In this document: piece after piece, positions 1 through 64,000 of the stretch
How positions within the stretch are numbered: position 1 is the stretch's first letter
Layout: the number at the start of each line of letters is the position of its first letter
NCBI GenBank assembly: GCA_963793425.1
Contig: CAWCAG010000005.1
Location: forward strand, 64,001 to 128,000
Direction of reading: 5' to 3'
DNA: 64,000 bases
Source: an uncultured cyanobacterium
Lineage (GTDB): Bacteria > Cyanobacteriota > Cyanobacteriia > Cyanobacteriales > CAWCAG01
Program-made: the position numbers and the translations under genes
The notes under the pieces: generated by a model
The model's input: only the letters and a program-made list of their open reading frames with translations
The model's database searches: none
Told to the model about the DNA's origin: nothing

Positions 1-101
1 TTGACTCAAGCGATAAAGACAACTCTTCTGACTACTAGAACCTGCATTAAGAACTAAAACAACTTTTTCATTTATCATTGAACATTTATCATTATTCGCG
101 T

Positions 102-125
102 TTCGTGTAGCGTTGCCGTAGGCTA
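102..125. repeat. Small dispersed repeat (cyanobacterial SDR-like), inverted copy of 13968-13991
   Basis: ttcgtgtagcgttgccgtaggcta matches the reverse complement of 13968-13991 at 21/24 positions. Confidence 0.65.
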
Positions 126-234
126 CATTAAACAGTTATCAATTAGTAACTATCGATTAGCAATTAGCCATTACTTCCCACTGATACTTCAACTTTATAA
201 ACAACGAGCCTAAGTACAAATGCGCCCTACCACG

Positions 235-368
235 AGGTCTATTTACGACGATAGATCAACCTAGAATAACCCCAGCCAAATACAAGCAACGAAGAGCGAA
301 GCGGTTAGGAAGGGGTGTGGGGAAACAATTGTTTCCCTGAGATGCGGGTTTGGGGGGCTATCCCCCAA
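235..368. repeat. Palindrome-rich intergenic element
   Basis: Perfect 18-bp palindrome gggaaacaattgtttccc (320-337), hairpin ttggggg-gctat-cccccaa (350-368), hairpin ggtctat...atagatc (~236-257). Confidence 0.5.
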
Positions 369-442
369 TATAACTAATACTACCCACAGATCAACTAAAA
401 GAACTTTATCTGTAGCATTTTCATTTCTATAAAAGGCCTTTC

Positions 443-474
443 GTTGGGTTACGAAGAGTGCTAACCCAACCTAC
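443..474. repeat. GTAG-type REP-like palindrome downstream of xfp
   Basis: gttgggtta...taacccaac followed by ctac (GTAG on the minus strand). Confidence 0.55.
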
Positions 475-532
475 GAGAAAATAAGCCTTCCAAAGGTTTT
501 GTCAGTCAACCAGGTCGCCCATTTACCGATGA

Positions 533-2944
533 TTAATAAGGCCACTTCCACTCAACTATTTCTGGTTTATCTATACCATGTGCGTGAGCATAGGTGAGAT
601 TATCGATAATTTCATTCCTCATTCTTTCTCTGACATAAGCTGCACGGGAACCCAACTTAGGAACGCGATCAATTACGTCAATCACTAAATTAAAGCGATC
701 TATTTCATTAAGAATTGCTAATTCCAGGGGAGTATTAATGTTACCTTCTTCTTTATAACCCCTAACATGAATTCGCTCTTGCTTTGTGCGACGATAAGCT
801 AATTTATGGATTAACCAGGGATAACCATGAAAGTTGAATATAATAGGTTTATCGGCTGTGAAAAGAATGTCAAACTCTTTGTTAGATAAACCGTGAGAAT
901 GTTCTTTTTGTGATTGTAGCTTATATAGATCAACCACATTAATAAACCTAATTTTTAGCTCAGGAAATTCTTCTCGTAAAATTGCTGTAGCGGCTAAAGA
1001 TTCCATAGTGGGGATATCACCACAGCAAGCCATAATTACATCAGGTTCATCTGCTGCTTTACCACAGTCATCATTACTTGCCCATTCCCAAATGCCAATA
1101 CCTTTAGTACAATGCTTAATTGCTTCATCTATAGTTAGGTATTGTAGGTGTAGTTGTTTATCTGCCACAATTACATTAACGTAATCTTTACTCTGTAAAC
1201 AATGATCAGCAACAGAAAGCAAACAATTAGCATCAGGGGGAAAATAAATGCGAGTTACATCAGCACTTTTATTAGTAACTAAGTCGATGAAACCAGGATC
1301 TTGATGGGAAAAACCGTTATGATCTTGTCGCCAAACTAAAGAAGAAAGTAAAATATTTAAAGAAGAAACAGGAGCGCGCCAAGGAACGTGGTTTTTGCAA
1401 ATATCTAACCATTTAGCGTGTTGGTTAAACATAGAGTCAATAACATGAACAAAGGCTTCATAGGTATGGAAAAGTCCATGTCTTCCTGTTAGTAAATAAC
1501 CTTCTAGCCAGCCCTCTAAAGTATGTTCACTTAACATCTCCATTACCCTACCGTCAGGAGATAACATTCCGCCATCTTCATCTTCTGGTAAATAATCTGC
1601 CATCCAGGTTTTCTTACTGACTTCATAGATATCTGCGAGGCGATTAGAAGCAGTTTCATCAGGCCCAAATACCCGGAAGTTGTGCATGTTTTGCCTCATT
1701 ACTTCCCGTAAAAACTGCCCTAATACCCTGGTATTTTCGACTTCTAAAGTACCTGGTTTTTCTATTTCAACGGCAAAGTCTTGGAAGTGGGGCAATCTTA
1801 AGTCTTTCCGTAACAAACCACCGTTGGCCACAGGATTAGCACTCATACGTTTAATCCCCACAGGGGCTAATTCTTTTAACTCCAGGATTAAAGTACCATT
1901 TTCATTAAATAACTCCTCTGGTTGGTAACTCTTCATCCACTCTTCTAGAAGTTTGACGTGTTCAGGATTAGAGTGCATTGCACCCATGGGAACTTGATGA
2001 GATCGCCAATAACCTTCTACTTTATGACCATCTACTTCTTTTGGCCCAGTCCAACCTTTAGGACTACGCAAAATAATCATCGGCCAACGGGGACGAAAGG
2101 CTCTATTTTCGCTACGGGCTTCTGCTTGGATTTCCCGAATTTTAACAATGCACTCTTCCATTGTGGCTGCCATTTTTTTGTGCATCAATTCAGGGTCTGA
2201 ACCTTCTACGATATAAGGGGTGTAGCCATAGCCTTTAAATAAGTTTTCTAGTTCTTCTGGGCTAATACGAGCGAGGATGGTAGGATTAGCAATCTTATAA
2301 CCATTCAGGTTCAAAATCGGCAACACAGCCCCATCACGTAGGGGATTGAGGAATTTGTTAGAATGCCAAGCGGTTGCTAATGCCCCTGTTTCTGCTTCCC
2401 CATCCCCTACCACACAAGCAGCAATCAATTCAGGATTGTCGTATACAGCACCGTAAGCATGGGAAATGCTGTAACCTAATTCTCCTCCTTCATGTATCGA
2501 ACTAGGAGTTTCCGGGGTGCAATGACTGCCAATATAACCCGGAAAAGAGAATTGCTTAAAGAACTTCTGCATTCCTTCTGCATCTTCACTCTTGTCAGGA
2601 TATATTTCTGAATAAGTCCCTTCTAAATAAACTGGCGCTAATACTCCGGGCGCGCCATGGCCTGGCCCCGCTATAAATATCGCGTTTAAATCGTATTTTT
2701 TAATTAACCGATTAAGATGAACATAAATAAAGCTAAGGGCAGGAGAAGAACCCCAATGTCCCAGTAAACGTCGCTTGATATGTTCAGGTTTTAAAGGTTG
2801 TTTAAGTAAAGGATTATCTCGTAAGTAAATCATACCAATGGCAAGATAATTACAAGCACGCCAATAAGCATCAATTTTACTTAATTCTTCAGAACTTAAA
2901 GCATATCTTAAGGAATTTACTTGGGAAGATGAAGCTTGAACCAT
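533..2944 (-). CDS. xfp: Phosphoketolase (xylulose-5-P/fructose-6-P)
   Basis: [23 protein letters not shown] motif [20 protein letters not shown]; 803 aa. Confidence 0.96.
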
Positions 2945-3288
2945 GATTTGTTTACTTGCTCCTAATAAATACTAAGTTTTAAAAGCCTGAGTAAGCTGGT
3001 TGCTTGGTTTTTCAGCTATTAGGGTACAGTTTTGCAACTAAGGCTACAATTAAGAAATGATGGACAAGATTGTTACTAAGGAAATGATCTGAACTTAAAG
3101 TTACCGCAAAAACTATATCATAACAGTTCAAACAAAAATTCCTTCTAAAGTTTAATGAAAGACCTAATACCTACAAAAATTCTCAATCATAAATTATGGC
3201 TTTTTTTAATAAATAATATTAATCTCATTTTAGTTAAGGTCAATAAAGAGATAGATTGAAACAGAAGAGTTATTGCGGGCAAAGAATA

Positions 3289-4410
3289 ATGAAAAGTGCA
3301 TCTATTCTCCTGTTTACTATCGCCATTCCGATCATTTTTAGCTCCGCCGTCAGTTTTGCTCAAAATAGTGCAGAAACCACAGATTTAGAACCGTTGCAAA
3401 CATCAGAAAGTTTAAACCATGGTGTGCAAACAGAAGCTAAATTTTTAGAAGTCCCAGAAGAAGAGATAATTCCTAAACCGCTCCCTTCCCTTAATCTTGT
3501 CCAAACTTCCACCCCAGAAACAACAACCTCAGATCAACCTGTTAATCAAGGCATTTACGGTTCCCTGAGTGGGAATTGGCGATTTTTTAACTCTGTTGAC
3601 TTCACAGGAGTTAACATCCCGACTATCGGTGCAATAGACCCCATAGAAGCAGAATTTGATTCGGGCTTCGGCATCAATGGTTCTCTTGGTTACAAGTTTC
3701 CTAATCATATTCGCTTAGAAGGTCAAATTTCCTATGGACGCAACGAAGTAGGTGATGTGGATTTACCAGGCATTCCTGCTGCTTTTGGCACTCCGATAAC
3801 TACCCTGACTATTACTCCTGGCACTATAATTCCTGCTGGAACAACTATCGGGCCTATTACTGTTCCGACTGATATTAATATTGGAGGAGGAGTTATTCTC
3901 AATCCTGGCACTCCCCCAACTCTGGCTCAAGATGTTACCATCATTGGGATAACCGTTCCGGCCGGAACACCTATTCCTCCAGGAATTCCGACAACAACTG
4001 ATACAATAACACCCCTCATCCGTCCAGAAATTCCTGCTACTACAGCTAATGCTAGCGGTAGCATCTCCACTCTTTCAGGCTTAGTCAACCTTTATTATGA
4101 CTTTGATACTCAATCAAACTGGGAACCTTATATCGGGGGCGGCATCGGCGTTTCTCTTTTCTCTGCCCATGATTTGAGTATCAGCTATCCCGGTACAACT
4201 TTCACTGCTACAGTTGATGATTCTACTTTAGGATTTGTTTATCAGTTGATGGCTGGAGTTGGCTATTATTTTAATCCTCAAACTGCTGTTACCTTGGGCT
4301 ATCGTTATTTTAATACTTTCAATACTTCTTTCGATACGCCATTAGGAGAAGTTAATTTAGAAGGAGTTGGAATTCATAATCTTGAGGTGGGAGTGCGCTA
4401 TTTCTTTTAA
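3289..4410 (+). CDS. Outer-membrane beta-barrel protein (OmpA/Opa-like) with Pro/Thr-rich loop insertion
   Basis: Signal peptide from ATG 3289; strands GFGINGSLGY, RLEGQISY, VNLYYDF, EPYIGGGIG, YQLMAGVGY, TLGYRY; C-terminal GVRYFF. Confidence 0.8.
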   Translation: MKSASILLFTIAIPIIFSSAVSFAQNSAETTDLEPLQTSESLNHGVQTEAKFLEVPEEEIIPKPLPSLNLVQTSTPETTTSDQPVNQGIYGSLSGNWRFFNSVDFTGVNIPTIGAIDPIEAEFDSGFGINGSLGYKFPNHIRLEGQISYGRNEVGDVDLPGIPAAFGTPITTLTITPGTIIPAGTTIGPITVPTDINIGGGVILNPGTPPTLAQDVTIIGITVPAGTPIPPGIPTTTDTITPLIRPEIPATTANASGSISTLSGLVNLYYDFDTQSNWEPYIGGGIGVSLFSAHDLSISYPGTTFTATVDDSTLGFVYQLMAGVGYYFNPQTAVTLGYRYFNTFNTSFDTPLGEVNLEGVGIHNLEVGVRYFF

Positions 4411-4454
4411 AATAGTCAATAGTTAATTGCCGAGACATAAACCGTTTATTGCCA

Positions 4455-5099
4455 ATGAAACTTTTTACTATTGGGCATTCAAATCATTCCATTGAGACAT
4501 TTATTACTCTGCTGCAAAAACATAATATTACAGCATTAGCTGATGTTCGCTCTCATCCTTATAGCAAATATTTACCTCATTTCAATCAAACACTCCTGAA
4601 AAAATCCTTAATTAAAGTGGGAATTAACTACGTATTTTTAGGAAGTGAATTAGGAGCAAGAGCCAATAATCTTAAGTGTTATGTTGATGGCAAAGCTATA
4701 TACGAGAAAATTGCTTCTACTGAAGAGTTTAGGGAAGGTATTGAACGGATATTAAAAGGAGTAAAAAATCATCATATTGCTCTTATGTGTGCAGAAAAAG
4801 ATCCCCTTACTTGCCATCGAGCAATTTTGATTTGTCCTTACTTACAAGTGGATGATTTGGAGATTAACCATATACTAAAAGACGGTGATTTAGAATGTCA
4901 TAATCATCTTGAAGAAAGACTTTTAGCATTGCATAATCTCAAACAACCGCAACAAATGCAACTATCTTTATTTGATAACCTCTTATCGTCTCAATCGTTA
5001 ATGAACAACTATTCTAGGGAAGAATCTTTACAAAAAGCCTATAAACTTCAAGGGGAAAGTATCGCTTATGTGGAGAGAAAACAGCAAGAAGATGAATAA
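4455..5099 (+). CDS. DUF488 family protein (copy 1)
   Basis: FTIGHSN, DVRSHPYS, LMCAEKDPLTCHR (C-x-E-x5-C-H-R). Confidence 0.88.
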   Translation: MKLFTIGHSNHSIETFITLLQKHNITALADVRSHPYSKYLPHFNQTLLKKSLIKVGINYVFLGSELGARANNLKCYVDGKAIYEKIASTEEFREGIERILKGVKNHHIALMCAEKDPLTCHRAILICPYLQVDDLEINHILKDGDLECHNHLEERLLALHNLKQPQQMQLSLFDNLLSSQSLMNNYSREESLQKAYKLQGESIAYVERKQQEDE

Positions 5100-5538
5100 A
5101 ACAATTAATCTCTATACAATTGGTTTTACGAAAAAGACTGCTCAACAGTTTTTTGAAACTTTAGTCAATAACGGAGTCAAAAGAGTTATTGATATTAGGC
5201 TCAATAATGTTTCGCAATTAGCAGGATTTGCTAAACGTACTGACTTAGAATACTTTTTGCAGACAATAAGTGAGATTAAATATGACCATATTTTAGATTT
5301 AGCACCTACTAAGAATATTTTGAATGATTATAAAAAAAAGCAAGTAAATTGGAAAACTTACGAACAAAAATTTTTGCACCTGATTAGCGATCGCCAAATC
5401 GAAAAAAAAGTTTCACGAGAACATTTAGAGAGCAGTTGTTTGTTATGTAGTGAAGCAAAACCTCATCATTGTCATCGTCGTTTAGTGGCAGAATATTTGA
5501 GTGATAAATTAGGAAATATAAATATATTGCACTTATAA
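5092..5538 (+). CDS. DUF488 family protein (copy 2)
   Basis: YTIGF, DIRLNNVSQLAGF, LLCSEAKPHHCHR; ATG 5092 overlaps the end of the upstream gene. Confidence 0.88.
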   Translation: MNKTINLYTIGFTKKTAQQFFETLVNNGVKRVIDIRLNNVSQLAGFAKRTDLEYFLQTISEIKYDHILDLAPTKNILNDYKKKQVNWKTYEQKFLHLISDRQIEKKVSREHLESSCLLCSEAKPHHCHRRLVAEYLSDKLGNINILHL

Positions 5539-5568
5539 AATTCATCATGCTTGTAAAATACAGAATGC

Positions 5569-6414
5569 TTGGATAGTACTAAATGTGAAATGCCGATGAC
5601 TCAAATTATTTGTCTTGCCAACTCCTGGAAACATGGTGAACGGTGCATTGCTGGTATTAATAAAGAGACAAAAAAATGGATTCGTCCTGTATGTAGTTCG
5701 TATCCTCAAGATGGTAGAATTCCTAAAGATATAAGATTGATACAAAGAAGAGAACCTACTTTACTAGATATTTTAGAAGTTCCTTTAGAAAAACATGGCC
5801 CTAACTTCGGTTTTGAAAGTGAAAATATAACTATAGCTTCAGGAAAATGGCGAAGAGTAGGAGAAGTTCAACCTACGGATTTGCTGCAATATTGCCATAA
5901 TTATGATTACATTCTTCATAACTCAGAAAAGTATGTTACTGTACCTTATTTAAAATCATTACCTTTGTCAGAAAGACGTACTTTAGAGTTAGTCTATGCC
6001 ACCAAGTTATCTGTACATGGTATACCCACAGGAGAAGGAATAAAATGGAGAGGTACACTTACAACTGAGACAGGATTGCGACTAATTAATGCTAGTATAA
6101 CCGACCCTGTATTTGTACAAAAACTCAGTTACGGTTATCGTCCTCAGCATCCTTGTTTAGTAACTGTAAGCTTAAGTATGCCCCATCGCTTTGAAGATTG
6201 GGAAGAAGATGATCCTTGTTGGAAACTCATTGCTGGAGTGATAGAATTATTTGAGTATGATTTAATTTTAGTAGAGATGAAACGAGTTGGTTGGAGTATA
6301 GAACAAGGACGCTCTTATTTAAAAAGAAACTATCAAAAATGTTCTCGCCAGCAATTAAGTAACCAGGAAATAGAAGAATTTTTGAATTATCTTAAATCTT
6401 TACCTAGCCTTTAA
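5569..6414 (+). CDS. Dual OB-fold domain protein with C-terminal helical extension
   Basis: IICLANSWKHGERCIAG...WIRPV, ITDP, VTVSLS, CWKLIAGVI; true start may be ATG 5590 or 5596. Confidence 0.75.
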   Translation: MDSTKCEMPMTQIICLANSWKHGERCIAGINKETKKWIRPVCSSYPQDGRIPKDIRLIQRREPTLLDILEVPLEKHGPNFGFESENITIASGKWRRVGEVQPTDLLQYCHNYDYILHNSEKYVTVPYLKSLPLSERRTLELVYATKLSVHGIPTGEGIKWRGTLTTETGLRLINASITDPVFVQKLSYGYRPQHPCLVTVSLSMPHRFEDWEEDDPCWKLIAGVIELFEYDLILVEMKRVGWSIEQGRSYLKRNYQKCSRQQLSNQEIEEFLNYLKSLPSL

Positions 6415-6432
6415 TATTTAAAATGGCTTTTT

Positions 6433-7644
6433 TCACTTCTTACTAGTCAACTTATTCAACTCAGAAGCAGCTTCTTCAGGTTTGCCAGAAAGGGGAAAAA
6501 CTAAAATACTTTTAACTTCAGGATCACTCATTAAATTATCTAAATGCTTGAATTGTCGCTCAGTAATAGCAATCCCATCATTTTGTTTCACATAGTTTAA
6601 TTCCTCTTTGAATTTATCTTCCCCATAAACTTGAATAAATACCCTGTCAACATTCCAAGTTTTCCAATCTGCAGCAAAATACCTTTTCGCCCAATAGGGA
6701 TTATGATGACAAAGATCAAAACTAACCGCAGGGTTAGATTTTTTCATCGCAGCAATCATATTTTGCACAAATTTTGTCAACTTAACCGTGCGATCAACCT
6801 TACCCGGTAACTCTGCATGATAACCAAGATAATCATCCCATTGCACCGCATCAATAGAGGGATATTTATCAACAAATTCAACTAAAATATCAGTAAAAAA
6901 TTTAGCAACTTCAGGAATTTCTACATCAAGAACATAATGATCTACTGCTGTATGAGTACGATCAACTCCTGGCACAATCCAACCTTTTTCCACAGCTAAA
7001 TCAAAAGCAGGACTATTTTCATCAATTTTAATTCCTTTTTCAAAGTAAGCATGAACTTCCATACCTTGTTTATGGGCCTCATCAATTAACCAATCTAACC
7101 ATTTATCTTGGAATAAGTTGGGACAACTTTCATAGCCCAAAGTTTTCTGCATCACTTCGCTTTTATACATAGTGCAAGCATTACCCCAAACCCCATGAAT
7201 AATAGTATTAAATCCTTGGGCGCGATAATAACGAACTCTTTCTCTAATCATGTGTTCGCTGGCATTATTAGTAACTTGATAGCGACTTAAATAGATGCCT
7301 CGAATCTGTTTTGTTTGCCAAGGAGTTTGAGGAATTGCTTTGGCTTTGAGTGCTGCTTGAGTAGGAGTAGTTCGTGGAGCTGGAGAAACTGGGGAAACTG
7401 GTTGCTGGTTAGCTTTAGGAATCGGCGCTTTTGGTAAAGTAGTTGTGGGGGAAATTGCCACTTCAGGAGAAGAAGAAGTTATAAAAGGAATATTTTCTGG
7501 TAAATTGTTCGATAAAAACTTATTGATTCCTAAACTTTCTCTTTGGGTAAACAAAAAATAACCCCCTGCCAATAGAACTATGATTAAGGAAAAAGGAATA
7601 CCAAAACATCCACATCCCTTCGATTTCTTTGCGTTGGTTGACAT
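6433..7644 (-). CDS. Glycoside hydrolase-like family 10 (GHL10) protein, membrane anchored
   Basis: N-terminal TM, Pro-rich linker, IRGIYL, GFNTI, GMEVHAYFE, DAVQWDDY. Confidence 0.75.
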   Translation of the reverse strand: MSTNAKKSKGCGCFGIPFSLIIVLLAGGYFLFTQRESLGINKFLSNNLPENIPFITSSSPEVAISPTTTLPKAPIPKANQQPVSPVSPAPRTTPTQAALKAKAIPQTPWQTKQIRGIYLSRYQVTNNASEHMIRERVRYYRAQGFNTIIHGVWGNACTMYKSEVMQKTLGYESCPNLFQDKWLDWLIDEAHKQGMEVHAYFEKGIKIDENSPAFDLAVEKGWIVPGVDRTHTAVDHYVLDVEIPEVAKFFTDILVEFVDKYPSIDAVQWDDYLGYHAELPGKVDRTVKLTKFVQNMIAAMKKSNPAVSFDLCHHNPYWAKRYFAADWKTWNVDRVFIQVYGEDKFKEELNYVKQNDGIAITERQFKHLDNLMSDPEVKSILVFPLSGKPEEAASELNKLTSKK

Positions 7645-7947
7645 AATTTAAGTAATAGGTAAAGACCATTCGAGGGTGGGGTTAATTCTTTAATAACAAG
7701 TATAACCTGAGTGTATTTTTGTCTTGTTGGGATCGCTATTGGCACGTTATTGAGATTGATACAGAAGATGGGGAGAGGGTTTGAGTCCTTATTTTCCGGT
7801 TCAATAGTATAGCAATAGCCAAAACTATCGGGACAGAACAAAAACCTCATGCCTTAGACATAGCAACCATTTCTCCTCTACTTACTGCTCCTTCTCAATG
7901 GTAATATTTGCTTCAATTGCTTTAACTCAATTTCCGCAATTCGAGCA

Positions 7948-7990
7948 AAATGAACAAGAAATGAACAATTATTGGCCTGGAAAATGAACA
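7948..7990 (+). promoter_or_regulatory. Three direct repeats AAATGAACA upstream of the ferritin-like gene
   Basis: TGAACA at 7951, 7962 and 7985 (spacing 11 and 23 bp). Confidence 0.5.
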
Positions 7991-8023
7991 TTTCTCTTTC
8001 TTAAAATGGCATAAACAGAGTAA

Positions 8024-8698
8024 ATGTTTATGACAAGGAAGACAATTTTGACTAATCCAGAACAAAAATCCTTAATTGCTTCGCCACAAAGACGCAAATT
8101 CTTAAAACTTGGTGTCCTGACTGGGGCGACTAGTGCTTTCGCGTTAGCGGCTGATAAAGTAATGGGTGCTAGTAGACCTAGCCGGGAAGCTGATGTAGAA
8201 ATACTTAACGGCGCAATCATGCTTGAGCAAAAAGCTGTCAACACTTATGTTGCGGCGGCTGAGAATAATTTGTTACCAACGAAAGCTTTTTTAGATGTGG
8301 CTGTGCAATTTGCCGCCGATCACACTGAACACCGCGATCGCCTCAAAGATATTATTTCCGGGGTATTTAGGGTAGAGCCTATATCTAGTGAAAATCTGGG
8401 TACTTTCCCCATTCCTGCCAATGTCTTAAATGGTAGTGAAGCAGACGTACTCAGGTATGCTCTTACCTTAGAAATGCTTGCTTCTAAAAGTTACTTCGAC
8501 TTTATTACTGACAAGCTTACCTCCAAGGGAGCTAAAAATGTTGTTGCTAGCATCTTACCTATTGAAAATCAACACGTTGCTGTTTATCGCTCTGTGTTGC
8601 TAGTTCTACTTAATGAACCTGCACTACCAGGAGATGATAAACTGGTTCCCTATCCTTTCTTAAGTCAGCAACCAACTCCTCCTGTACCAGAAGCTTAG
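8024..8698 (+). CDS. Tat-exported ferritin-like (Ferritin_2/DUF4439-type) protein
   Basis: Twin-arginine RRKFLK signal; LEQKAV, DHTEHR, LEMLA, IENQH di-iron-type ligands. Confidence 0.8.
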   Translation: MFMTRKTILTNPEQKSLIASPQRRKFLKLGVLTGATSAFALAADKVMGASRPSREADVEILNGAIMLEQKAVNTYVAAAENNLLPTKAFLDVAVQFAADHTEHRDRLKDIISGVFRVEPISSENLGTFPIPANVLNGSEADVLRYALTLEMLASKSYFDFITDKLTSKGAKNVVASILPIENQHVAVYRSVLLVLLNEPALPGDDKLVPYPFLSQQPTPPVPEA

Positions 8699-10794
8699 AT
8701 CCGGCTATGAGGACTAATTTCTTGCTGCCATAGAACATCTGCCACTTTTCTTACTCCGTTCTTTAGATGACGGCGAAAAGTACTAAAGGGTATATCTAGT
8801 AACTCTGCGGCTTTTTCTTGGCTAGGTGCAGGATCGAAGTAGGTGTGGTCAAGGGCTCGATAGTATTTAGCCTGGCGAGGTGAGGAAAGTAAGGACATTG
8901 CTGCATCTTTAACTAAGCTTTGTAATATGGCAATGTATTCTGCTTCCTCTGCTTCGGGGATCGCTTCTCTTCTAACCAAGTGGGATTGTAACAAAGGATT
9001 GTTATTGAGATCATTGGGACTGGTAAAACAGCGCAGGGCGTTCCATACCGCTTCTCTAAACTCAGCTTCACTCAGAAAAACTAAAGGCTGACTCACTTGA
9101 GAAGGAGATATGGCTTGGGCTGAGGCAGCGATTTCTCTTTGTGCTAAAAGTTTCTGCCAGGCTTTAGGGGGTAGTACTCGCCAGTCATGGCCATAAACTC
9201 CGTAGCATTGCTTTGCGATCTCGAAATCTGCTTCAGCAATTCTGGTTAAGTCAGCATAGGCAAACATCGCAGCCCAATAATCTGCTTCAGCACAAGGAAA
9301 GAAGCTAAAGGCTAATCCAGGGGCATGGCGGTGGTATTGTATGAAATTAATAAAAATGAGGCTTTGCACCGCAGAAACCCCTTGATAGCTATCCTGAGCC
9401 ATCCAGAAGCGGAAAAAGGCTGCCCCTTCCCCTGAACGCAAGGGAGCATTTTTTTGTAGATACTTCCAAGCTTTATAAGTGGCTGGATCTGCCTTCAAAT
9501 CCTCGTCTTTGGCTTCGTGTAAAGCGACTGTCATCATCAACCCAGCTAGCTGTTGTTTTTGGTCACGAAACACCCTAACACCTTCGGGTTGCAGTTTTAG
9601 CCAATGGGCCGCTATTTGGGCAGATTCGCAACCTTCATACTGATCTACTATCCCTAACAAAGCTTCCCTATCTCCTTCTTTAAGACTGTCGGTGGTGAGG
9701 TCGCTATTTTCTTGCCAAGTAAACCGGGGTTTAACGGCTGGATTATCTCGGTGGAGGAAGATGTAATCAAAGAGGAGACGATGTTGTTCTTGCCCTTGGG
9801 TTTCTCCTAGACCCGTTGTATAATAGTTGCGGGCCCGTTGATGAAGTTCGCTATACCAGTCTGGATTACGCCAACGCAAGTCTGCTACTAATACATCCCG
9901 GACTAAATCGTGGGGAAACAAACCCACAGGGGCAGGTTCAATAAATGATAAGCTACGTAACCAAGTAAATAATTCGTGGCTATCTGGTTTTTCTAGCATC
10001 TTGGCTAGTAAAGTTTCGGTCAGTGAACGAACTAAAGTACAGGCTTCCAAGGCCTGGCGATGAGTTTGACTAGGAACTTCTTGGACAAATTTTTCTAGTA
10101 AGGCTTTAATCACGTCTGGCATCGCTTCAGGTTGCCAAGAAAGTTTTTGACCTTGGGTCAAAACATCAGCTACTAAGGACAAAGCGAGGGGATGACCGTG
10201 GGTAAAGTCAAGAATTTGGGGATATTGAGTTTCGGGTAGCTTGTTTTTAGCCAGGTAAAGATAACTCTCTTCTGGGGAGAAGTTGCGTAGAGGTAAAAAC
10301 TGAGTTACGCTTTGCCAACCAGGATCTGTGTACCAAGGAGTACTAGGGGAATGGCGACTAGAGGTGATCAGTAAAACTTCTTCTGGTAACTGGGGTAGAA
10401 AAACTTCCCGCAGCCATTCATCAAGGGAAGTTAGGGTTTCATAGGTATCAAGTAAAATAACCTGGTGATTTGGGTTATCAGCTAATGTTTGTAAGGGAGA
10501 TTCCAAAGGAGGTAACTTCATGACAAAACCTAACCCCTTAAGGAAAGATTCAGGGGTGGCTTCGAGGTTGCGAGTATCTAAATAAAAGGATTGAATTTGA
10601 GACTGTTGGCAAATGAGAATAAATTCTCTGAGGAGTGTTGTTTTGCCAATGCCCCCTGGGCAAAAAATATGTAAGATATGAAAAGGTAATTGGGGTTTGG
10701 TAATCGCCTCTGTAAATTTTGCCAATTCCCCTGCGCGACCAACAAAGTAGTGATGGCGTGCCGATTTTAAACGTTCTTCTAGGGGTGATGTCAT
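8695..10794 (-). CDS. STAND-like AAA ATPase with C-terminal HTH (putative transcriptional regulator)
   Basis: FVGRAGEL, Walker A PGGIGKTT, Walker B ILLDTYE, GHPLAL, C-terminal SQEKAAELLDIPFSTFRRHL; likely start ATG 10794 rather than 11085. Confidence 0.8.
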   Translation of the reverse strand: MTSPLEERLKSARHHYFVGRAGELAKFTEAITKPQLPFHILHIFCPGGIGKTTLLREFILICQQSQIQSFYLDTRNLEATPESFLKGLGFVMKLPPLESPLQTLADNPNHQVILLDTYETLTSLDEWLREVFLPQLPEEVLLITSSRHSPSTPWYTDPGWQSVTQFLPLRNFSPEESYLYLAKNKLPETQYPQILDFTHGHPLALSLVADVLTQGQKLSWQPEAMPDVIKALLEKFVQEVPSQTHRQALEACTLVRSLTETLLAKMLEKPDSHELFTWLRSLSFIEPAPVGLFPHDLVRDVLVADLRWRNPDWYSELHQRARNYYTTGLGETQGQEQHRLLFDYIFLHRDNPAVKPRFTWQENSDLTTDSLKEGDREALLGIVDQYEGCESAQIAAHWLKLQPEGVRVFRDQKQQLAGLMMTVALHEAKDEDLKADPATYKAWKYLQKNAPLRSGEGAAFFRFWMAQDSYQGVSAVQSLIFINFIQYHRHAPGLAFSFFPCAEADYWAAMFAYADLTRIAEADFEIAKQCYGVYGHDWRVLPPKAWQKLLAQREIAASAQAISPSQVSQPLVFLSEAEFREAVWNALRCFTSPNDLNNNPLLQSHLVRREAIPEAEEAEYIAILQSLVKDAAMSLLSSPRQAKYYRALDHTYFDPAPSQEKAAELLDIPFSTFRRHLKNGVRKVADVLWQQEISPHSRI

Positions 10795-10894
10795 ACTAGA
10801 GCGGTGTTGACTAGCACAGGTTATTTTTGAGAGTGGCGAGGGAGCAGGAAGTAGGGATTTGAGAAATTTGGGACTAGATTCTCTAGCGGTTTTA

Positions 10895-10915
10895 TTGTAA
10901 CCGGATTTGGTATCA
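10895..10915. repeat. Dispersed MITE-end-like repeat (other copies 38147-38167, partial 32546-32562)
   Basis: ttgtaaccggatttggtatca is 20/21 identical to the reverse complement of 38147-38167. Confidence 0.6.
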
Positions 10916-11040
10916 TAGGGATTGTTTTGAACTTGATGATTAAATTCTTTCAGGTTTTGCGACAAACTTAATATAACTTCGCTACGCTCAAGAAGATTTT
11001 GGGTACAATTGCCCTTAAGTAGCGACAGGAAAAGAAGGAA

Positions 11041-12750
11041 ATGATAGCTAACTTTCAAGACGTATTTGGGGAAGGCAACCCGCAATTAATTAGGGAACTG
11101 AAAGGCAAACTAAAACCAATTAATATTGCGATCGCCACAGCAGCTTCCTTATTCGGTCAATTTTTACTTTATTTATTCTTCCACAAACTTTTACCAAACC
11201 CTCTTGTTGGTTCCCTAGAGAAATTCAGTCGTTATTGCCAGGGAAACACGCCAGATTTCTTAAATTATCCCAGTTCTCAACACTGTACTACAGATAGCTT
11301 AGGGAACTTAGCAATTAACTGGCAACTTTGGGGGTTAGATATCTTCATCTGCACCAGCGTTATTGGTATAGTTGCACTTTTAGTCGGGGGAACTTATTTA
11401 CTGATCCGAGACTTATCTCAAGAAGAGAGTCGCGGTACTTTAGGGTTTATTCGCCTGTCTCCTCAACCCGCAGCAGGTATCTTAACCGGTAAAATTTTAG
11501 GCGTACCTAGCTTACTATACTTATTTTGCGCCCTCGGTCTGCCCCTCAACTTCTATGGGGCAATGGAAGCAAACATTCCCCCTCTTCTAGTTGCCTCTTT
11601 CTACGGAATCTTGGCTGTTAGCTGTATTTTCTTCTACACCGCAGCTTTACTATTTTCCCTAGTTAATAACAAATTAGCTGCATTTTCTCCTTGGCTTGGT
11701 AGCGGTACAGTTTTAGCTTTCTTAATCATCGTCAACATACCCTTTTTAAGCAACATCGTAGGATTGCCAGTCTCTGCCATCTCCCATACCCCCTTTGATT
11801 GGTTCATTGTTTTTTATCCCGGCATCTTACTACCTCATCTAATTGCAGCCACTTCCTTAGCCCCAATCTATAATTTCGATGCTGCCAACTTAGCCCAGCT
11901 AAGATGGTATGGAATGCCCTTCTGGAGTCATGCCGGGGCAACAACAGCCTTTGTCTTAGCTAACTATTATTTGTGGACAAGTTGGCTGTGGCAAGGACTC
12001 AAACGCCGCTTCCATAACCCCAATAATGCCTTAATTACCAGACGACAAAGCTATTGGTTATCGGGCAGTTTCATTGCTACAATCATCGGTTTTGTCCCTC
12101 AACAACCAGAATTTGGTACTTACCAAGCTGCCTTGTTTGAAAACTTCGGCTTCGTTATGGGGCTAACCTTAATTCTCTTCCTCGCCTTAATTCCGACCTT
12201 AAGTCCTCAACGTCAAACCCTCCAAGATTGGGCTAGCTATCGCTATCAAAGTAAATATGATCGTTGGAGTTTGTGGAAAGATTTAGTTTGGGGAGAAAAA
12301 AGCCCGGCCACTTTAGCGATCGCCCTTAATCTTTTCACCGCCACAGCAGTAATCTTGCCCGGTATCTTAATGCTACCTCTGCAAGAATACAAACTACCTG
12401 TATTTTTCGGGATGCTTTTTACTGCCAGTCTAATTTTACTTTACGCTTGCATCTTTCAATTAGCTTTGTTGATGAAACGTCCTCAACACGGCATTTGGTT
12501 AGCAATGGCAGTCTTTGTTTCCACCATCTTCCCTTTTATGACTTGGTGGCTACTCAAACTCAACCCCCATACTGTACCGGGATTAGGCTTTTTCACCTTC
12601 CTTCCCACCACAGCCCTAGAATACACCCAAGTTACAACTTTATGCTTCTCCTTATTTGTCCCTTGGTTAAGCATCGCCTTAATTTCTTGGCAAACCAAAC
12701 GTCAATTACAAAAAGTGGGAGAGTCGGAAACTAAGGCTTTGTTAACTTAA
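11041..12750 (+). CDS. Multi-pass membrane protein (ABC-2 permease-like, cyanobacterial)
   Basis: Many hydrophobic segments; NPQLIRELKG and EESRGTLGFIRLSPQ...GKILG motifs. Confidence 0.65.
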   Translation: MIANFQDVFGEGNPQLIRELKGKLKPINIAIATAASLFGQFLLYLFFHKLLPNPLVGSLEKFSRYCQGNTPDFLNYPSSQHCTTDSLGNLAINWQLWGLDIFICTSVIGIVALLVGGTYLLIRDLSQEESRGTLGFIRLSPQPAAGILTGKILGVPSLLYLFCALGLPLNFYGAMEANIPPLLVASFYGILAVSCIFFYTAALLFSLVNNKLAAFSPWLGSGTVLAFLIIVNIPFLSNIVGLPVSAISHTPFDWFIVFYPGILLPHLIAATSLAPIYNFDAANLAQLRWYGMPFWSHAGATTAFVLANYYLWTSWLWQGLKRRFHNPNNALITRRQSYWLSGSFIATIIGFVPQQPEFGTYQAALFENFGFVMGLTLILFLALIPTLSPQRQTLQDWASYRYQSKYDRWSLWKDLVWGEKSPATLAIALNLFTATAVILPGILMLPLQEYKLPVFFGMLFTASLILLYACIFQLALLMKRPQHGIWLAMAVFVSTIFPFMTWWLLKLNPHTVPGLGFFTFLPTTALEYTQVTTLCFSLFVPWLSIALISWQTKRQLQKVGESETKALLT

Positions 12751-12922
12751 CCTCTCTATCAATAAAGGCGATTTGCTAGTGGCTAATTGCTATTGGAGTA
12801 CTCTAGGAGTCTGAGGCTTTGCGGTGAAATTTAGTGATTCCTTAAAAATTAGCCAGCGATTGCACAACGTATTATTTGTGTAGTATAATCGGATAAGTTA
12901 GTGGCAAAAAGGAAACCACACC

Positions 12923-13104
12923 ATGAATATCCGCAAAAACCTACGCAACATTGGTATTTCTGCCCATATCGACTCTGGCAAAACTACTTTAAGTGAGCGA
13001 ATTTTGTTCTACACAGGCAAAATCCACAAAATTGAAGAAGTACGAGGCGGTGGTAGTGGGGCGAAAATGGATTACATGGAGTTGGAAACCCTAAAAGGTA
13101 TTAC
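12923..13104 (+). pseudogene. fusA: 5' fragment of an elongation factor G paralogue, truncated by an IS605-family element
   Basis: [25 protein letters not shown]...[13 protein letters not shown], then EF-G similarity stops at TTAC 13101-13104. Confidence 0.85.
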
Positions 13105-13207
13105 CAAAAACCAAAAAAGGTCTAAGGTTCCCCGTTCTTATAGGACGGATTCGCTCTGCACTCTCACGGTATAATATTGAAAAAAGCAGAGCCTTTGCCT
13201 CCAAAAA

Positions 13208-13802
13208 GTGAAAGCACGATACAGATACAGATTTTATCCAAACATCGAGCAAAAACAAAAACTTGCTCAACTGTTTGGCTGTACTCGTGTAGTTTGGAAT
13301 GACGCTTTAGCTTTATGCAAAAGTAGTAGAAGGAGAGAAAAGACTAGAAAAAGAGCAGCAAGGTTACACACCAAAATTAAAGATGCTCGTCAAGACTTCC
13401 TCCATAAACTTTCAACCAAGATAATTCGTGAAAACCAAACAATAATCTTAGAAGACCTCAACGTATCGGGGATGGTCAAGAACAGAAAACTATCCCGTGC
13501 CATAAGTGACTTAGGTTGGCGTAGTTTTAGGACTATGTTAAAAGCCAAAGCCGTTATGTACCGCAGAGATTTTCGAGTCATAAATAGATGGGAACCGACT
13601 ACCCAAAAGTGTCATGGGTGTGGTTTTAAAGGTGGGAAGAAAGCGGATGCGACCCCGCGTCGGCGTAAGACCCAAGGGAACGCGCACCAAGTAGAACTCT
13701 CGGAAGGGAATGGACTTGTTTAAACTGCGGTGCAGTCCATGATAGAGATGTTAATGCTGCTGTCAACATTTTAGTCGCAGGGAGACACCCTGAGACTTTA
13801 AA
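13208..13802 (+). pseudogene. tnpB: tnpB remnant with large internal deletion, repeat insertion and frameshift
   Basis: YRYRFYP...LFGCTRVVWN joined directly to RRREKTRKR...DFLHKLST...ILEDLNV...[26 protein letters not shown] is in another frame; no GIDLG RuvC-I motif. Confidence 0.85.
13643..13693. repeat. ~50-nt GC-rich insertion repeat, copy 1
   Basis: Aligns with 13803-13852 (cccgcg...caagggaacgcg.a.caag); interrupts tnpB between GGKK and ELS. Confidence 0.7.
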
Positions 13803-13852
13803 GCGCACCGAACCCGCGCCGCCGAAAGGCGCAAGGGAACGCGGAGCAAGAA
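13803..13852. repeat. ~50-nt GC-rich insertion repeat, copy 2
   Basis: gcgcaccgaacccgcgccgccgaaaggcgcaagggaacgcggagcaagaa, with internal cgcc-gaaa-ggcg hairpin. Confidence 0.7.
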
Positions 13853-14170
13853 ACGGACGTGGAGGGAAGCAGCTATACTACAACTGTAGCAGCAACCTGT
13901 GAAACGTCAACCCAACTAGAACCCGTGCAACTGTCGTTGTTTGGGTAGATAGGGAATCCCCGTACCTTAGCCTTCGGCAACGCTGCGCGAATAGGTCGGG
14001 GAGGATGTCAATATGGACTTGCGATGAAATACAGCAATCAATGTCTTTAACTCCCGCTTTCTGTAGTAAACACGACAACCAACAAGCGTGTACGCTACCT
14101 CCGCAAACATACTGTGCCACTAAACACAGACTTGGTATCAGTCGAATTTTGCTTAACCATTAGCAAATTT

Positions 14171-14196
14171 CACATTTAGAAACATTTCTAAATGTG
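14171..14196. promoter_or_regulatory. 12-bp perfect inverted repeat upstream of bicA
   Basis: cacatttagaaa-ca-tttctaaatgtg. Confidence 0.5.
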
Positions 14197-14237
14197 TAGT
14201 TTTGGTATAGGCTGAACTAAATGAAAACTTTAAATCA

Positions 14238-14253
14238 ATAGATTTTTATCTAT
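14238..14253. promoter_or_regulatory. CcmR/NdhR-type LysR box
   Basis: ATAG-atttttat-CTAT (ATAG-N8-CTAT), 50 bp upstream of bicA. Confidence 0.7.
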
Positions 14254-14302
14254 CAAGGTGCGCTTAAATTTACAGATTACTACTTAGACAACTTACAAAT
14301 TC

Positions 14303-16024
14303 ATGCAAATAGTCAACCGCATTCATTTTAGAAATCTTAGGGGGGATATTTTCGGTGGTCTAACCGCCGCAGTTATTGCCCTACCTATGGCTCTCGCCTT
14401 CGGGGTAGCTTCTGGGGCAGGGCCAGCCGCTGGTCTTTATGGAGCCGTTTTAGTCGGCTTTTTTGCTGCCCTGTTTGGAGGGACTCCTACCCTCATTTCT
14501 GAACCTACAGGACCAATGACAGTGGTAATGACCGCTGTCATTGCTGACTTAATTGCAGATACTGACCCCGAAACAGGTTTAGCCATGGCTTTTACAGTAG
14601 TCATGCTAGCCGGGGTTATCCAAATCATCTTTGGGATATTACGTTTAGGTAAATACGTTACCCTAATGCCTTACACCGTAGTCTCAGGCTTTATGTCCGG
14701 GATCGGGATCATTCTGATTATCTTACAAATAGGGCCCTTTCTTGGTCAAGTAAGTCCTAAAGGAGGTGTGGTTGGTACGATCCAAAACTTGCCAGATTTA
14801 TTAGCTAACATCAATCCGGCTGAGTTAGCTTTGAGTGCTATTACCGTAGCCTTACTTGTCTTTACACCAAGTAAAATTAAGAAATTTTTGCCACCCCAGC
14901 TTTTAGCTTTAATCTTGGGAACAATTATTTCTCTAACTGTATTCGCGAATGCAGGTATTCGTCGTATTAGTGATATTGGTGAAATTCCTACTGGTTTACC
15001 ATCTTTACATGCACCAACTTTTAGCCCTGAGCAACTACAGTTGATGTTTGTTGATGCCTTAGTTTTAGGGATGCTTGGTTGTATTGATGCTTTGCTTACT
15101 TCTGTGGTTGCAGACAGTCTTACCCGTACCCAACACGATTCTGACAAAGAACTAATCGGTCAAGGACTTGGTAACATTGCTTCTGGGCTGTTTGGCGGTA
15201 TTGCTGGGGCTGGGGCCACAATGGGAACAGTGGTTAATATTCAAGCAGGAGGACGTACTGCTTTATCTGGTTTAACTCGTGCCTTTATTTTGATGGTTGT
15301 TGTCTTGGGGGCTGCTGGTTTAACAGAAAGTATTCCTTTAGCAGTCTTAGCCGGTATTGCCCTTAAAGTAGGTATTGATATCATTGACTGGGGTTTCTTG
15401 AAACGGGCTCACAAAGTTTCTTGGAAAGCAGCTATGATTATGTATGGGGTAATTATCCTCACGGTATTTGTTGACTTAATTGCGGCTGTTGGTGTTGGTG
15501 TTTTTGTTGCTAATATTTTAACTATCGAACGCTTAAGCAAACTACAATCCAATGACGTGAAAGCAATTACCGATGCTGATGATGTCATTCTCTTAGATGA
15601 AGAAGAGAAACGACTCCTCAATGCTGGGGATGGTCGTATTCTGATTTTTCACCTTGATGGACCAATGATTTTCGGTGTAGCTAAAGCTATTTCTAGGCAA
15701 CAAATAGCCATGGAAGATCACGATGTCTTAATTCTTGATTTAAGCGATGTACCGATATTAGGTGTAACTTCTTCTTTAGCGATTGAAAATACTATTCAAG
15801 AAGCTTGTGATAAAGGCCGTCATGTCTTTATTGTCGGAGCGACAGGAGCAATTAAGCGCCGTTTACAAAAGTTTGGTATTTTACAACTCTTACCACCCCA
15901 CAACTTGGTGGTAGACCGTATAGATGCTCTCAAACAGGCTGTTGCTTTAATTAAGGGATACGAACCAGATTTAGAGCCAGTAGTTGCTGATAGGAATATG
16001 GCTGGGGGTTCAACTGCTGTCTAA
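14303..16024 (+). CDS. bicA: SulP-family Na+-dependent bicarbonate transporter BicA
   Basis: NLRGDIFGGLTAAVIALPMALAFG, ISEPTGP, GAGATMGT, C-terminal STAS domain. Confidence 0.92.
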   Translation: MQIVNRIHFRNLRGDIFGGLTAAVIALPMALAFGVASGAGPAAGLYGAVLVGFFAALFGGTPTLISEPTGPMTVVMTAVIADLIADTDPETGLAMAFTVVMLAGVIQIIFGILRLGKYVTLMPYTVVSGFMSGIGIILIILQIGPFLGQVSPKGGVVGTIQNLPDLLANINPAELALSAITVALLVFTPSKIKKFLPPQLLALILGTIISLTVFANAGIRRISDIGEIPTGLPSLHAPTFSPEQLQLMFVDALVLGMLGCIDALLTSVVADSLTRTQHDSDKELIGQGLGNIASGLFGGIAGAGATMGTVVNIQAGGRTALSGLTRAFILMVVVLGAAGLTESIPLAVLAGIALKVGIDIIDWGFLKRAHKVSWKAAMIMYGVIILTVFVDLIAAVGVGVFVANILTIERLSKLQSNDVKAITDADDVILLDEEEKRLLNAGDGRILIFHLDGPMIFGVAKAISRQQIAMEDHDVLILDLSDVPILGVTSSLAIENTIQEACDKGRHVFIVGATGAIKRRLQKFGILQLLPPHNLVVDRIDALKQAVALIKGYEPDLEPVVADRNMAGGSTAV

Positions 16025-16220
16025 AAGCAGTTGATTTATTTTTGCTTATTTAAACCACTAACTTTTACCTTTCAATTACTCCCATATACTCCCGAATTCT
16101 TCCTCTCAATGTCACGGTATTTGTCACTAAGGCGTAGGTTTCTATTCAACAGCCGCGTGAGGTCTGGGCCAATACTTCTTCGCTGGTGTCAACGTCCCGC
16201 AGGTACGAAACACGGCCACC

Positions 16221-16249
16221 AAAAAGCCGGGGCATGACCCCGGCTTTTT
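16221..16249. terminator. Bidirectional intrinsic terminator between bicA and sbtB
   Basis: aaaaagccgggg-catga-ccccggcttttt. Confidence 0.85.
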
Positions 16250-16268
16250 GGGTCTGCTTCGTCTCAAT

Positions 16269-16634
<366 letters not shown>

Positions 16635-16746
16635 CTATATAGAAACTCAGGAAAACGGCAGCACCGCGCGCTATCGCGCTGATATTATAGTCGCCGCGTT
16701 GGTTGCCGGGCCAGGGGAGTACCGACAGACCGCGACCCGTCTGGGA

Positions 16747-17753
16747 TTAGCCGCCCATCAGCGCCTGGGCAAGCCCGATGTAGAGCGGTATTCCCAAGGC
16801 GATCGCAACCGGCGTGCCGATGGCTGTGGACGAGCCGATGTAGGCGGAGGGATTGGCCGACGGAATACCTGCCCGTAAAGTGGGCGGCCCTGAGATGTCT
16901 GAACTGGAGGCGGCGATGACGGCCAAGAGTACGACACCGCCAGCGCTGAATCCCGTGGCGTAGTGAGCAATCATGCCGAAACCGAAAGCGATGAACCCAT
17001 GCAGCAGCGGTGCCACAAAGGCATATACGGCGTACCACTGGGCTACCTTACGCAGCTCTTTAAGCCTTGCAGCGGCTTCCATACCCATAATCAGCATCAG
17101 TACCGAAAGCAAACCGCGAAAGAGGTAAGAGTAGAAGTCTTCATAAACCTCTCCCGGCTGGGTTATTAGGCCTAGCGCAAGCCCTAGCAGTAGTGCCGAT
17201 AGGGCAGAACCCTGGAGGCTTTCCTGCACGATGGGCCATACCCTAACCCGCTTGTTGGTGGTACCACGCTTCTTGCTGGTATAAATGCTGGCTAAGACGA
17301 TCGCAGTCACGAGCGCTGGGATGTCCATGAAGGGATAGAGGGCGGCGGCCCAGGGCCGTATGTCATGTTTTGCCCCTCCATCAGCGTCAGGGCAGCAGCG
17401 AGGGTAGAGCCACTCACGGCACCGAACAAGCCCGCAGTCGCGATGCCATCCTCGGTTTTGACGTTCGGCAGCTTGCACAATGTGTAGCGCCCGATGAACA
17501 CGATAAGGATTCCTATTACCACGGCGAACAGTGCGGGCAACAGTATCTCTCCCAGGTTGGCGTCGCGGATCGCCTGACCACCGGTCAGGCCAACTTTCAT
17601 GAGCAGCATGAAGACGATGAACTTATAGACCGGATCAGGAATTGATAGTCGGCTACCGAGGGAGGCAACGATTATACCGCCAATCAGAAAGCCGAGTGTC
17701 GGGGACTGCAACTGCTCCAGGAAGCGTGTTAAAAAATCGGACAGAAAATCCAC
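16747..17753 (-). pseudogene. sbtA: Na+-dependent bicarbonate transporter SbtA, split by a 1-nt frameshift (real or sequencing error)
   Basis: ORFs 17307-17753 (QLQSPTLGFL, GAVSGST) and 16747-17478 (YPFMDIPAL, SSDISGPP) join if one base is added near 17353-17355. Confidence 0.85.
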
Positions 17754-17964
17754 TTGTTATAATTCTCCTTGATCATATCTTAGGGGTCAGGACGGCAGGC
17801 AAGCGTGGCCTCGAATCCTGTGGGTAGCTAGCTCTACGCATCCAGATAAGCAGCGAGTCAACCCGCCACAGAGATTGCATCTGCATCCCGGTGCGTCGTG
17901 TGCTGGAAGATAAGGTTTCACTCTGGCGAGCGCAAATGATCGCGCTAATTCAGTGGTGATTCAT

Positions 17965-18033
17965 TAGACATCTCTAGAAAAGAGGGAACAGAGGGAAAGA
18001 ATTGATTTCATTTTCTATTATTGAAGATGTCTA
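17965..18033. repeat. Short MITE-like element with 9-bp terminal inverted repeats
   Basis: tagacatct...agatgtcta at the right edge of the high-GC segment. Confidence 0.5.
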
Positions 18034-18536
18034 TTGACAATAGCTTGTTACTAACATAGTTTACCAGCAATTGGTTCGTAAAGTAAACAAGAGCTGAAAT
18101 CGAAAACATATGACTAAAAATAGCGATTAAGCGGCTCTCTTTTTGGTCTTTTTACGTCGGGAGCATCCTTTCTTATCAATAGGATAAGTCTTTCTTTTGA
18201 CTCTTTTAAGTTGAAGAACTGTTCTCCGACTAAAACTAGCCATATTCCTCAATCTAAAGTGGACTTAGCACTAAAGCTTTTATCTGATAGGCGATCGCAT
18301 TAGTTTGATATTTAGTCTTGTTTTTCTGAGAAATTCCAAAGAGTTGCTTCGCTAAATTTGCATATAAAAGAAAATCATTCAGAGGATTTTTTCCTTTACC
18401 CAATGAACTCACCCAGAGATCCTTGAGTGAGAAACGGTATAAAGCCTTACTTTCTTAATCTTCCCGGTCTACCAGAGTGAATTACCGTCAAAGTTAAGCT
18501 AAAGTAGCTTTTGGATTTAAACAAAGTTAAACTTTA

Positions 18537-18998
18537 ATGCTACATTTTCAATACTCAACCCTCATCAATGCCCCTGTAGAAGCGGTTTGGCGCTTTCATG
18601 AAAGGGAAGATATTCTGCAAATTCTTACTCCTCCTTGGCAACCTGTACAAGTCGTCCGTAGAGAAGGAGGACTAGATGTTGGTGCAATTACAGAATTTCG
18701 CTTGTTTCTAGGGCCAATTCCTATAGCTTGGTTAGCCCGCCATGTGGAATGCCAAGAGTATAGGCTGTTTGCTGACCAACAAATAAAAGGGCCGATGGCA
18801 TATTGGTTACATCACCATCTTTTTGCTGAAGAAAATGGTCAAACTCGCTTAACAGACTCCATTGAATATGCTATACCTGGGGGCCAATTAGCGGAGTTTC
18901 TCCTTGGTTGGTGGGTGGAAATGAGGTTACATGATATGTTTCGTTATCGCCATCAAGTTACCGCAGAGAAAGTATTAGAAAACTATGGGATGATATAA
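18537..18998 (+). CDS. SRPBCC/polyketide cyclase family protein
   Basis: INAPVEAVWRFH, F.D.Q..GP..YW.HHH.F, TRLTDSIEY. Confidence 0.85.
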   Translation: MLHFQYSTLINAPVEAVWRFHEREDILQILTPPWQPVQVVRREGGLDVGAITEFRLFLGPIPIAWLARHVECQEYRLFADQQIKGPMAYWLHHHLFAEENGQTRLTDSIEYAIPGGQLAEFLLGWWVEMRLHDMFRYRHQVTAEKVLENYGMI

Positions 18999-19035
18999 GT
19001 AACGAAATATTTATAAAACTTGACACAATTAACCT

Positions 19036-19224
19036 ATGAGCTTTTTCCGCCAATACATCGCCCCATTCTTCGCTGTACTTATTTTTACAGTGGCTTTAGT
19101 AGCAGTAAGCGCCCGCATTTTCTTACCTTCAGATATGGCTGCACCTGCACCGGTTGAAGATGTGGATCTTGCCTCAGAAGTTGCTCCTCCGGCAGAAACA
19201 TCAACAGCCCCTGCTATGAATTAA
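19036..19224 (+). CDS. Small conserved cyanobacterial membrane protein
   Basis: FFRQYIAP, one TM helix, FLPSDMAAPAP. Confidence 0.6.
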   Translation: MSFFRQYIAPFFAVLIFTVALVAVSARIFLPSDMAAPAPVEDVDLASEVAPPAETSTAPAMN

Positions 19225-19772
19225 TTGGTAATCTTGCCGACAATAGCTTGCTCGACCATATCAGGGCTAGAAGTAGCGTCAACCGTAAGAAGTTTTTGGC
19301 GAGGGCTATAATATTCCAGTATGGGAACAGTACGTTCTTGAAAGCTGGTAATACGGCGTTGAAGAATTTCTGGTTGATCATCAGCAAGGGAGCGCCCTAA
19401 AGAACGTTCTTTCATAACTTCTTCTGGAGCTTGTAAATAAATTGCCCAATTTAGCTTTTGGGCAAATTCATCAAGAAGAAAATCCAACTCTTCAGCTTGG
19501 AAAGCAGTGCGAGGATAACCTTCCAATAACCAACCTTTACTTACATCAGGTTCGTTAAGTCGCTGGCGCATAAATTGAATGAGAATTTGATCGGGAACTA
19601 ATTCCCCTTTTTTGACGTAATCCTCCGCCTTACGCCCTAAATCTGTTTGTTTTGCGATCGCACTACGAAGAATATCTCCCATAGCCACTCTGGGGATTTG
19701 AAAATGATCACATAGTCGCTGGGATTGAGTTCCTTTTCCTACCCCAGGCCCTCCCAAAATTACTAATCTCAC
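19221..19772 (-). CDS. adk: Adenylate kinase (short LID type)
   Basis: GGPGVGKGTQ, GDILR, GELVPD, EGYPRT. Confidence 0.9.
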   Translation of the reverse strand: MRLVILGGPGVGKGTQSQRLCDHFQIPRVAMGDILRSAIAKQTDLGRKAEDYVKKGELVPDQILIQFMRQRLNEPDVSKGWLLEGYPRTAFQAEELDFLLDEFAQKLNWAIYLQAPEEVMKERSLGRSLADDQPEILQRRITSFQERTVPILEYYSPRQKLLTVDATSSPDMVEQAIVGKITN

Positions 19773-20033
19773 AACTTCTCCTTAAAATTTACCGTTTTCT
19801 CAGCCTAGAGATAAATTTAGGGTATTTTGGGTTCTCTTGTTGGTAATTTATGTTAGACAACAAGCATTTATTCTTCAGAAACAACTTAACTCTGGTTCAA
19901 ACTCTCCAAAACGTTCTCTATATTTGGCTAATAACTCTTCAGCTTGTTCAGCTACATAATCCTTGAAAATATTTTTTACCTGCGTCCTCAAGACGAGGTA
20001 TTCTATAACTTCGATTTGATTAGTTAGGAAGTT

Positions 20034-20618
20034 GTGATTAAGAACGATAGTTGGATTAAAGAAATGGCTGCCGAGGGCATGATTGAGCCTTTTGAACCTT
20101 GTTTGGTACGCCGAGTTAGTAATAATTTGCCAGTAATTTCCTATGGCTTAAGCAGTTTTGGTTATGATATCAGGCTCTCGCCTTCAGAGTTTCGCATTTT
20201 CCGCCACATTCCTGGTACGGTAGTTGATCCTAAAAATTTTAATCCTGATAACTTAGAACCAACAATTCTCCATGAAGATAAGAATGGTAGCTTTTTTATT
20301 CTTCCTGCCCATTCCTACGGGTTGGGAGTTGCCTTAGAAAAATTAGCAATTCCCGATAATATTACCGTACTTTGTATTGGCAAAAGTACTTACGCCAGGG
20401 TCGGATTAATTGCTAACTTAACCCCAGGAGAAGCAGGGTGGCGAGGACATTTGACCCTAGAATTTTCTAATTCTTCCAGTGCTGATTGTCGTATTTATGC
20501 TTCTGAAGGAGTTGTACAATTGCTCTTTTTAGAAGGAAACCCTTGCGAAACAAGTTATCAAAAACGTCAAGGTAAATATCAAGATCAACCCGAAAAAGTC
20601 ATTTTTTCTAGAGTTTAA
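20034..20618 (+). CDS. dcd: dCTP deaminase
   Basis: ISYGLSSFGYDIRL, GKSTYARVG, GKYQDQ. Confidence 0.93.
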   Translation: MIKNDSWIKEMAAEGMIEPFEPCLVRRVSNNLPVISYGLSSFGYDIRLSPSEFRIFRHIPGTVVDPKNFNPDNLEPTILHEDKNGSFFILPAHSYGLGVALEKLAIPDNITVLCIGKSTYARVGLIANLTPGEAGWRGHLTLEFSNSSSADCRIYASEGVVQLLFLEGNPCETSYQKRQGKYQDQPEKVIFSRV

Positions 20619-20624
20619 AGTAAA

Positions 20625-22319
20625 GTGGATAAATTTCGTATTGAAGTAATAGCAGCTACCGACAATCCTCAACAAGTAATTTGGGGAGCAATGCACCAAG
20701 ATTATTCTGAAGGTTTTGTTGTTGATAGCAAAGAAAAATGGCCCGACGAAAAGCAAGCCGGAGAGTTGATAGTCAAGCATTTACTATCAGCAAACAGAGG
20801 GCATTTTGGCTGTTACGATGGGGCAACTGAAGTCCTAACCTCCCAAGGCTGGCTAAAGTGGAGTGATGTTAAAGAATGGCACAATCTTGCCGCAATTGAT
20901 ATTCATAACAATGAAATTAGATTTGAGGTTCCTGTAGCGCTACAAAAATATCAACACAAGGGTCAAGTTTATCATCTTCAGGGACAGCAACTAGATACCG
21001 TGGTTACTTTAGACCATCGCCTGGTAGTTAAGCGCCGGCATAAAGATAGTTCTTGGACAGAAGCTTACTTTGAGAATGCTGCTGATGTCATAGGTAAGCC
21101 GAGAAGGTACTTAAAATCTGGCAATTTAGCAAAGTGCGATCGCACAACCTGGTCTAATCCTTGGCATCTCGATAAAAAGCAGTTTGCCAAGTTGGTTGGT
21201 TTTTTCGTTGGTGATGGTATGAAGCCACGCCCAGCAAATCAAATTCGCTTTAGGCTAAAAAAGCAAAGGAAAATTGATTTTTTACACTCCATAGGAATAC
21301 CAATAGAGGCAAAGGCAGGAGATAGGTATACAGTTAACTTACCTGGGATTGGTAAATGGTTTAGAGATAAATGTTTTAATGCTACAGGAGATAAATGTTT
21401 ACCTGATGGTTATTTAAAACTTACTGCAACAGAAGTAGAAGGATTGTTAGAAGGGTTGAGAAATAGTGATGGTAATGAGCAAGCTAATACTTGGCGTTAC
21501 TCTAGTTCAAGCATTTTTCTATTAGGTCAGCTACAGGCTTTACTACATATTAATAATTTGTCTGGCCATTGGTCACTCGCATATCAAGAGAACGAAAAAC
21601 ATCAAGCTGGTTATTACTTAAATGTTTCTAATCGGATTAGTCCTCGCGTAGAGATTAGCCAAAATGGACGTTCTTTATCTTATTCTGAATCTGTGGAAAA
21701 ATATGATGGTTTTGTTTATTGTGCAACAGTTTCTACAGGTGCATTAATTGTTCGTCGTAACCGTAAAGTGATGGTTTCTGGTAACTGTTTAGAGCATCCT
21801 CAAATAGTTGTCAATGTCGGTTATTTTCCTCATTCTATGATGCAACAGATACGAACTCATAGGCATTTGAGTATGGATGTGCAATCCTTTAGGTATACGG
21901 GAAGCCGTGTCATTGAAGTTGCAGAAGGCAAAAAAGATGTAGAAGATGTCTTTTATTTACGTCCTGTAGGTAACTACACAAACCGTCAAGGTAAGCGCTA
22001 CTTTTATTCAGAAGAGCAACGTAATGAAGATATTGAATGGTGTTTAAAAGCTTGTCAACATTATCAAAAACGCATTAATGAAGGACTATCGGAAGAACAC
22101 GCTAGAGGCTTGATTCCTTTTGATGCGAGACAGCATTTTGTTCTTAGTTGTAATCTGCGATCGCTCCTTCATCTTTTAGATTTAAGATGGAAAAAAGATG
22201 CCCAACTTGAAGCACAAAAATTCTGCGAATTATTGTACACTCATTTAGAAGATTGGACTCCTGCTGTAGCTCAATGGTACTTGGAAAATAGGGCAAAAAA
22301 AGCACGGTTAGCACCTTAA
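20625..22319 (+). CDS. thyX: FAD-dependent thymidylate synthase ThyX containing an intein
   Basis: GHFG|intein|CLEHPQ, RTHRHLSMDVQSFRY, EHARGLIP, NLRSLLHLLDLR. Confidence 0.93.
   Translation: MDKFRIEVIAATDNPQQVIWGAMHQDYSEGFVVDSKEKWPDEKQAGELIVKHLLSANRGHFGCYDGATEVLTSQGWLKWSDVKEWHNLAAIDIHNNEIRFEVPVALQKYQHKGQVYHLQGQQLDTVVTLDHRLVVKRRHKDSSWTEAYFENAADVIGKPRRYLKSGNLAKCDRTTWSNPWHLDKKQFAKLVGFFVGDGMKPRPANQIRFRLKKQRKIDFLHSIGIPIEAKAGDRYTVNLPGIGKWFRDKCFNATGDKCLPDGYLKLTATEVEGLLEGLRNSDGNEQANTWRYSSSSIFLLGQLQALLHINNLSGHWSLAYQENEKHQAGYYLNVSNRISPRVEISQNGRSLSYSESVEKYDGFVYCATVSTGALIVRRNRKVMVSGNCLEHPQIVVNVGYFPHSMMQQIRTHRHLSMDVQSFRYTGSRVIEVAEGKKDVEDVFYLRPVGNYTNRQGKRYFYSEEQRNEDIEWCLKACQHYQKRINEGLSEEHARGLIPFDARQHFVLSCNLRSLLHLLDLRWKKDAQLEAQKFCELLYTHLEDWTPAVAQWYLENRAKKARLAP
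20811..21785 (+). mobile_element. 325-aa intein with LAGLIDADG homing endonuclease
   Basis: Starts CYDGATEVLT, block B VTLDHR, LVGFFVGDG and LLEGLRNSDG, VYCATV, ends SGN followed by +1 Cys. Confidence 0.92.
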
Positions 22320-22386
22320 AGAAGGGAATGGGGAGTGGGGAGTAGGCAGCAGAAGAAGTGGGGATTTTTTGATGAAGGCTAACAAG

Positions 22387-22677
22387 CTACTTTTTGAAGA
22401 AGCTACAAATAAGTTGCCCAGCACCGTTTTTTTGAAAGGGAACAACTTGTCCATCTTTTTTGACTCGTAGGCGATCGCGGCAATTATATACTTCTACCGG
22501 GCTAACCACACCATCAATTTTAACCGAAGCTCTATATTCCCAGTAATTTTTAGCACTGCGTTTAATGCTCAAGATACAAATAGATTTATCTTGGTAATTG
22601 CGACAAAAAGATGCTTCAGCAGGAAAAGAAATTGTCCAAAATGAAATTATTAATAACCAGAGAATGAAATACTTCAT
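22387..22677 (-). CDS. Conserved secreted hypothetical protein
   Basis: Signal peptide, CR...ICILSIKRSAKNYWEYRA. Confidence 0.6.
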   Translation of the reverse strand: MKYFILWLLIISFWTISFPAEASFCRNYQDKSICILSIKRSAKNYWEYRASVKIDGVVSPVEVYNCRDRLRVKKDGQVVPFQKNGAGQLICSFFKK

Positions 22678-22858
22678 TTAGAATCAATGGAATAATACTT
22701 AACTATCTTCTTTGAAGGGTCTACACCAACGAATGAGTAACTTTTGACGACTCCCCACTCCCTACTCTCTACTCCCTTCTTAAAAAATATTGTTGTGGAT
22801 GTTAACTTCGCGCCCACATTCGACCATAATAATCGGGAGTAGTTGAGGATAATTCTCC

Positions 22859-23110
22859 ATGCCAAGAACTCCAGATGAATATGCTGTCTCTATCATGCTC
22901 CAAGGCGGCCACAAAGAAGAAGTACGTTTTGCCACCATTCAAGAATTTCAAAAATGGTATAGTGGCGAACTTATGCCCAAAGCTAATGACACTAATTTTA
23001 TCAGCGTCCCGATTAAAAATATTCAAGGAGAATATATGGTTATACGCCCCTCTAATGTAGCTGCCATTAGGGTAGAGCCAATTTTTGCCGGCAGCGTGGA
23101 ACGCTTTTAA
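22859..23110 (+). CDS. Conserved cyanobacterial hypothetical protein
   Basis: gaggat Shine-Dalgarno-like sequence upstream; GGHKEEVRF, VPIKNIQGEYMV. Confidence 0.65.
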   Translation: MPRTPDEYAVSIMLQGGHKEEVRFATIQEFQKWYSGELMPKANDTNFISVPIKNIQGEYMVIRPSNVAAIRVEPIFAGSVERF

Positions 23111-23115
23111 AAAGA

Positions 23116-24294
23116 ATGCGGTCACAAGAAAGTATGAAGAGAACAATCACATTACTATCATTAAGCTTAGGGCTTACCTGTTTGGTTCCCAGCTTACCAG
23201 TTCAAGCTCAATTAACTCCTGTTGATCTCCAAACATCCGGGGAAGAATTGGGGGTAGATGAGCAACTCTGGACTAAGTTTGGGCAACCAGGAGATAAATA
23301 TGCCCTCGTTCGTTCCATCGATAATAGCCTCCGCTATTTAAACACCCCCAGCGCAGCCAAAGCTTACGAAAACTATCCTGTTCCTGGTGTTACTCTAAAC
23401 CGGGTACGTCGCTCTTTGCAGCGTTTTCGACATCTCTTACTTTCTTACCGCACCCCTGAAGGATTTCAAGCTGCGGTAGAGCGGGAATTTGTCTTCTATA
23501 AGTCTGTAGGTAGACCTAGCGACGGCGAGGTCTTATTTACAGCTTACTACGAGCCGATTTACTCTGCTAGTCGGGTTAGAACAGAAGAATATTCTTATCC
23601 CCTCTATCGCAAGCCAACTAACTTTGAGCAGTGGGAAAAACCCCATCTTACCCGCGAACAAATTGAAGGAAAAGATGGCTTATTGGGTGATACTAGCCCC
23701 TTAAAGGGCTACGAAATAGTTTGGTTAAAAGACCGTTTAGAGGCCTTCTTAGTACAAATTCAGGGTTCCGCTAATCTTCAATTAACTGACGGTACTACCA
23801 TGACCGTGGGTTATGATGGGGGAACAGATTATCCTTATACCAGCATTGGTAAAGAGTTGATTAAAGATGGCATTCTACCTAGTGATGGGTTGACTTTGCC
23901 AGTGTTGATTGATTATTTCCAAAAGAATCCCCAGCAATTAAGGGAATATATTCCTCGTAATAATCGCTTTGTTTTTATACGAGAAACTAACGGGGCTGCT
24001 GCTAGTGGAAGTATCGGAGTTCCCGTTACCCCAGAACGCTCTATAGCTACAGATAAAGCTCTGATGCCTCCTGGAGCCTTAGCTTTAGTCCGCACTCGTA
24101 TTCCTTATTATACCCCTGAAGGGCTATTAATAACCCCAGAAGTAAGCCGCTATGTCCTGGATCAAGATACTGGTAGCGCTATCAAAACTCCTGGCAGAGT
24201 GGATCTATTTTTAGGTACGGGGCCAGTGGCTGGTGATCGCGCAGGAATTGTCGGTTGGAAAGGTTCCCTTTACTATCCGTTGTTGAAAAATTAG
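23116..24294 (+). CDS. mltA: Murein transglycosylase A
   Basis: FTAYYEP, QIQGS, SIATD, DQDTGSAIK, RVDLFLG (3D domain). Confidence 0.9.
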   Translation: MRSQESMKRTITLLSLSLGLTCLVPSLPVQAQLTPVDLQTSGEELGVDEQLWTKFGQPGDKYALVRSIDNSLRYLNTPSAAKAYENYPVPGVTLNRVRRSLQRFRHLLLSYRTPEGFQAAVEREFVFYKSVGRPSDGEVLFTAYYEPIYSASRVRTEEYSYPLYRKPTNFEQWEKPHLTREQIEGKDGLLGDTSPLKGYEIVWLKDRLEAFLVQIQGSANLQLTDGTTMTVGYDGGTDYPYTSIGKELIKDGILPSDGLTLPVLIDYFQKNPQQLREYIPRNNRFVFIRETNGAAASGSIGVPVTPERSIATDKALMPPGALALVRTRIPYYTPEGLLITPEVSRYVLDQDTGSAIKTPGRVDLFLGTGPVAGDRAGIVGWKGSLYYPLLKN

Positions 24295-24328
24295 GCAAAC
24301 ATTTAAGCCCTCTGATTATACTTAAATG

Positions 24329-24366
24329 AAAGAGGTTGAGTTAATTGGTTCAAACTCAACCTCTTT
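24329..24366. terminator. Hairpin between convergent genes
   Basis: aaagaggttgagtt...aactcaacctcttt. Confidence 0.7.
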
Positions 24367-24409
24367 ATTCGTAAACATATATGTACTAACAAGAATCTAT
24401 ACCAAGTAA

Positions 24410-25150
24410 TTACTTTGCTGCTTTTTTACTAGCTTTACCCAAAGAAGTTGCCCCAAACAGACCAACAGCGAGAAGACTTAATAATGTAGTGGGTTCCGGA
24501 ACATCTTGTTTGTTGAGATTAAAGTCTACTCCATCTCCTGTACCACCATTATAATCTTGACCTAACTTGAGGGTTATGGAACTGATATTGGTGAAGGTTT
24601 GACTAACAATATTGCCATCTGCACCTTTTGCAACCCAATCAGGACTAGCTAAATTAACACCATTGATAGCAATAATACCAGTAGTACTATTTGACTCTGT
24701 ATCAAAGAAGTCTACGCTTAACTCTTTTAATATTTCAGTAAAAGTAAAAGAAAAAGTTCCTACTTCCAGTTGACCTTTTTCTTCTGCATAACCTGTACTT
24801 TCGTTATGTTCTGAAGGACGGAACCAAAAATCAGTAGGGTTGGTTCCCGCATCTTTGGTTTTAAATTTAATCGCGTTTGTACCACTACCATAAGTGTTTG
24901 CCGTAGCTAAGTTATCGACAAAGAGGCGACTTCTATTTCCTGTGGTGCTATCGGTGAGGGATTCAATGCTTTTGATGAAAGGTATCTCACTAACTTCGAT
25001 GCACTTATTAGGGTCTAAATCTATGCAACCAAGACCAACATTAATTTCTCCTTCTTTTTGAGGAACAAGGCTTCCGGCAAGGGCGCTAGAAGAGAAAGTG
25101 GTAATTGTAGCGGTAGCAGCTACTAGACTGATTAAAAGTTGGTTGTTCAT
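24410..25150 (-). CDS. LEVG-family PEP-CTERM surface protein
   Basis: Signal peptide, EEKGQLEVG, VPEP + TM + basic tail. Confidence 0.85.
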   Translation of the reverse strand: MNNQLLISLVAATATITTFSSSALAGSLVPQKEGEINVGLGCIDLDPNKCIEVSEIPFIKSIESLTDSTTGNRSRLFVDNLATANTYGSGTNAIKFKTKDAGTNPTDFWFRPSEHNESTGYAEEKGQLEVGTFSFTFTEILKELSVDFFDTESNSTTGIIAINGVNLASPDWVAKGADGNIVSQTFTNISSITLKLGQDYNGGTGDGVDFNLNKQDVPEPTTLLSLLAVGLFGATSLGKASKKAAK

Positions 25151-25431
25151 GATGCTTAACTGATATTACTTAGTTGCCTTGATATTATTATGAGCTATTT
25201 TCCGTAAAGTTAGTATAAAGACTGATGCAATTTATGTGAAGATTGAGTGAAGTCTTAAATTATCCCCTATAAAAGAACCCCATATTTTTTTTACCTCTTA
25301 CACAAAAACCGTTAATTCACGGACTTATGGCTATCAAGCCTATGTAAGTGTTTCCATAAGCTAAACATATTTACACAAGTCGAGATGATTTTTCTCTGTA
25401 TTGATGTGATACGCCTAAAATGAGGCAATAC

Positions 25432-25490
25432 TAGGGGCGGGTTTTGAGTTAAATCGTGAGATGAACCTTAAACTAAATAAACCCGCCCTA
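25432..25490. repeat. REP-like inverted repeat
   Basis: gggcgggttt...aaacccgccc. Confidence 0.5.
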
Positions 25491-25571
25491 ACACACGATT
25501 TTAGCTGGGTCACGCTAGTATGCTAAGTTAGGTTAACGTGTATTCCTTCTCTTACACAAAACCAGTAGAGC

Positions 25572-26591
25572 ATGAACGACTTACAGTTCAATAGAGCTTT
25601 TGAGGCGCTGACACCGCGACGCAAAGAGGTATTAAAGCTGTTATTGGCTGGAGTTTGCGATCTTGAAATTGCTCAATCTCTACATATTGCTGAATCAACT
25701 GTAAGAAAGCATATTGAGAAAATTTGCCTTTCTTTCGAGATCCATAATGAATTTCCTGATGAACGACGTTCTAAACGTCCAGAATTAATAGCTTTGTTTG
25801 TTAAGTACAAACCAGAGTTACTGAAAGATGAGCCATCGTTAGTTACTGTAGCGGCGCAAGAATTACCCAATTTAATTACCGAGACAGAATCCAAACAACT
25901 TTCTCTTTATAACCGTGAAGTCTTTATTCTTATTGATCAGAGTGGTTCAATGGTGAGGAAAGATGGAGATACAGGGGATCAAACTCGCTATGAATATTTA
26001 GCAGAAATAGTTGAAGGGCATATTAACCGTATTTTGTCTTGCCAAAGTGCGGAACAAAGAATCTGCGATCGCCTGTCTGTTTATTTTTTTAGTCGCAAGA
26101 AAACACCTCCTACTGCCACTACTATTAACGATGCTTCTCAAGTCTGGCGATTGTTTATTAATAATCAACCTAAAACTAAAACTTTTATCAGCCCTACCCT
26201 TAACCATTGCTTAGACTCTTGGTTAAGTAATGGTCAAAAAGATAATCAAGGTGCTTTTTTTATTATCTATACCGATGGTGAATTTGATGATGAAGAAGAA
26301 TTCATCAACTGCATCGCTTCTGCCTGTGCCACAATTAAACATCACCAAGAAGCAAAGTTTTTCGTCCTTGGTTTAGGGGAAGATATTAATATTGAGCATT
26401 TCCTAGCTTTAGATTTTAATGTCAAGCAAGCTATGCCTTTTAATATTTTTGTTTTTGATTTGGTTAATGAAGTTGATGATATTATCGAATTACTGTCGCG
26501 GCAGTTAATTGAAACTCCCCATCTTGCTTTTCCTGATTGGGTAAAAACTCGCCATCCAGAATTTGTGCAAAAAGTTCTTGAAACGAAATAA
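25572..26591 (+). CDS. LuxR-type HTH fused to a von Willebrand A domain
   Basis: LTPRRKEVL...EIAQSLHIAESTVRKHIEKI; MIDAS DQSGS, YTDG. Confidence 0.82.
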   Translation: MNDLQFNRAFEALTPRRKEVLKLLLAGVCDLEIAQSLHIAESTVRKHIEKICLSFEIHNEFPDERRSKRPELIALFVKYKPELLKDEPSLVTVAAQELPNLITETESKQLSLYNREVFILIDQSGSMVRKDGDTGDQTRYEYLAEIVEGHINRILSCQSAEQRICDRLSVYFFSRKKTPPTATTINDASQVWRLFINNQPKTKTFISPTLNHCLDSWLSNGQKDNQGAFFIIYTDGEFDDEEEFINCIASACATIKHHQEAKFFVLGLGEDINIEHFLALDFNVKQAMPFNIFVFDLVNEVDDIIELLSRQLIETPHLAFPDWVKTRHPEFVQKVLETK

Positions 26592-26980
26592 TGCTTATAT
26601 GATTCATTAAAGCTATACTTTGTCAATAGTGATTAAATTCAGTCTCTCCAAAAAAGTGATTGTATTATTATTTGTAGTATTGCTAAATCTCTTTTCTTAA
26701 TTTGTTTTATTTAAGGTAAAACCCCATTTTACGTCACTTTCGCTCAGTTAAAAGCTTTTTGGGCATGAGAACAGTAATTCTATCATTTTTCATAAATCTT
26801 AATTAATTCTATTACAAAACAAACCCCTTTCAACACCTTATCAAATCGTTCTCAATATAACTTCATAAAAACGCTCAAAAACTGCTTAAGTTTAAATCAT
26901 TTAAACATTGACTTCAAGAAAGGAAGGTTTTACTTATTAATAAAGCAATTTTCTCAATACCTTTTAAGTCGGGGAGAATA

Positions 26981-28477
26981 TCAATTCTGACAACTTTGCA
27001 AACGACTCAAAAGTAAAACAATTTCATCAATTGCTTCTCTTTGGCTACTTACTGATTGGTCAGATTGATTAATTAAAATGCTAAAAACCAAGGGGGGAAA
27101 ATGGTCTGATTCTAAATAACCAGAAAGGGCAGAAGTCCCAGTTACAGTACCTGTTTTAGCCCGAAGTTGTCCTTGTAAAGGGGTATTTTGGAAGCGACGG
27201 CGCAAAGTACCGTTAACTCCGGCTAAAGGTAAGGAGTTGCGATAAATTTCTCCTAAAGGAGTTTTAGCGATTCCACTTAAGGTTTGGACAATAGCTTGGG
27301 GACTAACTAAATTATGGCGAGATAACCCAGAACCATCTTTTAATAAATAACCAGCACTATCAACCCCCAAGGCCGTTAAACTGTCTTCGGTTGCAGCGAT
27401 ACCGGAACTATTCTTCTCAACTCCAAGGGTGCGTAATAATGCCTCTGCATATAAATTGTTGCTGGGTTGATTAGTATCTTTAATTAAAACTTCTAGGGAA
27501 GGAGATTCTATTACTGCGATCGCTTCACCCCAAGATGTTGTTTCAGGAGTTGTTGTCACAGCGCTTTCTTGTACTTCGATCCCTTCTAAAATAAGGGCAG
27601 TTCTTAAACTAGCTAAAAAGTATTCAGCCGGGTTACGAATCGCCAAACCCCAAATATCTGCCCCGGCATCAGCAGCTAATTCCCCAGCAATTTTTAGTCT
27701 TCTTTCTCCCAATACCCCATCAATAGTTACCCCATAAGGAGTCCCTTCTGCTGCGGTTACAGCCGTATTTTCCACTTGCCACTGTCTGGCGGCGAGGGAG
27801 TTACTCCAATTCACTTTTACTGGTTGTCCCAATTGTTGGGGTAACAAAGTAAGTACTACTGCATTTTCATCCAAAATTAAACTATTAACCGCCACACCAT
27901 AATAAGCATAAACATCTTCCCATTCCCAACTAGCAAGAATTGGTGATTCAGAAAAATAGCCATCTTGGACAATTAACTGTTCTATTTCCTCAACTCCTGC
28001 CTGTTTAAGCTGTTGTGCCACTGCCCTTAATTTTGCGGTAGTTAAACTCGGATCTCCTTTACCAACAACCCTTAAGGTGATTAGGTTAGGAACTGTTCCT
28101 GTGGCATAAAAGGGAGTACGGATACGAAAATCTGTTCCTAATTGAGTCAAAACTGCCGCAGTGGTTAACAATTTAGTATTGGAAGCGGGGATGAAGTGAC
28201 GTTCAGCAGCTAAGGCATAGAGAGTTTCTTGAGTATCTAAAGTTTGTACCAAAATTCCCCAACGAGAACGACGCAAGTTAGAACGATTAATGATTTCTGC
28301 AATGGCAGGTTCTATATCTGCCACACAAACAGAAGTATCTTTGCTTTCATCAACTGCTGTCAAAAGAGTTGCAGTTTGGGCAAAAACTTCTTTTTGCTTA
28401 ACTCCTAGTTGCAATCCTAACCAAATTAAGATTAAACCAAGAGACTTTCCTAGGCGGTATTGTTGCTGCTTTTTCAT
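26981..28477 (-). CDS. dacB: D-Ala-D-Ala carboxypeptidase/endopeptidase (PBP4)
   Basis: PASNTK (SxxK), SNN, DGSGLS, KTG. Confidence 0.92.
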   Translation of the reverse strand: MKKQQQYRLGKSLGLILIWLGLQLGVKQKEVFAQTATLLTAVDESKDTSVCVADIEPAIAEIINRSNLRRSRWGILVQTLDTQETLYALAAERHFIPASNTKLLTTAAVLTQLGTDFRIRTPFYATGTVPNLITLRVVGKGDPSLTTAKLRAVAQQLKQAGVEEIEQLIVQDGYFSESPILASWEWEDVYAYYGVAVNSLILDENAVVLTLLPQQLGQPVKVNWSNSLAARQWQVENTAVTAAEGTPYGVTIDGVLGERRLKIAGELAADAGADIWGLAIRNPAEYFLASLRTALILEGIEVQESAVTTTPETTSWGEAIAVIESPSLEVLIKDTNQPSNNLYAEALLRTLGVEKNSSGIAATEDSLTALGVDSAGYLLKDGSGLSRHNLVSPQAIVQTLSGIAKTPLGEIYRNSLPLAGVNGTLRRRFQNTPLQGQLRAKTGTVTGTSALSGYLESDHFPPLVFSILINQSDQSVSSQREAIDEIVLLLSRLQSCQN

Positions 28478-28738
28478 TCAATATTAAACTGTATTGCCCT
28501 ATTCAAAAATTGAAGTTCTAGAAAAAGTTGATAGCTATTATTCTTATACAAAACAATTACTAAGCATATTAGTAATTATCATTGGCTGGTTTTTACTCAT
28601 AAAGCCCGTTATAGCTATACTTATTGGTCTTTCAGTTACTTTAGCAATCTATGCTATTATCCCTTCTCCTATTTCAATACTAAGAAGGGAGAAGGAAGAA
28701 GGAAAAAGCATATCACTTTCCCTCCACCTTCTAAATTT

Positions 28739-30319
28739 CTAACCCTTAACTCGTAAACTACTCAAATCAGCCAAATCCCCCTCAATTACTGCGCCTCGCT
28801 TATTCGCATCAAGATGGCGCAAAATCTTGTAGATGGTTTCAATCTCTTCTGCTGCACTAACCTTATCTGCAACCTCCCTTAAAGATAAAGGTTCTTTTGC
28901 CTCCTGCAACAGCTTAACAACCTTTGTTTGCAACTCTAACACCGATGCAGCCGCTTTCTTCCCTGCTTCCACTCCTGGTTGATGATAGGCATTAATATTA
29001 ACCAAACTGGCATATAATCCTACAGCCCGTTCATAAAGAGCAATTAACGCCCCTACAATGCGCTCATTTACTTCTGGTACTGTAATCGTAATCGAATCTC
29101 GTTGATTTTCATAAAGTGCTTGACGTGTACCTTGCAACAACCCAGAAAGATAGTCTCCTGATGTCACGGAAGGTTCAACTTCTACAGACTTTCCTTCTCT
29201 GTCTTGCAACACTTCAATAAAAGTAGCAAAGAAGTTAGGGACACCTTCCCTTAACTGCTGTACATAGGCGTGTTGATCAGTGGAACCTTTGTTACCATAA
29301 ACAGCAATGCCTTGATAAACAGTATTACCATCTAAATCTTTTTCCTTACCCAAAGATTCCATCACTAACTGTTGCAGATAGCGGCTAAATAGTAGCAAGC
29401 TATCTTTATAGGGGAGAATCACCATATCTTTTTCCCCTTTACCATTCCCTGCAAAGTACCAAGCTAGGGCCAACAAAGCCGCAGGATTGGTTTTTAATTC
29501 AGGTTTTCGGGTCAAGATATCCATCGCTTTTGCACCATCCAACATGGCTTGGATACCGATACCCTGACAAGCTGCAGCTACTAAACCCACTGCTGATAAT
29601 TCTGAAGTACGCCCTCCTATCCAATCGTGCATCGGGAAGGTGGTTAACCAAGTTTCTGAGGTGGCAATCTTGTCTAACTTACTACCTTCTCCGGTAATCG
29701 CTACTGCATGGGAAGAAAAATCTACGTGCTTTGTTTGGAAGGCTTTTTTAACTTCCAACATTCCGTTGCGAGTTTCGGGAGTGCCTCCGGACTTAGAAAT
29801 AACTAAAACCAAGGTGGTGTTTAAATCCGGAATTTCAGCTAGGGTTGCATCTATTCCCGCCGGATCGGTGTTGTCAATAAAATGAATTTTTAAAGGTGTA
29901 TCCTTTGGGGCCAAGGCTTCTGCTACAAATTGGGGGCCAAGAGCGGAACCACCAATGCCGACAGAAAGAATATCGGTAAATTTATCCGCACCAGAGGGCT
30001 GAATTTCGCCGCTATGAACTTTGCTAGCGAAGCTTTTTATTTTCTCTAAGGTAGAGACGATATCCTCTTTTAACTCTCCGTTGGGGGCTAAATCTGCATC
30101 TCGCAGCCAATAATGACCTACCATCCGGTTTTCATCAGGATTGGCGATCGCACCCTCTTCTAAAGCCTTCATATCCTGAAAGGCCTGTTGGAATTTGGGT
30201 TCCATTTCGGCTACAAAATCATCATCAAACCTCATCCGGGATATGTCTAAATAAATTCCCAGGTCTTCATCATAATAAAGCCAGTCTTGGTAGCGTTGCC
30301 AAAGGGTGATGGCATCCAT
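28739..30319 (-). CDS. pgi: Glucose-6-phosphate isomerase
   Basis: [32 protein letters not shown]. Confidence 0.96.
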
Positions 30320-30522
30320 AAATCAACCTCAAAACTTAGTTCTCACCATTGGTTAGTTTAGGCTACCTTTTCCCTTCTGGGCTTTTCCTTTATTCTTTCC
30401 TCTACTTTACTTGCCTCAATCCATTACTTTGTCGGGAATACAGTAGTTTATTTAACAAAATCTCAAACTTATGTTAAGATTTGTATAGCGTTGCCAACAA
30501 ATATACTAAGGATCTAATTTTT

Positions 30523-30702
30523 ATGAGATATACAACAGAAGAAGGTGGTCGTTTAAATAACTTTGCAGTTGAGCCAAAAGTCTATGGTGCGGATGCCCCT
30601 AATAAAAATCAACAGCGTAACTATATTATTCTTGGTGTTGGTGCTTTAACTCTTGTGGGTAGCTTAATGGCAGTTGCAGTAGCAGCTTCCAACGTCAGCT
30701 AG
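30523..30702 (+). CDS. psb34: Ssl1498/Psb34-family PSII assembly protein
   Basis: YTTEEGGRLNNFAVEPKVY plus C-terminal TM helix. Confidence 0.75.
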   Translation: MRYTTEEGGRLNNFAVEPKVYGADAPNKNQQRNYIILGVGALTLVGSLMAVAVAASNVS

Positions 30703-30846
30703 AAAAAATATCTTGATATAATTCAACTAAAATTAAATTTTAAATTGGGAAAGATTGGCTTGGAAAGACCAGTCTTTCTTATTGTTTTTGGGACTTATAT
30801 TAAATTCTCTATATAGTTTAAATTAAGTAAAAGCCTAAACAGATAA

Positions 30847-31638
30847 ATGAAACTGCTCATTAGCAACGACGACGGCATTTTTGCCTTGGGAATTCGTATT
30901 TTAGCAAATACTTTAGCGAAAGCAGGACATGAAGTTATTGTAGTTTGTCCTGACAGAGAACGTTCTGCCACAGGCCATGGCTTAACTTTACATAGACCAA
31001 TTCGTGCTGAGATCGTAGACTCTATTTTCCATCCCCAAGTAATAGCTTGGTCTTGTTCAGGAACTCCTTCCGATTGTGTTAAATTTGCCCTGTCTGCTGT
31101 GCTGGATAATCGTCCCGATTTTGTTCTGGCAGGCATTAATCATGGGTCAAATTTAGGTACAGATATTCTTTATTCCGGTACTGTTTCTGCTGCTATGGAA
31201 GGAACAATTGAAGGGATTCCTAGCATTGCGATTAGTTTGGCTAGTCATAGTTGTCAAGATTTTCAACCTGCTGCTAATTTCGCTGAGAATCTACTAACCA
31301 CTTTAAGCAAAAATTCTTTGTCCGAAACTACTTTGATTAATGTTAATGTACCTCCCGTACCAGAACAAGAAATAGCTGGAGTTATGTTAACTCGCCAAGG
31401 TTATCGCCGTTATACAGAAATTTTTCAAAAAAGGTTAGATCCCCGTGGCAAAACCTATTATTGGTTAGCAGGGGAAGCAGTAGAAGAAATAGAACAGCCA
31501 GAACATACCCATTTACCTGCAAGCATTTTGACTGATGTTCAAGCTATTAAAAAGAACTATATTACTCTGACTCCTCTTCAATATAATCTTACGGATGTTA
31601 AAGGATTTTCTGCTCTGCAAGAAATCAAAGATTTGTAG
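30847..31638 (+). CDS. surE: 5'/3'-nucleotidase SurE
   Basis: [27 protein letters not shown]. Confidence 0.95.
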
Positions 31639-31719
31639 CTTAGACTGTGGTTGATGGATTAAAAACTGGCGAGTAAAGGGTAAAAAATAATCCTTCGATT
31701 TGCTCAAGACGCACTAGCT

Positions 31720-32379
31720 TTAAGTGCTGGCAATTTGCTTTGAAAGCTGCTGTATACAAAATCTAAAGTAATAACTTAGCCAACTTACGATTCCCAAAAA
31801 TTTAAATCCTTCTTCAACAATAGAATGTCCTGATAAACTACTAGGAGTCATGTCAACAATTGTTGAGAGCAAGAAGCAGACGATAGCTAATAACAGAAAC
31901 AGAAAATCGGAATGAAAAATTGTTTTCCAGAATTTATATATAAATCCAGAAATCAGTGTTCCATAGACGATAAAAACAACTAGCTCTGCTAAGTTCTTCA
32001 TTTTTCTGGGCATATCACTAGAACCGTACAGAATTAAATCAAAGTTCTCGTGAAGCAGAAACAAATCATCAAATAAAAGCAGCGTTGACAAAAGCCCAGA
32101 AAACAGTAGGAATAACACAACCCGGTGCTTACCCCTTGCCTCACCATATCGTGAAATCAGGAATGAGCAAAACAAGCAGATGGTTACGGTTGCACACCAA
32201 AATAAATTACCGATTTGAGATACAATGCCGGTGTAAGGCGCTTGTTTAGCAAATCCATTTGGATCTGCAACCAGTTGCTCTGGGTGAATATTAGCAACTT
32301 TGGCCACAATATAAGTTAAAATAATTAAGCAAGCACAAGGAAGATAAACCTTGACTAGGGTTTGAAAAGAGACTGACAT
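31720..32379 (-). CDS. Hypothetical multi-pass membrane protein
   Basis: Several TM segments, DDLFLLHE and EEGFKFLG motifs. Confidence 0.6.
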   Translation of the reverse strand: MSVSFQTLVKVYLPCACLIILTYIVAKVANIHPEQLVADPNGFAKQAPYTGIVSQIGNLFWCATVTICLFCSFLISRYGEARGKHRVVLFLLFSGLLSTLLLFDDLFLLHENFDLILYGSSDMPRKMKNLAELVVFIVYGTLISGFIYKFWKTIFHSDFLFLLLAIVCFLLSTIVDMTPSSLSGHSIVEEGFKFLGIVSWLSYYFRFCIQQLSKQIAST

Positions 32380-32689
32380 GACAGAGAGAAAACTTTAAAT
32401 TTGATTATGTTTATTTAAAGTAATCTTAACCCAAGCATAACCTCAAGAGCTATTGCTGTAATTTTTCTTTTTTTTCTTGACAGGAATGGAATTGCCTCCT
32501 CACCTACTCTTACTCCCTACCCTCACCGGTAACTTATGCTATTTAAACAGGATTTGGTATGATTTGGGCGATCGCAGCCATGATTTTGAACGTAAATATA
32601 GATAAAAACGTGGTCTTTAATGATCTTTGTATAACTGCTATAAAAACCATACCCTGTTATGGTTGAGCAGCTTAGTCGTAAATAATTTT

Positions 32690-32703
32690 GTATAATGTGT
32701 TAC
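32690..32703. promoter_or_regulatory. NtcA-type box overlapping a TATAAT
   Basis: GTA-taatgtgt-TAC, with TATAAT at 32691-32696. Confidence 0.5.
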
Positions 32704-32972
32704 GATTAAACTAAAGCTAAGTTTAAAACGGAACTCACTTAAGGTCTGAAGTTCTCGCTGCAAAATCAACACCGCTTAGGCTTTGAAAGAATCAACTAGA
32801 TTATAAGATTTTTATTGCATAAGATTTTTTGACAGCTTTTTTTGCGAAAGCAAATAAGGCAGAGTTTGTGCAACATTTTTGCCTAAAAAATTAAGCCTGA
32901 ATTTTTAGAGAAGTTTAGTAGATGCAACAAACTTCTTGAATATTTGGGAATATATTAAAGGAAATTGTTTTA

Positions 32973-34094
32973 ATGGCAATCGTAAAAGAAACAGCCTTGG
33001 TTTACTGTGAAAACCAATTCGGTTTAGTGGATGGAAAGACTGCCGCAGCATTGGTTCGCCACTCCGAAATTTATACTATTGTTGGAGTAATTGATAGTTC
33101 CTTGGCTGGTAAGGATGCAGGGGAAGCATTGGGAGAAAAAAAGAGTGGTATTCCCATTTTTGCTAATTTAGATGAAGCTTTGAGTAAACTTTCACAAGTT
33201 CCAAGCTGTTACATTTATGGCAAGGCTCCCTTAGACGCTTATATATCCATAGAAGAGAGGTTTCTCATCTTAGAAGCGATGGAAAAAGGCATGGATATTA
33301 TTAATGGTCTTCATCAATTTTTCTCTGAAGATCAAGAGTTTGTTGATCTGGCTGCCCATAACCAGGTCAAGATTAAAGACATTAGAAAACCGCCGCAATT
33401 AAATGATTTGCACGTCTTTACTGGTCAAATATCTGAAGTTAATGTACCTGTAATTGCTGTGTTGGGTACTGATTGTGCTTGTGGAAAAATGACCACCGCA
33501 GTAGAACTCAACAAGGCATTAAATAATCTTGGCATCAAGTCGTTACTGGTTGCAACAGGACAAACTAGCTTGATGCAAGGAGCAATGTACGGTGTATCAA
33601 TCGATGCTCTTATTTCTCAGTTTGTGATTGGCGAGATCGAAAACGCTGTTGTTCAAAGCTTTGACAATGAAAGTCCTGACCTTATTTTAGTGGAGGGACA
33701 GAGTGCTGTTAGTCATCCTGCTTTCATGAGTTCTGTGGGCATTTTGAAAGGAAGTATGCCCGACGGTATTGTCCTGCAACATCCACCAGCAAGGAAGTTT
33801 CGCTGCGACTTTCCCCATTTGGCAATGCCAACTGTTGGGGGAGAAATCAAACTAATTGAAGCGATTTCGACCGCTAGGGTAATGGCGATCACCTTAAGCC
33901 ATGAAAATTTAGAAGAGAGAGAAATTCTCACAATTATAGAGGATTATGAGCAGCGCTTTCAATTGCCAACAACGGATGTATTGAGTTATGGCTGTCAGAA
34001 AATTGTACAAACATTAGTTAATAATTTTCCTAAATTGAAGCAAAAAATCGTGAGAAAGAAGTCAGAGAAAGTTCCTGTGTTGGCAACAAGATAG
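32973..34094 (+). CDS. DUF1611 family protein (DgcN-like)
   Basis: GKTAAALVR, GMDIINGLH, P-loop-like GTDCACGKMTT, ATGQT, VEGQSA. Confidence 0.85.
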   Translation: MAIVKETALVYCENQFGLVDGKTAAALVRHSEIYTIVGVIDSSLAGKDAGEALGEKKSGIPIFANLDEALSKLSQVPSCYIYGKAPLDAYISIEERFLILEAMEKGMDIINGLHQFFSEDQEFVDLAAHNQVKIKDIRKPPQLNDLHVFTGQISEVNVPVIAVLGTDCACGKMTTAVELNKALNNLGIKSLLVATGQTSLMQGAMYGVSIDALISQFVIGEIENAVVQSFDNESPDLILVEGQSAVSHPAFMSSVGILKGSMPDGIVLQHPPARKFRCDFPHLAMPTVGGEIKLIEAISTARVMAITLSHENLEEREILTIIEDYEQRFQLPTTDVLSYGCQKIVQTLVNNFPKLKQKIVRKKSEKVPVLATR

Positions 34095-34117
34095 GTTTAA
34101 TTTTGAAAAAATAAGTA

Positions 34118-35197
34118 ATGAAATTGTTCCTGCCCAGAATAGAGATTATTCTATCTAAAATACAGGATAATGCCAGGATGCTTTGCGAACTTTATGGGCA
34201 AAAAGGGATTTCTGTCATGGGAGTTTCTAAAGCAGTTTTAGGAGAACCTGCTATTATCGAAGCTATGATTCAAGGGGGAGTTAAATTTATTGCTGACTCT
34301 CGCCTAGAAAATATTCAAAAGATGAGAAAGGCAGGAATTGCTACTCAGTTTGTTCTTTTGCGTACTCCTTTGAGTCAGGCTGAAGCTGTGGTTGAAAGTG
34401 CAGATATTAGCTTGAATACGGAGATGGAAACTCTAAAAAAGCTTGCTTATTATGCCGAAGTACATAATAAAATTCATCAGGTAATTATTATGGTGGAGTT
34501 AGGTGATCTGCGGGAAGGCATATTACCTAGGGATCTTCTTCAATTTATTAGGAAAACCCTAGCTTTACCTTATCTAAAAGTTGTGGGCATTGGCTGTAAT
34601 TTGGCTTGTTATGGTGGTGTGAAGCCAGATACTCAGAATATGAATGAATTATCTAATCTGGTTGAGCTAATTGAAAAAGAATTACAGCTTGATTTAGCAA
34701 TAATTTCAGGGGGAAATTCCGCAAATTATGAGTGGTATAAATCTGCCCAAGATATTGGTAAAATTAATAATCTTCGCTTAGGTGAATCTATTTTTTTAGG
34801 TTGCGAAACAGTTAACCGCAAAGCTATCCCCGGTTTGCACACCAGTGCATTTCAACTTGTTGCTGAAGTGATCGAATCAAAAAAAAAGCCATCTTTGCCC
34901 ATAGGAGAAATATGTCAAGACGCTTTTGGTAATGTTCCTAGTTTCCCAGATCGAGGAATTCGCCAAAGAGTAATTATTGCTTTAGGAAGACAGGATGTTT
35001 TGGTATCTGGCTTGAAGTCGAATCAGCAGCTAGAAACATTAGGATCTAGCAGTGATCAAATTATTCTCGATGGTGAGAATCATAATTTACAGGTTGGAGA
35101 CGAGGTGAATTTTAACCTAGATTACGGCGGCCTTCTCGCAGCTATGACTTCTCCTTTTATTAAAAAGCAATTTATCAAGCCGAAGTACTCCTCTTAA
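34118..35197 (+). CDS. PLP-dependent alanine/ornithine racemase-family enzyme
   Basis: GVSKAVLG, ADSRLEN, ELGDLREG, ISGGNS, NLRLGES, GRQD. Confidence 0.85.
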   Translation: MKLFLPRIEIILSKIQDNARMLCELYGQKGISVMGVSKAVLGEPAIIEAMIQGGVKFIADSRLENIQKMRKAGIATQFVLLRTPLSQAEAVVESADISLNTEMETLKKLAYYAEVHNKIHQVIIMVELGDLREGILPRDLLQFIRKTLALPYLKVVGIGCNLACYGGVKPDTQNMNELSNLVELIEKELQLDLAIISGGNSANYEWYKSAQDIGKINNLRLGESIFLGCETVNRKAIPGLHTSAFQLVAEVIESKKKPSLPIGEICQDAFGNVPSFPDRGIRQRVIIALGRQDVLVSGLKSNQQLETLGSSSDQIILDGENHNLQVGDEVNFNLDYGGLLAAMTSPFIKKQFIKPKYSS

Positions 35198-35266
35198 AAA
35201 TCCCCCGTCACCCTCTAAAAAAAGGGGATTCAGGGGACAAAGTTATTTAGCGCGATCGCACCAAAA

Positions 35267-37804
35267 TCAAGTATTAACGTTTAAGGCAGCGTTATCCTGC
35301 ACATACTCATCTAACTCAATTTTCACTGGTTTAACTTGCCAAATATCCTGGCAATATTCCCGAATTGTGCGGTCAGAAGAGAATTTGCCCATATTGGCAG
35401 AGTTGAGAATAGACATCCTTGTCCATTTTTCTTGGTCTTGATAAACTTGGCTAACCTGTTCTTGACAATCAAGGTAAGATTGGTAATCTACCATCAGCAT
35501 ATACTGGTCGTCATAGAGTAAAGAGTCCACAAGGGGCTTAAAGAGATTGGTATCTCCATGGGAGAAGTAGCCAGAGGCGATGCGGTCAATGACCGCTTTT
35601 AGTTCTAAGTTGCGTCTGTAGTAGTGCATAGGCTCATAACCTTTAGCTTTCATTGCTTGCACTTCAGCAGCCGTTAGACCAAAGAGGAAGAAGTTTTCTG
35701 CACCGGCTTCTTCACGAATCTCGATATTCGCCCCATCTAATGTACCAACGGTGAGTGCGCCGTTCATGGCAAACTTCATGTTACCTGTACCAGAAGCTTC
35801 TTTACCCGCTGTGGAAATTTGTTCGGAAAGATCCGCTGCCGGATAAATTTTCTGGCCAAGAGAGACGCTGAAGTTGGCTATAAATACCACCTTTAAGCGA
35901 CCCCGTACATCAGGATCTTTGTTAACTACTTCGGCGACAGAGTTAACTAGTTTGATGATTAGCTTAGCAGTGAAGTAACCAGGGGCCGCTTTGCCACCGA
36001 AAATAAAAGTTCGGGGTTGAATATCAATGTTGGGATTTTTCTTGATGCGGTTGTAGAGGGTGATGATGTGCAGAACATCTAGCAGTTGGCGCTTATATTC
36101 GTGGAGACGCTTAACCAATACATCAAAGATGGAATTAGGGTCTACCCGCAAACCTTTTTGTTTCCAGATATAGGTAGCTAACTTGCGCTTATTTTCGAGT
36201 TTAATTGCCTGCCAGCGATCACAAAACTCAGCATCATCAACAAAGGTTGCTAATTTTTCGAGTTTATCTAAGTTAGTTAGCCAACCATCACCAATTTTTT
36301 CGGTAATTAGAGTCGCCAGTTTGGGGTTACTTAGCAACATCCAACGACGGGGTGTGACTCCGTTAGTCATGTTGAAGAATTTTTCTGGCCATAGTTCAGC
36401 AAAATCTCTTAAGGTATCTTGCTTCAGCAATTTGGTATGGAGTGCTGCTACTCCATTAACGGCGTGACTGCCCACACAAGCTAAGTTAGCCATGCGGATA
36501 GATTTGATCGGGGATTCTTCAATAATGGAGAGTCGGTTTGCCCTTGCGTCGTCTCCAGGATACCAGGTTTGGATATCTTCCATGAAGCGATGATTAATTT
36601 CGTAAATAATTTCTAAATGCCTGGGCAACAAGCTTTCAAATAAACTAACCGGCCAACGTTCTAAAGCTTCAGGCAAAAGAGTATGGTTGGTGTAAGCAAA
36701 GGTTTGTTGGGTAATTTCCCAAGCTGTATCCCAATGCAAGTTATGTTCATCTACTAATAAGCGCATCAATTCAGCAATACTTACAGCCGGGTGAGTGTCA
36801 TTTAGTTGAACAGCAACCCTTGCATGAAGGTTATGCAAATTGTTGTTATGACGCAGATGATTACGAATAATATCTTGCAAGGAAGCAGAGACGAAGAAGA
36901 ATTGTTGTTCTAAGCGTAACTGCCGACCTTGGGGAGTATTGTCGTTAGGATAGAGGACTTTGGAGATTGTCTCTGAAGTCATCTTGTCATAAACAGCATG
37001 GTCGTAGTTACCGGCATTAAAAGCCTCAAAATCAAATTCGTCACTAGCTTCAGCTTTCCAAAGCCGTAGAGGATTAACGGTGTTGGTGTTATATCCAGGT
37101 ACAGGAGTATCATAGGGAACAGCTATAACTGTCCTTTCAGGAACCCAAGATACTCGGTATTGTCCTTTTTTGGAGCAGTAGGTTTCTGTATGACCCCCAA
37201 ATTTAATTTCTACGGTGTCTTCAGGACGAGCAATTTCCCAAGGATTGCCAAAACGCAGCCATTTATCAGGAATTTCTACTTGCCAACCATCTTGAATGAC
37301 TTGGTGGAAAATACCAAACTCATAGCGAATTCCATAGCCAATGGCAGGAATTTCTAAGGCAGCTAAGGAATCAAGGAAACAAGCGGCTAGTCTTCCCAAA
37401 CCACCATTACCCAAACCAGGATCTACTTCTTGTTCCATCAACTCTTCTAGATTCAACCCTGATTCTTCTACAACCTGCTGCATTTTTTCATAAAGGCCCA
37501 TATTAATCAGGTTGTTACCCAGATGACGACCCATGAGAAATTCTGCTGATAGGTAACAAACAGTCTTAGCATCTCGGTCAGAATAAGTTTTGGAGGTTTT
37601 TAACCAACGTTGTAACAATCTATCCCTGACAGTGTATGCCAAAGCCATATAAAAGTCTTTGAGAGTAGCTAAGGATTGGTGTTTGCCTTGAATATAAAAA
37701 AGATTATCAGCAAAAGCCCGCTTCAGGGTTTCGATACTCATCCCTGTGCGGTCGTCTTCTACTTGAATGTTGATGGGTTTTACGAGGTTGGTTTTTTGAT
37801 TCAC
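35267..37804 (-). CDS. glgP: Glycogen phosphorylase
   Basis: [34 protein letters not shown]. Confidence 0.97.
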
Positions 37805-38299
37805 AAGTGTCTCCTGTCTATTCTATAAAGACTATCTATATCGGTCATTAGTTGTAGCCTCCTGGTACAGCAGGCATCCTATCAGATTGCATCAGACGCA
37901 ATCAGTATTATTAACTTCACTGTAGACAACCAAATCGAAACCCTTGGTAGTTGCTCATTATTCTTTATACCCCTAGCTAAGAAAATTGTGTGTTCACTGA
38001 GATTGACAACTAATGAATGTACTCTAATTCGGCCTTTTTTAACGTTAATGGCGATCTGAGCAAATATGCTTAAACTTTTATACCATCTTTAAAGTTTTCT
38101 CTTCAGGTAATGCGATCCCACAGCAAAAGGTGATACCAAAACAATTTGATACCAAATCCGCTTACAAAACCCTACTCCTTACAAGTGTAGGTTTTTTACA
38201 TTTAGCGATTTTTTTGCTAGGGAGCTAAGGAGGTGGGGAGCTAGGGGGCTAGGGAGAAAACTAATAGCTAATAGCTATTAGCAACTAGCCAAAACGCAA

Positions 38300-38779
38300 T
38301 TAACAACGAAGAATCGACCATTGCTCAGGCTTAGACTTATTTACTACCTTCACATCTGCATAGGTTTTTATCCATAAACTCGCTCCACAATCTTTCGGCG
38401 TTTCCGGGCAATAATCGATCCGACAATAGCCGAATATCTCTAGTTCATGACCACGAATGCTCTTTGAACCATGTTTGACAGTTAGCACATCTTTCAAGGG
38501 TACTTCGGGCCCTTGCTCAACAATGGTTTTAGCGTTGGTAGTGATGTGGTTTTTATTCACATAAATAGTTTTTGGCCCCCGTCCCTTTAAAGTACTCCAA
38601 CGAGGTTTAGGTCCTCTTCTGCCGCGAGAAACCTTGGGTTTGTCACGATATAAAGGTATGACCCAGCCTGTGCGCTTTTTATAAGCCCCTTTAATACGTT
38701 GTTGTTGAAGCAAGTAGAGAACTCTTCTTTGAGAAACTCTCAAGATTTGGGCAGCGATGGAGGTGTTGACGTATTTCAT
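38300..38779 (-). CDS. Excisionase-like HTH DNA-binding protein with phage-like C-terminal domain
   Basis: AAQILRVSQRRVLYLLQQQRIKGAYK...WVIP; C-terminal IYVN...HELEI...CGASLWI. Confidence 0.65.
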   Translation of the reverse strand: MKYVNTSIAAQILRVSQRRVLYLLQQQRIKGAYKKRTGWVIPLYRDKPKVSRGRRGPKPRWSTLKGRGPKTIYVNKNHITTNAKTIVEQGPEVPLKDVLTVKHGSKSIRGHELEIFGYCRIDYCPETPKDCGASLWIKTYADVKVVNKSKPEQWSILRC

Positions 38780-38961
38780 GGCAGAATATGGCTGGAAAAC
38801 TATTCTAGTATTGTTTTGAGCAGGAAAAGCTATGAAAAAGACAATTCTTTTTTTAAACAGAGTTGCTATCTAGCTTAACTTTTTGTCTGTGGTTATGGAA
38901 GTATGTAGGGGCAACCCGTCTCTATTATTTTAGCTACGGGCAAATTAAACTAAATATAGTC

Positions 38962-38987
38962 AATGTTTAATGTTTAATGTTTAATGT
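38962..38987. repeat. Heptamer tandem repeat (aatgttt, about 4 units)
   Basis: aatgtttaatgtttaatgtttaatgtt. Confidence 0.8.
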
Positions 38988-39671
38988 TCATTGAGCAAGT
39001 AATTCAATTAGTTCATCCTTTTTCTTGTTGCTATAACCAGACATTCCTCGCTTTTTGGCCATCTTTTTCAGGTCTTTGTTTGTCATAGTGGTTAAGATTG
39101 CTGGATCTTTAATCACGTCAGGTAGAGGTTGAGGGGTTAGTTCAAAGACTTCTTTAAGGGTATCGAGTTTTTTCCCCTTGGTGATGCCACATTTAAGTTT
39201 TGGGATTTCGTTGAAGTTTTGCCAATATTGCCGAGGGGCTTCATCAATACGGTTTGTGGCTACAGCAAGTTTCACTCCCTTAAGAGGGCTACCGGGTTTT
39301 TCAATGAGATATTGTAAGGTTGCTTGAATTTCATCTCTGGTGGCTGTAGAAAGATTGATTTTGGGGATTATTTCCCCGGCAAGAGTTTTAGCTGATTGAG
39401 CAGTTTCTTCACTATCATCGGCGATAATACACCAAACCTTTTCTAAACCGGCTTCTTCTGCCACCGCGTAAATAAATAAGTTGGCGATCGCTTCATAACT
39501 ATCTTCCCCAGTTTCTTTCACAATTAAAGGAAGCCAATTTCTTCCCCCGCAATCATTAAGGGTTTTTGCTGTAGCTTTAATTAAAAATTCTGGGGCATCT
39601 GTCCCTGTACTTGGTTCAATTTCTTCCAGGTATAAGTACATCAAATTGCCAATATCGCTTAAGTTACTCAT
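38988..39671 (-). CDS. Degenerate ParB/Srx-like + HhH-like + Rho-N/SAP-like protein
   Basis: NWLPLIVKETGEDSYEAIAN...AGLEKVWCII; INLSTATRDEI; DLKKMAKKRGMSGYSNKKKDELIELL. Confidence 0.7.
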   Translation of the reverse strand: MSNLSDIGNLMYLYLEEIEPSTGTDAPEFLIKATAKTLNDCGGRNWLPLIVKETGEDSYEAIANLFIYAVAEEAGLEKVWCIIADDSEETAQSAKTLAGEIIPKINLSTATRDEIQATLQYLIEKPGSPLKGVKLAVATNRIDEAPRQYWQNFNEIPKLKCGITKGKKLDTLKEVFELTPQPLPDVIKDPAILTTMTNKDLKKMAKKRGMSGYSNKKKDELIELLAQ

Positions 39672-41014
39672 TGTAAAAAATACTCCTTCGCTAAGCTTAA
39701 GTAATAATCCCGTGCGGTTTTATTTTTGTAGGTAGCCGGGATACGAGAAAAGGCGGCATCAGCTATATGAGCGTAGCTTGGTACGTCGAAAATGTGAAGG
39801 TCTTTTTTAGATGAAGTATAACGGGGATAAAAATAGGGAAGCAAATCAAATTTATGCTCTTTCTTTGCTTTTTGGATGATGTCTTGTATTGCTTTGTTAG
39901 CTGTATTTCTAGCCGCATCAGTAATCTTTTCACCATTGAAGAAAATCGGCAGGGCAATCGGCCCTCCATCTTTACGCTTTTCTTGCACGTCTGAAATATA
40001 TTTACTGATAGCTACAGCAGCATTTTCTAATGAAAAAATATTGTTGTGTTTGGTAGGTATAAAAACCACATCTGCTGCATAGATGGCGCTAATACTAAAA
40101 AACCTCCAATTTGGAGGCGAATCAATTAAGATATAGTCGTATTGTGATTTCAAACTACCTAGAAACTGACGCAATCGAAAACGCTTAAGATTTTGCCTTA
40201 AATCATCTTCTCCCATGTTTGAAAATTCTTCGTTAGCCGGAATAACATCAAAAATAAAGTCCTTATTGAGTTTTTTGAAATGAATTTTATAAGGACGCAC
40301 TACATCCTCAAACGGAACTTGATTCTTTTTATCTGCTAAGCAAGAGTAAAAAGTTACTTTTCCTGGTTTAATGCCTAATGAGTTAGTTAAGTCTTGTTGG
40401 TTAGGATCAAAATCAACAACTAAAACCTTTTTTCCTTTAATTGCTAAGACAGAAGCAAGATTAACTGTAGTTGTTGTTTTGCCTACTCCCCCTTTATTAT
40501 TATAAACTGCAACCGTTAATGCCCTGGGAGTATTTTTAATATTATTGGCAATCTTTTGGACATTTTCATTAACATTATCCGTGGTGATTTCTAGACATTG
40601 GGTAGCAGGATAAATAACCTTACCGTGCTTTCTAAATAACTGAATATGAGACGAGTTGGTAATAATTCCCCACTGCACGCTTTTACAATTTGGCGATAAT
40701 AAATAACGACGAATTTGTTTAACCGTAGATTTATATTGAGAAGAACCTTCAGCAAGATTAACATCTTTACCCTTAAGCTCAACTAATACAGAAGGGTTAG
40801 CTTTAGTTTGGAGAAAGATATCATCCTGAGTATTATGACGCAGGGCATAATCAACTGCATCATTCCCCCTCCCTGTAGAATATTGAGGAACCCTTTCCAT
40901 AAGATCAAAACCAAGGGCATTGAGAAAATCTGGAATAAAAATCTGGTCTACAATTGCCTCTGGTTCACGGTTAGGTAAATTTAGCAATGTTTGTTTGAGG
41001 GCTTGGTCGTTCAT
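39668..41014 (-). CDS. HsdR N-terminal-like nuclease fused to ParA/Soj ATPase
   Basis: VDYAL...LVELK...QIRRY...GIITN; KGGVGKTT, VDFDP, ILIDSPP; ATGA overlap with the next gene. Confidence 0.85.
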   Translation of the reverse strand: MNDQALKQTLLNLPNREPEAIVDQIFIPDFLNALGFDLMERVPQYSTGRGNDAVDYALRHNTQDDIFLQTKANPSVLVELKGKDVNLAEGSSQYKSTVKQIRRYLLSPNCKSVQWGIITNSSHIQLFRKHGKVIYPATQCLEITTDNVNENVQKIANNIKNTPRALTVAVYNNKGGVGKTTTTVNLASVLAIKGKKVLVVDFDPNQQDLTNSLGIKPGKVTFYSCLADKKNQVPFEDVVRPYKIHFKKLNKDFIFDVIPANEEFSNMGEDDLRQNLKRFRLRQFLGSLKSQYDYILIDSPPNWRFFSISAIYAADVVFIPTKHNNIFSLENAAVAISKYISDVQEKRKDGGPIALPIFFNGEKITDAARNTANKAIQDIIQKAKKEHKFDLLPYFYPRYTSSKKDLHIFDVPSYAHIADAAFSRIPATYKNKTARDYYLSLAKEYFLQ

Positions 41015-41406
41015 AATTTAGTTACGTTTAACGAGCCTTAATCTTCTCTTATGATAGATATTTTATCTCATTATATTCACCACAGGTATTTATAAAAAGA
41101 GTAAAATAATCAAGGAAAAACACTGAAGAATTATTTTGCTAATCCCTCATTGTTATGAAAAGGACAAATTTTGCGATTCGCCAAAAACAAGTAGTCGTAC
41201 AAAATTGTTTGTCTATTTCTTGTTCATCTCTTCCCTTTCACAATATTTTTTCTGATCACAAATACAGTAGGGGTTTTCTCTAAAAAAATAGCTTGTATCA
41301 ACTAACTGACAAAGCTTCTAGAGATTTCCCCTCCGGACAGGGACAAAATCAGGAACAATTTGACAATATCTACCAAAATTTAACAACTAGCCATCAAAAA
41401 CCCAAA

Positions 41407-42696
41407 ATGATCCAAACATCAACCAAACTCCCCTCTTCCACCCATCAATTCGCCGATGTTATTCATCGCCTAGAAGCTGGTGGCTCAATGCTACCAGATA
41501 CTCCAGAAAACCTCATGCAGATCATCGGCATCTACAAAGCCTATGCTGTACCGATGGATTTTTACTGGCGAGACTTGCTTTATATCGCAGAAAGAATATT
41601 TCTCAAACCTCTGCCCTTCTTTAAATACTTCCTGCCCCAAGAATATTTAGACTTGCATAATCATTATGCTGGTGAAGATGCTGATTTAAGAATTTGGCGA
41701 GGAGAGGCAACCGCCCATCCTGAATTACTAGAGTTTATGGAAAAAGGGGAAACCGTCAAAATGCCCAAACTCTTCCATCATCTCTGGCATGATCGCATCA
41801 ATATGGAGTTTGCAGAAGCTTGTATGCGGGCAATGCTGTGGCATGGCAGGGATATGGACTTGGGTAAGTTTGATGCTTACCTTGATACTGATGAATACAA
41901 AGCTAACGCAGATAAGGCAATCAAAGCCTACTTTAAAAAAAATCCTGCCATGTTGGGGCTATATAAACTCTTCCCTGATATGTTCCTTGAACAAGTAAGG
42001 CAGCTATCCTACTACTCTAACCTAGGTTTATTCTGGGAAGTTATGGCTCCAGTCTTTTTTGAAATGTCTGATGTTTACGATGAAGGCGGGTTTAAAGGTG
42101 TCCCTGATGCGATGAACTTTTTGGTTAATGGCATTTTCGCTGTTGCAGGCAGACCAATTTACCACCATGCTTATATTGATGGGGAATGCTACGAAATTAT
42201 CCCCAAATCAAAGGGGTTTACCTGGTTATACGAAGCTGCATTACCCTACGTCGAAGCTGTCTTTTATCGCACTGCCCCTTTCCGTGGCACAAAGTCCTAC
42301 AATGCCCAAGCAAAACAAGTTCCTGAACAGCAAAAAGATTTCCACTACGGCATCTTATACGCTGATGTTTTCCCCGTTGGTACGGCAGGTATTCCCCCAA
42401 CATTATTAATGGATGATATGTATCATTTTCTGCCTGATTATCTTCAGGAATACTATCAAAAACATTGTCGAGGGGAAGAAGATATTTTGATTCAACTCGG
42501 AGTTACTTTTCAACGTTCAATGTACAACGTTACCTCCGCAGTAATCCAAGCATTGCGTCAAGCTTTGTTATATCCTTTAGATGACCAAAACCCCAAACAT
42601 TTACGCAAAAATCGCGCCTTTTTTGAATCGCAAATAGACCGTTTTTTGCGTCCTGAAGCTCGGTTAAAAGATATTCAATCTCAAGATTATCGGTAG
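41407..42696 (+). CDS. cupA: CO2 hydration protein CupA (ChpY)
   Basis: HRLEAGGSMLPDTPENL, HLWHDRINMEFAE, SYNAQA, GTAGIPPTLL; about 430 aa from ATG 41407. Confidence 0.92.
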   Translation: MIQTSTKLPSSTHQFADVIHRLEAGGSMLPDTPENLMQIIGIYKAYAVPMDFYWRDLLYIAERIFLKPLPFFKYFLPQEYLDLHNHYAGEDADLRIWRGEATAHPELLEFMEKGETVKMPKLFHHLWHDRINMEFAEACMRAMLWHGRDMDLGKFDAYLDTDEYKANADKAIKAYFKKNPAMLGLYKLFPDMFLEQVRQLSYYSNLGLFWEVMAPVFFEMSDVYDEGGFKGVPDAMNFLVNGIFAVAGRPIYHHAYIDGECYEIIPKSKGFTWLYEAALPYVEAVFYRTAPFRGTKSYNAQAKQVPEQQKDFHYGILYADVFPVGTAGIPPTLLMDDMYHFLPDYLQEYYQKHCRGEEDILIQLGVTFQRSMYNVTSAVIQALRQALLYPLDDQNPKHLRKNRAFFESQIDRFLRPEARLKDIQSQDYR

Positions 42697-42700
42697 CAGC

Positions 42701-42726
42701 TTAGAAGGTGCGATCGCACCTTCTAA
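42701..42726. repeat. Perfect 26-bp palindrome centred on HIP1, directly after the cupA stop
   Basis: ttagaaggtGCGATCGCaccttctaa. Confidence 0.85.
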
Positions 42727-43194
42727 TTTCAAATTAGTAATGAGAGTTTCTTGTCGCTTTAAAATAGTTACTTGATTGGTGATGAAGTTGATTTTTATTA
42801 AAATATTGGTAATCTGATTAATAAGAATTAGCGAAGTTATTCTGAGGAACTGAAAGTTCTGAGAAAAGAGGTGTTGCGAAATGATGCTGCCTTAATCCGA
42901 GAGCAGTATCTTAGGAGGAAACTTATTGGCAAAGGCAATGTTGCTGTTGCTGAGATTCACCTCAAAGGTAGCATTACTTTGTATAGAAATACAAGTTTTT
43001 TGGGACTTGCCATATCCCCCCTAATCTTTTCTGAGGTAGAAGTTAATGATGAAGTTAGCATTAAGCAATTCTGCAAGCAATAATTTAGCCTTGTTTAATA
43101 ATCTACCCAGTCATTTCAAAACCAAACTAGCTGAGATATGGCAAAATTCTTATGGGGAACTTTATGAACCAGTAAGCTGTTAAGCATTTAAACT

Positions 43195-43614
43195 GTGGAC
43201 TTTGATATAAATAAGGTTGTCTCAAGTATCTCAGTAAAGACTGAAAAAAAGTTAGGAAGTTTGCAAATATTATATGAAGCTTTAGATGTTTATCTTAGTG
43301 CAGCAAAAACTCTTGATGAAAATCAGTCATTAGAGGCGTTGATGGATATTTTAGATGGCTGTTTGGAAGGTTATGCTCTATTCGGCGGTTCCGCTGGGAG
43401 GCGAGATTTATTTAACTGGTGGTTGTTAGATGTGGTTCCCGCAAGCTGGAGTTTGCAACCTCCAACTTCTTTTTGCAAAGTAAATAATTCACCAAATACA
43501 AAGATAATAGTATCTCGTCAAAAAGAAATATTAGATAGGCTTCTTAGTATTATCACTGACGAGAGTACTTTTTTGACCTTTTATTACGACAGTAGAAGAT
43601 TTGAAGCTTATTGA
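43195..43614 (+). CDS. Hypothetical protein, possibly the 3' remnant of a decayed gene
   Basis: 139-aa ORF in an AT-rich tract, preceded by a short same-strand ORF at 42871-43083. Confidence 0.4.
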   Translation: MDFDINKVVSSISVKTEKKLGSLQILYEALDVYLSAAKTLDENQSLEALMDILDGCLEGYALFGGSAGRRDLFNWWLLDVVPASWSLQPPTSFCKVNNSPNTKIIVSRQKEILDRLLSIITDESTFLTFYYDSRRFEAY

Positions 43615-43630
43615 TTTTGGATAGTTATGA

Positions 43631-44032
43631 TCATCCCATCAAAATAACATTATCAATAACGTGAATCACGCCATTATCTGCTTCAATATCAGCAGCAATT
43701 ACTGTGGCATTTTTCACTTCAAAATTATCAGAGCAATCAATAGAAATAGGTGCGCCTTCTAAAGAAATAACTGAGTCAACTTCTGCTAAATCAGCTTTCA
43801 TTAACTTACCGGAAACAACGTGATAAGTGAGGATTCGGGCTAATTGCGGGATATTCTGTACTAAAGTTTGAATTGTTCCTGGAGGAAGCTTCGCAAAAGC
43901 AGCATCTGTGGGGGCAAATACAGTAAATGGACCAGGACTTTTTAGAGCTTCAACTAAATTAGCTGCTTTAACCGCAGTTACTAAGGTGCTAAAGCCTTCT
44001 GTATTTACAGCAATGTCAACAATATCAGCCAT
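43631..44032 (-). CDS. cupS: Fasciclin (FAS1) domain protein, CupS-like
   Basis: [28 protein letters not shown]; 133 aa, no signal peptide; near cupA. Confidence 0.8.
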
Positions 44033-44161
44033 ATTTTTAAATTAAAATGTCCAGCATTTATTTCATTAATATTAAACTATATCAAGGAAAGATTCTGCTT
44101 AGACCACTTATCATACTCAAATTGCTTTGACAACGAGTAACTCTTGCCCTATTATATGAAT

Positions 44162-44224
44162 GTGTGAGGAGCGAACCAGTTGAGAAGACCGAGACGAAAC
44201 ACGGCCAGTCGTCGGTCTTCTTTC
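44162..44224 (+). ncRNA. Probable Yfr2-family small RNA
   Basis: -10 tattat at 44150-44155; 5' gtgtgaggag; stem gaagaccga...tcggtcttc enclosing gacgaaacacggccagtc; T-tail. Family assigned from recalled motifs. Confidence 0.7.
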
Positions 44225-44264
44225 TGATCATAATTAAAGGGTAAAATAATACCTCCCAATCTTC

Positions 44265-46682
44265 CTACTTTAAGTAAGCAACAGTCACCCCTGCCCCCCC
44301 TTCATTTTGCGGCGCTAACTCAAAACGTTCTACTTGGGGATGTTGGCGCAAGAATTCTTGAACTCCTTGGCGTAAGCGCCCTGTGCCTTTACCATGAATA
44401 ATCCAGATAACGTTGCCAGAAACCGCAATAGAAGCGATTCCATCATCTAATTGCCTTTCTGCATCTGCTACTCTTTCCCCGCGAATATCTACAGTATTTT
44501 GGGAAGTTCTCACCGTCGGGGCGTTTTTCTTGCTAGCTGCTTGGGCAGGGACAGAAGAAGACTTTTGTTTAACCGAGACTTCTGCTTTCTTGCCATCTAA
44601 AGATTCAATTTCTCCTAAAGAAACATTCATCTTCATCAAGCCGAAGCGAACAAATAATTCTCCATCACTATCGGGAGTACTTAAAACCTCCGCTGTTTGT
44701 CCTAAGCGAGGAATGCGGACTCTTTCACCGATTTGGGGTTGATAACCTGGTTTGGGAGGTTTGGGTTTATCTTGCTGTGGTAACTTAGTTGCAGCAATTT
44801 TATTGAGTGCTGCCGTTGCTTTCTGGGCATTTTGACCAATTTTGGGCTTTTGTTGCAAATCCCTAATTACTTGGGCAACTTCTTCTTTTGCTTCAGTAAG
44901 TACCTTAGTAATTGCTTGTTCTTGGGCAAGTTTCAAATCTTTTTCCCTGGCTTCTAAAGTACGAGCTTTTGCTAAAATCTGCTCATAAAACTTTTCTGCT
45001 TCTTGAACTAATTTTTTGGCTTGTTGCGCTTTTCCTTCCTGTTCTCTTCTTTGGGCTTCTAAGCCAGCGATGACTTCATTGACATCACTATTAACTTCTC
45101 CCATCAAGCCTTGTGCTTTCTCTACAACCTCTGTAGGCAAGCCCAAACGTTGGGCAATGGTTAAAGCGTTGGAACGTCCAGGAATGCCCCAAAGAAGGCG
45201 GTAAGTGGGGGAAAGGCTTTGATCATCAAATTCTACTGAAGCATTTTCAAACCGTTCATCTTCATACTTCAGAGCCTTGAGTTCTCCATAATGAGTGGTG
45301 GCGATGGTAAGCTGAACTCGCTCTGCTAAATATTTTAATAAGGCGATCGCTAAAGCGCTTCCTTCAGCAGGATCTGTACCTGCACCCACTTCATCTAGTA
45401 AAATTAAATGAGGTTGAGGGGAAGAATGCTCATTTTGAGAGGAAATAGCTTCTATTACCCTAATGATACGGCGGATGTGACCAGAAAAAGTAGATAAACT
45501 TTGCTCCAAAGACTGTTCGTCACCAATATCGGCCAAAACCTGCTCAAACCAAGGCAATTCTACAGGTTCAGTGGCAGGGACAAAAATACCTGCTTTCGCC
45601 ATTAATGCTGTTAAACCCAAGGTTTTCAGGGTTACGGTTTTGCCCCCTGTATTTGGTCCGGTGATGGCAACAACTCTAATTTGTGGTTCAATTTGCACAT
45701 TAATCGGAACCACTTCTGTTCCCTGTTCATGCTTTTGTTGCCAAACTAGTAAGGGATGGCGTAGGTTGCGTAGGGTGATGGTTTCACCTTGTTGCCAATT
45801 AACAAAATTTGGTACATTTCCTTCTAACCACAGGCTATAACGGGCTTTGGCTGTGGTTAAATCCAAAGTTGTTGCTACAAACAATAAATGTTCTAAATCT
45901 TCTTTAATCTCCCCTATCTGCTCTGTTAACCCTCGTAAAACCACTTCTTCTTCATTTTTTTCCTGACGCTGTAATTGACGTTGTTGGTTGCCTAAATTAA
46001 CTACACTTCTTGGCTCTACAAACAAGGTTGCCCCAGTACTAGAAGTGTCGTGAACTATACCAGGAATAGCATCTTTTTTAGGGGCTTTCACTGCTAAAAC
46101 AAAGCGATCGCTCCTTTGGGTAACGACCTGTTGTTGTAAGGCGCTGCCTTGCCGCTGCATAATATTCTGAAGCTTCTGATAAATCTGCCCTCGCAAGGCT
46201 TTAAGTCGCCCCCGAATCTCCCCTAACTTAACGCTAGCGCGATCACTAACCTGCCCCCTTTCATCAATGCAACGATGAATTTCCTGCTCAAATTCTGGAT
46301 AGGTACGTAATTGGGTAACTAAAGCTTTTAAGTTAGGAATTTCTTCTGGTTGGTCATCAATTAAGCGACGCAAGCGCCTCATCGCAGCTAAGGTTGTAGC
46401 AAGAGCAAGTAATTCCTCCCCCGTAAGCACTCCTCCCAATTCTGCCCTAGCAAGGGAGTCACCAAAATCTTCAATACCTTCAAAAGATAACCCTTGTAGC
46501 AAGCGCAATTCCAACTCATAAACTTCTTGAGTTTGAGCGATTAATTTTCGGCTTTCTTCTTGACTATCACTAGGTTTTAGGTTTTCAGCAGCTACCATAC
46601 CTAGCTTAGTAGAAGCAAAAGTAGCTAAGTGTTGGCACAAACGGGGCCATTCTAATAATGCTAGTGTTTCTGATTGAATCAA
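44265..46682 (-). CDS. mutS2: Endonuclease MutS2
   Basis: ITGPNTGGKT, SLSTFSGH, LLDEVGAGTDP, C-terminal Smr IIHGKGTG. Confidence 0.96.
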   Translation of the reverse strand: MIQSETLALLEWPRLCQHLATFASTKLGMVAAENLKPSDSQEESRKLIAQTQEVYELELRLLQGLSFEGIEDFGDSLARAELGGVLTGEELLALATTLAAMRRLRRLIDDQPEEIPNLKALVTQLRTYPEFEQEIHRCIDERGQVSDRASVKLGEIRGRLKALRGQIYQKLQNIMQRQGSALQQQVVTQRSDRFVLAVKAPKKDAIPGIVHDTSSTGATLFVEPRSVVNLGNQQRQLQRQEKNEEEVVLRGLTEQIGEIKEDLEHLLFVATTLDLTTAKARYSLWLEGNVPNFVNWQQGETITLRNLRHPLLVWQQKHEQGTEVVPINVQIEPQIRVVAITGPNTGGKTVTLKTLGLTALMAKAGIFVPATEPVELPWFEQVLADIGDEQSLEQSLSTFSGHIRRIIRVIEAISSQNEHSSPQPHLILLDEVGAGTDPAEGSALAIALLKYLAERVQLTIATTHYGELKALKYEDERFENASVEFDDQSLSPTYRLLWGIPGRSNALTIAQRLGLPTEVVEKAQGLMGEVNSDVNEVIAGLEAQRREQEGKAQQAKKLVQEAEKFYEQILAKARTLEAREKDLKLAQEQAITKVLTEAKEEVAQVIRDLQQKPKIGQNAQKATAALNKIAATKLPQQDKPKPPKPGYQPQIGERVRIPRLGQTAEVLSTPDSDGELFVRFGLMKMNVSLGEIESLDGKKAEVSVKQKSSSVPAQAASKKNAPTVRTSQNTVDIRGERVADAERQLDDGIASIAVSGNVIWIIHGKGTGRLRQGVQEFLRQHPQVERFELAPQNEGGAGVTVAYLK

Positions 46683-46766
46683 GGCTTATACTGCTTTGCA
46701 CCAACTCAAAAGTATCTCTTTCTTTATTATTAACAATTTTCGTGGTTGATTGCTAATGGCTCATGG

Positions 46767-47156
46767 TTAATAGAGTTTTTTGTTAATGAAAAGTCCTTCT
46801 TTGGCATGGAAATAAATGGGATCAGGAGAAATGGCGATCGCTCTTTGATAGCATTCCTGGGCATTACCATAAGCACCCATTTCCTGGAATAGCTGCCCCC
46901 TATTGAACCAAGCTTGATGATATTGAGGATTGAGGGCAACAGCACGATCATAAGCAGCAAGGGCCTGGCCGTATTGCTTAAGGGCAGATAAAGCATTACC
47001 ATAATTATTCCAGGCTGGACAAAACTTAGGCTCAATGGCAATAACTTGCTTGAAAGCTGCGATCGCTTCTGTGAATTCCCCTGCGGTGCAGCATTTTAAG
47101 CCTTGGGCATATAAATCTTCTTTGCTATAGTTGCGGCTTTGAGTAGTGGAGGTCAT
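46767..47156 (-). CDS. TPR protein
   Basis: AWNNYGNAL, AWFNRG repeats. Confidence 0.85.
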   Translation of the reverse strand: MTSTTQSRNYSKEDLYAQGLKCCTAGEFTEAIAAFKQVIAIEPKFCPAWNNYGNALSALKQYGQALAAYDRAVALNPQYHQAWFNRGQLFQEMGAYGNAQECYQRAIAISPDPIYFHAKEGLFINKKLY

Positions 47157-47221
47157 AGTTAAATCTTATTTTCTAAATGTTATCCTAATCTAATGACAAA
47201 CTTAAATTCAAAATTAAAACT

Positions 47222-47413
47222 ATGATTCTTCCTGGAGCTACAGTTCGTGTTAGCAATTCTGAAGATACTTACTTTCAGTTTCAAGGTATAGTACAACGAG
47301 TTAGTGATAATCAGGCTGCTGTTTTGTTTGAAGATGGTAACTGGGATAAGCTAGTTACCTTTAAGGTTGCTGAATTAGAGTCTGTAGATTTAAAGAAAGG
47401 CAAGAAAAAGTAA
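47222..47413 (+). CDS. ndhS: NDH-1 subunit NdhS
   Basis: [10 protein letters not shown]...VQRVSD...[14 protein letters not shown]. Confidence 0.9.
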
Positions 47414-47469
47414 CTAATGAGCGTATATAGACACACAACTTAGCTAAACACTTTTAACTTGTACTTGTC

Positions 47470-48138
47470 ATGCGCCTTCCCCTACCTCAATTTGCCACTG
47501 ATAATCGTCCCGATAATTACATAGCAGAGGTAATCGAAACTACCACTACAGAATTTTTAGCTCAATGTTTAGAACCAGAAGAGTTAAGTTTTCCTGCTAT
47601 GCCTCCTTTTGGTAGCTGGGTGAAATCTAGAGATGAAGAATCTGGCAACAAAGTTTTAGCGGTTGTCACCTATGCTACCACCAGTCCTATTGATTCTGTC
47701 CATCGCGCTAGGGCTTTAGGATTATCTTTAGAAGAGTTGCGCGAACAACAACCTCAGATTTTTGCAATGCTCAAAACTGAGTTTCGTTCAGCGATTGTCG
47801 GCTTTGAAGTGCCACAATCTTCTGGTCATGCTAACAATGGTAGTAGTGGCAGAGTTTATCAATATTTGCCCCCGCGCCCCCCTCAAATTCACCAAGCAGT
47901 TTACCGCTGCGATGATGATGAAGTGATTCGTTTTAGCGAAAATCTCGATTTCCTGAGAACTTTGTTAGTTGTTCAAGGAGTACCTGTAGAGTCTTTAGCG
48001 GCTGCGGCAATACGAGAAATTTATCGTTTACGTCAAGGAGATCGTCAGTGGTTAGTTAATGCCGGGAGAACGTTAAGTTTGCTACTTAAAGATGATTATG
48101 AGCGCTTGCAGTATATTTTGAGTCAAATTCATTGGTAA
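47470..48138 (+). CDS. HAS-barrel domain protein (conserved cyanobacterial)
   Basis: IAEVIET, MPPFGSWV, QYLPPRPPQIHQAV. Confidence 0.7.
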   Translation: MRLPLPQFATDNRPDNYIAEVIETTTTEFLAQCLEPEELSFPAMPPFGSWVKSRDEESGNKVLAVVTYATTSPIDSVHRARALGLSLEELREQQPQIFAMLKTEFRSAIVGFEVPQSSGHANNGSSGRVYQYLPPRPPQIHQAVYRCDDDEVIRFSENLDFLRTLLVVQGVPVESLAAAAIREIYRLRQGDRQWLVNAGRTLSLLLKDDYERLQYILSQIHW

Positions 48139-48153
48139 GAAAATTAATAGCGA

Positions 48154-50931
48154 TCAATTTTGCTTAATGGGAATAGAAATAGAAAACTCCGTCCCTTCCC
48201 CCGGATAAGAAATAAATTCTAGTTGCCCGTGATGTTTTTCAGTGATAATTTGATAACTAATAGAAAGACCTAAACCAGTCCCTTTACCAATAGGTTTGGT
48301 GGTGAAAAAAGGATCAAAAAGATGACTTTGAATCTGATCAGGAATACCAACACCACTATCTTTTATCCTGATTCTTACTAAATTTTTATCTCTGTTACTT
48401 ACTTCGCTACGAATGCGAATAGTACCGGGGTTTTGCTTAACTCCTTCCTCACTAAGACCCTGATTACGCTCTTCCACCGCATCGATGGCATTACTAATTA
48501 GGTTCATAAAAACTTGATTCATCTGTCCTAAATAACAATCCACTAAAGGGATATCTCCGTATTCTTTAATTACTTTAATAGGTGGATATTTAGATGTTGC
48601 CTTGAAGCGATGTTGCAAGATCATTAGAGTACTGTCGATGCCTTCGTGAACATTAACATTTTTCATTTCTGTACCATCTTGGCGGGAGAAATTCCGTAAA
48701 GATGAGACAATTTGTTGAATACGCTCTGAACCTACCCTCATAGAATTGAGCAATTTAGGTAAATCACTCAGGAGAAAATCTAGATCAATTTCAGCAATTT
48801 TCTTTTCAACTTCTGGAGTTGTGGCAAACTTTTGTCGATATAACAGCACCAACTCAGCTAAATCCTGAGCATAATCATTAACATAGGTAAGGTTGCCATA
48901 AATAAAGTTGACAGGATTATTAATTTCGTGGGCAACTCCAGCAACCAAATGTCCTAAGCTAGACATTTTCTCGGTTTGAACTAGTTTTCCTTGGGTATGG
49001 CGTAATTCCCGCAAAGTTTGTTCTAAATTCTGTGCTTGTTTTCTTAATTGTTTTTCTGAGTTACGTAAAGCTTCTTCTGCTGCTTTGCGATGGCGAATAT
49101 CCCTAGCCACAGCAGAAGTATATTCAACTTCACCGTTTTCTGCTTGATGAGCCATAGCTACTTGAGATACAGGTATTCTTGTACCGTCGCGGTGTTGCAA
49201 GATATTTTCCCCCACCCAAACACCATCTTCAACAAGAGTAGGAATGAGGGTATTTTCTAACCAATCAATTTGATACTCTGGCACAATATTCCTCATTGTG
49301 AGTTGAGTAATATCTTCATTTATACCAATGCCTAACATTTTGCGGCCAGCTTGATTGAGATAAGTAAGGTTGCCTTGTATATCAGCCGTCGCGACTAAAT
49401 CTGTGGTGGCTTCTAATATAGCTAAGAGTTTGGCTTTTTCCTGCTCTGCTAATTTACGTTCAGTTATATCACGGGTAATAGTTGCTAAGGCTATGGGTTG
49501 CTTGGTTTGGGGGTTATTAATCGTGAAGAAGTGGAAATCCACAGGAATGGGGTTGTAGCTTTGGAAGTGCTGGAAACGAAATTCTCCTTGCCAATAACCT
49601 TGTTTCAAAACCTGGGGGATTAGTTCTTGTTTTACATAAGTGCGGTCTTCTGGTAAAAAGAAATTAATAATTGGCTGGGTTTTAGCTATTTCTAAAGATT
49701 GTAGCCCGACCAACTCTAAACCAGCAGGATTAAGGTAAAGAGGCTCTCCTTGTAAAGAAACAATACCAATAAAATCAAAGCTTTTTTCTATAAGGGCAAC
49801 TAATTTTTGTACCTCTTCTTCAGCCCGTTTGCGTTCTGTAACATCTGTAGCAGAAATTAGCACGTAGGGAAAAGAATTTCCTGGTAAAAATAGAGGTCTT
49901 TTCACTGTTTGTACCCAGCGAGTTTCACCTTCTGCATTAGTGAGAGGCTCTTCCGGAATAAACTTTTCTGCTAAAGTAGTCATAACCTTGCGGTCATCTT
50001 GAAGAAACTGCTCTACTTCTTCTGGGTTGCTAACAAAATCTGCCTCACTTTTACCAACAAGATTTTCAGGGGTTGTCCCCAAAGCATTAGCGAAGGTGCG
50101 ATTGGCAAGGACAAATTTACCATCCCAGTCTTTAACCAAAAGCCAATGGGGTGTTGTGTCAATTACCTTTTGTAATAGTCCTTGTTGAGCTTGTAGAGCC
50201 TCTTCCGCCTCTTTTCTATCAGTTATATCACGAGCTATAGCATAAATCTTCTGCTGTTCCAGCATTGGTGTGGCAGTCCATTGTAACCATTTGTAAGACC
50301 CATCTCTACAGCGATAGCGATTTTCAAAGGAGATATAAGCGCCTCCTTGAGTTATTCTCTTGGCTGCTGTGGCAGTTGTTTGTTGATCTTCAGGATGAAC
50401 AAATTCTAAAAAGGGTTTTGCCATTAATTCTGCTAGAGAAAACCCTAAAGTATGTTCCCAAACAGAATTAAGTTTCTCGAAGTAGCCATCAAAACTTGCC
50501 AAACACATCAAATCTGGTGAAAGCCGAAAAATATCATCCCAAATAATTTCTTGCTGTTTGCGGGTTGTCACTATTTCACTGGTAACTATCAAACCCTCAA
50601 TGTTGTTACTGTGATTGCGCCAAGGTTTGATTTTCCACTTCACCCATTCTTGGAACCCATTAGGAAGTTGTAGTATTTCTCCTTCAGATTTATAGGATTC
50701 TCCGGCTAAACAATTTTGATGAATTTTCTGCCAATAGTGAGAGGTATTGGGGAAAACTTCATAGTAAGATTTGCCAATAATTTTTTGATTAAGACCGTAA
50801 TCATCAAGCCAATGCTGGCTGGCTAAAAGATAGTGTAAGTTGGTATCAAAAATGGCGATCGCCACTGGAGATTGTTCAACTAAGACTTGCAATAGGTCAC
50901 ATGAAGATTGACAAGAGGTTGAAGCAGTCAT
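48154..50931 (-). CDS. Cytoplasmic histidine kinase with five PAS domains
   Basis: Five PAS/PAC repeats, HEINNP H-box, NAIDA, DSGVG, GTGLGL. Confidence 0.93.
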   Translation of the reverse strand: MTASTSCQSSCDLLQVLVEQSPVAIAIFDTNLHYLLASQHWLDDYGLNQKIIGKSYYEVFPNTSHYWQKIHQNCLAGESYKSEGEILQLPNGFQEWVKWKIKPWRNHSNNIEGLIVTSEIVTTRKQQEIIWDDIFRLSPDLMCLASFDGYFEKLNSVWEHTLGFSLAELMAKPFLEFVHPEDQQTTATAAKRITQGGAYISFENRYRCRDGSYKWLQWTATPMLEQQKIYAIARDITDRKEAEEALQAQQGLLQKVIDTTPHWLLVKDWDGKFVLANRTFANALGTTPENLVGKSEADFVSNPEEVEQFLQDDRKVMTTLAEKFIPEEPLTNAEGETRWVQTVKRPLFLPGNSFPYVLISATDVTERKRAEEEVQKLVALIEKSFDFIGIVSLQGEPLYLNPAGLELVGLQSLEIAKTQPIINFFLPEDRTYVKQELIPQVLKQGYWQGEFRFQHFQSYNPIPVDFHFFTINNPQTKQPIALATITRDITERKLAEQEKAKLLAILEATTDLVATADIQGNLTYLNQAGRKMLGIGINEDITQLTMRNIVPEYQIDWLENTLIPTLVEDGVWVGENILQHRDGTRIPVSQVAMAHQAENGEVEYTSAVARDIRHRKAAEEALRNSEKQLRKQAQNLEQTLRELRHTQGKLVQTEKMSSLGHLVAGVAHEINNPVNFIYGNLTYVNDYAQDLAELVLLYRQKFATTPEVEKKIAEIDLDFLLSDLPKLLNSMRVGSERIQQIVSSLRNFSRQDGTEMKNVNVHEGIDSTLMILQHRFKATSKYPPIKVIKEYGDIPLVDCYLGQMNQVFMNLISNAIDAVEERNQGLSEEGVKQNPGTIRIRSEVSNRDKNLVRIRIKDSGVGIPDQIQSHLFDPFFTTKPIGKGTGLGLSISYQIITEKHHGQLEFISYPGEGTEFSISIPIKQN

Positions 50932-51362
50932 AAAAACTGGGTGTTGAGAGTGGCGTGAAAACCTTGAAAAATCAGTTTAAGGAAGCTTGATTAAAGCTAG
51001 AGTACCCTGACTTAGTATAAATAGGAACAAGCTTTGATGGTAAAGTGATTGCCGCTGCTTATTTTCATGCTCTCAGTTTCAATTAGACTCTGAGCTAACA
51101 ACTTTAAGAAAATTAACACTTTATTTCTTTGACAAGCAAACTGAATGACATTAGCCTAATAGCGAGTTAATCTGAGGGAACTGGGGAATTTCAAAATTGA
51201 ATTAGTTGCAATAGCCATGACTTTTTCTTTTTAAAAGAGAGTAAAGTTGCTATTTTTTACTGTTTTTCTCATCTTTTTGCGAAATTATAGTCTATAGACA
51301 CAATTCTTTCATCTCAAACATGAGCGATCAGTTAACCACATTATGCAGAATAAGTATGAATC

Positions 51363-51716
51363 ATGGATACCCACAAACGTATCAGCCTTGCCATTGCAGG
51401 AGATGTTAACCAAAAGAAACTAGGCAACTTGAGAATTGCTAGTTCCCAACAAGATAAAAACCACCTCCAGCGTCGCAAACAGCAAAGGGCGATTGATGAA
51501 GCAATGATCAAGGTTGCTTTGCTCTACGGGCGCAAACATTTCCACAAAGGAGCGACGGTTTTTACCCTCAATGACCGTAGTTTAAGATATACTCCTTACT
51601 CACGATTTACTGATGCCTTAAGAGGCTTGCGAGTAGTTTGTTTTGGTGGTTTACCCAACCCCAGAATTCTCACTACTTACTGGCATCTAGATACAAAAAA
51701 GCGGGTGAGAAGATGA
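51363..51716 (+). CDS. DUF4258-like small basic protein
   Basis: HLQRRKQQRAI...LLYG...LRVV...ILTTY pattern. Confidence 0.5.
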   Translation: MDTHKRISLAIAGDVNQKKLGNLRIASSQQDKNHLQRRKQQRAIDEAMIKVALLYGRKHFHKGATVFTLNDRSLRYTPYSRFTDALRGLRVVCFGGLPNPRILTTYWHLDTKKRVRR

Positions 51717-51721
51717 AGAAT

Positions 51722-53395
51722 TTAAGCTTTCCACCAGCGATCGCCCTGCACCAAAGTATGAACTTGCCATTCTGGTAATGTTTTTGGGTAGTCGCCCCGG
51801 TAATGCCCACCCCGACTTTCAGTACGGAAGGCAGCACTTTTTAAAATTAAATAGGCAACATCTAATAAATTGAAGGTTTCGCCGTAGAGTTTTAGTTGCA
51901 CTTCTGCTTCTTGAGATGGTAGGTTCACCGTTTGATTTGCTGGTAAATCAAGCAAATAATAACTCATGGAGAATTTAGTAAGTTCTTTTCGCCAGGAATT
52001 AATTTGGGCGATCCCAACTTCCATAACCTCCTTGGTACGGCAGATACCAGCACTTTGCCACACCAAAATAGGTAATTGCTGTCGGATTGTAGCTATTTTT
52101 TCTGCTTCAATACTCCAATTATCTTTGAGTTTTAAAGGGGGTAAATCTTCAGTCAAAGATAAATCCTGCTCTCCTTTCATTTTGCTCAATTGAGCAGCAA
52201 AAACCAAACATTCTAATAAAGAATTACTTGCTAAACGATTAGCACCGTGAACCCCTGTACTAGCAGTCTCTCCCACGGTATACAATCCAGGAATAGAGGT
52301 TTGGTTGTTGGTATCTGCGGCAATACCTCCCATCCAATAATGGGCAGCCGGGGCAACGGGAATTGGTTGAGAAAATACATCTATACCCCACCGTTGACAA
52401 ACTTTAATAATATTGGGGAAGCGATACCCAATTCTTTCTGATTCAATAGGTCGCAAATCCAAGTATACACAAGCATCAGCAGGATTAGCAGCATTTTCTA
52501 GTAGGTGATTGAAAATAGCGCGGCTAACCACATCTCTGGGGGCTAATTCCCCTGCTGAATGGTAACTAAAGGTAAAACGATTACCAGCCTCATCTACCAA
52601 ATGCGCCCCTTCACCTCGTACTGCTTCGCTAATCAAAAAACGAGGGGCCCCTCGTTTAGTTAAGGCGGTGGGATGAAACTGGACAAATTCTAAATCCCTA
52701 ACTATAGCCCCAGCCCGCCAAGCTAAGGCGACCCCATCCCCTGTACTCACAGTAGGATTAGTAGTCTGGGCAAAAACTTGACCTCCTCCCCCTGTAGCTA
52801 AAATCACTTTAGGCGATCCTAACCAAATAATTTGCTTTTGGTATAAAAGGCTAATGCCTTGACAACGTTTGGTTTGAGGCTCCAACCATAAACTGAGGGC
52901 AAAGGCTTGAGAAATTACTTTAATGTTCGGACGGCTCAACACTCGGTTAGTTAAGGTACTAACAATCGCCCTACCTGTAGTATCAGCAGCATGGAGGACA
53001 CGGGGCTGAGAATGTGCTGCTTCTAAGGTCATAGCAAGTTTACCTTGCTTTCGGTCAAAAGCAACCCCCAAATCAACCAAGGACTCAATACATTGGGAAG
53101 CATTTTCTACCAAAAAATTAACGGCTGCTTCATCACATAACCCGGCCCCAGCTTTAAGAGTATCGGCCAAATGAGACTCCGCCGAATCCGTCGGGGCGAT
53201 CGCCGCTGCTATACCTCCTTGGGCCCATTCGCTAGCACCAGTTTGTAAGGCATCTTTGGTAATTAAGCCCACTCGAAGATTATCTGGTAAACAAAGAGCC
53301 GCATAAAGCCCCGCAGCACCAGCACCGATAACTAAAACATCAAATTGAGTAGGGAACAATTCCTGCTGCCCTAAATTAGCTTCTGACCCTGACAA
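51722..53395 (-). CDS. nadB: L-aspartate oxidase
   Basis: GAGAAG, AQGGIAA, QFHPT, HGANRLASNSL, ESRGGH. Confidence 0.95.
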   Translation of the reverse strand: MSGSEANLGQQELFPTQFDVLVIGAGAAGLYAALCLPDNLRVGLITKDALQTGASEWAQGGIAAAIAPTDSAESHLADTLKAGAGLCDEAAVNFLVENASQCIESLVDLGVAFDRKQGKLAMTLEAAHSQPRVLHAADTTGRAIVSTLTNRVLSRPNIKVISQAFALSLWLEPQTKRCQGISLLYQKQIIWLGSPKVILATGGGGQVFAQTTNPTVSTGDGVALAWRAGAIVRDLEFVQFHPTALTKRGAPRFLISEAVRGEGAHLVDEAGNRFTFSYHSAGELAPRDVVSRAIFNHLLENAANPADACVYLDLRPIESERIGYRFPNIIKVCQRWGIDVFSQPIPVAPAAHYWMGGIAADTNNQTSIPGLYTVGETASTGVHGANRLASNSLLECLVFAAQLSKMKGEQDLSLTEDLPPLKLKDNWSIEAEKIATIRQQLPILVWQSAGICRTKEVMEVGIAQINSWRKELTKFSMSYYLLDLPANQTVNLPSQEAEVQLKLYGETFNLLDVAYLILKSAAFRTESRGGHYRGDYPKTLPEWQVHTLVQGDRWWKA

Positions 53396-53610
53396 AAATG
53401 ACTTCCTCCTGGGGGATTAGCAGAGTATAGGATATTCCTTGCTGAACTTTCAACCTACGGCTGATTGGCAACACCAAAAACTCCAAGGCTGACCTTTGTT
53501 ACAGGCTTAAATAATTATTCGTGTTTTTTGCGAACTAGCTTGAGGATTCGTTATAATAAACTTCACAAAACTTCAATAATAACGTAAATCAATTATTTAT
53601 ATTTGCATCC

Positions 53611-54708
53611 ATGCAGTCCAACCCTAATTTTAACCAAATTTCCAGCTTATCTAATACCTTCACGAAAGCTAGTTACCAAGCTTTTCAACAAAGCAAAAGC
53701 TATTTTAGCTTAATTCACAAAACCATAAATAACCGTTTAACCAGTTTCTTTGTTCCTCGCCAGAACGAAAATACCATTCCTCTCTCACCAAAAATCCTGT
53801 GGCAAATTCAGCAAAGAATGGCTGAGTTGTTAGAAGTTGATTGGCAAGATGCCCAAAAAGGTGTTTATCCCCATAGTTTACTTTTTGACAATCCTTGGTC
53901 AGATTTCTTTCGCTATTATCCTCTGGTTTGGTTAGATATGCCTGCAATTTGGCAAAGGCTGCAACAGAAGCAATATCAAACCTTTGCCCCAGAAATAGAC
54001 AAAGAGGGTTATCCTAGCTACTATTTACAGAACTTCCATCACCAAACCGATGGTTACTTGAGTGATGAATCAGCTAATCTTTATGATTTGCAGGTAGAAT
54101 TACTTTTCAATGGTGCAGCAGATGCGATGCGGCGACGCATTCTTGAGCCTTTGCAAGCAGGATTAGCCAAGTTCGGGGAAGTGCCACCCCAGCAAATCCG
54201 CGTTTTAAATTTAGCCTGTGGTACAGGTCGAACTTTGAAACAAATTCGTGGCACTTTGCCCAAAGCATCTTTATTCGGTATTGACTTGTCTCCTGCTTAT
54301 TTGCGTAAAGCCAATCAATTACTCTCAGAAAATCCTGGGGAATTGCCTCAATTATTGCAAGCAAAGGCAGAAGAATTGCCTTACTTAGATAATTATTTCC
54401 ACGGACTAAGTTGTGTCTTCACCTTCCATGAATTACCACCAGAAGTACGTCAGGGAGCCATAGAAGAAGCATTTCGAGTTGTCAAACCCGGAGGCATCTT
54501 TGTAATTTGTGACTCTATACAGGCTTTGGATTTTCCGGAATTAACACCTATGATGGAAAATTTCCCGGCTATTTTCCACGAACCCTATTATAGAAATTAT
54601 ATTACAGATAATTTGACGGAACGTTTAGAAAAAGTTGGTTTTGAAAATGTTGTCACAGCAAATCATTTTGTTAGTAAGTACTGGGTAGCTTATAAACCAG
54701 AGGTATAA
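53611..54708 (+). CDS. Class I SAM-dependent methyltransferase
   Basis: YYLQNFHHQTDG, LACGTG, FHELP, KPGG. Confidence 0.88.
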   Translation: MQSNPNFNQISSLSNTFTKASYQAFQQSKSYFSLIHKTINNRLTSFFVPRQNENTIPLSPKILWQIQQRMAELLEVDWQDAQKGVYPHSLLFDNPWSDFFRYYPLVWLDMPAIWQRLQQKQYQTFAPEIDKEGYPSYYLQNFHHQTDGYLSDESANLYDLQVELLFNGAADAMRRRILEPLQAGLAKFGEVPPQQIRVLNLACGTGRTLKQIRGTLPKASLFGIDLSPAYLRKANQLLSENPGELPQLLQAKAEELPYLDNYFHGLSCVFTFHELPPEVRQGAIEEAFRVVKPGGIFVICDSIQALDFPELTPMMENFPAIFHEPYYRNYITDNLTERLEKVGFENVVTANHFVSKYWVAYKPEV

Positions 54709-54787
54709 TTAATATTTCTGGTAAAAGCATAGCTTTATAGTTCATTTTTGGGTCTAATGGCTGGAATTGATAACAATTTTCAGCTAA

Positions 54788-55162
54788 ATGACCGATGTGA
54801 CGGGCAGAACTTTTGGCAGAACTTTTTATAATGGCAAAAGAACTATGAATTTAGTTTATTTCAACGATCTTCTGAGACAATTTGTTCATAGTCACCCAGG
54901 TGTAGAAGATGCAGTTATTGTTTCTTCTGACGCAGAATTAGATCGTTTAGCCCAAAAAATTCAGACTGAAATTAGCTATGCTGAAACCTCAATTCTCTCC
55001 CCCCCAGAATATCTTAATTTTACTGGAAGTATTTTCCCTCAAATAGATGGAGATATTCTCCCTAAGAAAACTACTATTGCGAATGAGCAAAAGTTAAGAA
55101 CAAGTAGATTTTTTGAACCGCTACAGCGAAATTTCCTTGAGAAGCGTCCGCTACTTTTTTAA
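54788..55162 (+). CDS. Hypothetical protein with a roadblock/LC7-like fragment
   Basis: LLRQFVHSHPGVEDAVIVSSD resembles a roadblock N-terminus; the core appears to be missing. Confidence 0.35.
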   Translation: MTDVTGRTFGRTFYNGKRTMNLVYFNDLLRQFVHSHPGVEDAVIVSSDAELDRLAQKIQTEISYAETSILSPPEYLNFTGSIFPQIDGDILPKKTTIANEQKLRTSRFFEPLQRNFLEKRPLLF

Positions 55163-55202
55163 AAAAATAAATGAGTCTAAAGTACCGTGATCAAATAAAA
55201 AT

Positions 55203-56891
55203 CTAAAGCTGTTGCAGAACTTCTTCTCGCTTCTTAATTGCAGCTTGATAATCTGCTTTAATGTCAATAGCTTGTTCAAGAGCAGCTAGAGCTTTTTGAG
55301 GCTGTGCTAAATCTAGTAAAGTAAGAGCTTTGCCATACCAAGCTTCATAATATTTTTCATCAATGGCGATCGCCTTTTCATAATCTTGCAATGCTTTCTC
55401 ATGGCGTTGCAAAGCTTGTCTAGCGTTACCACGACCATTCCAAGCATACTGATAATTAGGCTCTAACTCAATGGCTTTGCTGTAAGAGGCGATCGCTTCG
55501 GGATATCGTTCTAATAGGAAAAGCGCATTGCCACGATTGTTCCAAGCGAAGAGGTAATCATCTTTATATAAAATAGCTTCATCAATTGCTTCTAAGGCTT
55601 CTTCGGGGCGCTGCAACTTTATTAGAGTTTCTCCCATATTGTCCCAAGCTATGTAATCATCTGATCTTAGTTCCAGGGCTTTTTCATAGGCAACCAGGGC
55701 TTCTTCATATTGTTGAGAATCAGTTAAAGCCAAACCTTGACAAATTAAAGCATCTACATATTCTGGATCGATTTCTAAGGCTTGTTCACAAGAATTACTC
55801 ATCTCTTCAGTCCTTTTCAATTGGCTCAAGACGTAGCCCCTTTCTAACCAAAGTTCCTTAGCTTGGGGATGAGTTTCTAACAACTCTTCATAGAGTGCCA
55901 ATGCTTCTGTATATTCCTCTGCTTCGACTAAGCCATGGGCTTTGTTAGCCAGAAAAACTGTTCTAGCGCGGGGGAAAAAGACAATTCCTCCCACAATAAC
56001 CAACCCAACTAAACCTAAAGGAACCCAGACGCGCCAATTAGGAGCAAGTCTAGAACTACTACTCCAGGGCTTTCTTACCCCGGTAATAGTTTCTAAATCA
56101 TTAATTACTTCCCTAGCAGATTGATAGCGTTTATGAGGATCGCTAAGCACCATATGATCTAATATCTTGCCTAACTTATTACCAACCTCTGCATCAGGCT
56201 TCCAAAGCAGTCCGCCAGTGTTGGGGTCTTCAGGTAACTGTTCTGGTAATATTCCTGTTAAAGCTTGAATGGCAATAGTCCCTAAAGCATAAATATCGCT
56301 ATTATTGCGAGGTCTACCTTTGAGTTGTTCCGGTGGCATATAACCGACAGTACCAACAGCAACAGTGGGGTCAACTCCTCCTTGGCTATTCATCACCATA
56401 GTTTGAATTTGTTTGACAGCACCAAAATCAATTAAAATCAACTTGCCGTCGGAGTTTCGCCTCATTATGTTGGCTGGTTTGAGATCGCGGTGAATTACTT
56501 TTTGGCTATGGATAAATTCTAAGATAGGCAGAACATCAAGTAAGATAGCAATGACTTCAGCTTCAGTTAGTTGCTTACCGAGAACAACTTCTTTACTAAG
56601 ATCGTGTCCGTCTACAAATTCTTGAACTAGGGAAAATTCTTCAGGATAATGGGCTAAAAGTCGGGGAACTTGGGGATGAAATAATTTAGCAAGTACCTCC
56701 GCTTCAATGTTGAAAAGGCGTTTAGCTTCCTGGATAGTAAACTCATCTTGAGCGGCTGGCATTAATTGTTTGACTACACACTGAGGACGGCTAGGTAATT
56801 GTGTATCCTCAGCTAAATAGGTTCGGCCAAAAGCACCTCTTCCCAAAGTGGTAGTGACTTGGTAACGTCCGCCAATCATGTTTTCAACCAT
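55203..56891 (-). CDS. Ser/Thr protein kinase with TM helix and TPRs
   Basis: LGRGAFG, HRDLKPAN, DFG, TM, C-terminal TPR repeats. Confidence 0.93.
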   Translation of the reverse strand: MVENMIGGRYQVTTTLGRGAFGRTYLAEDTQLPSRPQCVVKQLMPAAQDEFTIQEAKRLFNIEAEVLAKLFHPQVPRLLAHYPEEFSLVQEFVDGHDLSKEVVLGKQLTEAEVIAILLDVLPILEFIHSQKVIHRDLKPANIMRRNSDGKLILIDFGAVKQIQTMVMNSQGGVDPTVAVGTVGYMPPEQLKGRPRNNSDIYALGTIAIQALTGILPEQLPEDPNTGGLLWKPDAEVGNKLGKILDHMVLSDPHKRYQSAREVINDLETITGVRKPWSSSSRLAPNWRVWVPLGLVGLVIVGGIVFFPRARTVFLANKAHGLVEAEEYTEALALYEELLETHPQAKELWLERGYVLSQLKRTEEMSNSCEQALEIDPEYVDALICQGLALTDSQQYEEALVAYEKALELRSDDYIAWDNMGETLIKLQRPEEALEAIDEAILYKDDYLFAWNNRGNALFLLERYPEAIASYSKAIELEPNYQYAWNGRGNARQALQRHEKALQDYEKAIAIDEKYYEAWYGKALTLLDLAQPQKALAALEQAIDIKADYQAAIKKREEVLQQL

Positions 56892-56952
56892 AGGATTTAG
56901 TTGTGCTTCTACAGCCTGCTGAGAGATTTTCTAGGATTAAAAACCTATTTAA

Positions 56953-57438
56953 TTACCACCAAAAGAAACGGACACGAGTGCGACGAAAAGCACCTTGAAG
57001 TTCATCAACAATCTTGCCATCGTCAGTTATTTCTGCTTCTTCTGGCAAGATTGCCCCTAAAACGTTAGCGCTAGCTAATTCAAATAAGTGAGAATTTCCT
57101 GGACAGGCTTCTGAGGTGGTTTGTAGACAAACTAAGTTTTTACCTTTTTGCCAATCAGTTGTAATTGCTAAACCATCAGCCATATGGCCGTTTTGATAAT
57201 GAGTTTTGAGTTTTCTAGCTACAGAGTTACAAAGGTAGTCAGCTTGGTTAGCAGAAAAGAACTCTTCTTTCCACAAAAAGACAGGAATAGTTGTTCCGCT
57301 TTTGACAAGTTTGGTTATTGGGACAACATCACTTGTATCACAAACAAAGTCAACTTCTTCAGGCTCAGAAGCAATAGCTACATTGCTTAGGCTGAGGGAA
57401 AGAAGCGCTAAAATACTTGCATATAGTTTTCTTCGCAT
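56953..57438 (-). CDS. COP23-like secreted protein
   Basis: Signal peptide, FVC...PIT...LW...C...VC...C..LFEL pattern. Confidence 0.6.
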   Translation of the reverse strand: MRRKLYASILALLSLSLSNVAIASEPEEVDFVCDTSDVVPITKLVKSGTTIPVFLWKEEFFSANQADYLCNSVARKLKTHYQNGHMADGLAITTDWQKGKNLVCLQTTSEACPGNSHLFELASANVLGAILPEEAEITDDGKIVDELQGAFRRTRVRFFWW

Positions 57439-57510
57439 AGCTCTAAAGAAGGATTTTAGGAGGATAATTCTTTTTATCTTAGCAGCTTGGTCTTAATCAA
57501 GGAAATTACT

Positions 57511-58728
57511 TCAATTACTTTCTAATTTTCTGATTTTTCTCTGAATAAAATTATATGGTTCTGAATTGCCCTGTTGTTTGTGTAATTTTGCGGCTTCTCT
57601 GTAGTTTATTAAGGCTTGCTCTTGATTATTCAGAGCTTCATAAGCTAACGCTAGCTTAAGGTAAGCATAACCATCGTTGGGGTTAAGTTCTATAGCACGG
57701 CTAAAATCAGGTATAGCTTCGTCATAATCACCTAATTCTGATTTCTCTACACCCCTGCCATAATAAGCCTCAGCAAAGTCTGGGTTAAGTTCAATGGCAC
57801 GATTAAAATCAGCGATCGCCTCTTCGTGGTTGCCTAATTTTCCTTGGGTAGCACCCCGGTTGTTGTAAGCATTAGCATAGTTAGGAGCAATTTCAATAGC
57901 ACGGGTAAAATCGGAGATCGCTTCATCATAATTCCCTAAAACTTCCTGTCTATAACCTTTGTTCAACAAAGCAACAGCATCCCTAGGGACATCTCCAATG
58001 GGACTATTTTTTGGCTCTTCCGGGGGTAGCTGAGGAGTTCCTCCGATTGAACTTAAACCCTGATAAATATCAATAGGAATTGCCTTGTTGACCTGCACTA
58101 AAATCTGACCTTTCCTAACTCCAATACCATGAATTCCTACTAACTCGCCTTGTTGGTCAAACACTCCACCCCCGCTCATTCCAGCTAAGGTAGGGTTGGA
58201 ATATTGCCAAGCATAGCCTTCATCATCTAGAGGATTGGTATTAATCGTATTAATCGTGCCATCGACAAAGCGATAAGAGATTTTATTACCAGTGTATCGA
58301 GCATCAGGAAAGCCAGAAACAAAAACAGTGCTACCTTCTATCAATTGTCGGGAATTACCAAATTCAGCAACAGGATAATTTCTCGAACTAGTAAACTGAA
58401 TTACCGCTAAATCTACACCTGAGATTATCTGTGTGCTACTGGGGTCAAAAGGGTAGCCATCTTCAGGGTTTTTGGCAGTGAATAAATATCCTTCCAAAGC
58501 ATCTTCAACCACATGACGGGCGGTAAGAACAGAATAAGTATTCCCTTCCTTTTGGATGATAACCCCAGAACCAATAGCAGAACCTAATTGATTACGAATT
58601 GAAAGACGAACCGTAACCGGCTTAGCTCTTTGCCCTACTGCAACTGAATCAAGAGCTTGGGCTTGGGCTGTTTCGATTGTAACTACTAAAGCCGCAGGCA
58701 TAGCCAAAAGAGCAAGGAAGTGTCTCAT
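57511..58728 (-). CDS. Secreted trypsin-like serine protease with TPRs
   Basis: TARHVV, VDLA, GMSGG; C-terminal TPRs. Confidence 0.9.
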   Translation of the reverse strand: MRHFLALLAMPAALVVTIETAQAQALDSVAVGQRAKPVTVRLSIRNQLGSAIGSGVIIQKEGNTYSVLTARHVVEDALEGYLFTAKNPEDGYPFDPSSTQIISGVDLAVIQFTSSRNYPVAEFGNSRQLIEGSTVFVSGFPDARYTGNKISYRFVDGTINTINTNPLDDEGYAWQYSNPTLAGMSGGGVFDQQGELVGIHGIGVRKGQILVQVNKAIPIDIYQGLSSIGGTPQLPPEEPKNSPIGDVPRDAVALLNKGYRQEVLGNYDEAISDFTRAIEIAPNYANAYNNRGATQGKLGNHEEAIADFNRAIELNPDFAEAYYGRGVEKSELGDYDEAIPDFSRAIELNPNDGYAYLKLALAYEALNNQEQALINYREAAKLHKQQGNSEPYNFIQRKIRKLESN

Positions 58729-58862
58729 AAGTTCATTCTCAGGAATAATTAACTCCGTATTTTACCGTAACTAACTCGAATTTATTAGTAAAGCAGTTGG
58801 GGGATTTGCAGAGTAATGGTTGCTGTTGAGATAGGGTTTTAGTAGGCTGGATAAAACTATGT

Positions 58863-59498
58863 TTAATTCTCTTCTAATCTTCTAATTTCTGCCTGCGCTC
58901 TATTGTAAGAATTTGTATTCCCTTCTTGGTCAAACACCCCACCACCACTCATACCTTCCAATGTAGGGTTAGAATATTGCCAAGCATAGCCGTCATTATC
59001 TAAGGGGTAAGAGTTAACGGTATTAATCTCCCCTCCCACAAAGCGATAAACTATCTCATTGTCGGTGTATGTAGCATCAGGAAACCCGGTGACAAAAACG
59101 GAGTTACCTTCTGAGAGTTTTTCAGAATCACCTAACTTTGCAACAGGATAATTTTTAGAACTAGTAAATTGAACAACTGCTAAATCTACCCCTGCAATTA
59201 TTTGTGTAGCGCGAGGGTTAAATTCATAACCATCTTCAGGATTTTCTGGGGTGAATAAATATCCTTCCAAGGCATCTTCTACTACATGACGAGCGGTGAG
59301 GACATGATAAGTATTATCTTCTTTTTTGATGATAACTCCAGAGCCAATTCCAGACCCCGACTCAGTACGTACCGAAAGACGTACAGTAACAGGTTTAGCT
59401 ATTTGACTAATTTCAGATGGATCAAGGGCTTGGGCAGTTTCGGCATAAATAATTAAAGCAGCAGGCAGAGCCAAAAGAGGAAATAAGTGTCTCATCAT
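58863..59498 (-). CDS. Paralogous trypsin-like protease with internal deletion (no TPRs)
   Basis: Closely similar to 57511-58728 up to GGVFDQ, then jumps to the C-terminal helix. Confidence 0.8.
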   Translation of the reverse strand: MMRHLFPLLALPAALIIYAETAQALDPSEISQIAKPVTVRLSVRTESGSGIGSGVIIKKEDNTYHVLTARHVVEDALEGYLFTPENPEDGYEFNPRATQIIAGVDLAVVQFTSSKNYPVAKLGDSEKLSEGNSVFVTGFPDATYTDNEIVYRFVGGEINTVNSYPLDNDGYAWQYSNPTLEGMSGGGVFDQEGNTNSYNRAQAEIRRLEEN

Positions 59499-59573
59499 CT
59501 ATCTAAGGGACTATTTATTATCAGTATTTTACCTTAGATGCTTGAGATTTAGATATTTTCTAGCTAAAAGCCT

Positions 59574-59727
59574 TGTAGGGTGGGCAAGTTGCCATCAATT
59601 CTCGGTTGCGATCATATTGTCTATCTTACTTGCCCACCATATAAACTGGGCCGAGATGATTTTGGTGGGCAAAAGGTAAAAGTTTTCTGCGGCAAGGTTA
59701 TTGATGATCTTTTTTGCCCACCCTACA
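59574..59727. repeat. GTAG-family REP doublet (REPIN/BIME-like)
   Basis: tgtagggtgggcaa...ttgcccacca...tggtgggcaa...ttgcccaccctaca. Confidence 0.8.
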
Positions 59728-59900
59728 GTTAACTTAATTCTGGAAAATGCCGACTACTCATGACGCTGCAAAGCCTGTTGAGCATTACTACACTCATTCC
59801 AAGCATACTAACTAATAACGGATTGGAAGGATTTTAGGTAATGAACAACAATCACGAATAAAAGATTTAAACTCGGCGATCGCTCTTTGAATAGCCACCA

Positions 59901-60512
59901 TTAGCGGATAAAACCAATTCTTTTTAAAGGCCAAAAACGGAACACTGCCCGACCAATAATTTGTTGTTTTGGTAAAAAGCCCCAAACATGGGAATCATTG
60001 CTGTTATTACGATTGTCTCCCATCATAAACAAACTCTTCTCTGGTACTTGTTGTTTAAATAACTGATAATGAGGAGGTTCAGCAATATAATTTTCTTTTA
60101 AAGGTACATCGTTTAAATAAACAGTATTATTTTCCACTGCCACAGTATCTCCTGCTGTACCTACTACTCTTTTAATAAAAGCTTGGTTAGCATCATAACC
60201 TTGCATTTGCAATTGTAGGGGGGGTTGAAAAACAACTATGTTTCCTTTCTGGGGAGAGGTGAACAAAGAAGAAACTTTCTCGACTACAATGCGATCGCCT
60301 ACTTCTAAGGTAGGAAACATCGAATCAGAGGGAATATAGCGAGGTTCAGCAATAAAAAAGCGAATGAAAAGAGAAATTGCTAATGCTAGGACAAGAATTT
60401 GTAGGTTTTCTTTAATACTCTTACCAATTAAACCACCAAGAGATTTTTCTTGATGAGAATCAGAAGAAGATTCTTTTTCTTTAGTTGTTAAATTTTCTTG
60501 TTCAGATGTCAT
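59901..60512 (-). CDS. lepB: Signal peptidase I
   Basis: IPSDSM, FIKRVVG, GDNRNNSNDS. Confidence 0.95.
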   Translation of the reverse strand: MTSEQENLTTKEKESSSDSHQEKSLGGLIGKSIKENLQILVLALAISLFIRFFIAEPRYIPSDSMFPTLEVGDRIVVEKVSSLFTSPQKGNIVVFQPPLQLQMQGYDANQAFIKRVVGTAGDTVAVENNTVYLNDVPLKENYIAEPPHYQLFKQQVPEKSLFMMGDNRNNSNDSHVWGFLPKQQIIGRAVFRFWPLKRIGFIR

Positions 60513-60552
60513 ACTGAGTTCTGTTTAGTTGCAGAGGTTATTGATTAGGGCA

Positions 60553-60605
60553 GGGAGTAGGGAGTAGGGAATAGGAAATAGGGAATAGGAAATAGGGAAT
60601 AGGGA
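60553..60605. repeat. Heptamer STRR tract (aggga[a/g]t)
   Basis: agggagtagggagtagggaataggaaatagggaataggaaatagggaataggg. Confidence 0.85.
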
Positions 60606-60761
60606 TTAAAAGAAAATTACTTACTCTGTTCCCACAGTGTATGACGTAATATGATGTAAATAGAAAACAAGTCGCTTGTACCAATGAATGATTGTCCACT
60701 ATTAATTATTGAAATTGTACGGCTTGCCGTCACCTCAAGCTAAATTGATAACTGATAACTG

Positions 60762-62000
60762 ATGAGTTGGCAAAAACGTCTTACTAATACTTGGAACAAT
60801 GCTACAGGGAGTTTAAGCAAACTTCTTCCTGTGGAGCAAGTAACTCGCACTGCGGTAGGCTGGTTTAGCATCAGCGATACTAGAGTAGCAGAGATTTTAG
60901 CTACTGTACGGGCGGAATTGCCTACCACAGAGGCTGTTTTGATTGGTAAACCTCAAGCTGGTAAAAGTTCCATTGTACGAGGGCTAACGGGGGTTTCAGC
61001 AGAAATTATTGGGCAAGGTTTTCGGCCCCATACTCAACATACAGAACGTTACGCTTATCCTTCTGGGGATCTGCCTTTGCTGATTTTTACTGATACCGTC
61101 GGCTTGGGGGATATCAACCAAAATACCGAAGCGGTGGTAGAGGAGTTAGTAGGGGAATTAGAAAAAGATAGTGACTGCGCCAGAATTTTGATTCTCACGG
61201 TTAAAATTAACGACTTCGCCACGGATACATTAAGACAAGTTGCCGAACAACTACACCAACGCTATACCAACATTCCTTGTTTATTAGTCGTAACTTGTTT
61301 GCATGAAATCTATCCCCCCAATACAGAAGATCATCCTGCTTATCCCCCTAACTGGGAAGAAATTAACCGTGCTTTTGTTGCTATTCAAGAAGACTTTGCT
61401 GAATTTAGTGATCGTGCTATCTTAATTGACTTTACCTTAGAAGAAGATGGCTATAACCCTGTTTTTTATGGTTTAGAAGCTTTCCGAGATGCCCTGACAG
61501 AGTTACTTCCTGAAGCAGAGGCAAAAGCGATTTATCAGTTGTTAGATGACAAAGACGCTGGTAAACAAATTGGCAATCTTTACCGAGATGTAGCCAGACG
61601 CTATATCCTCGCCTTTTCAATCATGGCTGCCACCCTTGCTGCTGTGCCTTTACCCTTCGCCACCATGCCTGTACTCACCAGCATTCAAGTATCCTTAGTG
61701 GGGCTTCTCGGCAAGTTATACGGGCAAACTCTCAGCCCTTCCCAAGCAGGAGGAGTTGTTAGTGCGATCGCAGGAGGATTTTTAGCCCAAGCAGTGGGGC
61801 GAGAATTAGTTAAATTCATCCCCGGATTAGGTAGTGCGATCGCCGCTTCCTGGGCAGCCGCTTATACTTGGGCATTAGGAGAAGGGGCTTGCGTTTATTT
61901 CGGTGATTTAATGGGAGGCAAGAAACCAGATCCCCAAGAGATTCAGTTAGTAATGAAAGAAGCTTTTAAAGCAGCACAAAAAAGGTTTAATAATCAATAA
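60762..62000 (+). CDS. GTPase with DUF697/YcjF-like C-terminus
   Basis: GKPQAGKS, DTVG, hydrophobic VPLPFA...KFIPGLG. Confidence 0.8.
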   Translation: MSWQKRLTNTWNNATGSLSKLLPVEQVTRTAVGWFSISDTRVAEILATVRAELPTTEAVLIGKPQAGKSSIVRGLTGVSAEIIGQGFRPHTQHTERYAYPSGDLPLLIFTDTVGLGDINQNTEAVVEELVGELEKDSDCARILILTVKINDFATDTLRQVAEQLHQRYTNIPCLLVVTCLHEIYPPNTEDHPAYPPNWEEINRAFVAIQEDFAEFSDRAILIDFTLEEDGYNPVFYGLEAFRDALTELLPEAEAKAIYQLLDDKDAGKQIGNLYRDVARRYILAFSIMAATLAAVPLPFATMPVLTSIQVSLVGLLGKLYGQTLSPSQAGGVVSAIAGGFLAQAVGRELVKFIPGLGSAIAASWAAAYTWALGEGACVYFGDLMGGKKPDPQEIQLVMKEAFKAAQKRFNNQ

Positions 62001-62256
62001 TCAACCCTTCATCATTTTCCGGTTCATTCATTTCTTCAAGAGTCTTCCATCCTGCTTCCCAGACAGCAGGATCTTTTAATTGCTTGGCGTTAACCCAAAA
62101 ACGGACTGTGGGATCACAAGAAGACAACATTTCTGCAAAAACCCATTTACCTTGGTTTTTGCGATTAGCCACCTCAAAGTGTCGCCAACCGAAAGTTTTT
62201 TGACAAGCTGTCCATTTTGAACCAAGCAGATGAGGAAACTTTTGTTTTTTTGCCAT
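61987..62256 (-). CDS. TIGR02450-family Trp-rich protein
   Basis: LLGSKWTA...GWRHFEV...WEAGW. Confidence 0.75.
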   Translation of the reverse strand: MAKKQKFPHLLGSKWTACQKTFGWRHFEVANRKNQGKWVFAEMLSSCDPTVRFWVNAKQLKDPAVWEAGWKTLEEMNEPENDEGLIIDY

Positions 62257-62264
62257 AGTTATTA

Positions 62265-62852
62265 CTAAATTTTCTTCTTGCCAATCAAATAAGCAGAGAC
62301 AACACCGCCTATAAAACCAAACAAATGTCCTTCCCAGGAAACGCGAGGATCAGTGGGCAATACTCCCCAAATCAAACCACCGTAGAGAACACCAACTGCG
62401 ATAGAAAGGACAATAGAAGGCAGATTCCGTTGAAAAAAGCCTCGTAGTAGCAGAAAACCTAAATAACCAAAAATTAAGCCACTAGCCCCCACATGAACCG
62501 AATCAGGAGAGCCAAACAACCAAGTCCCCAAACCACTAACTACCATCGTAATTAAAGTAACGAGGTGAAAATCGCTAGTTTCTTGTAACATCACCAACCA
62601 ACCTAAAGTAATGAAGGGTAATGTGTTAGCGATTAAATGTCCAAAGCCTCCGTGGAGAAACGGTGCGAATAAAATGCCCCGCAATCCAATCAGATTATGG
62701 GGAACGATGCCATATTGATCTAGTCCCATTCTTCGGTGGAAGAAAACAAAGTCAACAATTTCTAAAACCCAAAAAATCCCAACAAATACTCCCAAGATAA
62801 TTCCTTGGTTCGTTAATTCTTGGGCAATTCCTTTTTTCTCTTGCTTATTCAT
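62265..62852 (-). CDS. Rhomboid intramembrane serine protease
   Basis: FLHGGFGHLIAN, GASG, SWEGHLFG. Confidence 0.92.
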   Translation of the reverse strand: MNKQEKKGIAQELTNQGIILGVFVGIFWVLEIVDFVFFHRRMGLDQYGIVPHNLIGLRGILFAPFLHGGFGHLIANTLPFITLGWLVMLQETSDFHLVTLITMVVSGLGTWLFGSPDSVHVGASGLIFGYLGFLLLRGFFQRNLPSIVLSIAVGVLYGGLIWGVLPTDPRVSWEGHLFGFIGGVVSAYLIGKKKI

Positions 62853-63082
62853 GGTTAGTCTGATGGGGGAAACTGCATTTTGGCCCTACTTATCTAAGGT
62901 AGCAAAAACATGGGGTTTGCTAATTGCTAACTGCTAACTGCTAATGGTATGGAGTTTAGTCTTTCCCCCACACTTCTCTATCTCCCTAACTCCCCTTCTC
63001 TCCGTACAAACCTTGTTAAGCTAGAAGTTGCGCGATTGAGTACTTTGGTATAAAAGGAGCAAAAACAATAAGTATAATAGCT

Positions 63083-63814
63083 TTGTGGCTAACGATAGCA
63101 AGTTTTGTGGGCTGGTTTGTTAGCACTTTAGCCGGGGGCGGTAGTTCCTTAATTTTACTACCCTTAATCAGTATTTTTCTGGGGACGGCTGCGGTTGCGC
63201 CAGTCATAACTACCGGAATGCTTTTCGGGAATGGTCAAAGAGTCATTTTGTATTGGCAAAATATTTGTTGGGAAATTACCAGATGGTATTTACCTGGTGC
63301 TATTTTTGGTGCTACTTTAGGGGCTTTTATTTTTACAAGAACAGAAATTACTTGGCTCAATCTTCTTCTCGCTATTTTTATCTTAGCTTCAGTTGTTGGT
63401 TATGGTTTCGGAGACAAAAATAAATCATTTACTGTTCGTACTTGGTATTTTCTACCGGGGGGATTTTTTTATGCTTTTCTTTCTGGTTTAATTGGCAGTG
63501 CAGGGCCTTTGTTAACCAGTTTTTATCTTAATTACGGCTTAAAAAAAGAAGAATTAATTGCTACAAAAGCAACTAATATTTTATTCGTACATATAATTAA
63601 AATCATTGCCTATTCTATGTTTGGAACTTGGCATTCATCTTATTTAATTTACGGTCTAGTAATTGGCATAGCGGCATTTCCAGGTAACTGGTTAGGGCGA
63701 ATCGCTTTGCAAAAAGTTAGCGAAAATCGCTTCAAGCAACTCGTTATTGTTTTTATCGCTTTCAGTGGAATGTTGATGTTGTGGCAACAGCGGCAGTTTT
63801 TGCTACTTTGGTAG
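63083..63814 (+). CDS. TauE/SafE family permease
   Basis: GGGSSLILLP, SGLIGSAGP, multi-TM. Confidence 0.85.
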   Translation: MWLTIASFVGWFVSTLAGGGSSLILLPLISIFLGTAAVAPVITTGMLFGNGQRVILYWQNICWEITRWYLPGAIFGATLGAFIFTRTEITWLNLLLAIFILASVVGYGFGDKNKSFTVRTWYFLPGGFFYAFLSGLIGSAGPLLTSFYLNYGLKKEELIATKATNILFVHIIKIIAYSMFGTWHSSYLIYGLVIGIAAFPGNWLGRIALQKVSENRFKQLVIVFIAFSGMLMLWQQRQFLLLW

Positions 63815-63825
63815 TCTGACACTCC

Positions 63826-64000
63826 CTACCAAGGATTACCAACCATGGTGAAACTACTCCAATAGTAGGGATGAGTTAAATCTATATTGCCGTATTTACT
63901 CAACTCTCTAGGTAGTTCTATAACCGAACCGTTAGGAAAGATTAGTTGGTCATTTTCTACGCGAACTTTTCCTTCTAACATAGCTAGTTGAGCAGAACGT
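63826..64000 (-). CDS. 3' end of a CHAT domain protein (partial)
   Basis: Minus strand reads ...DLTHPYYWSSFTMVGNPW*. Confidence 0.85.
   Translation of the reverse strand, partial: RSAQLAMLEGKVRVENDQLIFPNGSVIELPRELSKYGNIDLTHPYYWSSFTMVGNPW

Follow-up and report, generated by a model that had tools for sequence, protein, structure and literature searches.

A nuclease-ParA fusion and a ParB-fold partner lacking the CTP box form an apparently undescribed two-gene unit of cyanobacteria

ParA/ParB systems are known for their work in positioning. In ParABS systems of type Ia (P1 ParA/ParB, SopA/SopB, RepA/RepB) an N-terminally extended ParA with a deviant Walker A motif is encoded with a coupled ParB-fold gene, and the same layout is found in a gene pair on the minus strand of a 64,000-nt stretch of DNA from an uncultured cyanobacterium (the whole stretch is called the window below). 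The extension, however, is an HTH or winged-helix regulatory domain in type Ia systems and a restriction-type nuclease fold in this pair. The second protein also departs from ParB: it has ANLF where the GERR / GxxR CTP box II would be, it lacks the basic N-terminal ParA-activating peptide (LG-R/K-GL), and beyond the ParB fold an HhH2 domain and a SAP-like tail were seen, whereas ParB has an HTH and a dimerisation domain. No parS-like repeats were found beside the pair in k-mer and repeat searches of the flanks. In bioRxiv 2025.10.10.680097, LG-R/K-GL is given as a ParA-activating N-terminal motif with Arg/Lys. ParA systems with non-ParB adaptors, McdAB and HpaAB among them, exist as well.

The first gene (P0001; 39668..41014, minus strand; ORF, Pfam and AF2) encodes a 448-aa fusion protein, modelled by AF2 with a pLDDT of 93 and a pTM of 0.92. 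Its residues 1-163 (40526..41014, minus strand) form a nuclease head of the HsdR-N/BpuSI-type PD-(D/E)XK fold with D55 (VDY), E79-L-K81, Q100-x3-Y104 and G116-IIT-N120. Pfam HSDR_N was matched at residues 46-127 (E 2.4e-5; 24.7 bits, slightly below the cut-off of 25.1) and HSDR_N_2 at E 1.9e-4, and modelled residues 2-163 aligned with the nuclease domain at the N-terminus of BpuSI, a type IIG enzyme (3s1s; VIA-align Z 13.2, rmsd 3.1, 144 aligned). Residues 164-448 (39671..40525, minus strand) are a ParA/Soj ATPase with a deviant Walker A motif, K174GGVGK179T, followed by D201-F-D203 and the Walker B residue D298. Here Pfam AAA_31 was matched at residues 167-346 (E 1.6e-35; 123.1 bits, cut-off 27), and modelled residues 163-448 aligned with ParA 8ray (Z 27.6, rmsd 2.6, 247 aligned), McdA 6noo being also among the best fold matches of the domain (Z 25.4). 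An intact-looking HsdR-N-type centre on a ParA/Soj ATPase, as read from the sequence by the first-pass annotation, is thus borne out by profile and fold. The best NCBIfam match of the fusion is the partition protein RepA (TIGR03453, residues 131-322, E 4.9e-24; 84.9 against a cut-off of 348.45), which enters the linker preceding Walker A; SopA scored 41.8 against a cut-off of 725. Language-model neighbours at 0.83-0.84, usable as leads only, include HSDR_N_2 and BpuSI_N clusters, and atlas look-ups returned nothing but same-family clusters and leads below 0.9.

Conservation of the nuclease residues across homologues, on which the first-pass proposal depended, is near complete. Among 167 relatives of the fusion, D55 and K81 are present in all and E79 and Q100 in 166 each, and the D55/E79/K81 triad is intact in 166, when just 56 of the 448 positions are at least 97% identical. 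The ATP-cycle residues are similarly retained (K174, D201 and D203 in 167/167, K179 in 166/167, D298 in 162/167 with five gaps), and plasmid relatives at 25-34% identity still have E79, K81, G116, N120 and a PD motif. A search with the nuclease-head region returned 533 proteins at E<=1e-3; all 120 among the matches listed have ParA-type Pfam domains. The fusion is a ParA ATPase with complete ATP-cycle residues and an N-terminal PD-(D/E)XK domain whose catalytic set is invariant.

The second gene (P0002; 38988..39671, minus strand; ORF and AF2) encodes a 227-aa partner. By sequence it is only weakly matched by Pfam ParB_N (E 0.008; 16.6 bits against 26.3), and its profile had no match under E 0.1 in the PDB. 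With the AF2 model (pLDDT 91.4), Foldseek matched ParB, Noc and KorB (best 7bnk, E 2e-7), the alignments with ParB and Noc spanning 225-246 columns but at an rmsd of 14-15. Residues 4-102 (39366..39662, minus strand) were assigned a ParB/Srx fold by VIA-align, Foldseek and hhalign, with VIA-align Z scores of 10.7 for PadC, 10.3 for KorB and 10.1 for sulfiredoxin. Since hhalign with the host genome's own canonical ParB sets YEAIANLFIYA opposite YELVAGERRYRA, ANLF stands in place of GERR in the partner; the family consensus at the CTP-box position, from 51 sequences, is GNSFIYA. G8, N64 and W80 are invariant in two alignments, the N-terminus LSDIGNL is conserved with G8 and L10 invariant, and no K or R occurs in residues 1-31.

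The rest of the partner consists of two further modules. Residues 103-180 (KLKCGITKGKKL; 39132..39365, minus strand) form an (HhH)2-like domain of the ComEA type, duplicated in longer relatives; in VIA-align, residues 100-180 matched the HhH2 of ComEA (8dss, 2duy) with Z 6.5 and 61 aligned, and the HhH regions of Tex and GspK with Z 5.5-6.4. Residues 188-227 (38991..39110, minus strand) form a Rho-N/SAP/LEM-like helix-extended-helix tail, absent from short plasmid partners, for which Pfam Rho_N was above its cut-off (residues 193-223, E 1.2e-5; 25.6 bits against 24.9) and the closest structures were the Rho N-terminus 1a62 (Z 6.5, rmsd 1.2) and the SAP domains of FAN1 and Ku70 (Z 4.6-4.9), with LEM likewise. 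The HhH2 and SAP Z values (4.6-6.5) are modest, and common arrangements reach the same range. All three parts that had been proposed on first reading, a ParB/Srx-like N-terminus with ANLF for GxxR, an HhH-like segment and a Rho-N/SAP-like tail, were recovered by these methods. The partner is a ParB-fold protein without the CTP-binding arginines, in which an HhH2 domain and a SAP-like tail, but no clear site-reading HTH, were recognised.

The junction of the two genes reads ...TTACAATGAGTAAC..., in which ATGA (39668..39671, minus strand) is common to the stop of the fusion and the start of the partner, as had been noted and as is read directly in the sequence, indicating translational coupling. 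At 52 of 73 related loci the overlap is again four bases (-4 spacing). At 78 of 80 the partner follows immediately 3′ of the fusion, the two exceptions being contig ends, and co-occurrence of the genes is thereby upheld. Trees of the two proteins recover the same two Nostocales clades (SH-aLRT 99 and 94 for the fusion, 98 and 95 for the partner). Fusion and partner are inherited as a single fixed two-gene unit. At two of the 80 loci (L069 and L073) the fusion is frameshifted and the partner intact, and the opposite case is absent from these 80; the frameshifts are possibly assembly errors. When the window was compared by blastn with a genome of the same genus (G401), the alignment of the pair spanned 38998-41080 and synteny stopped there, so that 66 bp upstream of the fusion (41015..41080, minus strand) travel with the pair as a probable promoter or leader. 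One promoter-like hexamer pair was seen beyond this leader (41159-41130), at a frequency no higher than in shuffles.

Neither a third gene nor a one-protein version was found. P0003 (38300-38779, weak HTH_17) was rejected as a further module gene: its homologue adjoins the pair in 0/80 loci, it is missing at the same site in G401, and its family has 22 matches in the host genome. Two longer relatives (P0300, 614 aa, and P0314, 554 aa) were considered as Rosetta-stone fusions of both proteins and have no similarity to the partner.

The fusion matched 3921 database proteins, the best 120 being full-length at 56-92% identity, which argues that the gene pair is not a chance arrangement. It was found almost exclusively in cyanobacteria, with both chromosomal and plasmid copies, and the family is restricted to cyanobacteria among 1.84 billion representatives (188 clusters). 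The partner was detected in 62 of 401 sampled cyanobacterial genomes (49 at E<=1e-30), patchily inside genera (2/9, 2/5 and 15/19 genomes) and in 1/33 and 1/217 genomes of the small-genome families of the sample. The main chromosome carries the pair in 12 or more genomes that are complete or nearly so. Measured against one set of five genomes, identity is 54-63% for the fusion and 57-70% for the partner, compared with 63-65% for MutS2 and 70-73% for PGI; dN/dS relative to G401 is 0.147 for the fusion and 0.064 for the partner. The pair is about as slow to evolve as MutS2 or PGI, with housekeeping-like conservation under purifying selection. Its composition is distinct, with a GC content of 38.9% against 45.0% in the flanks (the pair being the lower at 66 of 69 loci), a HIP1 density of 0.28 against 1.06 per kb, a GC3 of 31-33% against 43.5%, and AT-shifted codon use in about 90% of hosts. 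Members of the family are named in databases as 'AAA family ATPase', 'cobyrinic acid a,c-diamide synthase', 'cellulose biosynthesis protein BcsQ' and 'Rho termination factor N-terminal domain-containing protein', names that hide it from surveys. No published description of the pair was found in the literature, in which supplements (e.g. that of a ParB-CTPase survey) might list such proteins, and the gene pair is apparently undescribed.

The surroundings of the pair were also compared among loci. In the window it lies among glgP, ChpXY, MutS2, PGI, SurE and similar ORFs, and none of the 16 ORFs in 26981-53395 is a methyltransferase, hsdS or replication gene, in agreement with the first reading. 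Within the genus the pair keeps its place beside glgP (blastn against G401). Across loci, 378 flanking ORFs fell into 293 clusters, the largest with six members. Defence islands, a setting that a defence role had led one to expect, were not found: among 136 immediate neighbours in other genomes there was no established defence-system gene, and the defence-type matches were just four Uma2/PDC-S03 candidates plus generic ATPase cross-hits. Neighbours of the pair are mostly housekeeping genes, with DnaB, UvrA, methyladenine glycosylase and spore photoproduct lyase once each. Plasmid copies lie near RelE/ParD pairs, resolvases and par genes, some of them on small mobilisable plasmids, and four of five inspected carrier plasmids have a separate ParA(+ParB) or ParM system.

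Searches of the flanking DNA returned no element common to the loci. No k-mers next to the operon were shared past close kin, apart from HIP1 and clade-specific words; a 19-nt repeat pair flanking the locus in the window is absent from 73 other loci, and Rfam had no matches over the window. Short tandem repeats 3′ of the pair occur in 29 of 74 flanks, a count made without a background control, and have no common unit. An empty-site search within genus g8 met synteny too scrambled at 70-76% DNA identity. The ChpXY neighbour was considered as a link to McdAB and the carboxysome and was discarded, the adjacency recurring in 0/80 loci and being missing in the same-genus genome also. Canonical ParB_N occurs in 187 of the 401 cyanobacterial genomes, mostly on secondary contigs, and in the host genome is confined to two small contigs, C2 and C4. 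A distribution complementary to canonical ParB was not adopted, since the pattern is not clean and weak ParB_N matches in carriers may be the partner itself.

Taken together, these data are read here, with a probability of about 40%, as pointing to a nuclease that the ATP cycle of ParA gates and the ParB-fold partner controls. Its action would be on replicons, in conflict or surveillance and not in partition, and the two genes would make up a self-contained cassette within the accessory gene pool of cyanobacteria. An accessory or conflict role is suggested by the patchy presence, the unrelated neighbours, the AT-shifted codons and the plasmids with par systems of their own, and the conflict reading further by the invariant catalytic residues, the BpuSI-type fold, the fixed fusion to ParA and the strict pairing. 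Faithful partition is less likely: separate par systems on four of the five inspected plasmids argue that the pair is not the partition system of its replicon, and loss of the GERR box together with the lack of K/R in the first 31 residues argues that the partner is without features on which a partition ParB depends. Against the conflict reading stand the fixed place next to glgP in the genus, the lack of defence neighbours and of a PADLOC model, slow evolution under purifying selection and confinement to one phylum, and all of these but the place next to glgP also disfavour a classical defence system; known defence systems are usually found across phyla. Of the first-pass proposal of an undescribed defence or toxin-antitoxin system, therefore, the anatomy and coupling stand and the step to defence or toxin-antitoxin is conjectural.

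[quoted passage not shown] The partner, presumably bound to DNA without sequence preference, may use its ParB fold or its conserved N-terminus to dock on the ParA domain, and would then set the ATPase cycle and with it the place and time of nuclease activity. The likeliest role would be to restrict DNA that enters or competes, or to keep an addiction-like hold on the carrier replicon. A more specific form of the gated nuclease is doubtful: the ParA switch would arm it on coated DNA, and the ParB-fold protein without a CTP clamp would pick the DNA to be spared or attacked. Jointly with this, and as doubtful, what distinguishes self from non-self would be a protein pattern like that of partition, and not sequence or methylation.

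Translational coupling of a ParB-fold gene to the ParA gene ahead of it would also suit a non-canonical partition or positioning system, in which the fusion patterns on the nucleoid, the partner marks chromosome copies or plasmids of polyploid cyanobacteria, and the nuclease-fold head acts in DNA binding or dimerisation or resolves linked copies. We judge such a system rather unlikely. It would accommodate the RepA profile as best NCBIfam match reaching into the linker before Walker A, the housekeeping-like conservation and purifying selection, the copies on main chromosomes and the finding of canonical ParB_N in just 187/401 genomes, mostly on secondary contigs; McdAB and HpaAB are precedents for non-ParB adaptors. 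It would leave unexplained why the partner has neither CTP box nor basic N-terminal peptide and has HhH2 in the stead of a clear HTH, why a conserved repeat or motif was not found next to the operon, and why ordinary par systems coexist on carrier plasmids. An invariant catalytic triad is, moreover, unexpected for a purely structural domain, and within-genus patchiness and AT-shifted codons also count against partition.

Another reading is an ATP-driven, structure-specific nuclease complex that acts in DNA repair or recombination, perhaps in polyploid cyanobacteria that are benthic or exposed to desiccation; PD-(D/E)XK nuclease, HhH2 and SAP modules in combination resemble XPF/Mus81 and FAN1-type enzymes. 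We consider such a role unlikely. The partner domains do match the HhH2 of ComEA and Tex and the SAP of FAN1 and Ku70, but with modest Z scores (4.6-6.5); the neighbours are mostly housekeeping and include DnaB, UvrA, methyladenine glycosylase and spore photoproduct lyase, but only once each, and repair genes do not recur beside the pair. Slow evolution and near absence from the small-genome families (1/33, 1/217) fit repair, whereas presence on small mobilisable plasmids, foreign-looking composition and variable presence within genera do not. Plasmid copies near RelE/ParD pairs, resolvases and par genes would suit a classical toxin-antitoxin pair, with the nuclease-ParA protein as a DNA-cutting toxin and the ParB-fold protein as a labile antitoxin stabilising the carrier replicon, as would a compact coupled cassette with unrelated neighbours and the two loci in 80 where the fusion is frameshifted but the partner is not. 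However, those frameshifts may be assembly errors, the toxin would come first, both proteins are much larger than is usual in type II pairs, and modules of this kind are not usually conserved at 45-78% identity across orders, all of which makes this explanation quite improbable.

A ParA fused to a nuclease with an invariant active site, together with a ParB fold without the CTP switch, would extend ParA/ParB to DNA cutting, and the pair bears on how polyploid cyanobacteria, mostly without chromosomal ParABS, manage and police their many replicons. If the surveillance version of the gated nuclease were true, it would represent a cyanobacterial anti-plasmid/anti-phage or replicon-addiction logic with no described counterpart. 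The pair is directly testable, since it is short, its catalytic residues are clear and its carriers include culturable strains, for example of Nostoc or Leptolyngbya boryana.

Among described systems, OLD/Gabija-, Septu- and Wadjet/MksG-type systems share with the pair the general logic of an NTPase controlling a DNA nuclease. Their ATPases are of the ABC/SMC/OLD class, unlike ParA/MinD. In PADLOC-DB v2 (library of 2023) the fusion had no full-length model match and a single local one (PDC-M28B, 58 residues at Walker A, E 1.8e-10), and the partner and P0003 matched no families; with nothing described in the literature either, no characterised system matching the pair came to light. McdA/McdB resemble it in joining a cyanobacterial ParA-family ATPase to a non-ParB partner; to our knowledge McdA has no nuclease head and McdB no ParB fold. 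For residues 4-102 of the partner PadC is the best fold match and KorB the next, Noc being also a non-partition ParB/Srx-fold protein, but PadC, Noc and KorB retain the nucleotide-binding pocket, whereas the arginines of the partner are replaced. The paper bioRxiv 2025.10.10.680097 presents PadC as a ParB-like protein that recruits ParA, and its survey of ParB-CTPases, as described there, chose proteins at Pfam gathering cut-offs, which the partner would escape with a ParB_N score of 16.6 bits, below 26.3. The fusion itself has the Walker A, A' and B residues and the ParA fold of the ParA/Soj/MinD family and scores above the curated profile cut-off. Its head is like HsdR and the type IIG enzyme BpuSI in the PD-(D/E)XK fold and in the D...ExK, QxxxY and GxxTN motifs. 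The SF2 motor, methyltransferase and specificity subunit of those enzymes are absent from the fusion (Pfam) and from the 16 nearby ORFs, and where HsdR has a translocase, the ATPase of the fusion is a ParA dimer switch.

Two minus-strand ORFs were called, a 448-aa nuclease-ParA fusion at 39668-41014 and its 227-aa ParB-fold partner at 38988-39671, with the TGA stop of the first reading within the ATG of the second (junction CAATGAGT). Pfam matched fusion residues 167-346 to AAA_31/ParA (E 1.6e-35), and HSDR_N and HSDR_N_2 fell below threshold over residues 46-129 (E 2.4e-5 and 1.9e-4). An AF2 model made from 51 sequences was confident and rigid (pLDDT 93, pTM 0.92). Compared with 48,161 PDB representatives, its residues 163-448 are predicted to take the ParA fold (8ray, Z 27.6; McdA, Z 25.4), and residues 2-163 resemble the endonuclease domain at the N-terminus of BpuSI, a type IIG enzyme (Z 13.2, rmsd 3.1, 144 aligned). 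Conservation was counted over 167 relatives: D55 and K81 are present in all 167, E79 in 166 (with a single D), Q100 in 166, and the ParA signature lysine K174 and K179 in 167 and 166, respectively. Since identity reaches at least 97% at just 56 of the 448 positions, the catalytic residues rank with the most constrained sites. E79, K81, G116, N120 and a PD motif are also present in five plasmid-borne relatives at 25-57% identity. The first-pass annotation had described a nuclease fused to ParA, and this holds; it had named variable nuclease residues among homologues as a refuting outcome, whereas these residues are conserved. A search with the nuclease-head region returned 533 proteins; all 120 listed carry ParA-type Pfam domains, and among these listed matches the head is known solely as a ParA fusion.

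By sequence, the Rho_N tail alone of the partner passes the Pfam cut-off, with ParB_N at E 0.008. Its AF2 model (pLDDT 91.4) has three domains: a ParB/Srx fold at residues 4-102 (PadC Z 10.7, KorB 10.3, sulfiredoxin 10.1; Foldseek ParB match of the model, E 2e-7), a predicted ComEA-type HhH2 domain at residues 100-180 with a modest Z of 6.5, and a putative Rho-N/SAP/LEM-like tail at residues 188-227 (Rho, Z 6.5, rmsd 1.2). In a profile alignment with the genome's own canonical ParB, ANLF (family consensus GNSF) stands opposite the GERR box, the CTP-binding GxxR motif, and residues 1-31 contain no Arg or Lys; the ParA-binding motif of ParB is given as LG-R/K-GL in a recent preprint (bioRxiv 2025.10.10.680097). 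The partner thus retains the ParB fold and, from the ANLF substitution and the Arg/Lys-free first 31 residues, is without a CTP switch or arginine finger; it also has no clear site-reading domain. Fold matches and alignment bear out the ParB/Srx-like, HhH-like and Rho-N/SAP-like architecture proposed earlier. Longer variants of 260-320 aa have the HhH2-like middle domain twice (P0124-P0273; genomes G199, G339 and others). Unrelated proteins, such as the 968-aa Mu-type portal protein P0236, have the ParB-like N-domain at their C-terminus, and in P0199 it precedes a GNAT domain.

The two genes behave as a fixed unit. There were 140 relatives in species-representative genomes. Of the best 80, 78 have the partner immediately downstream and the other two are contig ends, in line with the co-occurrence that the first-pass annotation required; the identical 4-base overlap was seen in 52 of 73 loci. 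Separately built fusion and partner trees give the same clades. At these 80 loci the genes that flank the pair in the window do not recur. Clustering of 378 neighbouring ORFs gave 293 groups of at most six members, and thus no third gene is conserved. P0003, a 159-aa minus-strand ORF product (38300-38779; weak HTH_17, E 0.006) in an extra stretch at 38081-38998, was rejected as a third member, being absent from the glgP-pair junction of the same-genus genome G401, which lacks the ~780 bp that carry it. With 22 dispersed matches in the window's genome (44-100% identity), it looks like a small multi-copy gene, possibly mobile.

The window is chromosomal cyanobacterial DNA; its contig measures 2.17 Mb and belongs to a genome of 5.28 Mb that is 98.6% complete. 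The pair is flanked by the housekeeping genes glgP, ChpXY, MutS2, PGI and SurE, and the 16 ORFs at 26981-53395 include no methyltransferase, hsdS or replication gene, in agreement with the first reading. In G401 the pair, 92% identical, is also next to glgP, and synteny breaks 66 bp upstream of the fusion start. There ChpXY is on another contig, preceded by two long ORFs on the same strand (620 and 499 aa), whereas in the window ChpXY (41293-42696) faces the pair, its ORF extended N-terminally from a TTG start; a rearrangement breakpoint lies at 41080-41293. An imperfect 19-nt direct repeat (84% identical; 38831-38849 and 41154-41172) brackets the pair and is probably due to chance, since it is missing at 73 other loci. 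The heptamer ACATTAA is repeated ~3.7 times at 38962-38993, beginning at the partner's stop codon. In 29 of 74 flanks the 400 nt downstream of the partner contain short tandem repeats, built from unrelated units, compared with 13 of 73 upstream flanks (raw counts). Elsewhere, the 2-kb bin at 16001-18000 is 54% GC versus 40% for the window, has several overlapping ORFs on both strands in or beside it (16248-17753) and gave no Rfam match.

The partner belongs to a small family, with 188 clusters at E<=1e-3 in a set of 1.84 billion representatives. When 401 genomes were sampled evenly across the phylum, the partner was found in 62, 49 of them at E<=1e-30, reaching 18/26, 11/21 and 9/46 in some families and 1/33 and 1/217 elsewhere, and it is patchy inside genera (15/19, 2/9 and 2/5). 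The pair is on the main chromosome in at least 12 genomes that are complete or nearly so; in PLSDB, eight plasmids have the pair itself or a variant with a shorter partner. The tree groups by order (20 label changes versus 32.8 in shuffles); Nostocales fall into two clades with good support, and one of these lies within Leptolyngbya-type sequences, which means paralogy or transfer. Typical cyanobacterial copies on contigs labelled Tatlockia (Legionellales), Ignavibacteria and Actinomycetota (loci L064 and L055, protein P0063) are probably from cyanobacterial contigs mis-binned in MAGs; L064 groups with Chlorogloea at 100% support. All three canonical ParA+ParB pairs of the window's genome are on small contigs, C2 (62 kb) and C4 (45 kb), probably plasmids, and its large contigs have a single borderline ParB_N match (C7:236299). 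Of the 401 sampled genomes, 187 have ParB_N, in most cases on secondary contigs.

GC content of the pair is below that of its flanks in 66 of 69 loci (38.9% vs 45.0%), HIP1 density is a quarter of the flanks', and third-codon-position GC is 31-33% vs 43.5%, with the reduction seen in 62 and 61 of 68 loci; these compositional shifts suggest an accessory or mobile origin. Enrichment in defence islands, envisaged at first pass, was not borne out: none of 136 immediate neighbours in other genomes belongs to an established defence system. Most are housekeeping genes by Pfam, and ~22 are small mobile or toxin-antitoxin-type genes (Uma2, integrases, XisI, PIN, HicB) common in these genomes. No PADLOC model covers the pair. 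Over the same five genomes identities were 54-63% for the fusion, 57-70% for the partner, 63-65% for MutS2 and 70-73% for PGI, and dN/dS against the same-genus copy was 0.15, 0.06 and, for glgP, 0.04. Neighbours, PADLOC absence, slow evolution and dN/dS point away from classical defence.

In the fusion, an intact ParA ATP-cycle domain and a likewise intact nuclease centre of restriction type make up one rigid unit, and the co-inherited ParB-fold partner has no CTP switch and carries DNA-binding modules of non-specific type. By analogy with established ParA biology, ATP would lead the fusion to form a sandwich dimer on DNA. Two nuclease heads would then come together on one duplex, an arrangement required by PD-(D/E)XK enzymes for cutting both strands, and ATP hydrolysis or release would be adjusted by the partner. 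Four of five pair-carrying plasmids inspected have a separate ParA(+ParB) or ParM system in the vicinity; on pLBA none was seen within 5 kb of the pair. A role in replicon conflict or surveillance is ranked first, at a probability of about 0.4, on the grounds that the catalytic centre is conserved, that the pair behaves as an accessory element of foreign composition and that it is redundant with true plasmid par systems. A non-canonical positioning system is a doubtful reading, a repair-type structure-specific nuclease is slightly more doubtful still, and a classical toxin-antitoxin pair appears improbable.

No published description of a nuclease-ParA/ParB-fold pair was found in the portions of the literature searched. 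A recent survey of ParB-CTPases chose proteins at Pfam gathering cut-offs, and the partner falls below the cut-off used (bioRxiv 2025.10.10.680097). The pair departs from ParABS in its CTP box and activating peptide, differs from type I restriction enzymes in having neither motor nor methylase, and falls outside the systems of PADLOC. Its nearest likeness is the type Ia ParA/ParB cassette, with the regulatory head replaced by an HsdR/type IIG nuclease domain, and the window's pair is an intact chromosomal member of its family.
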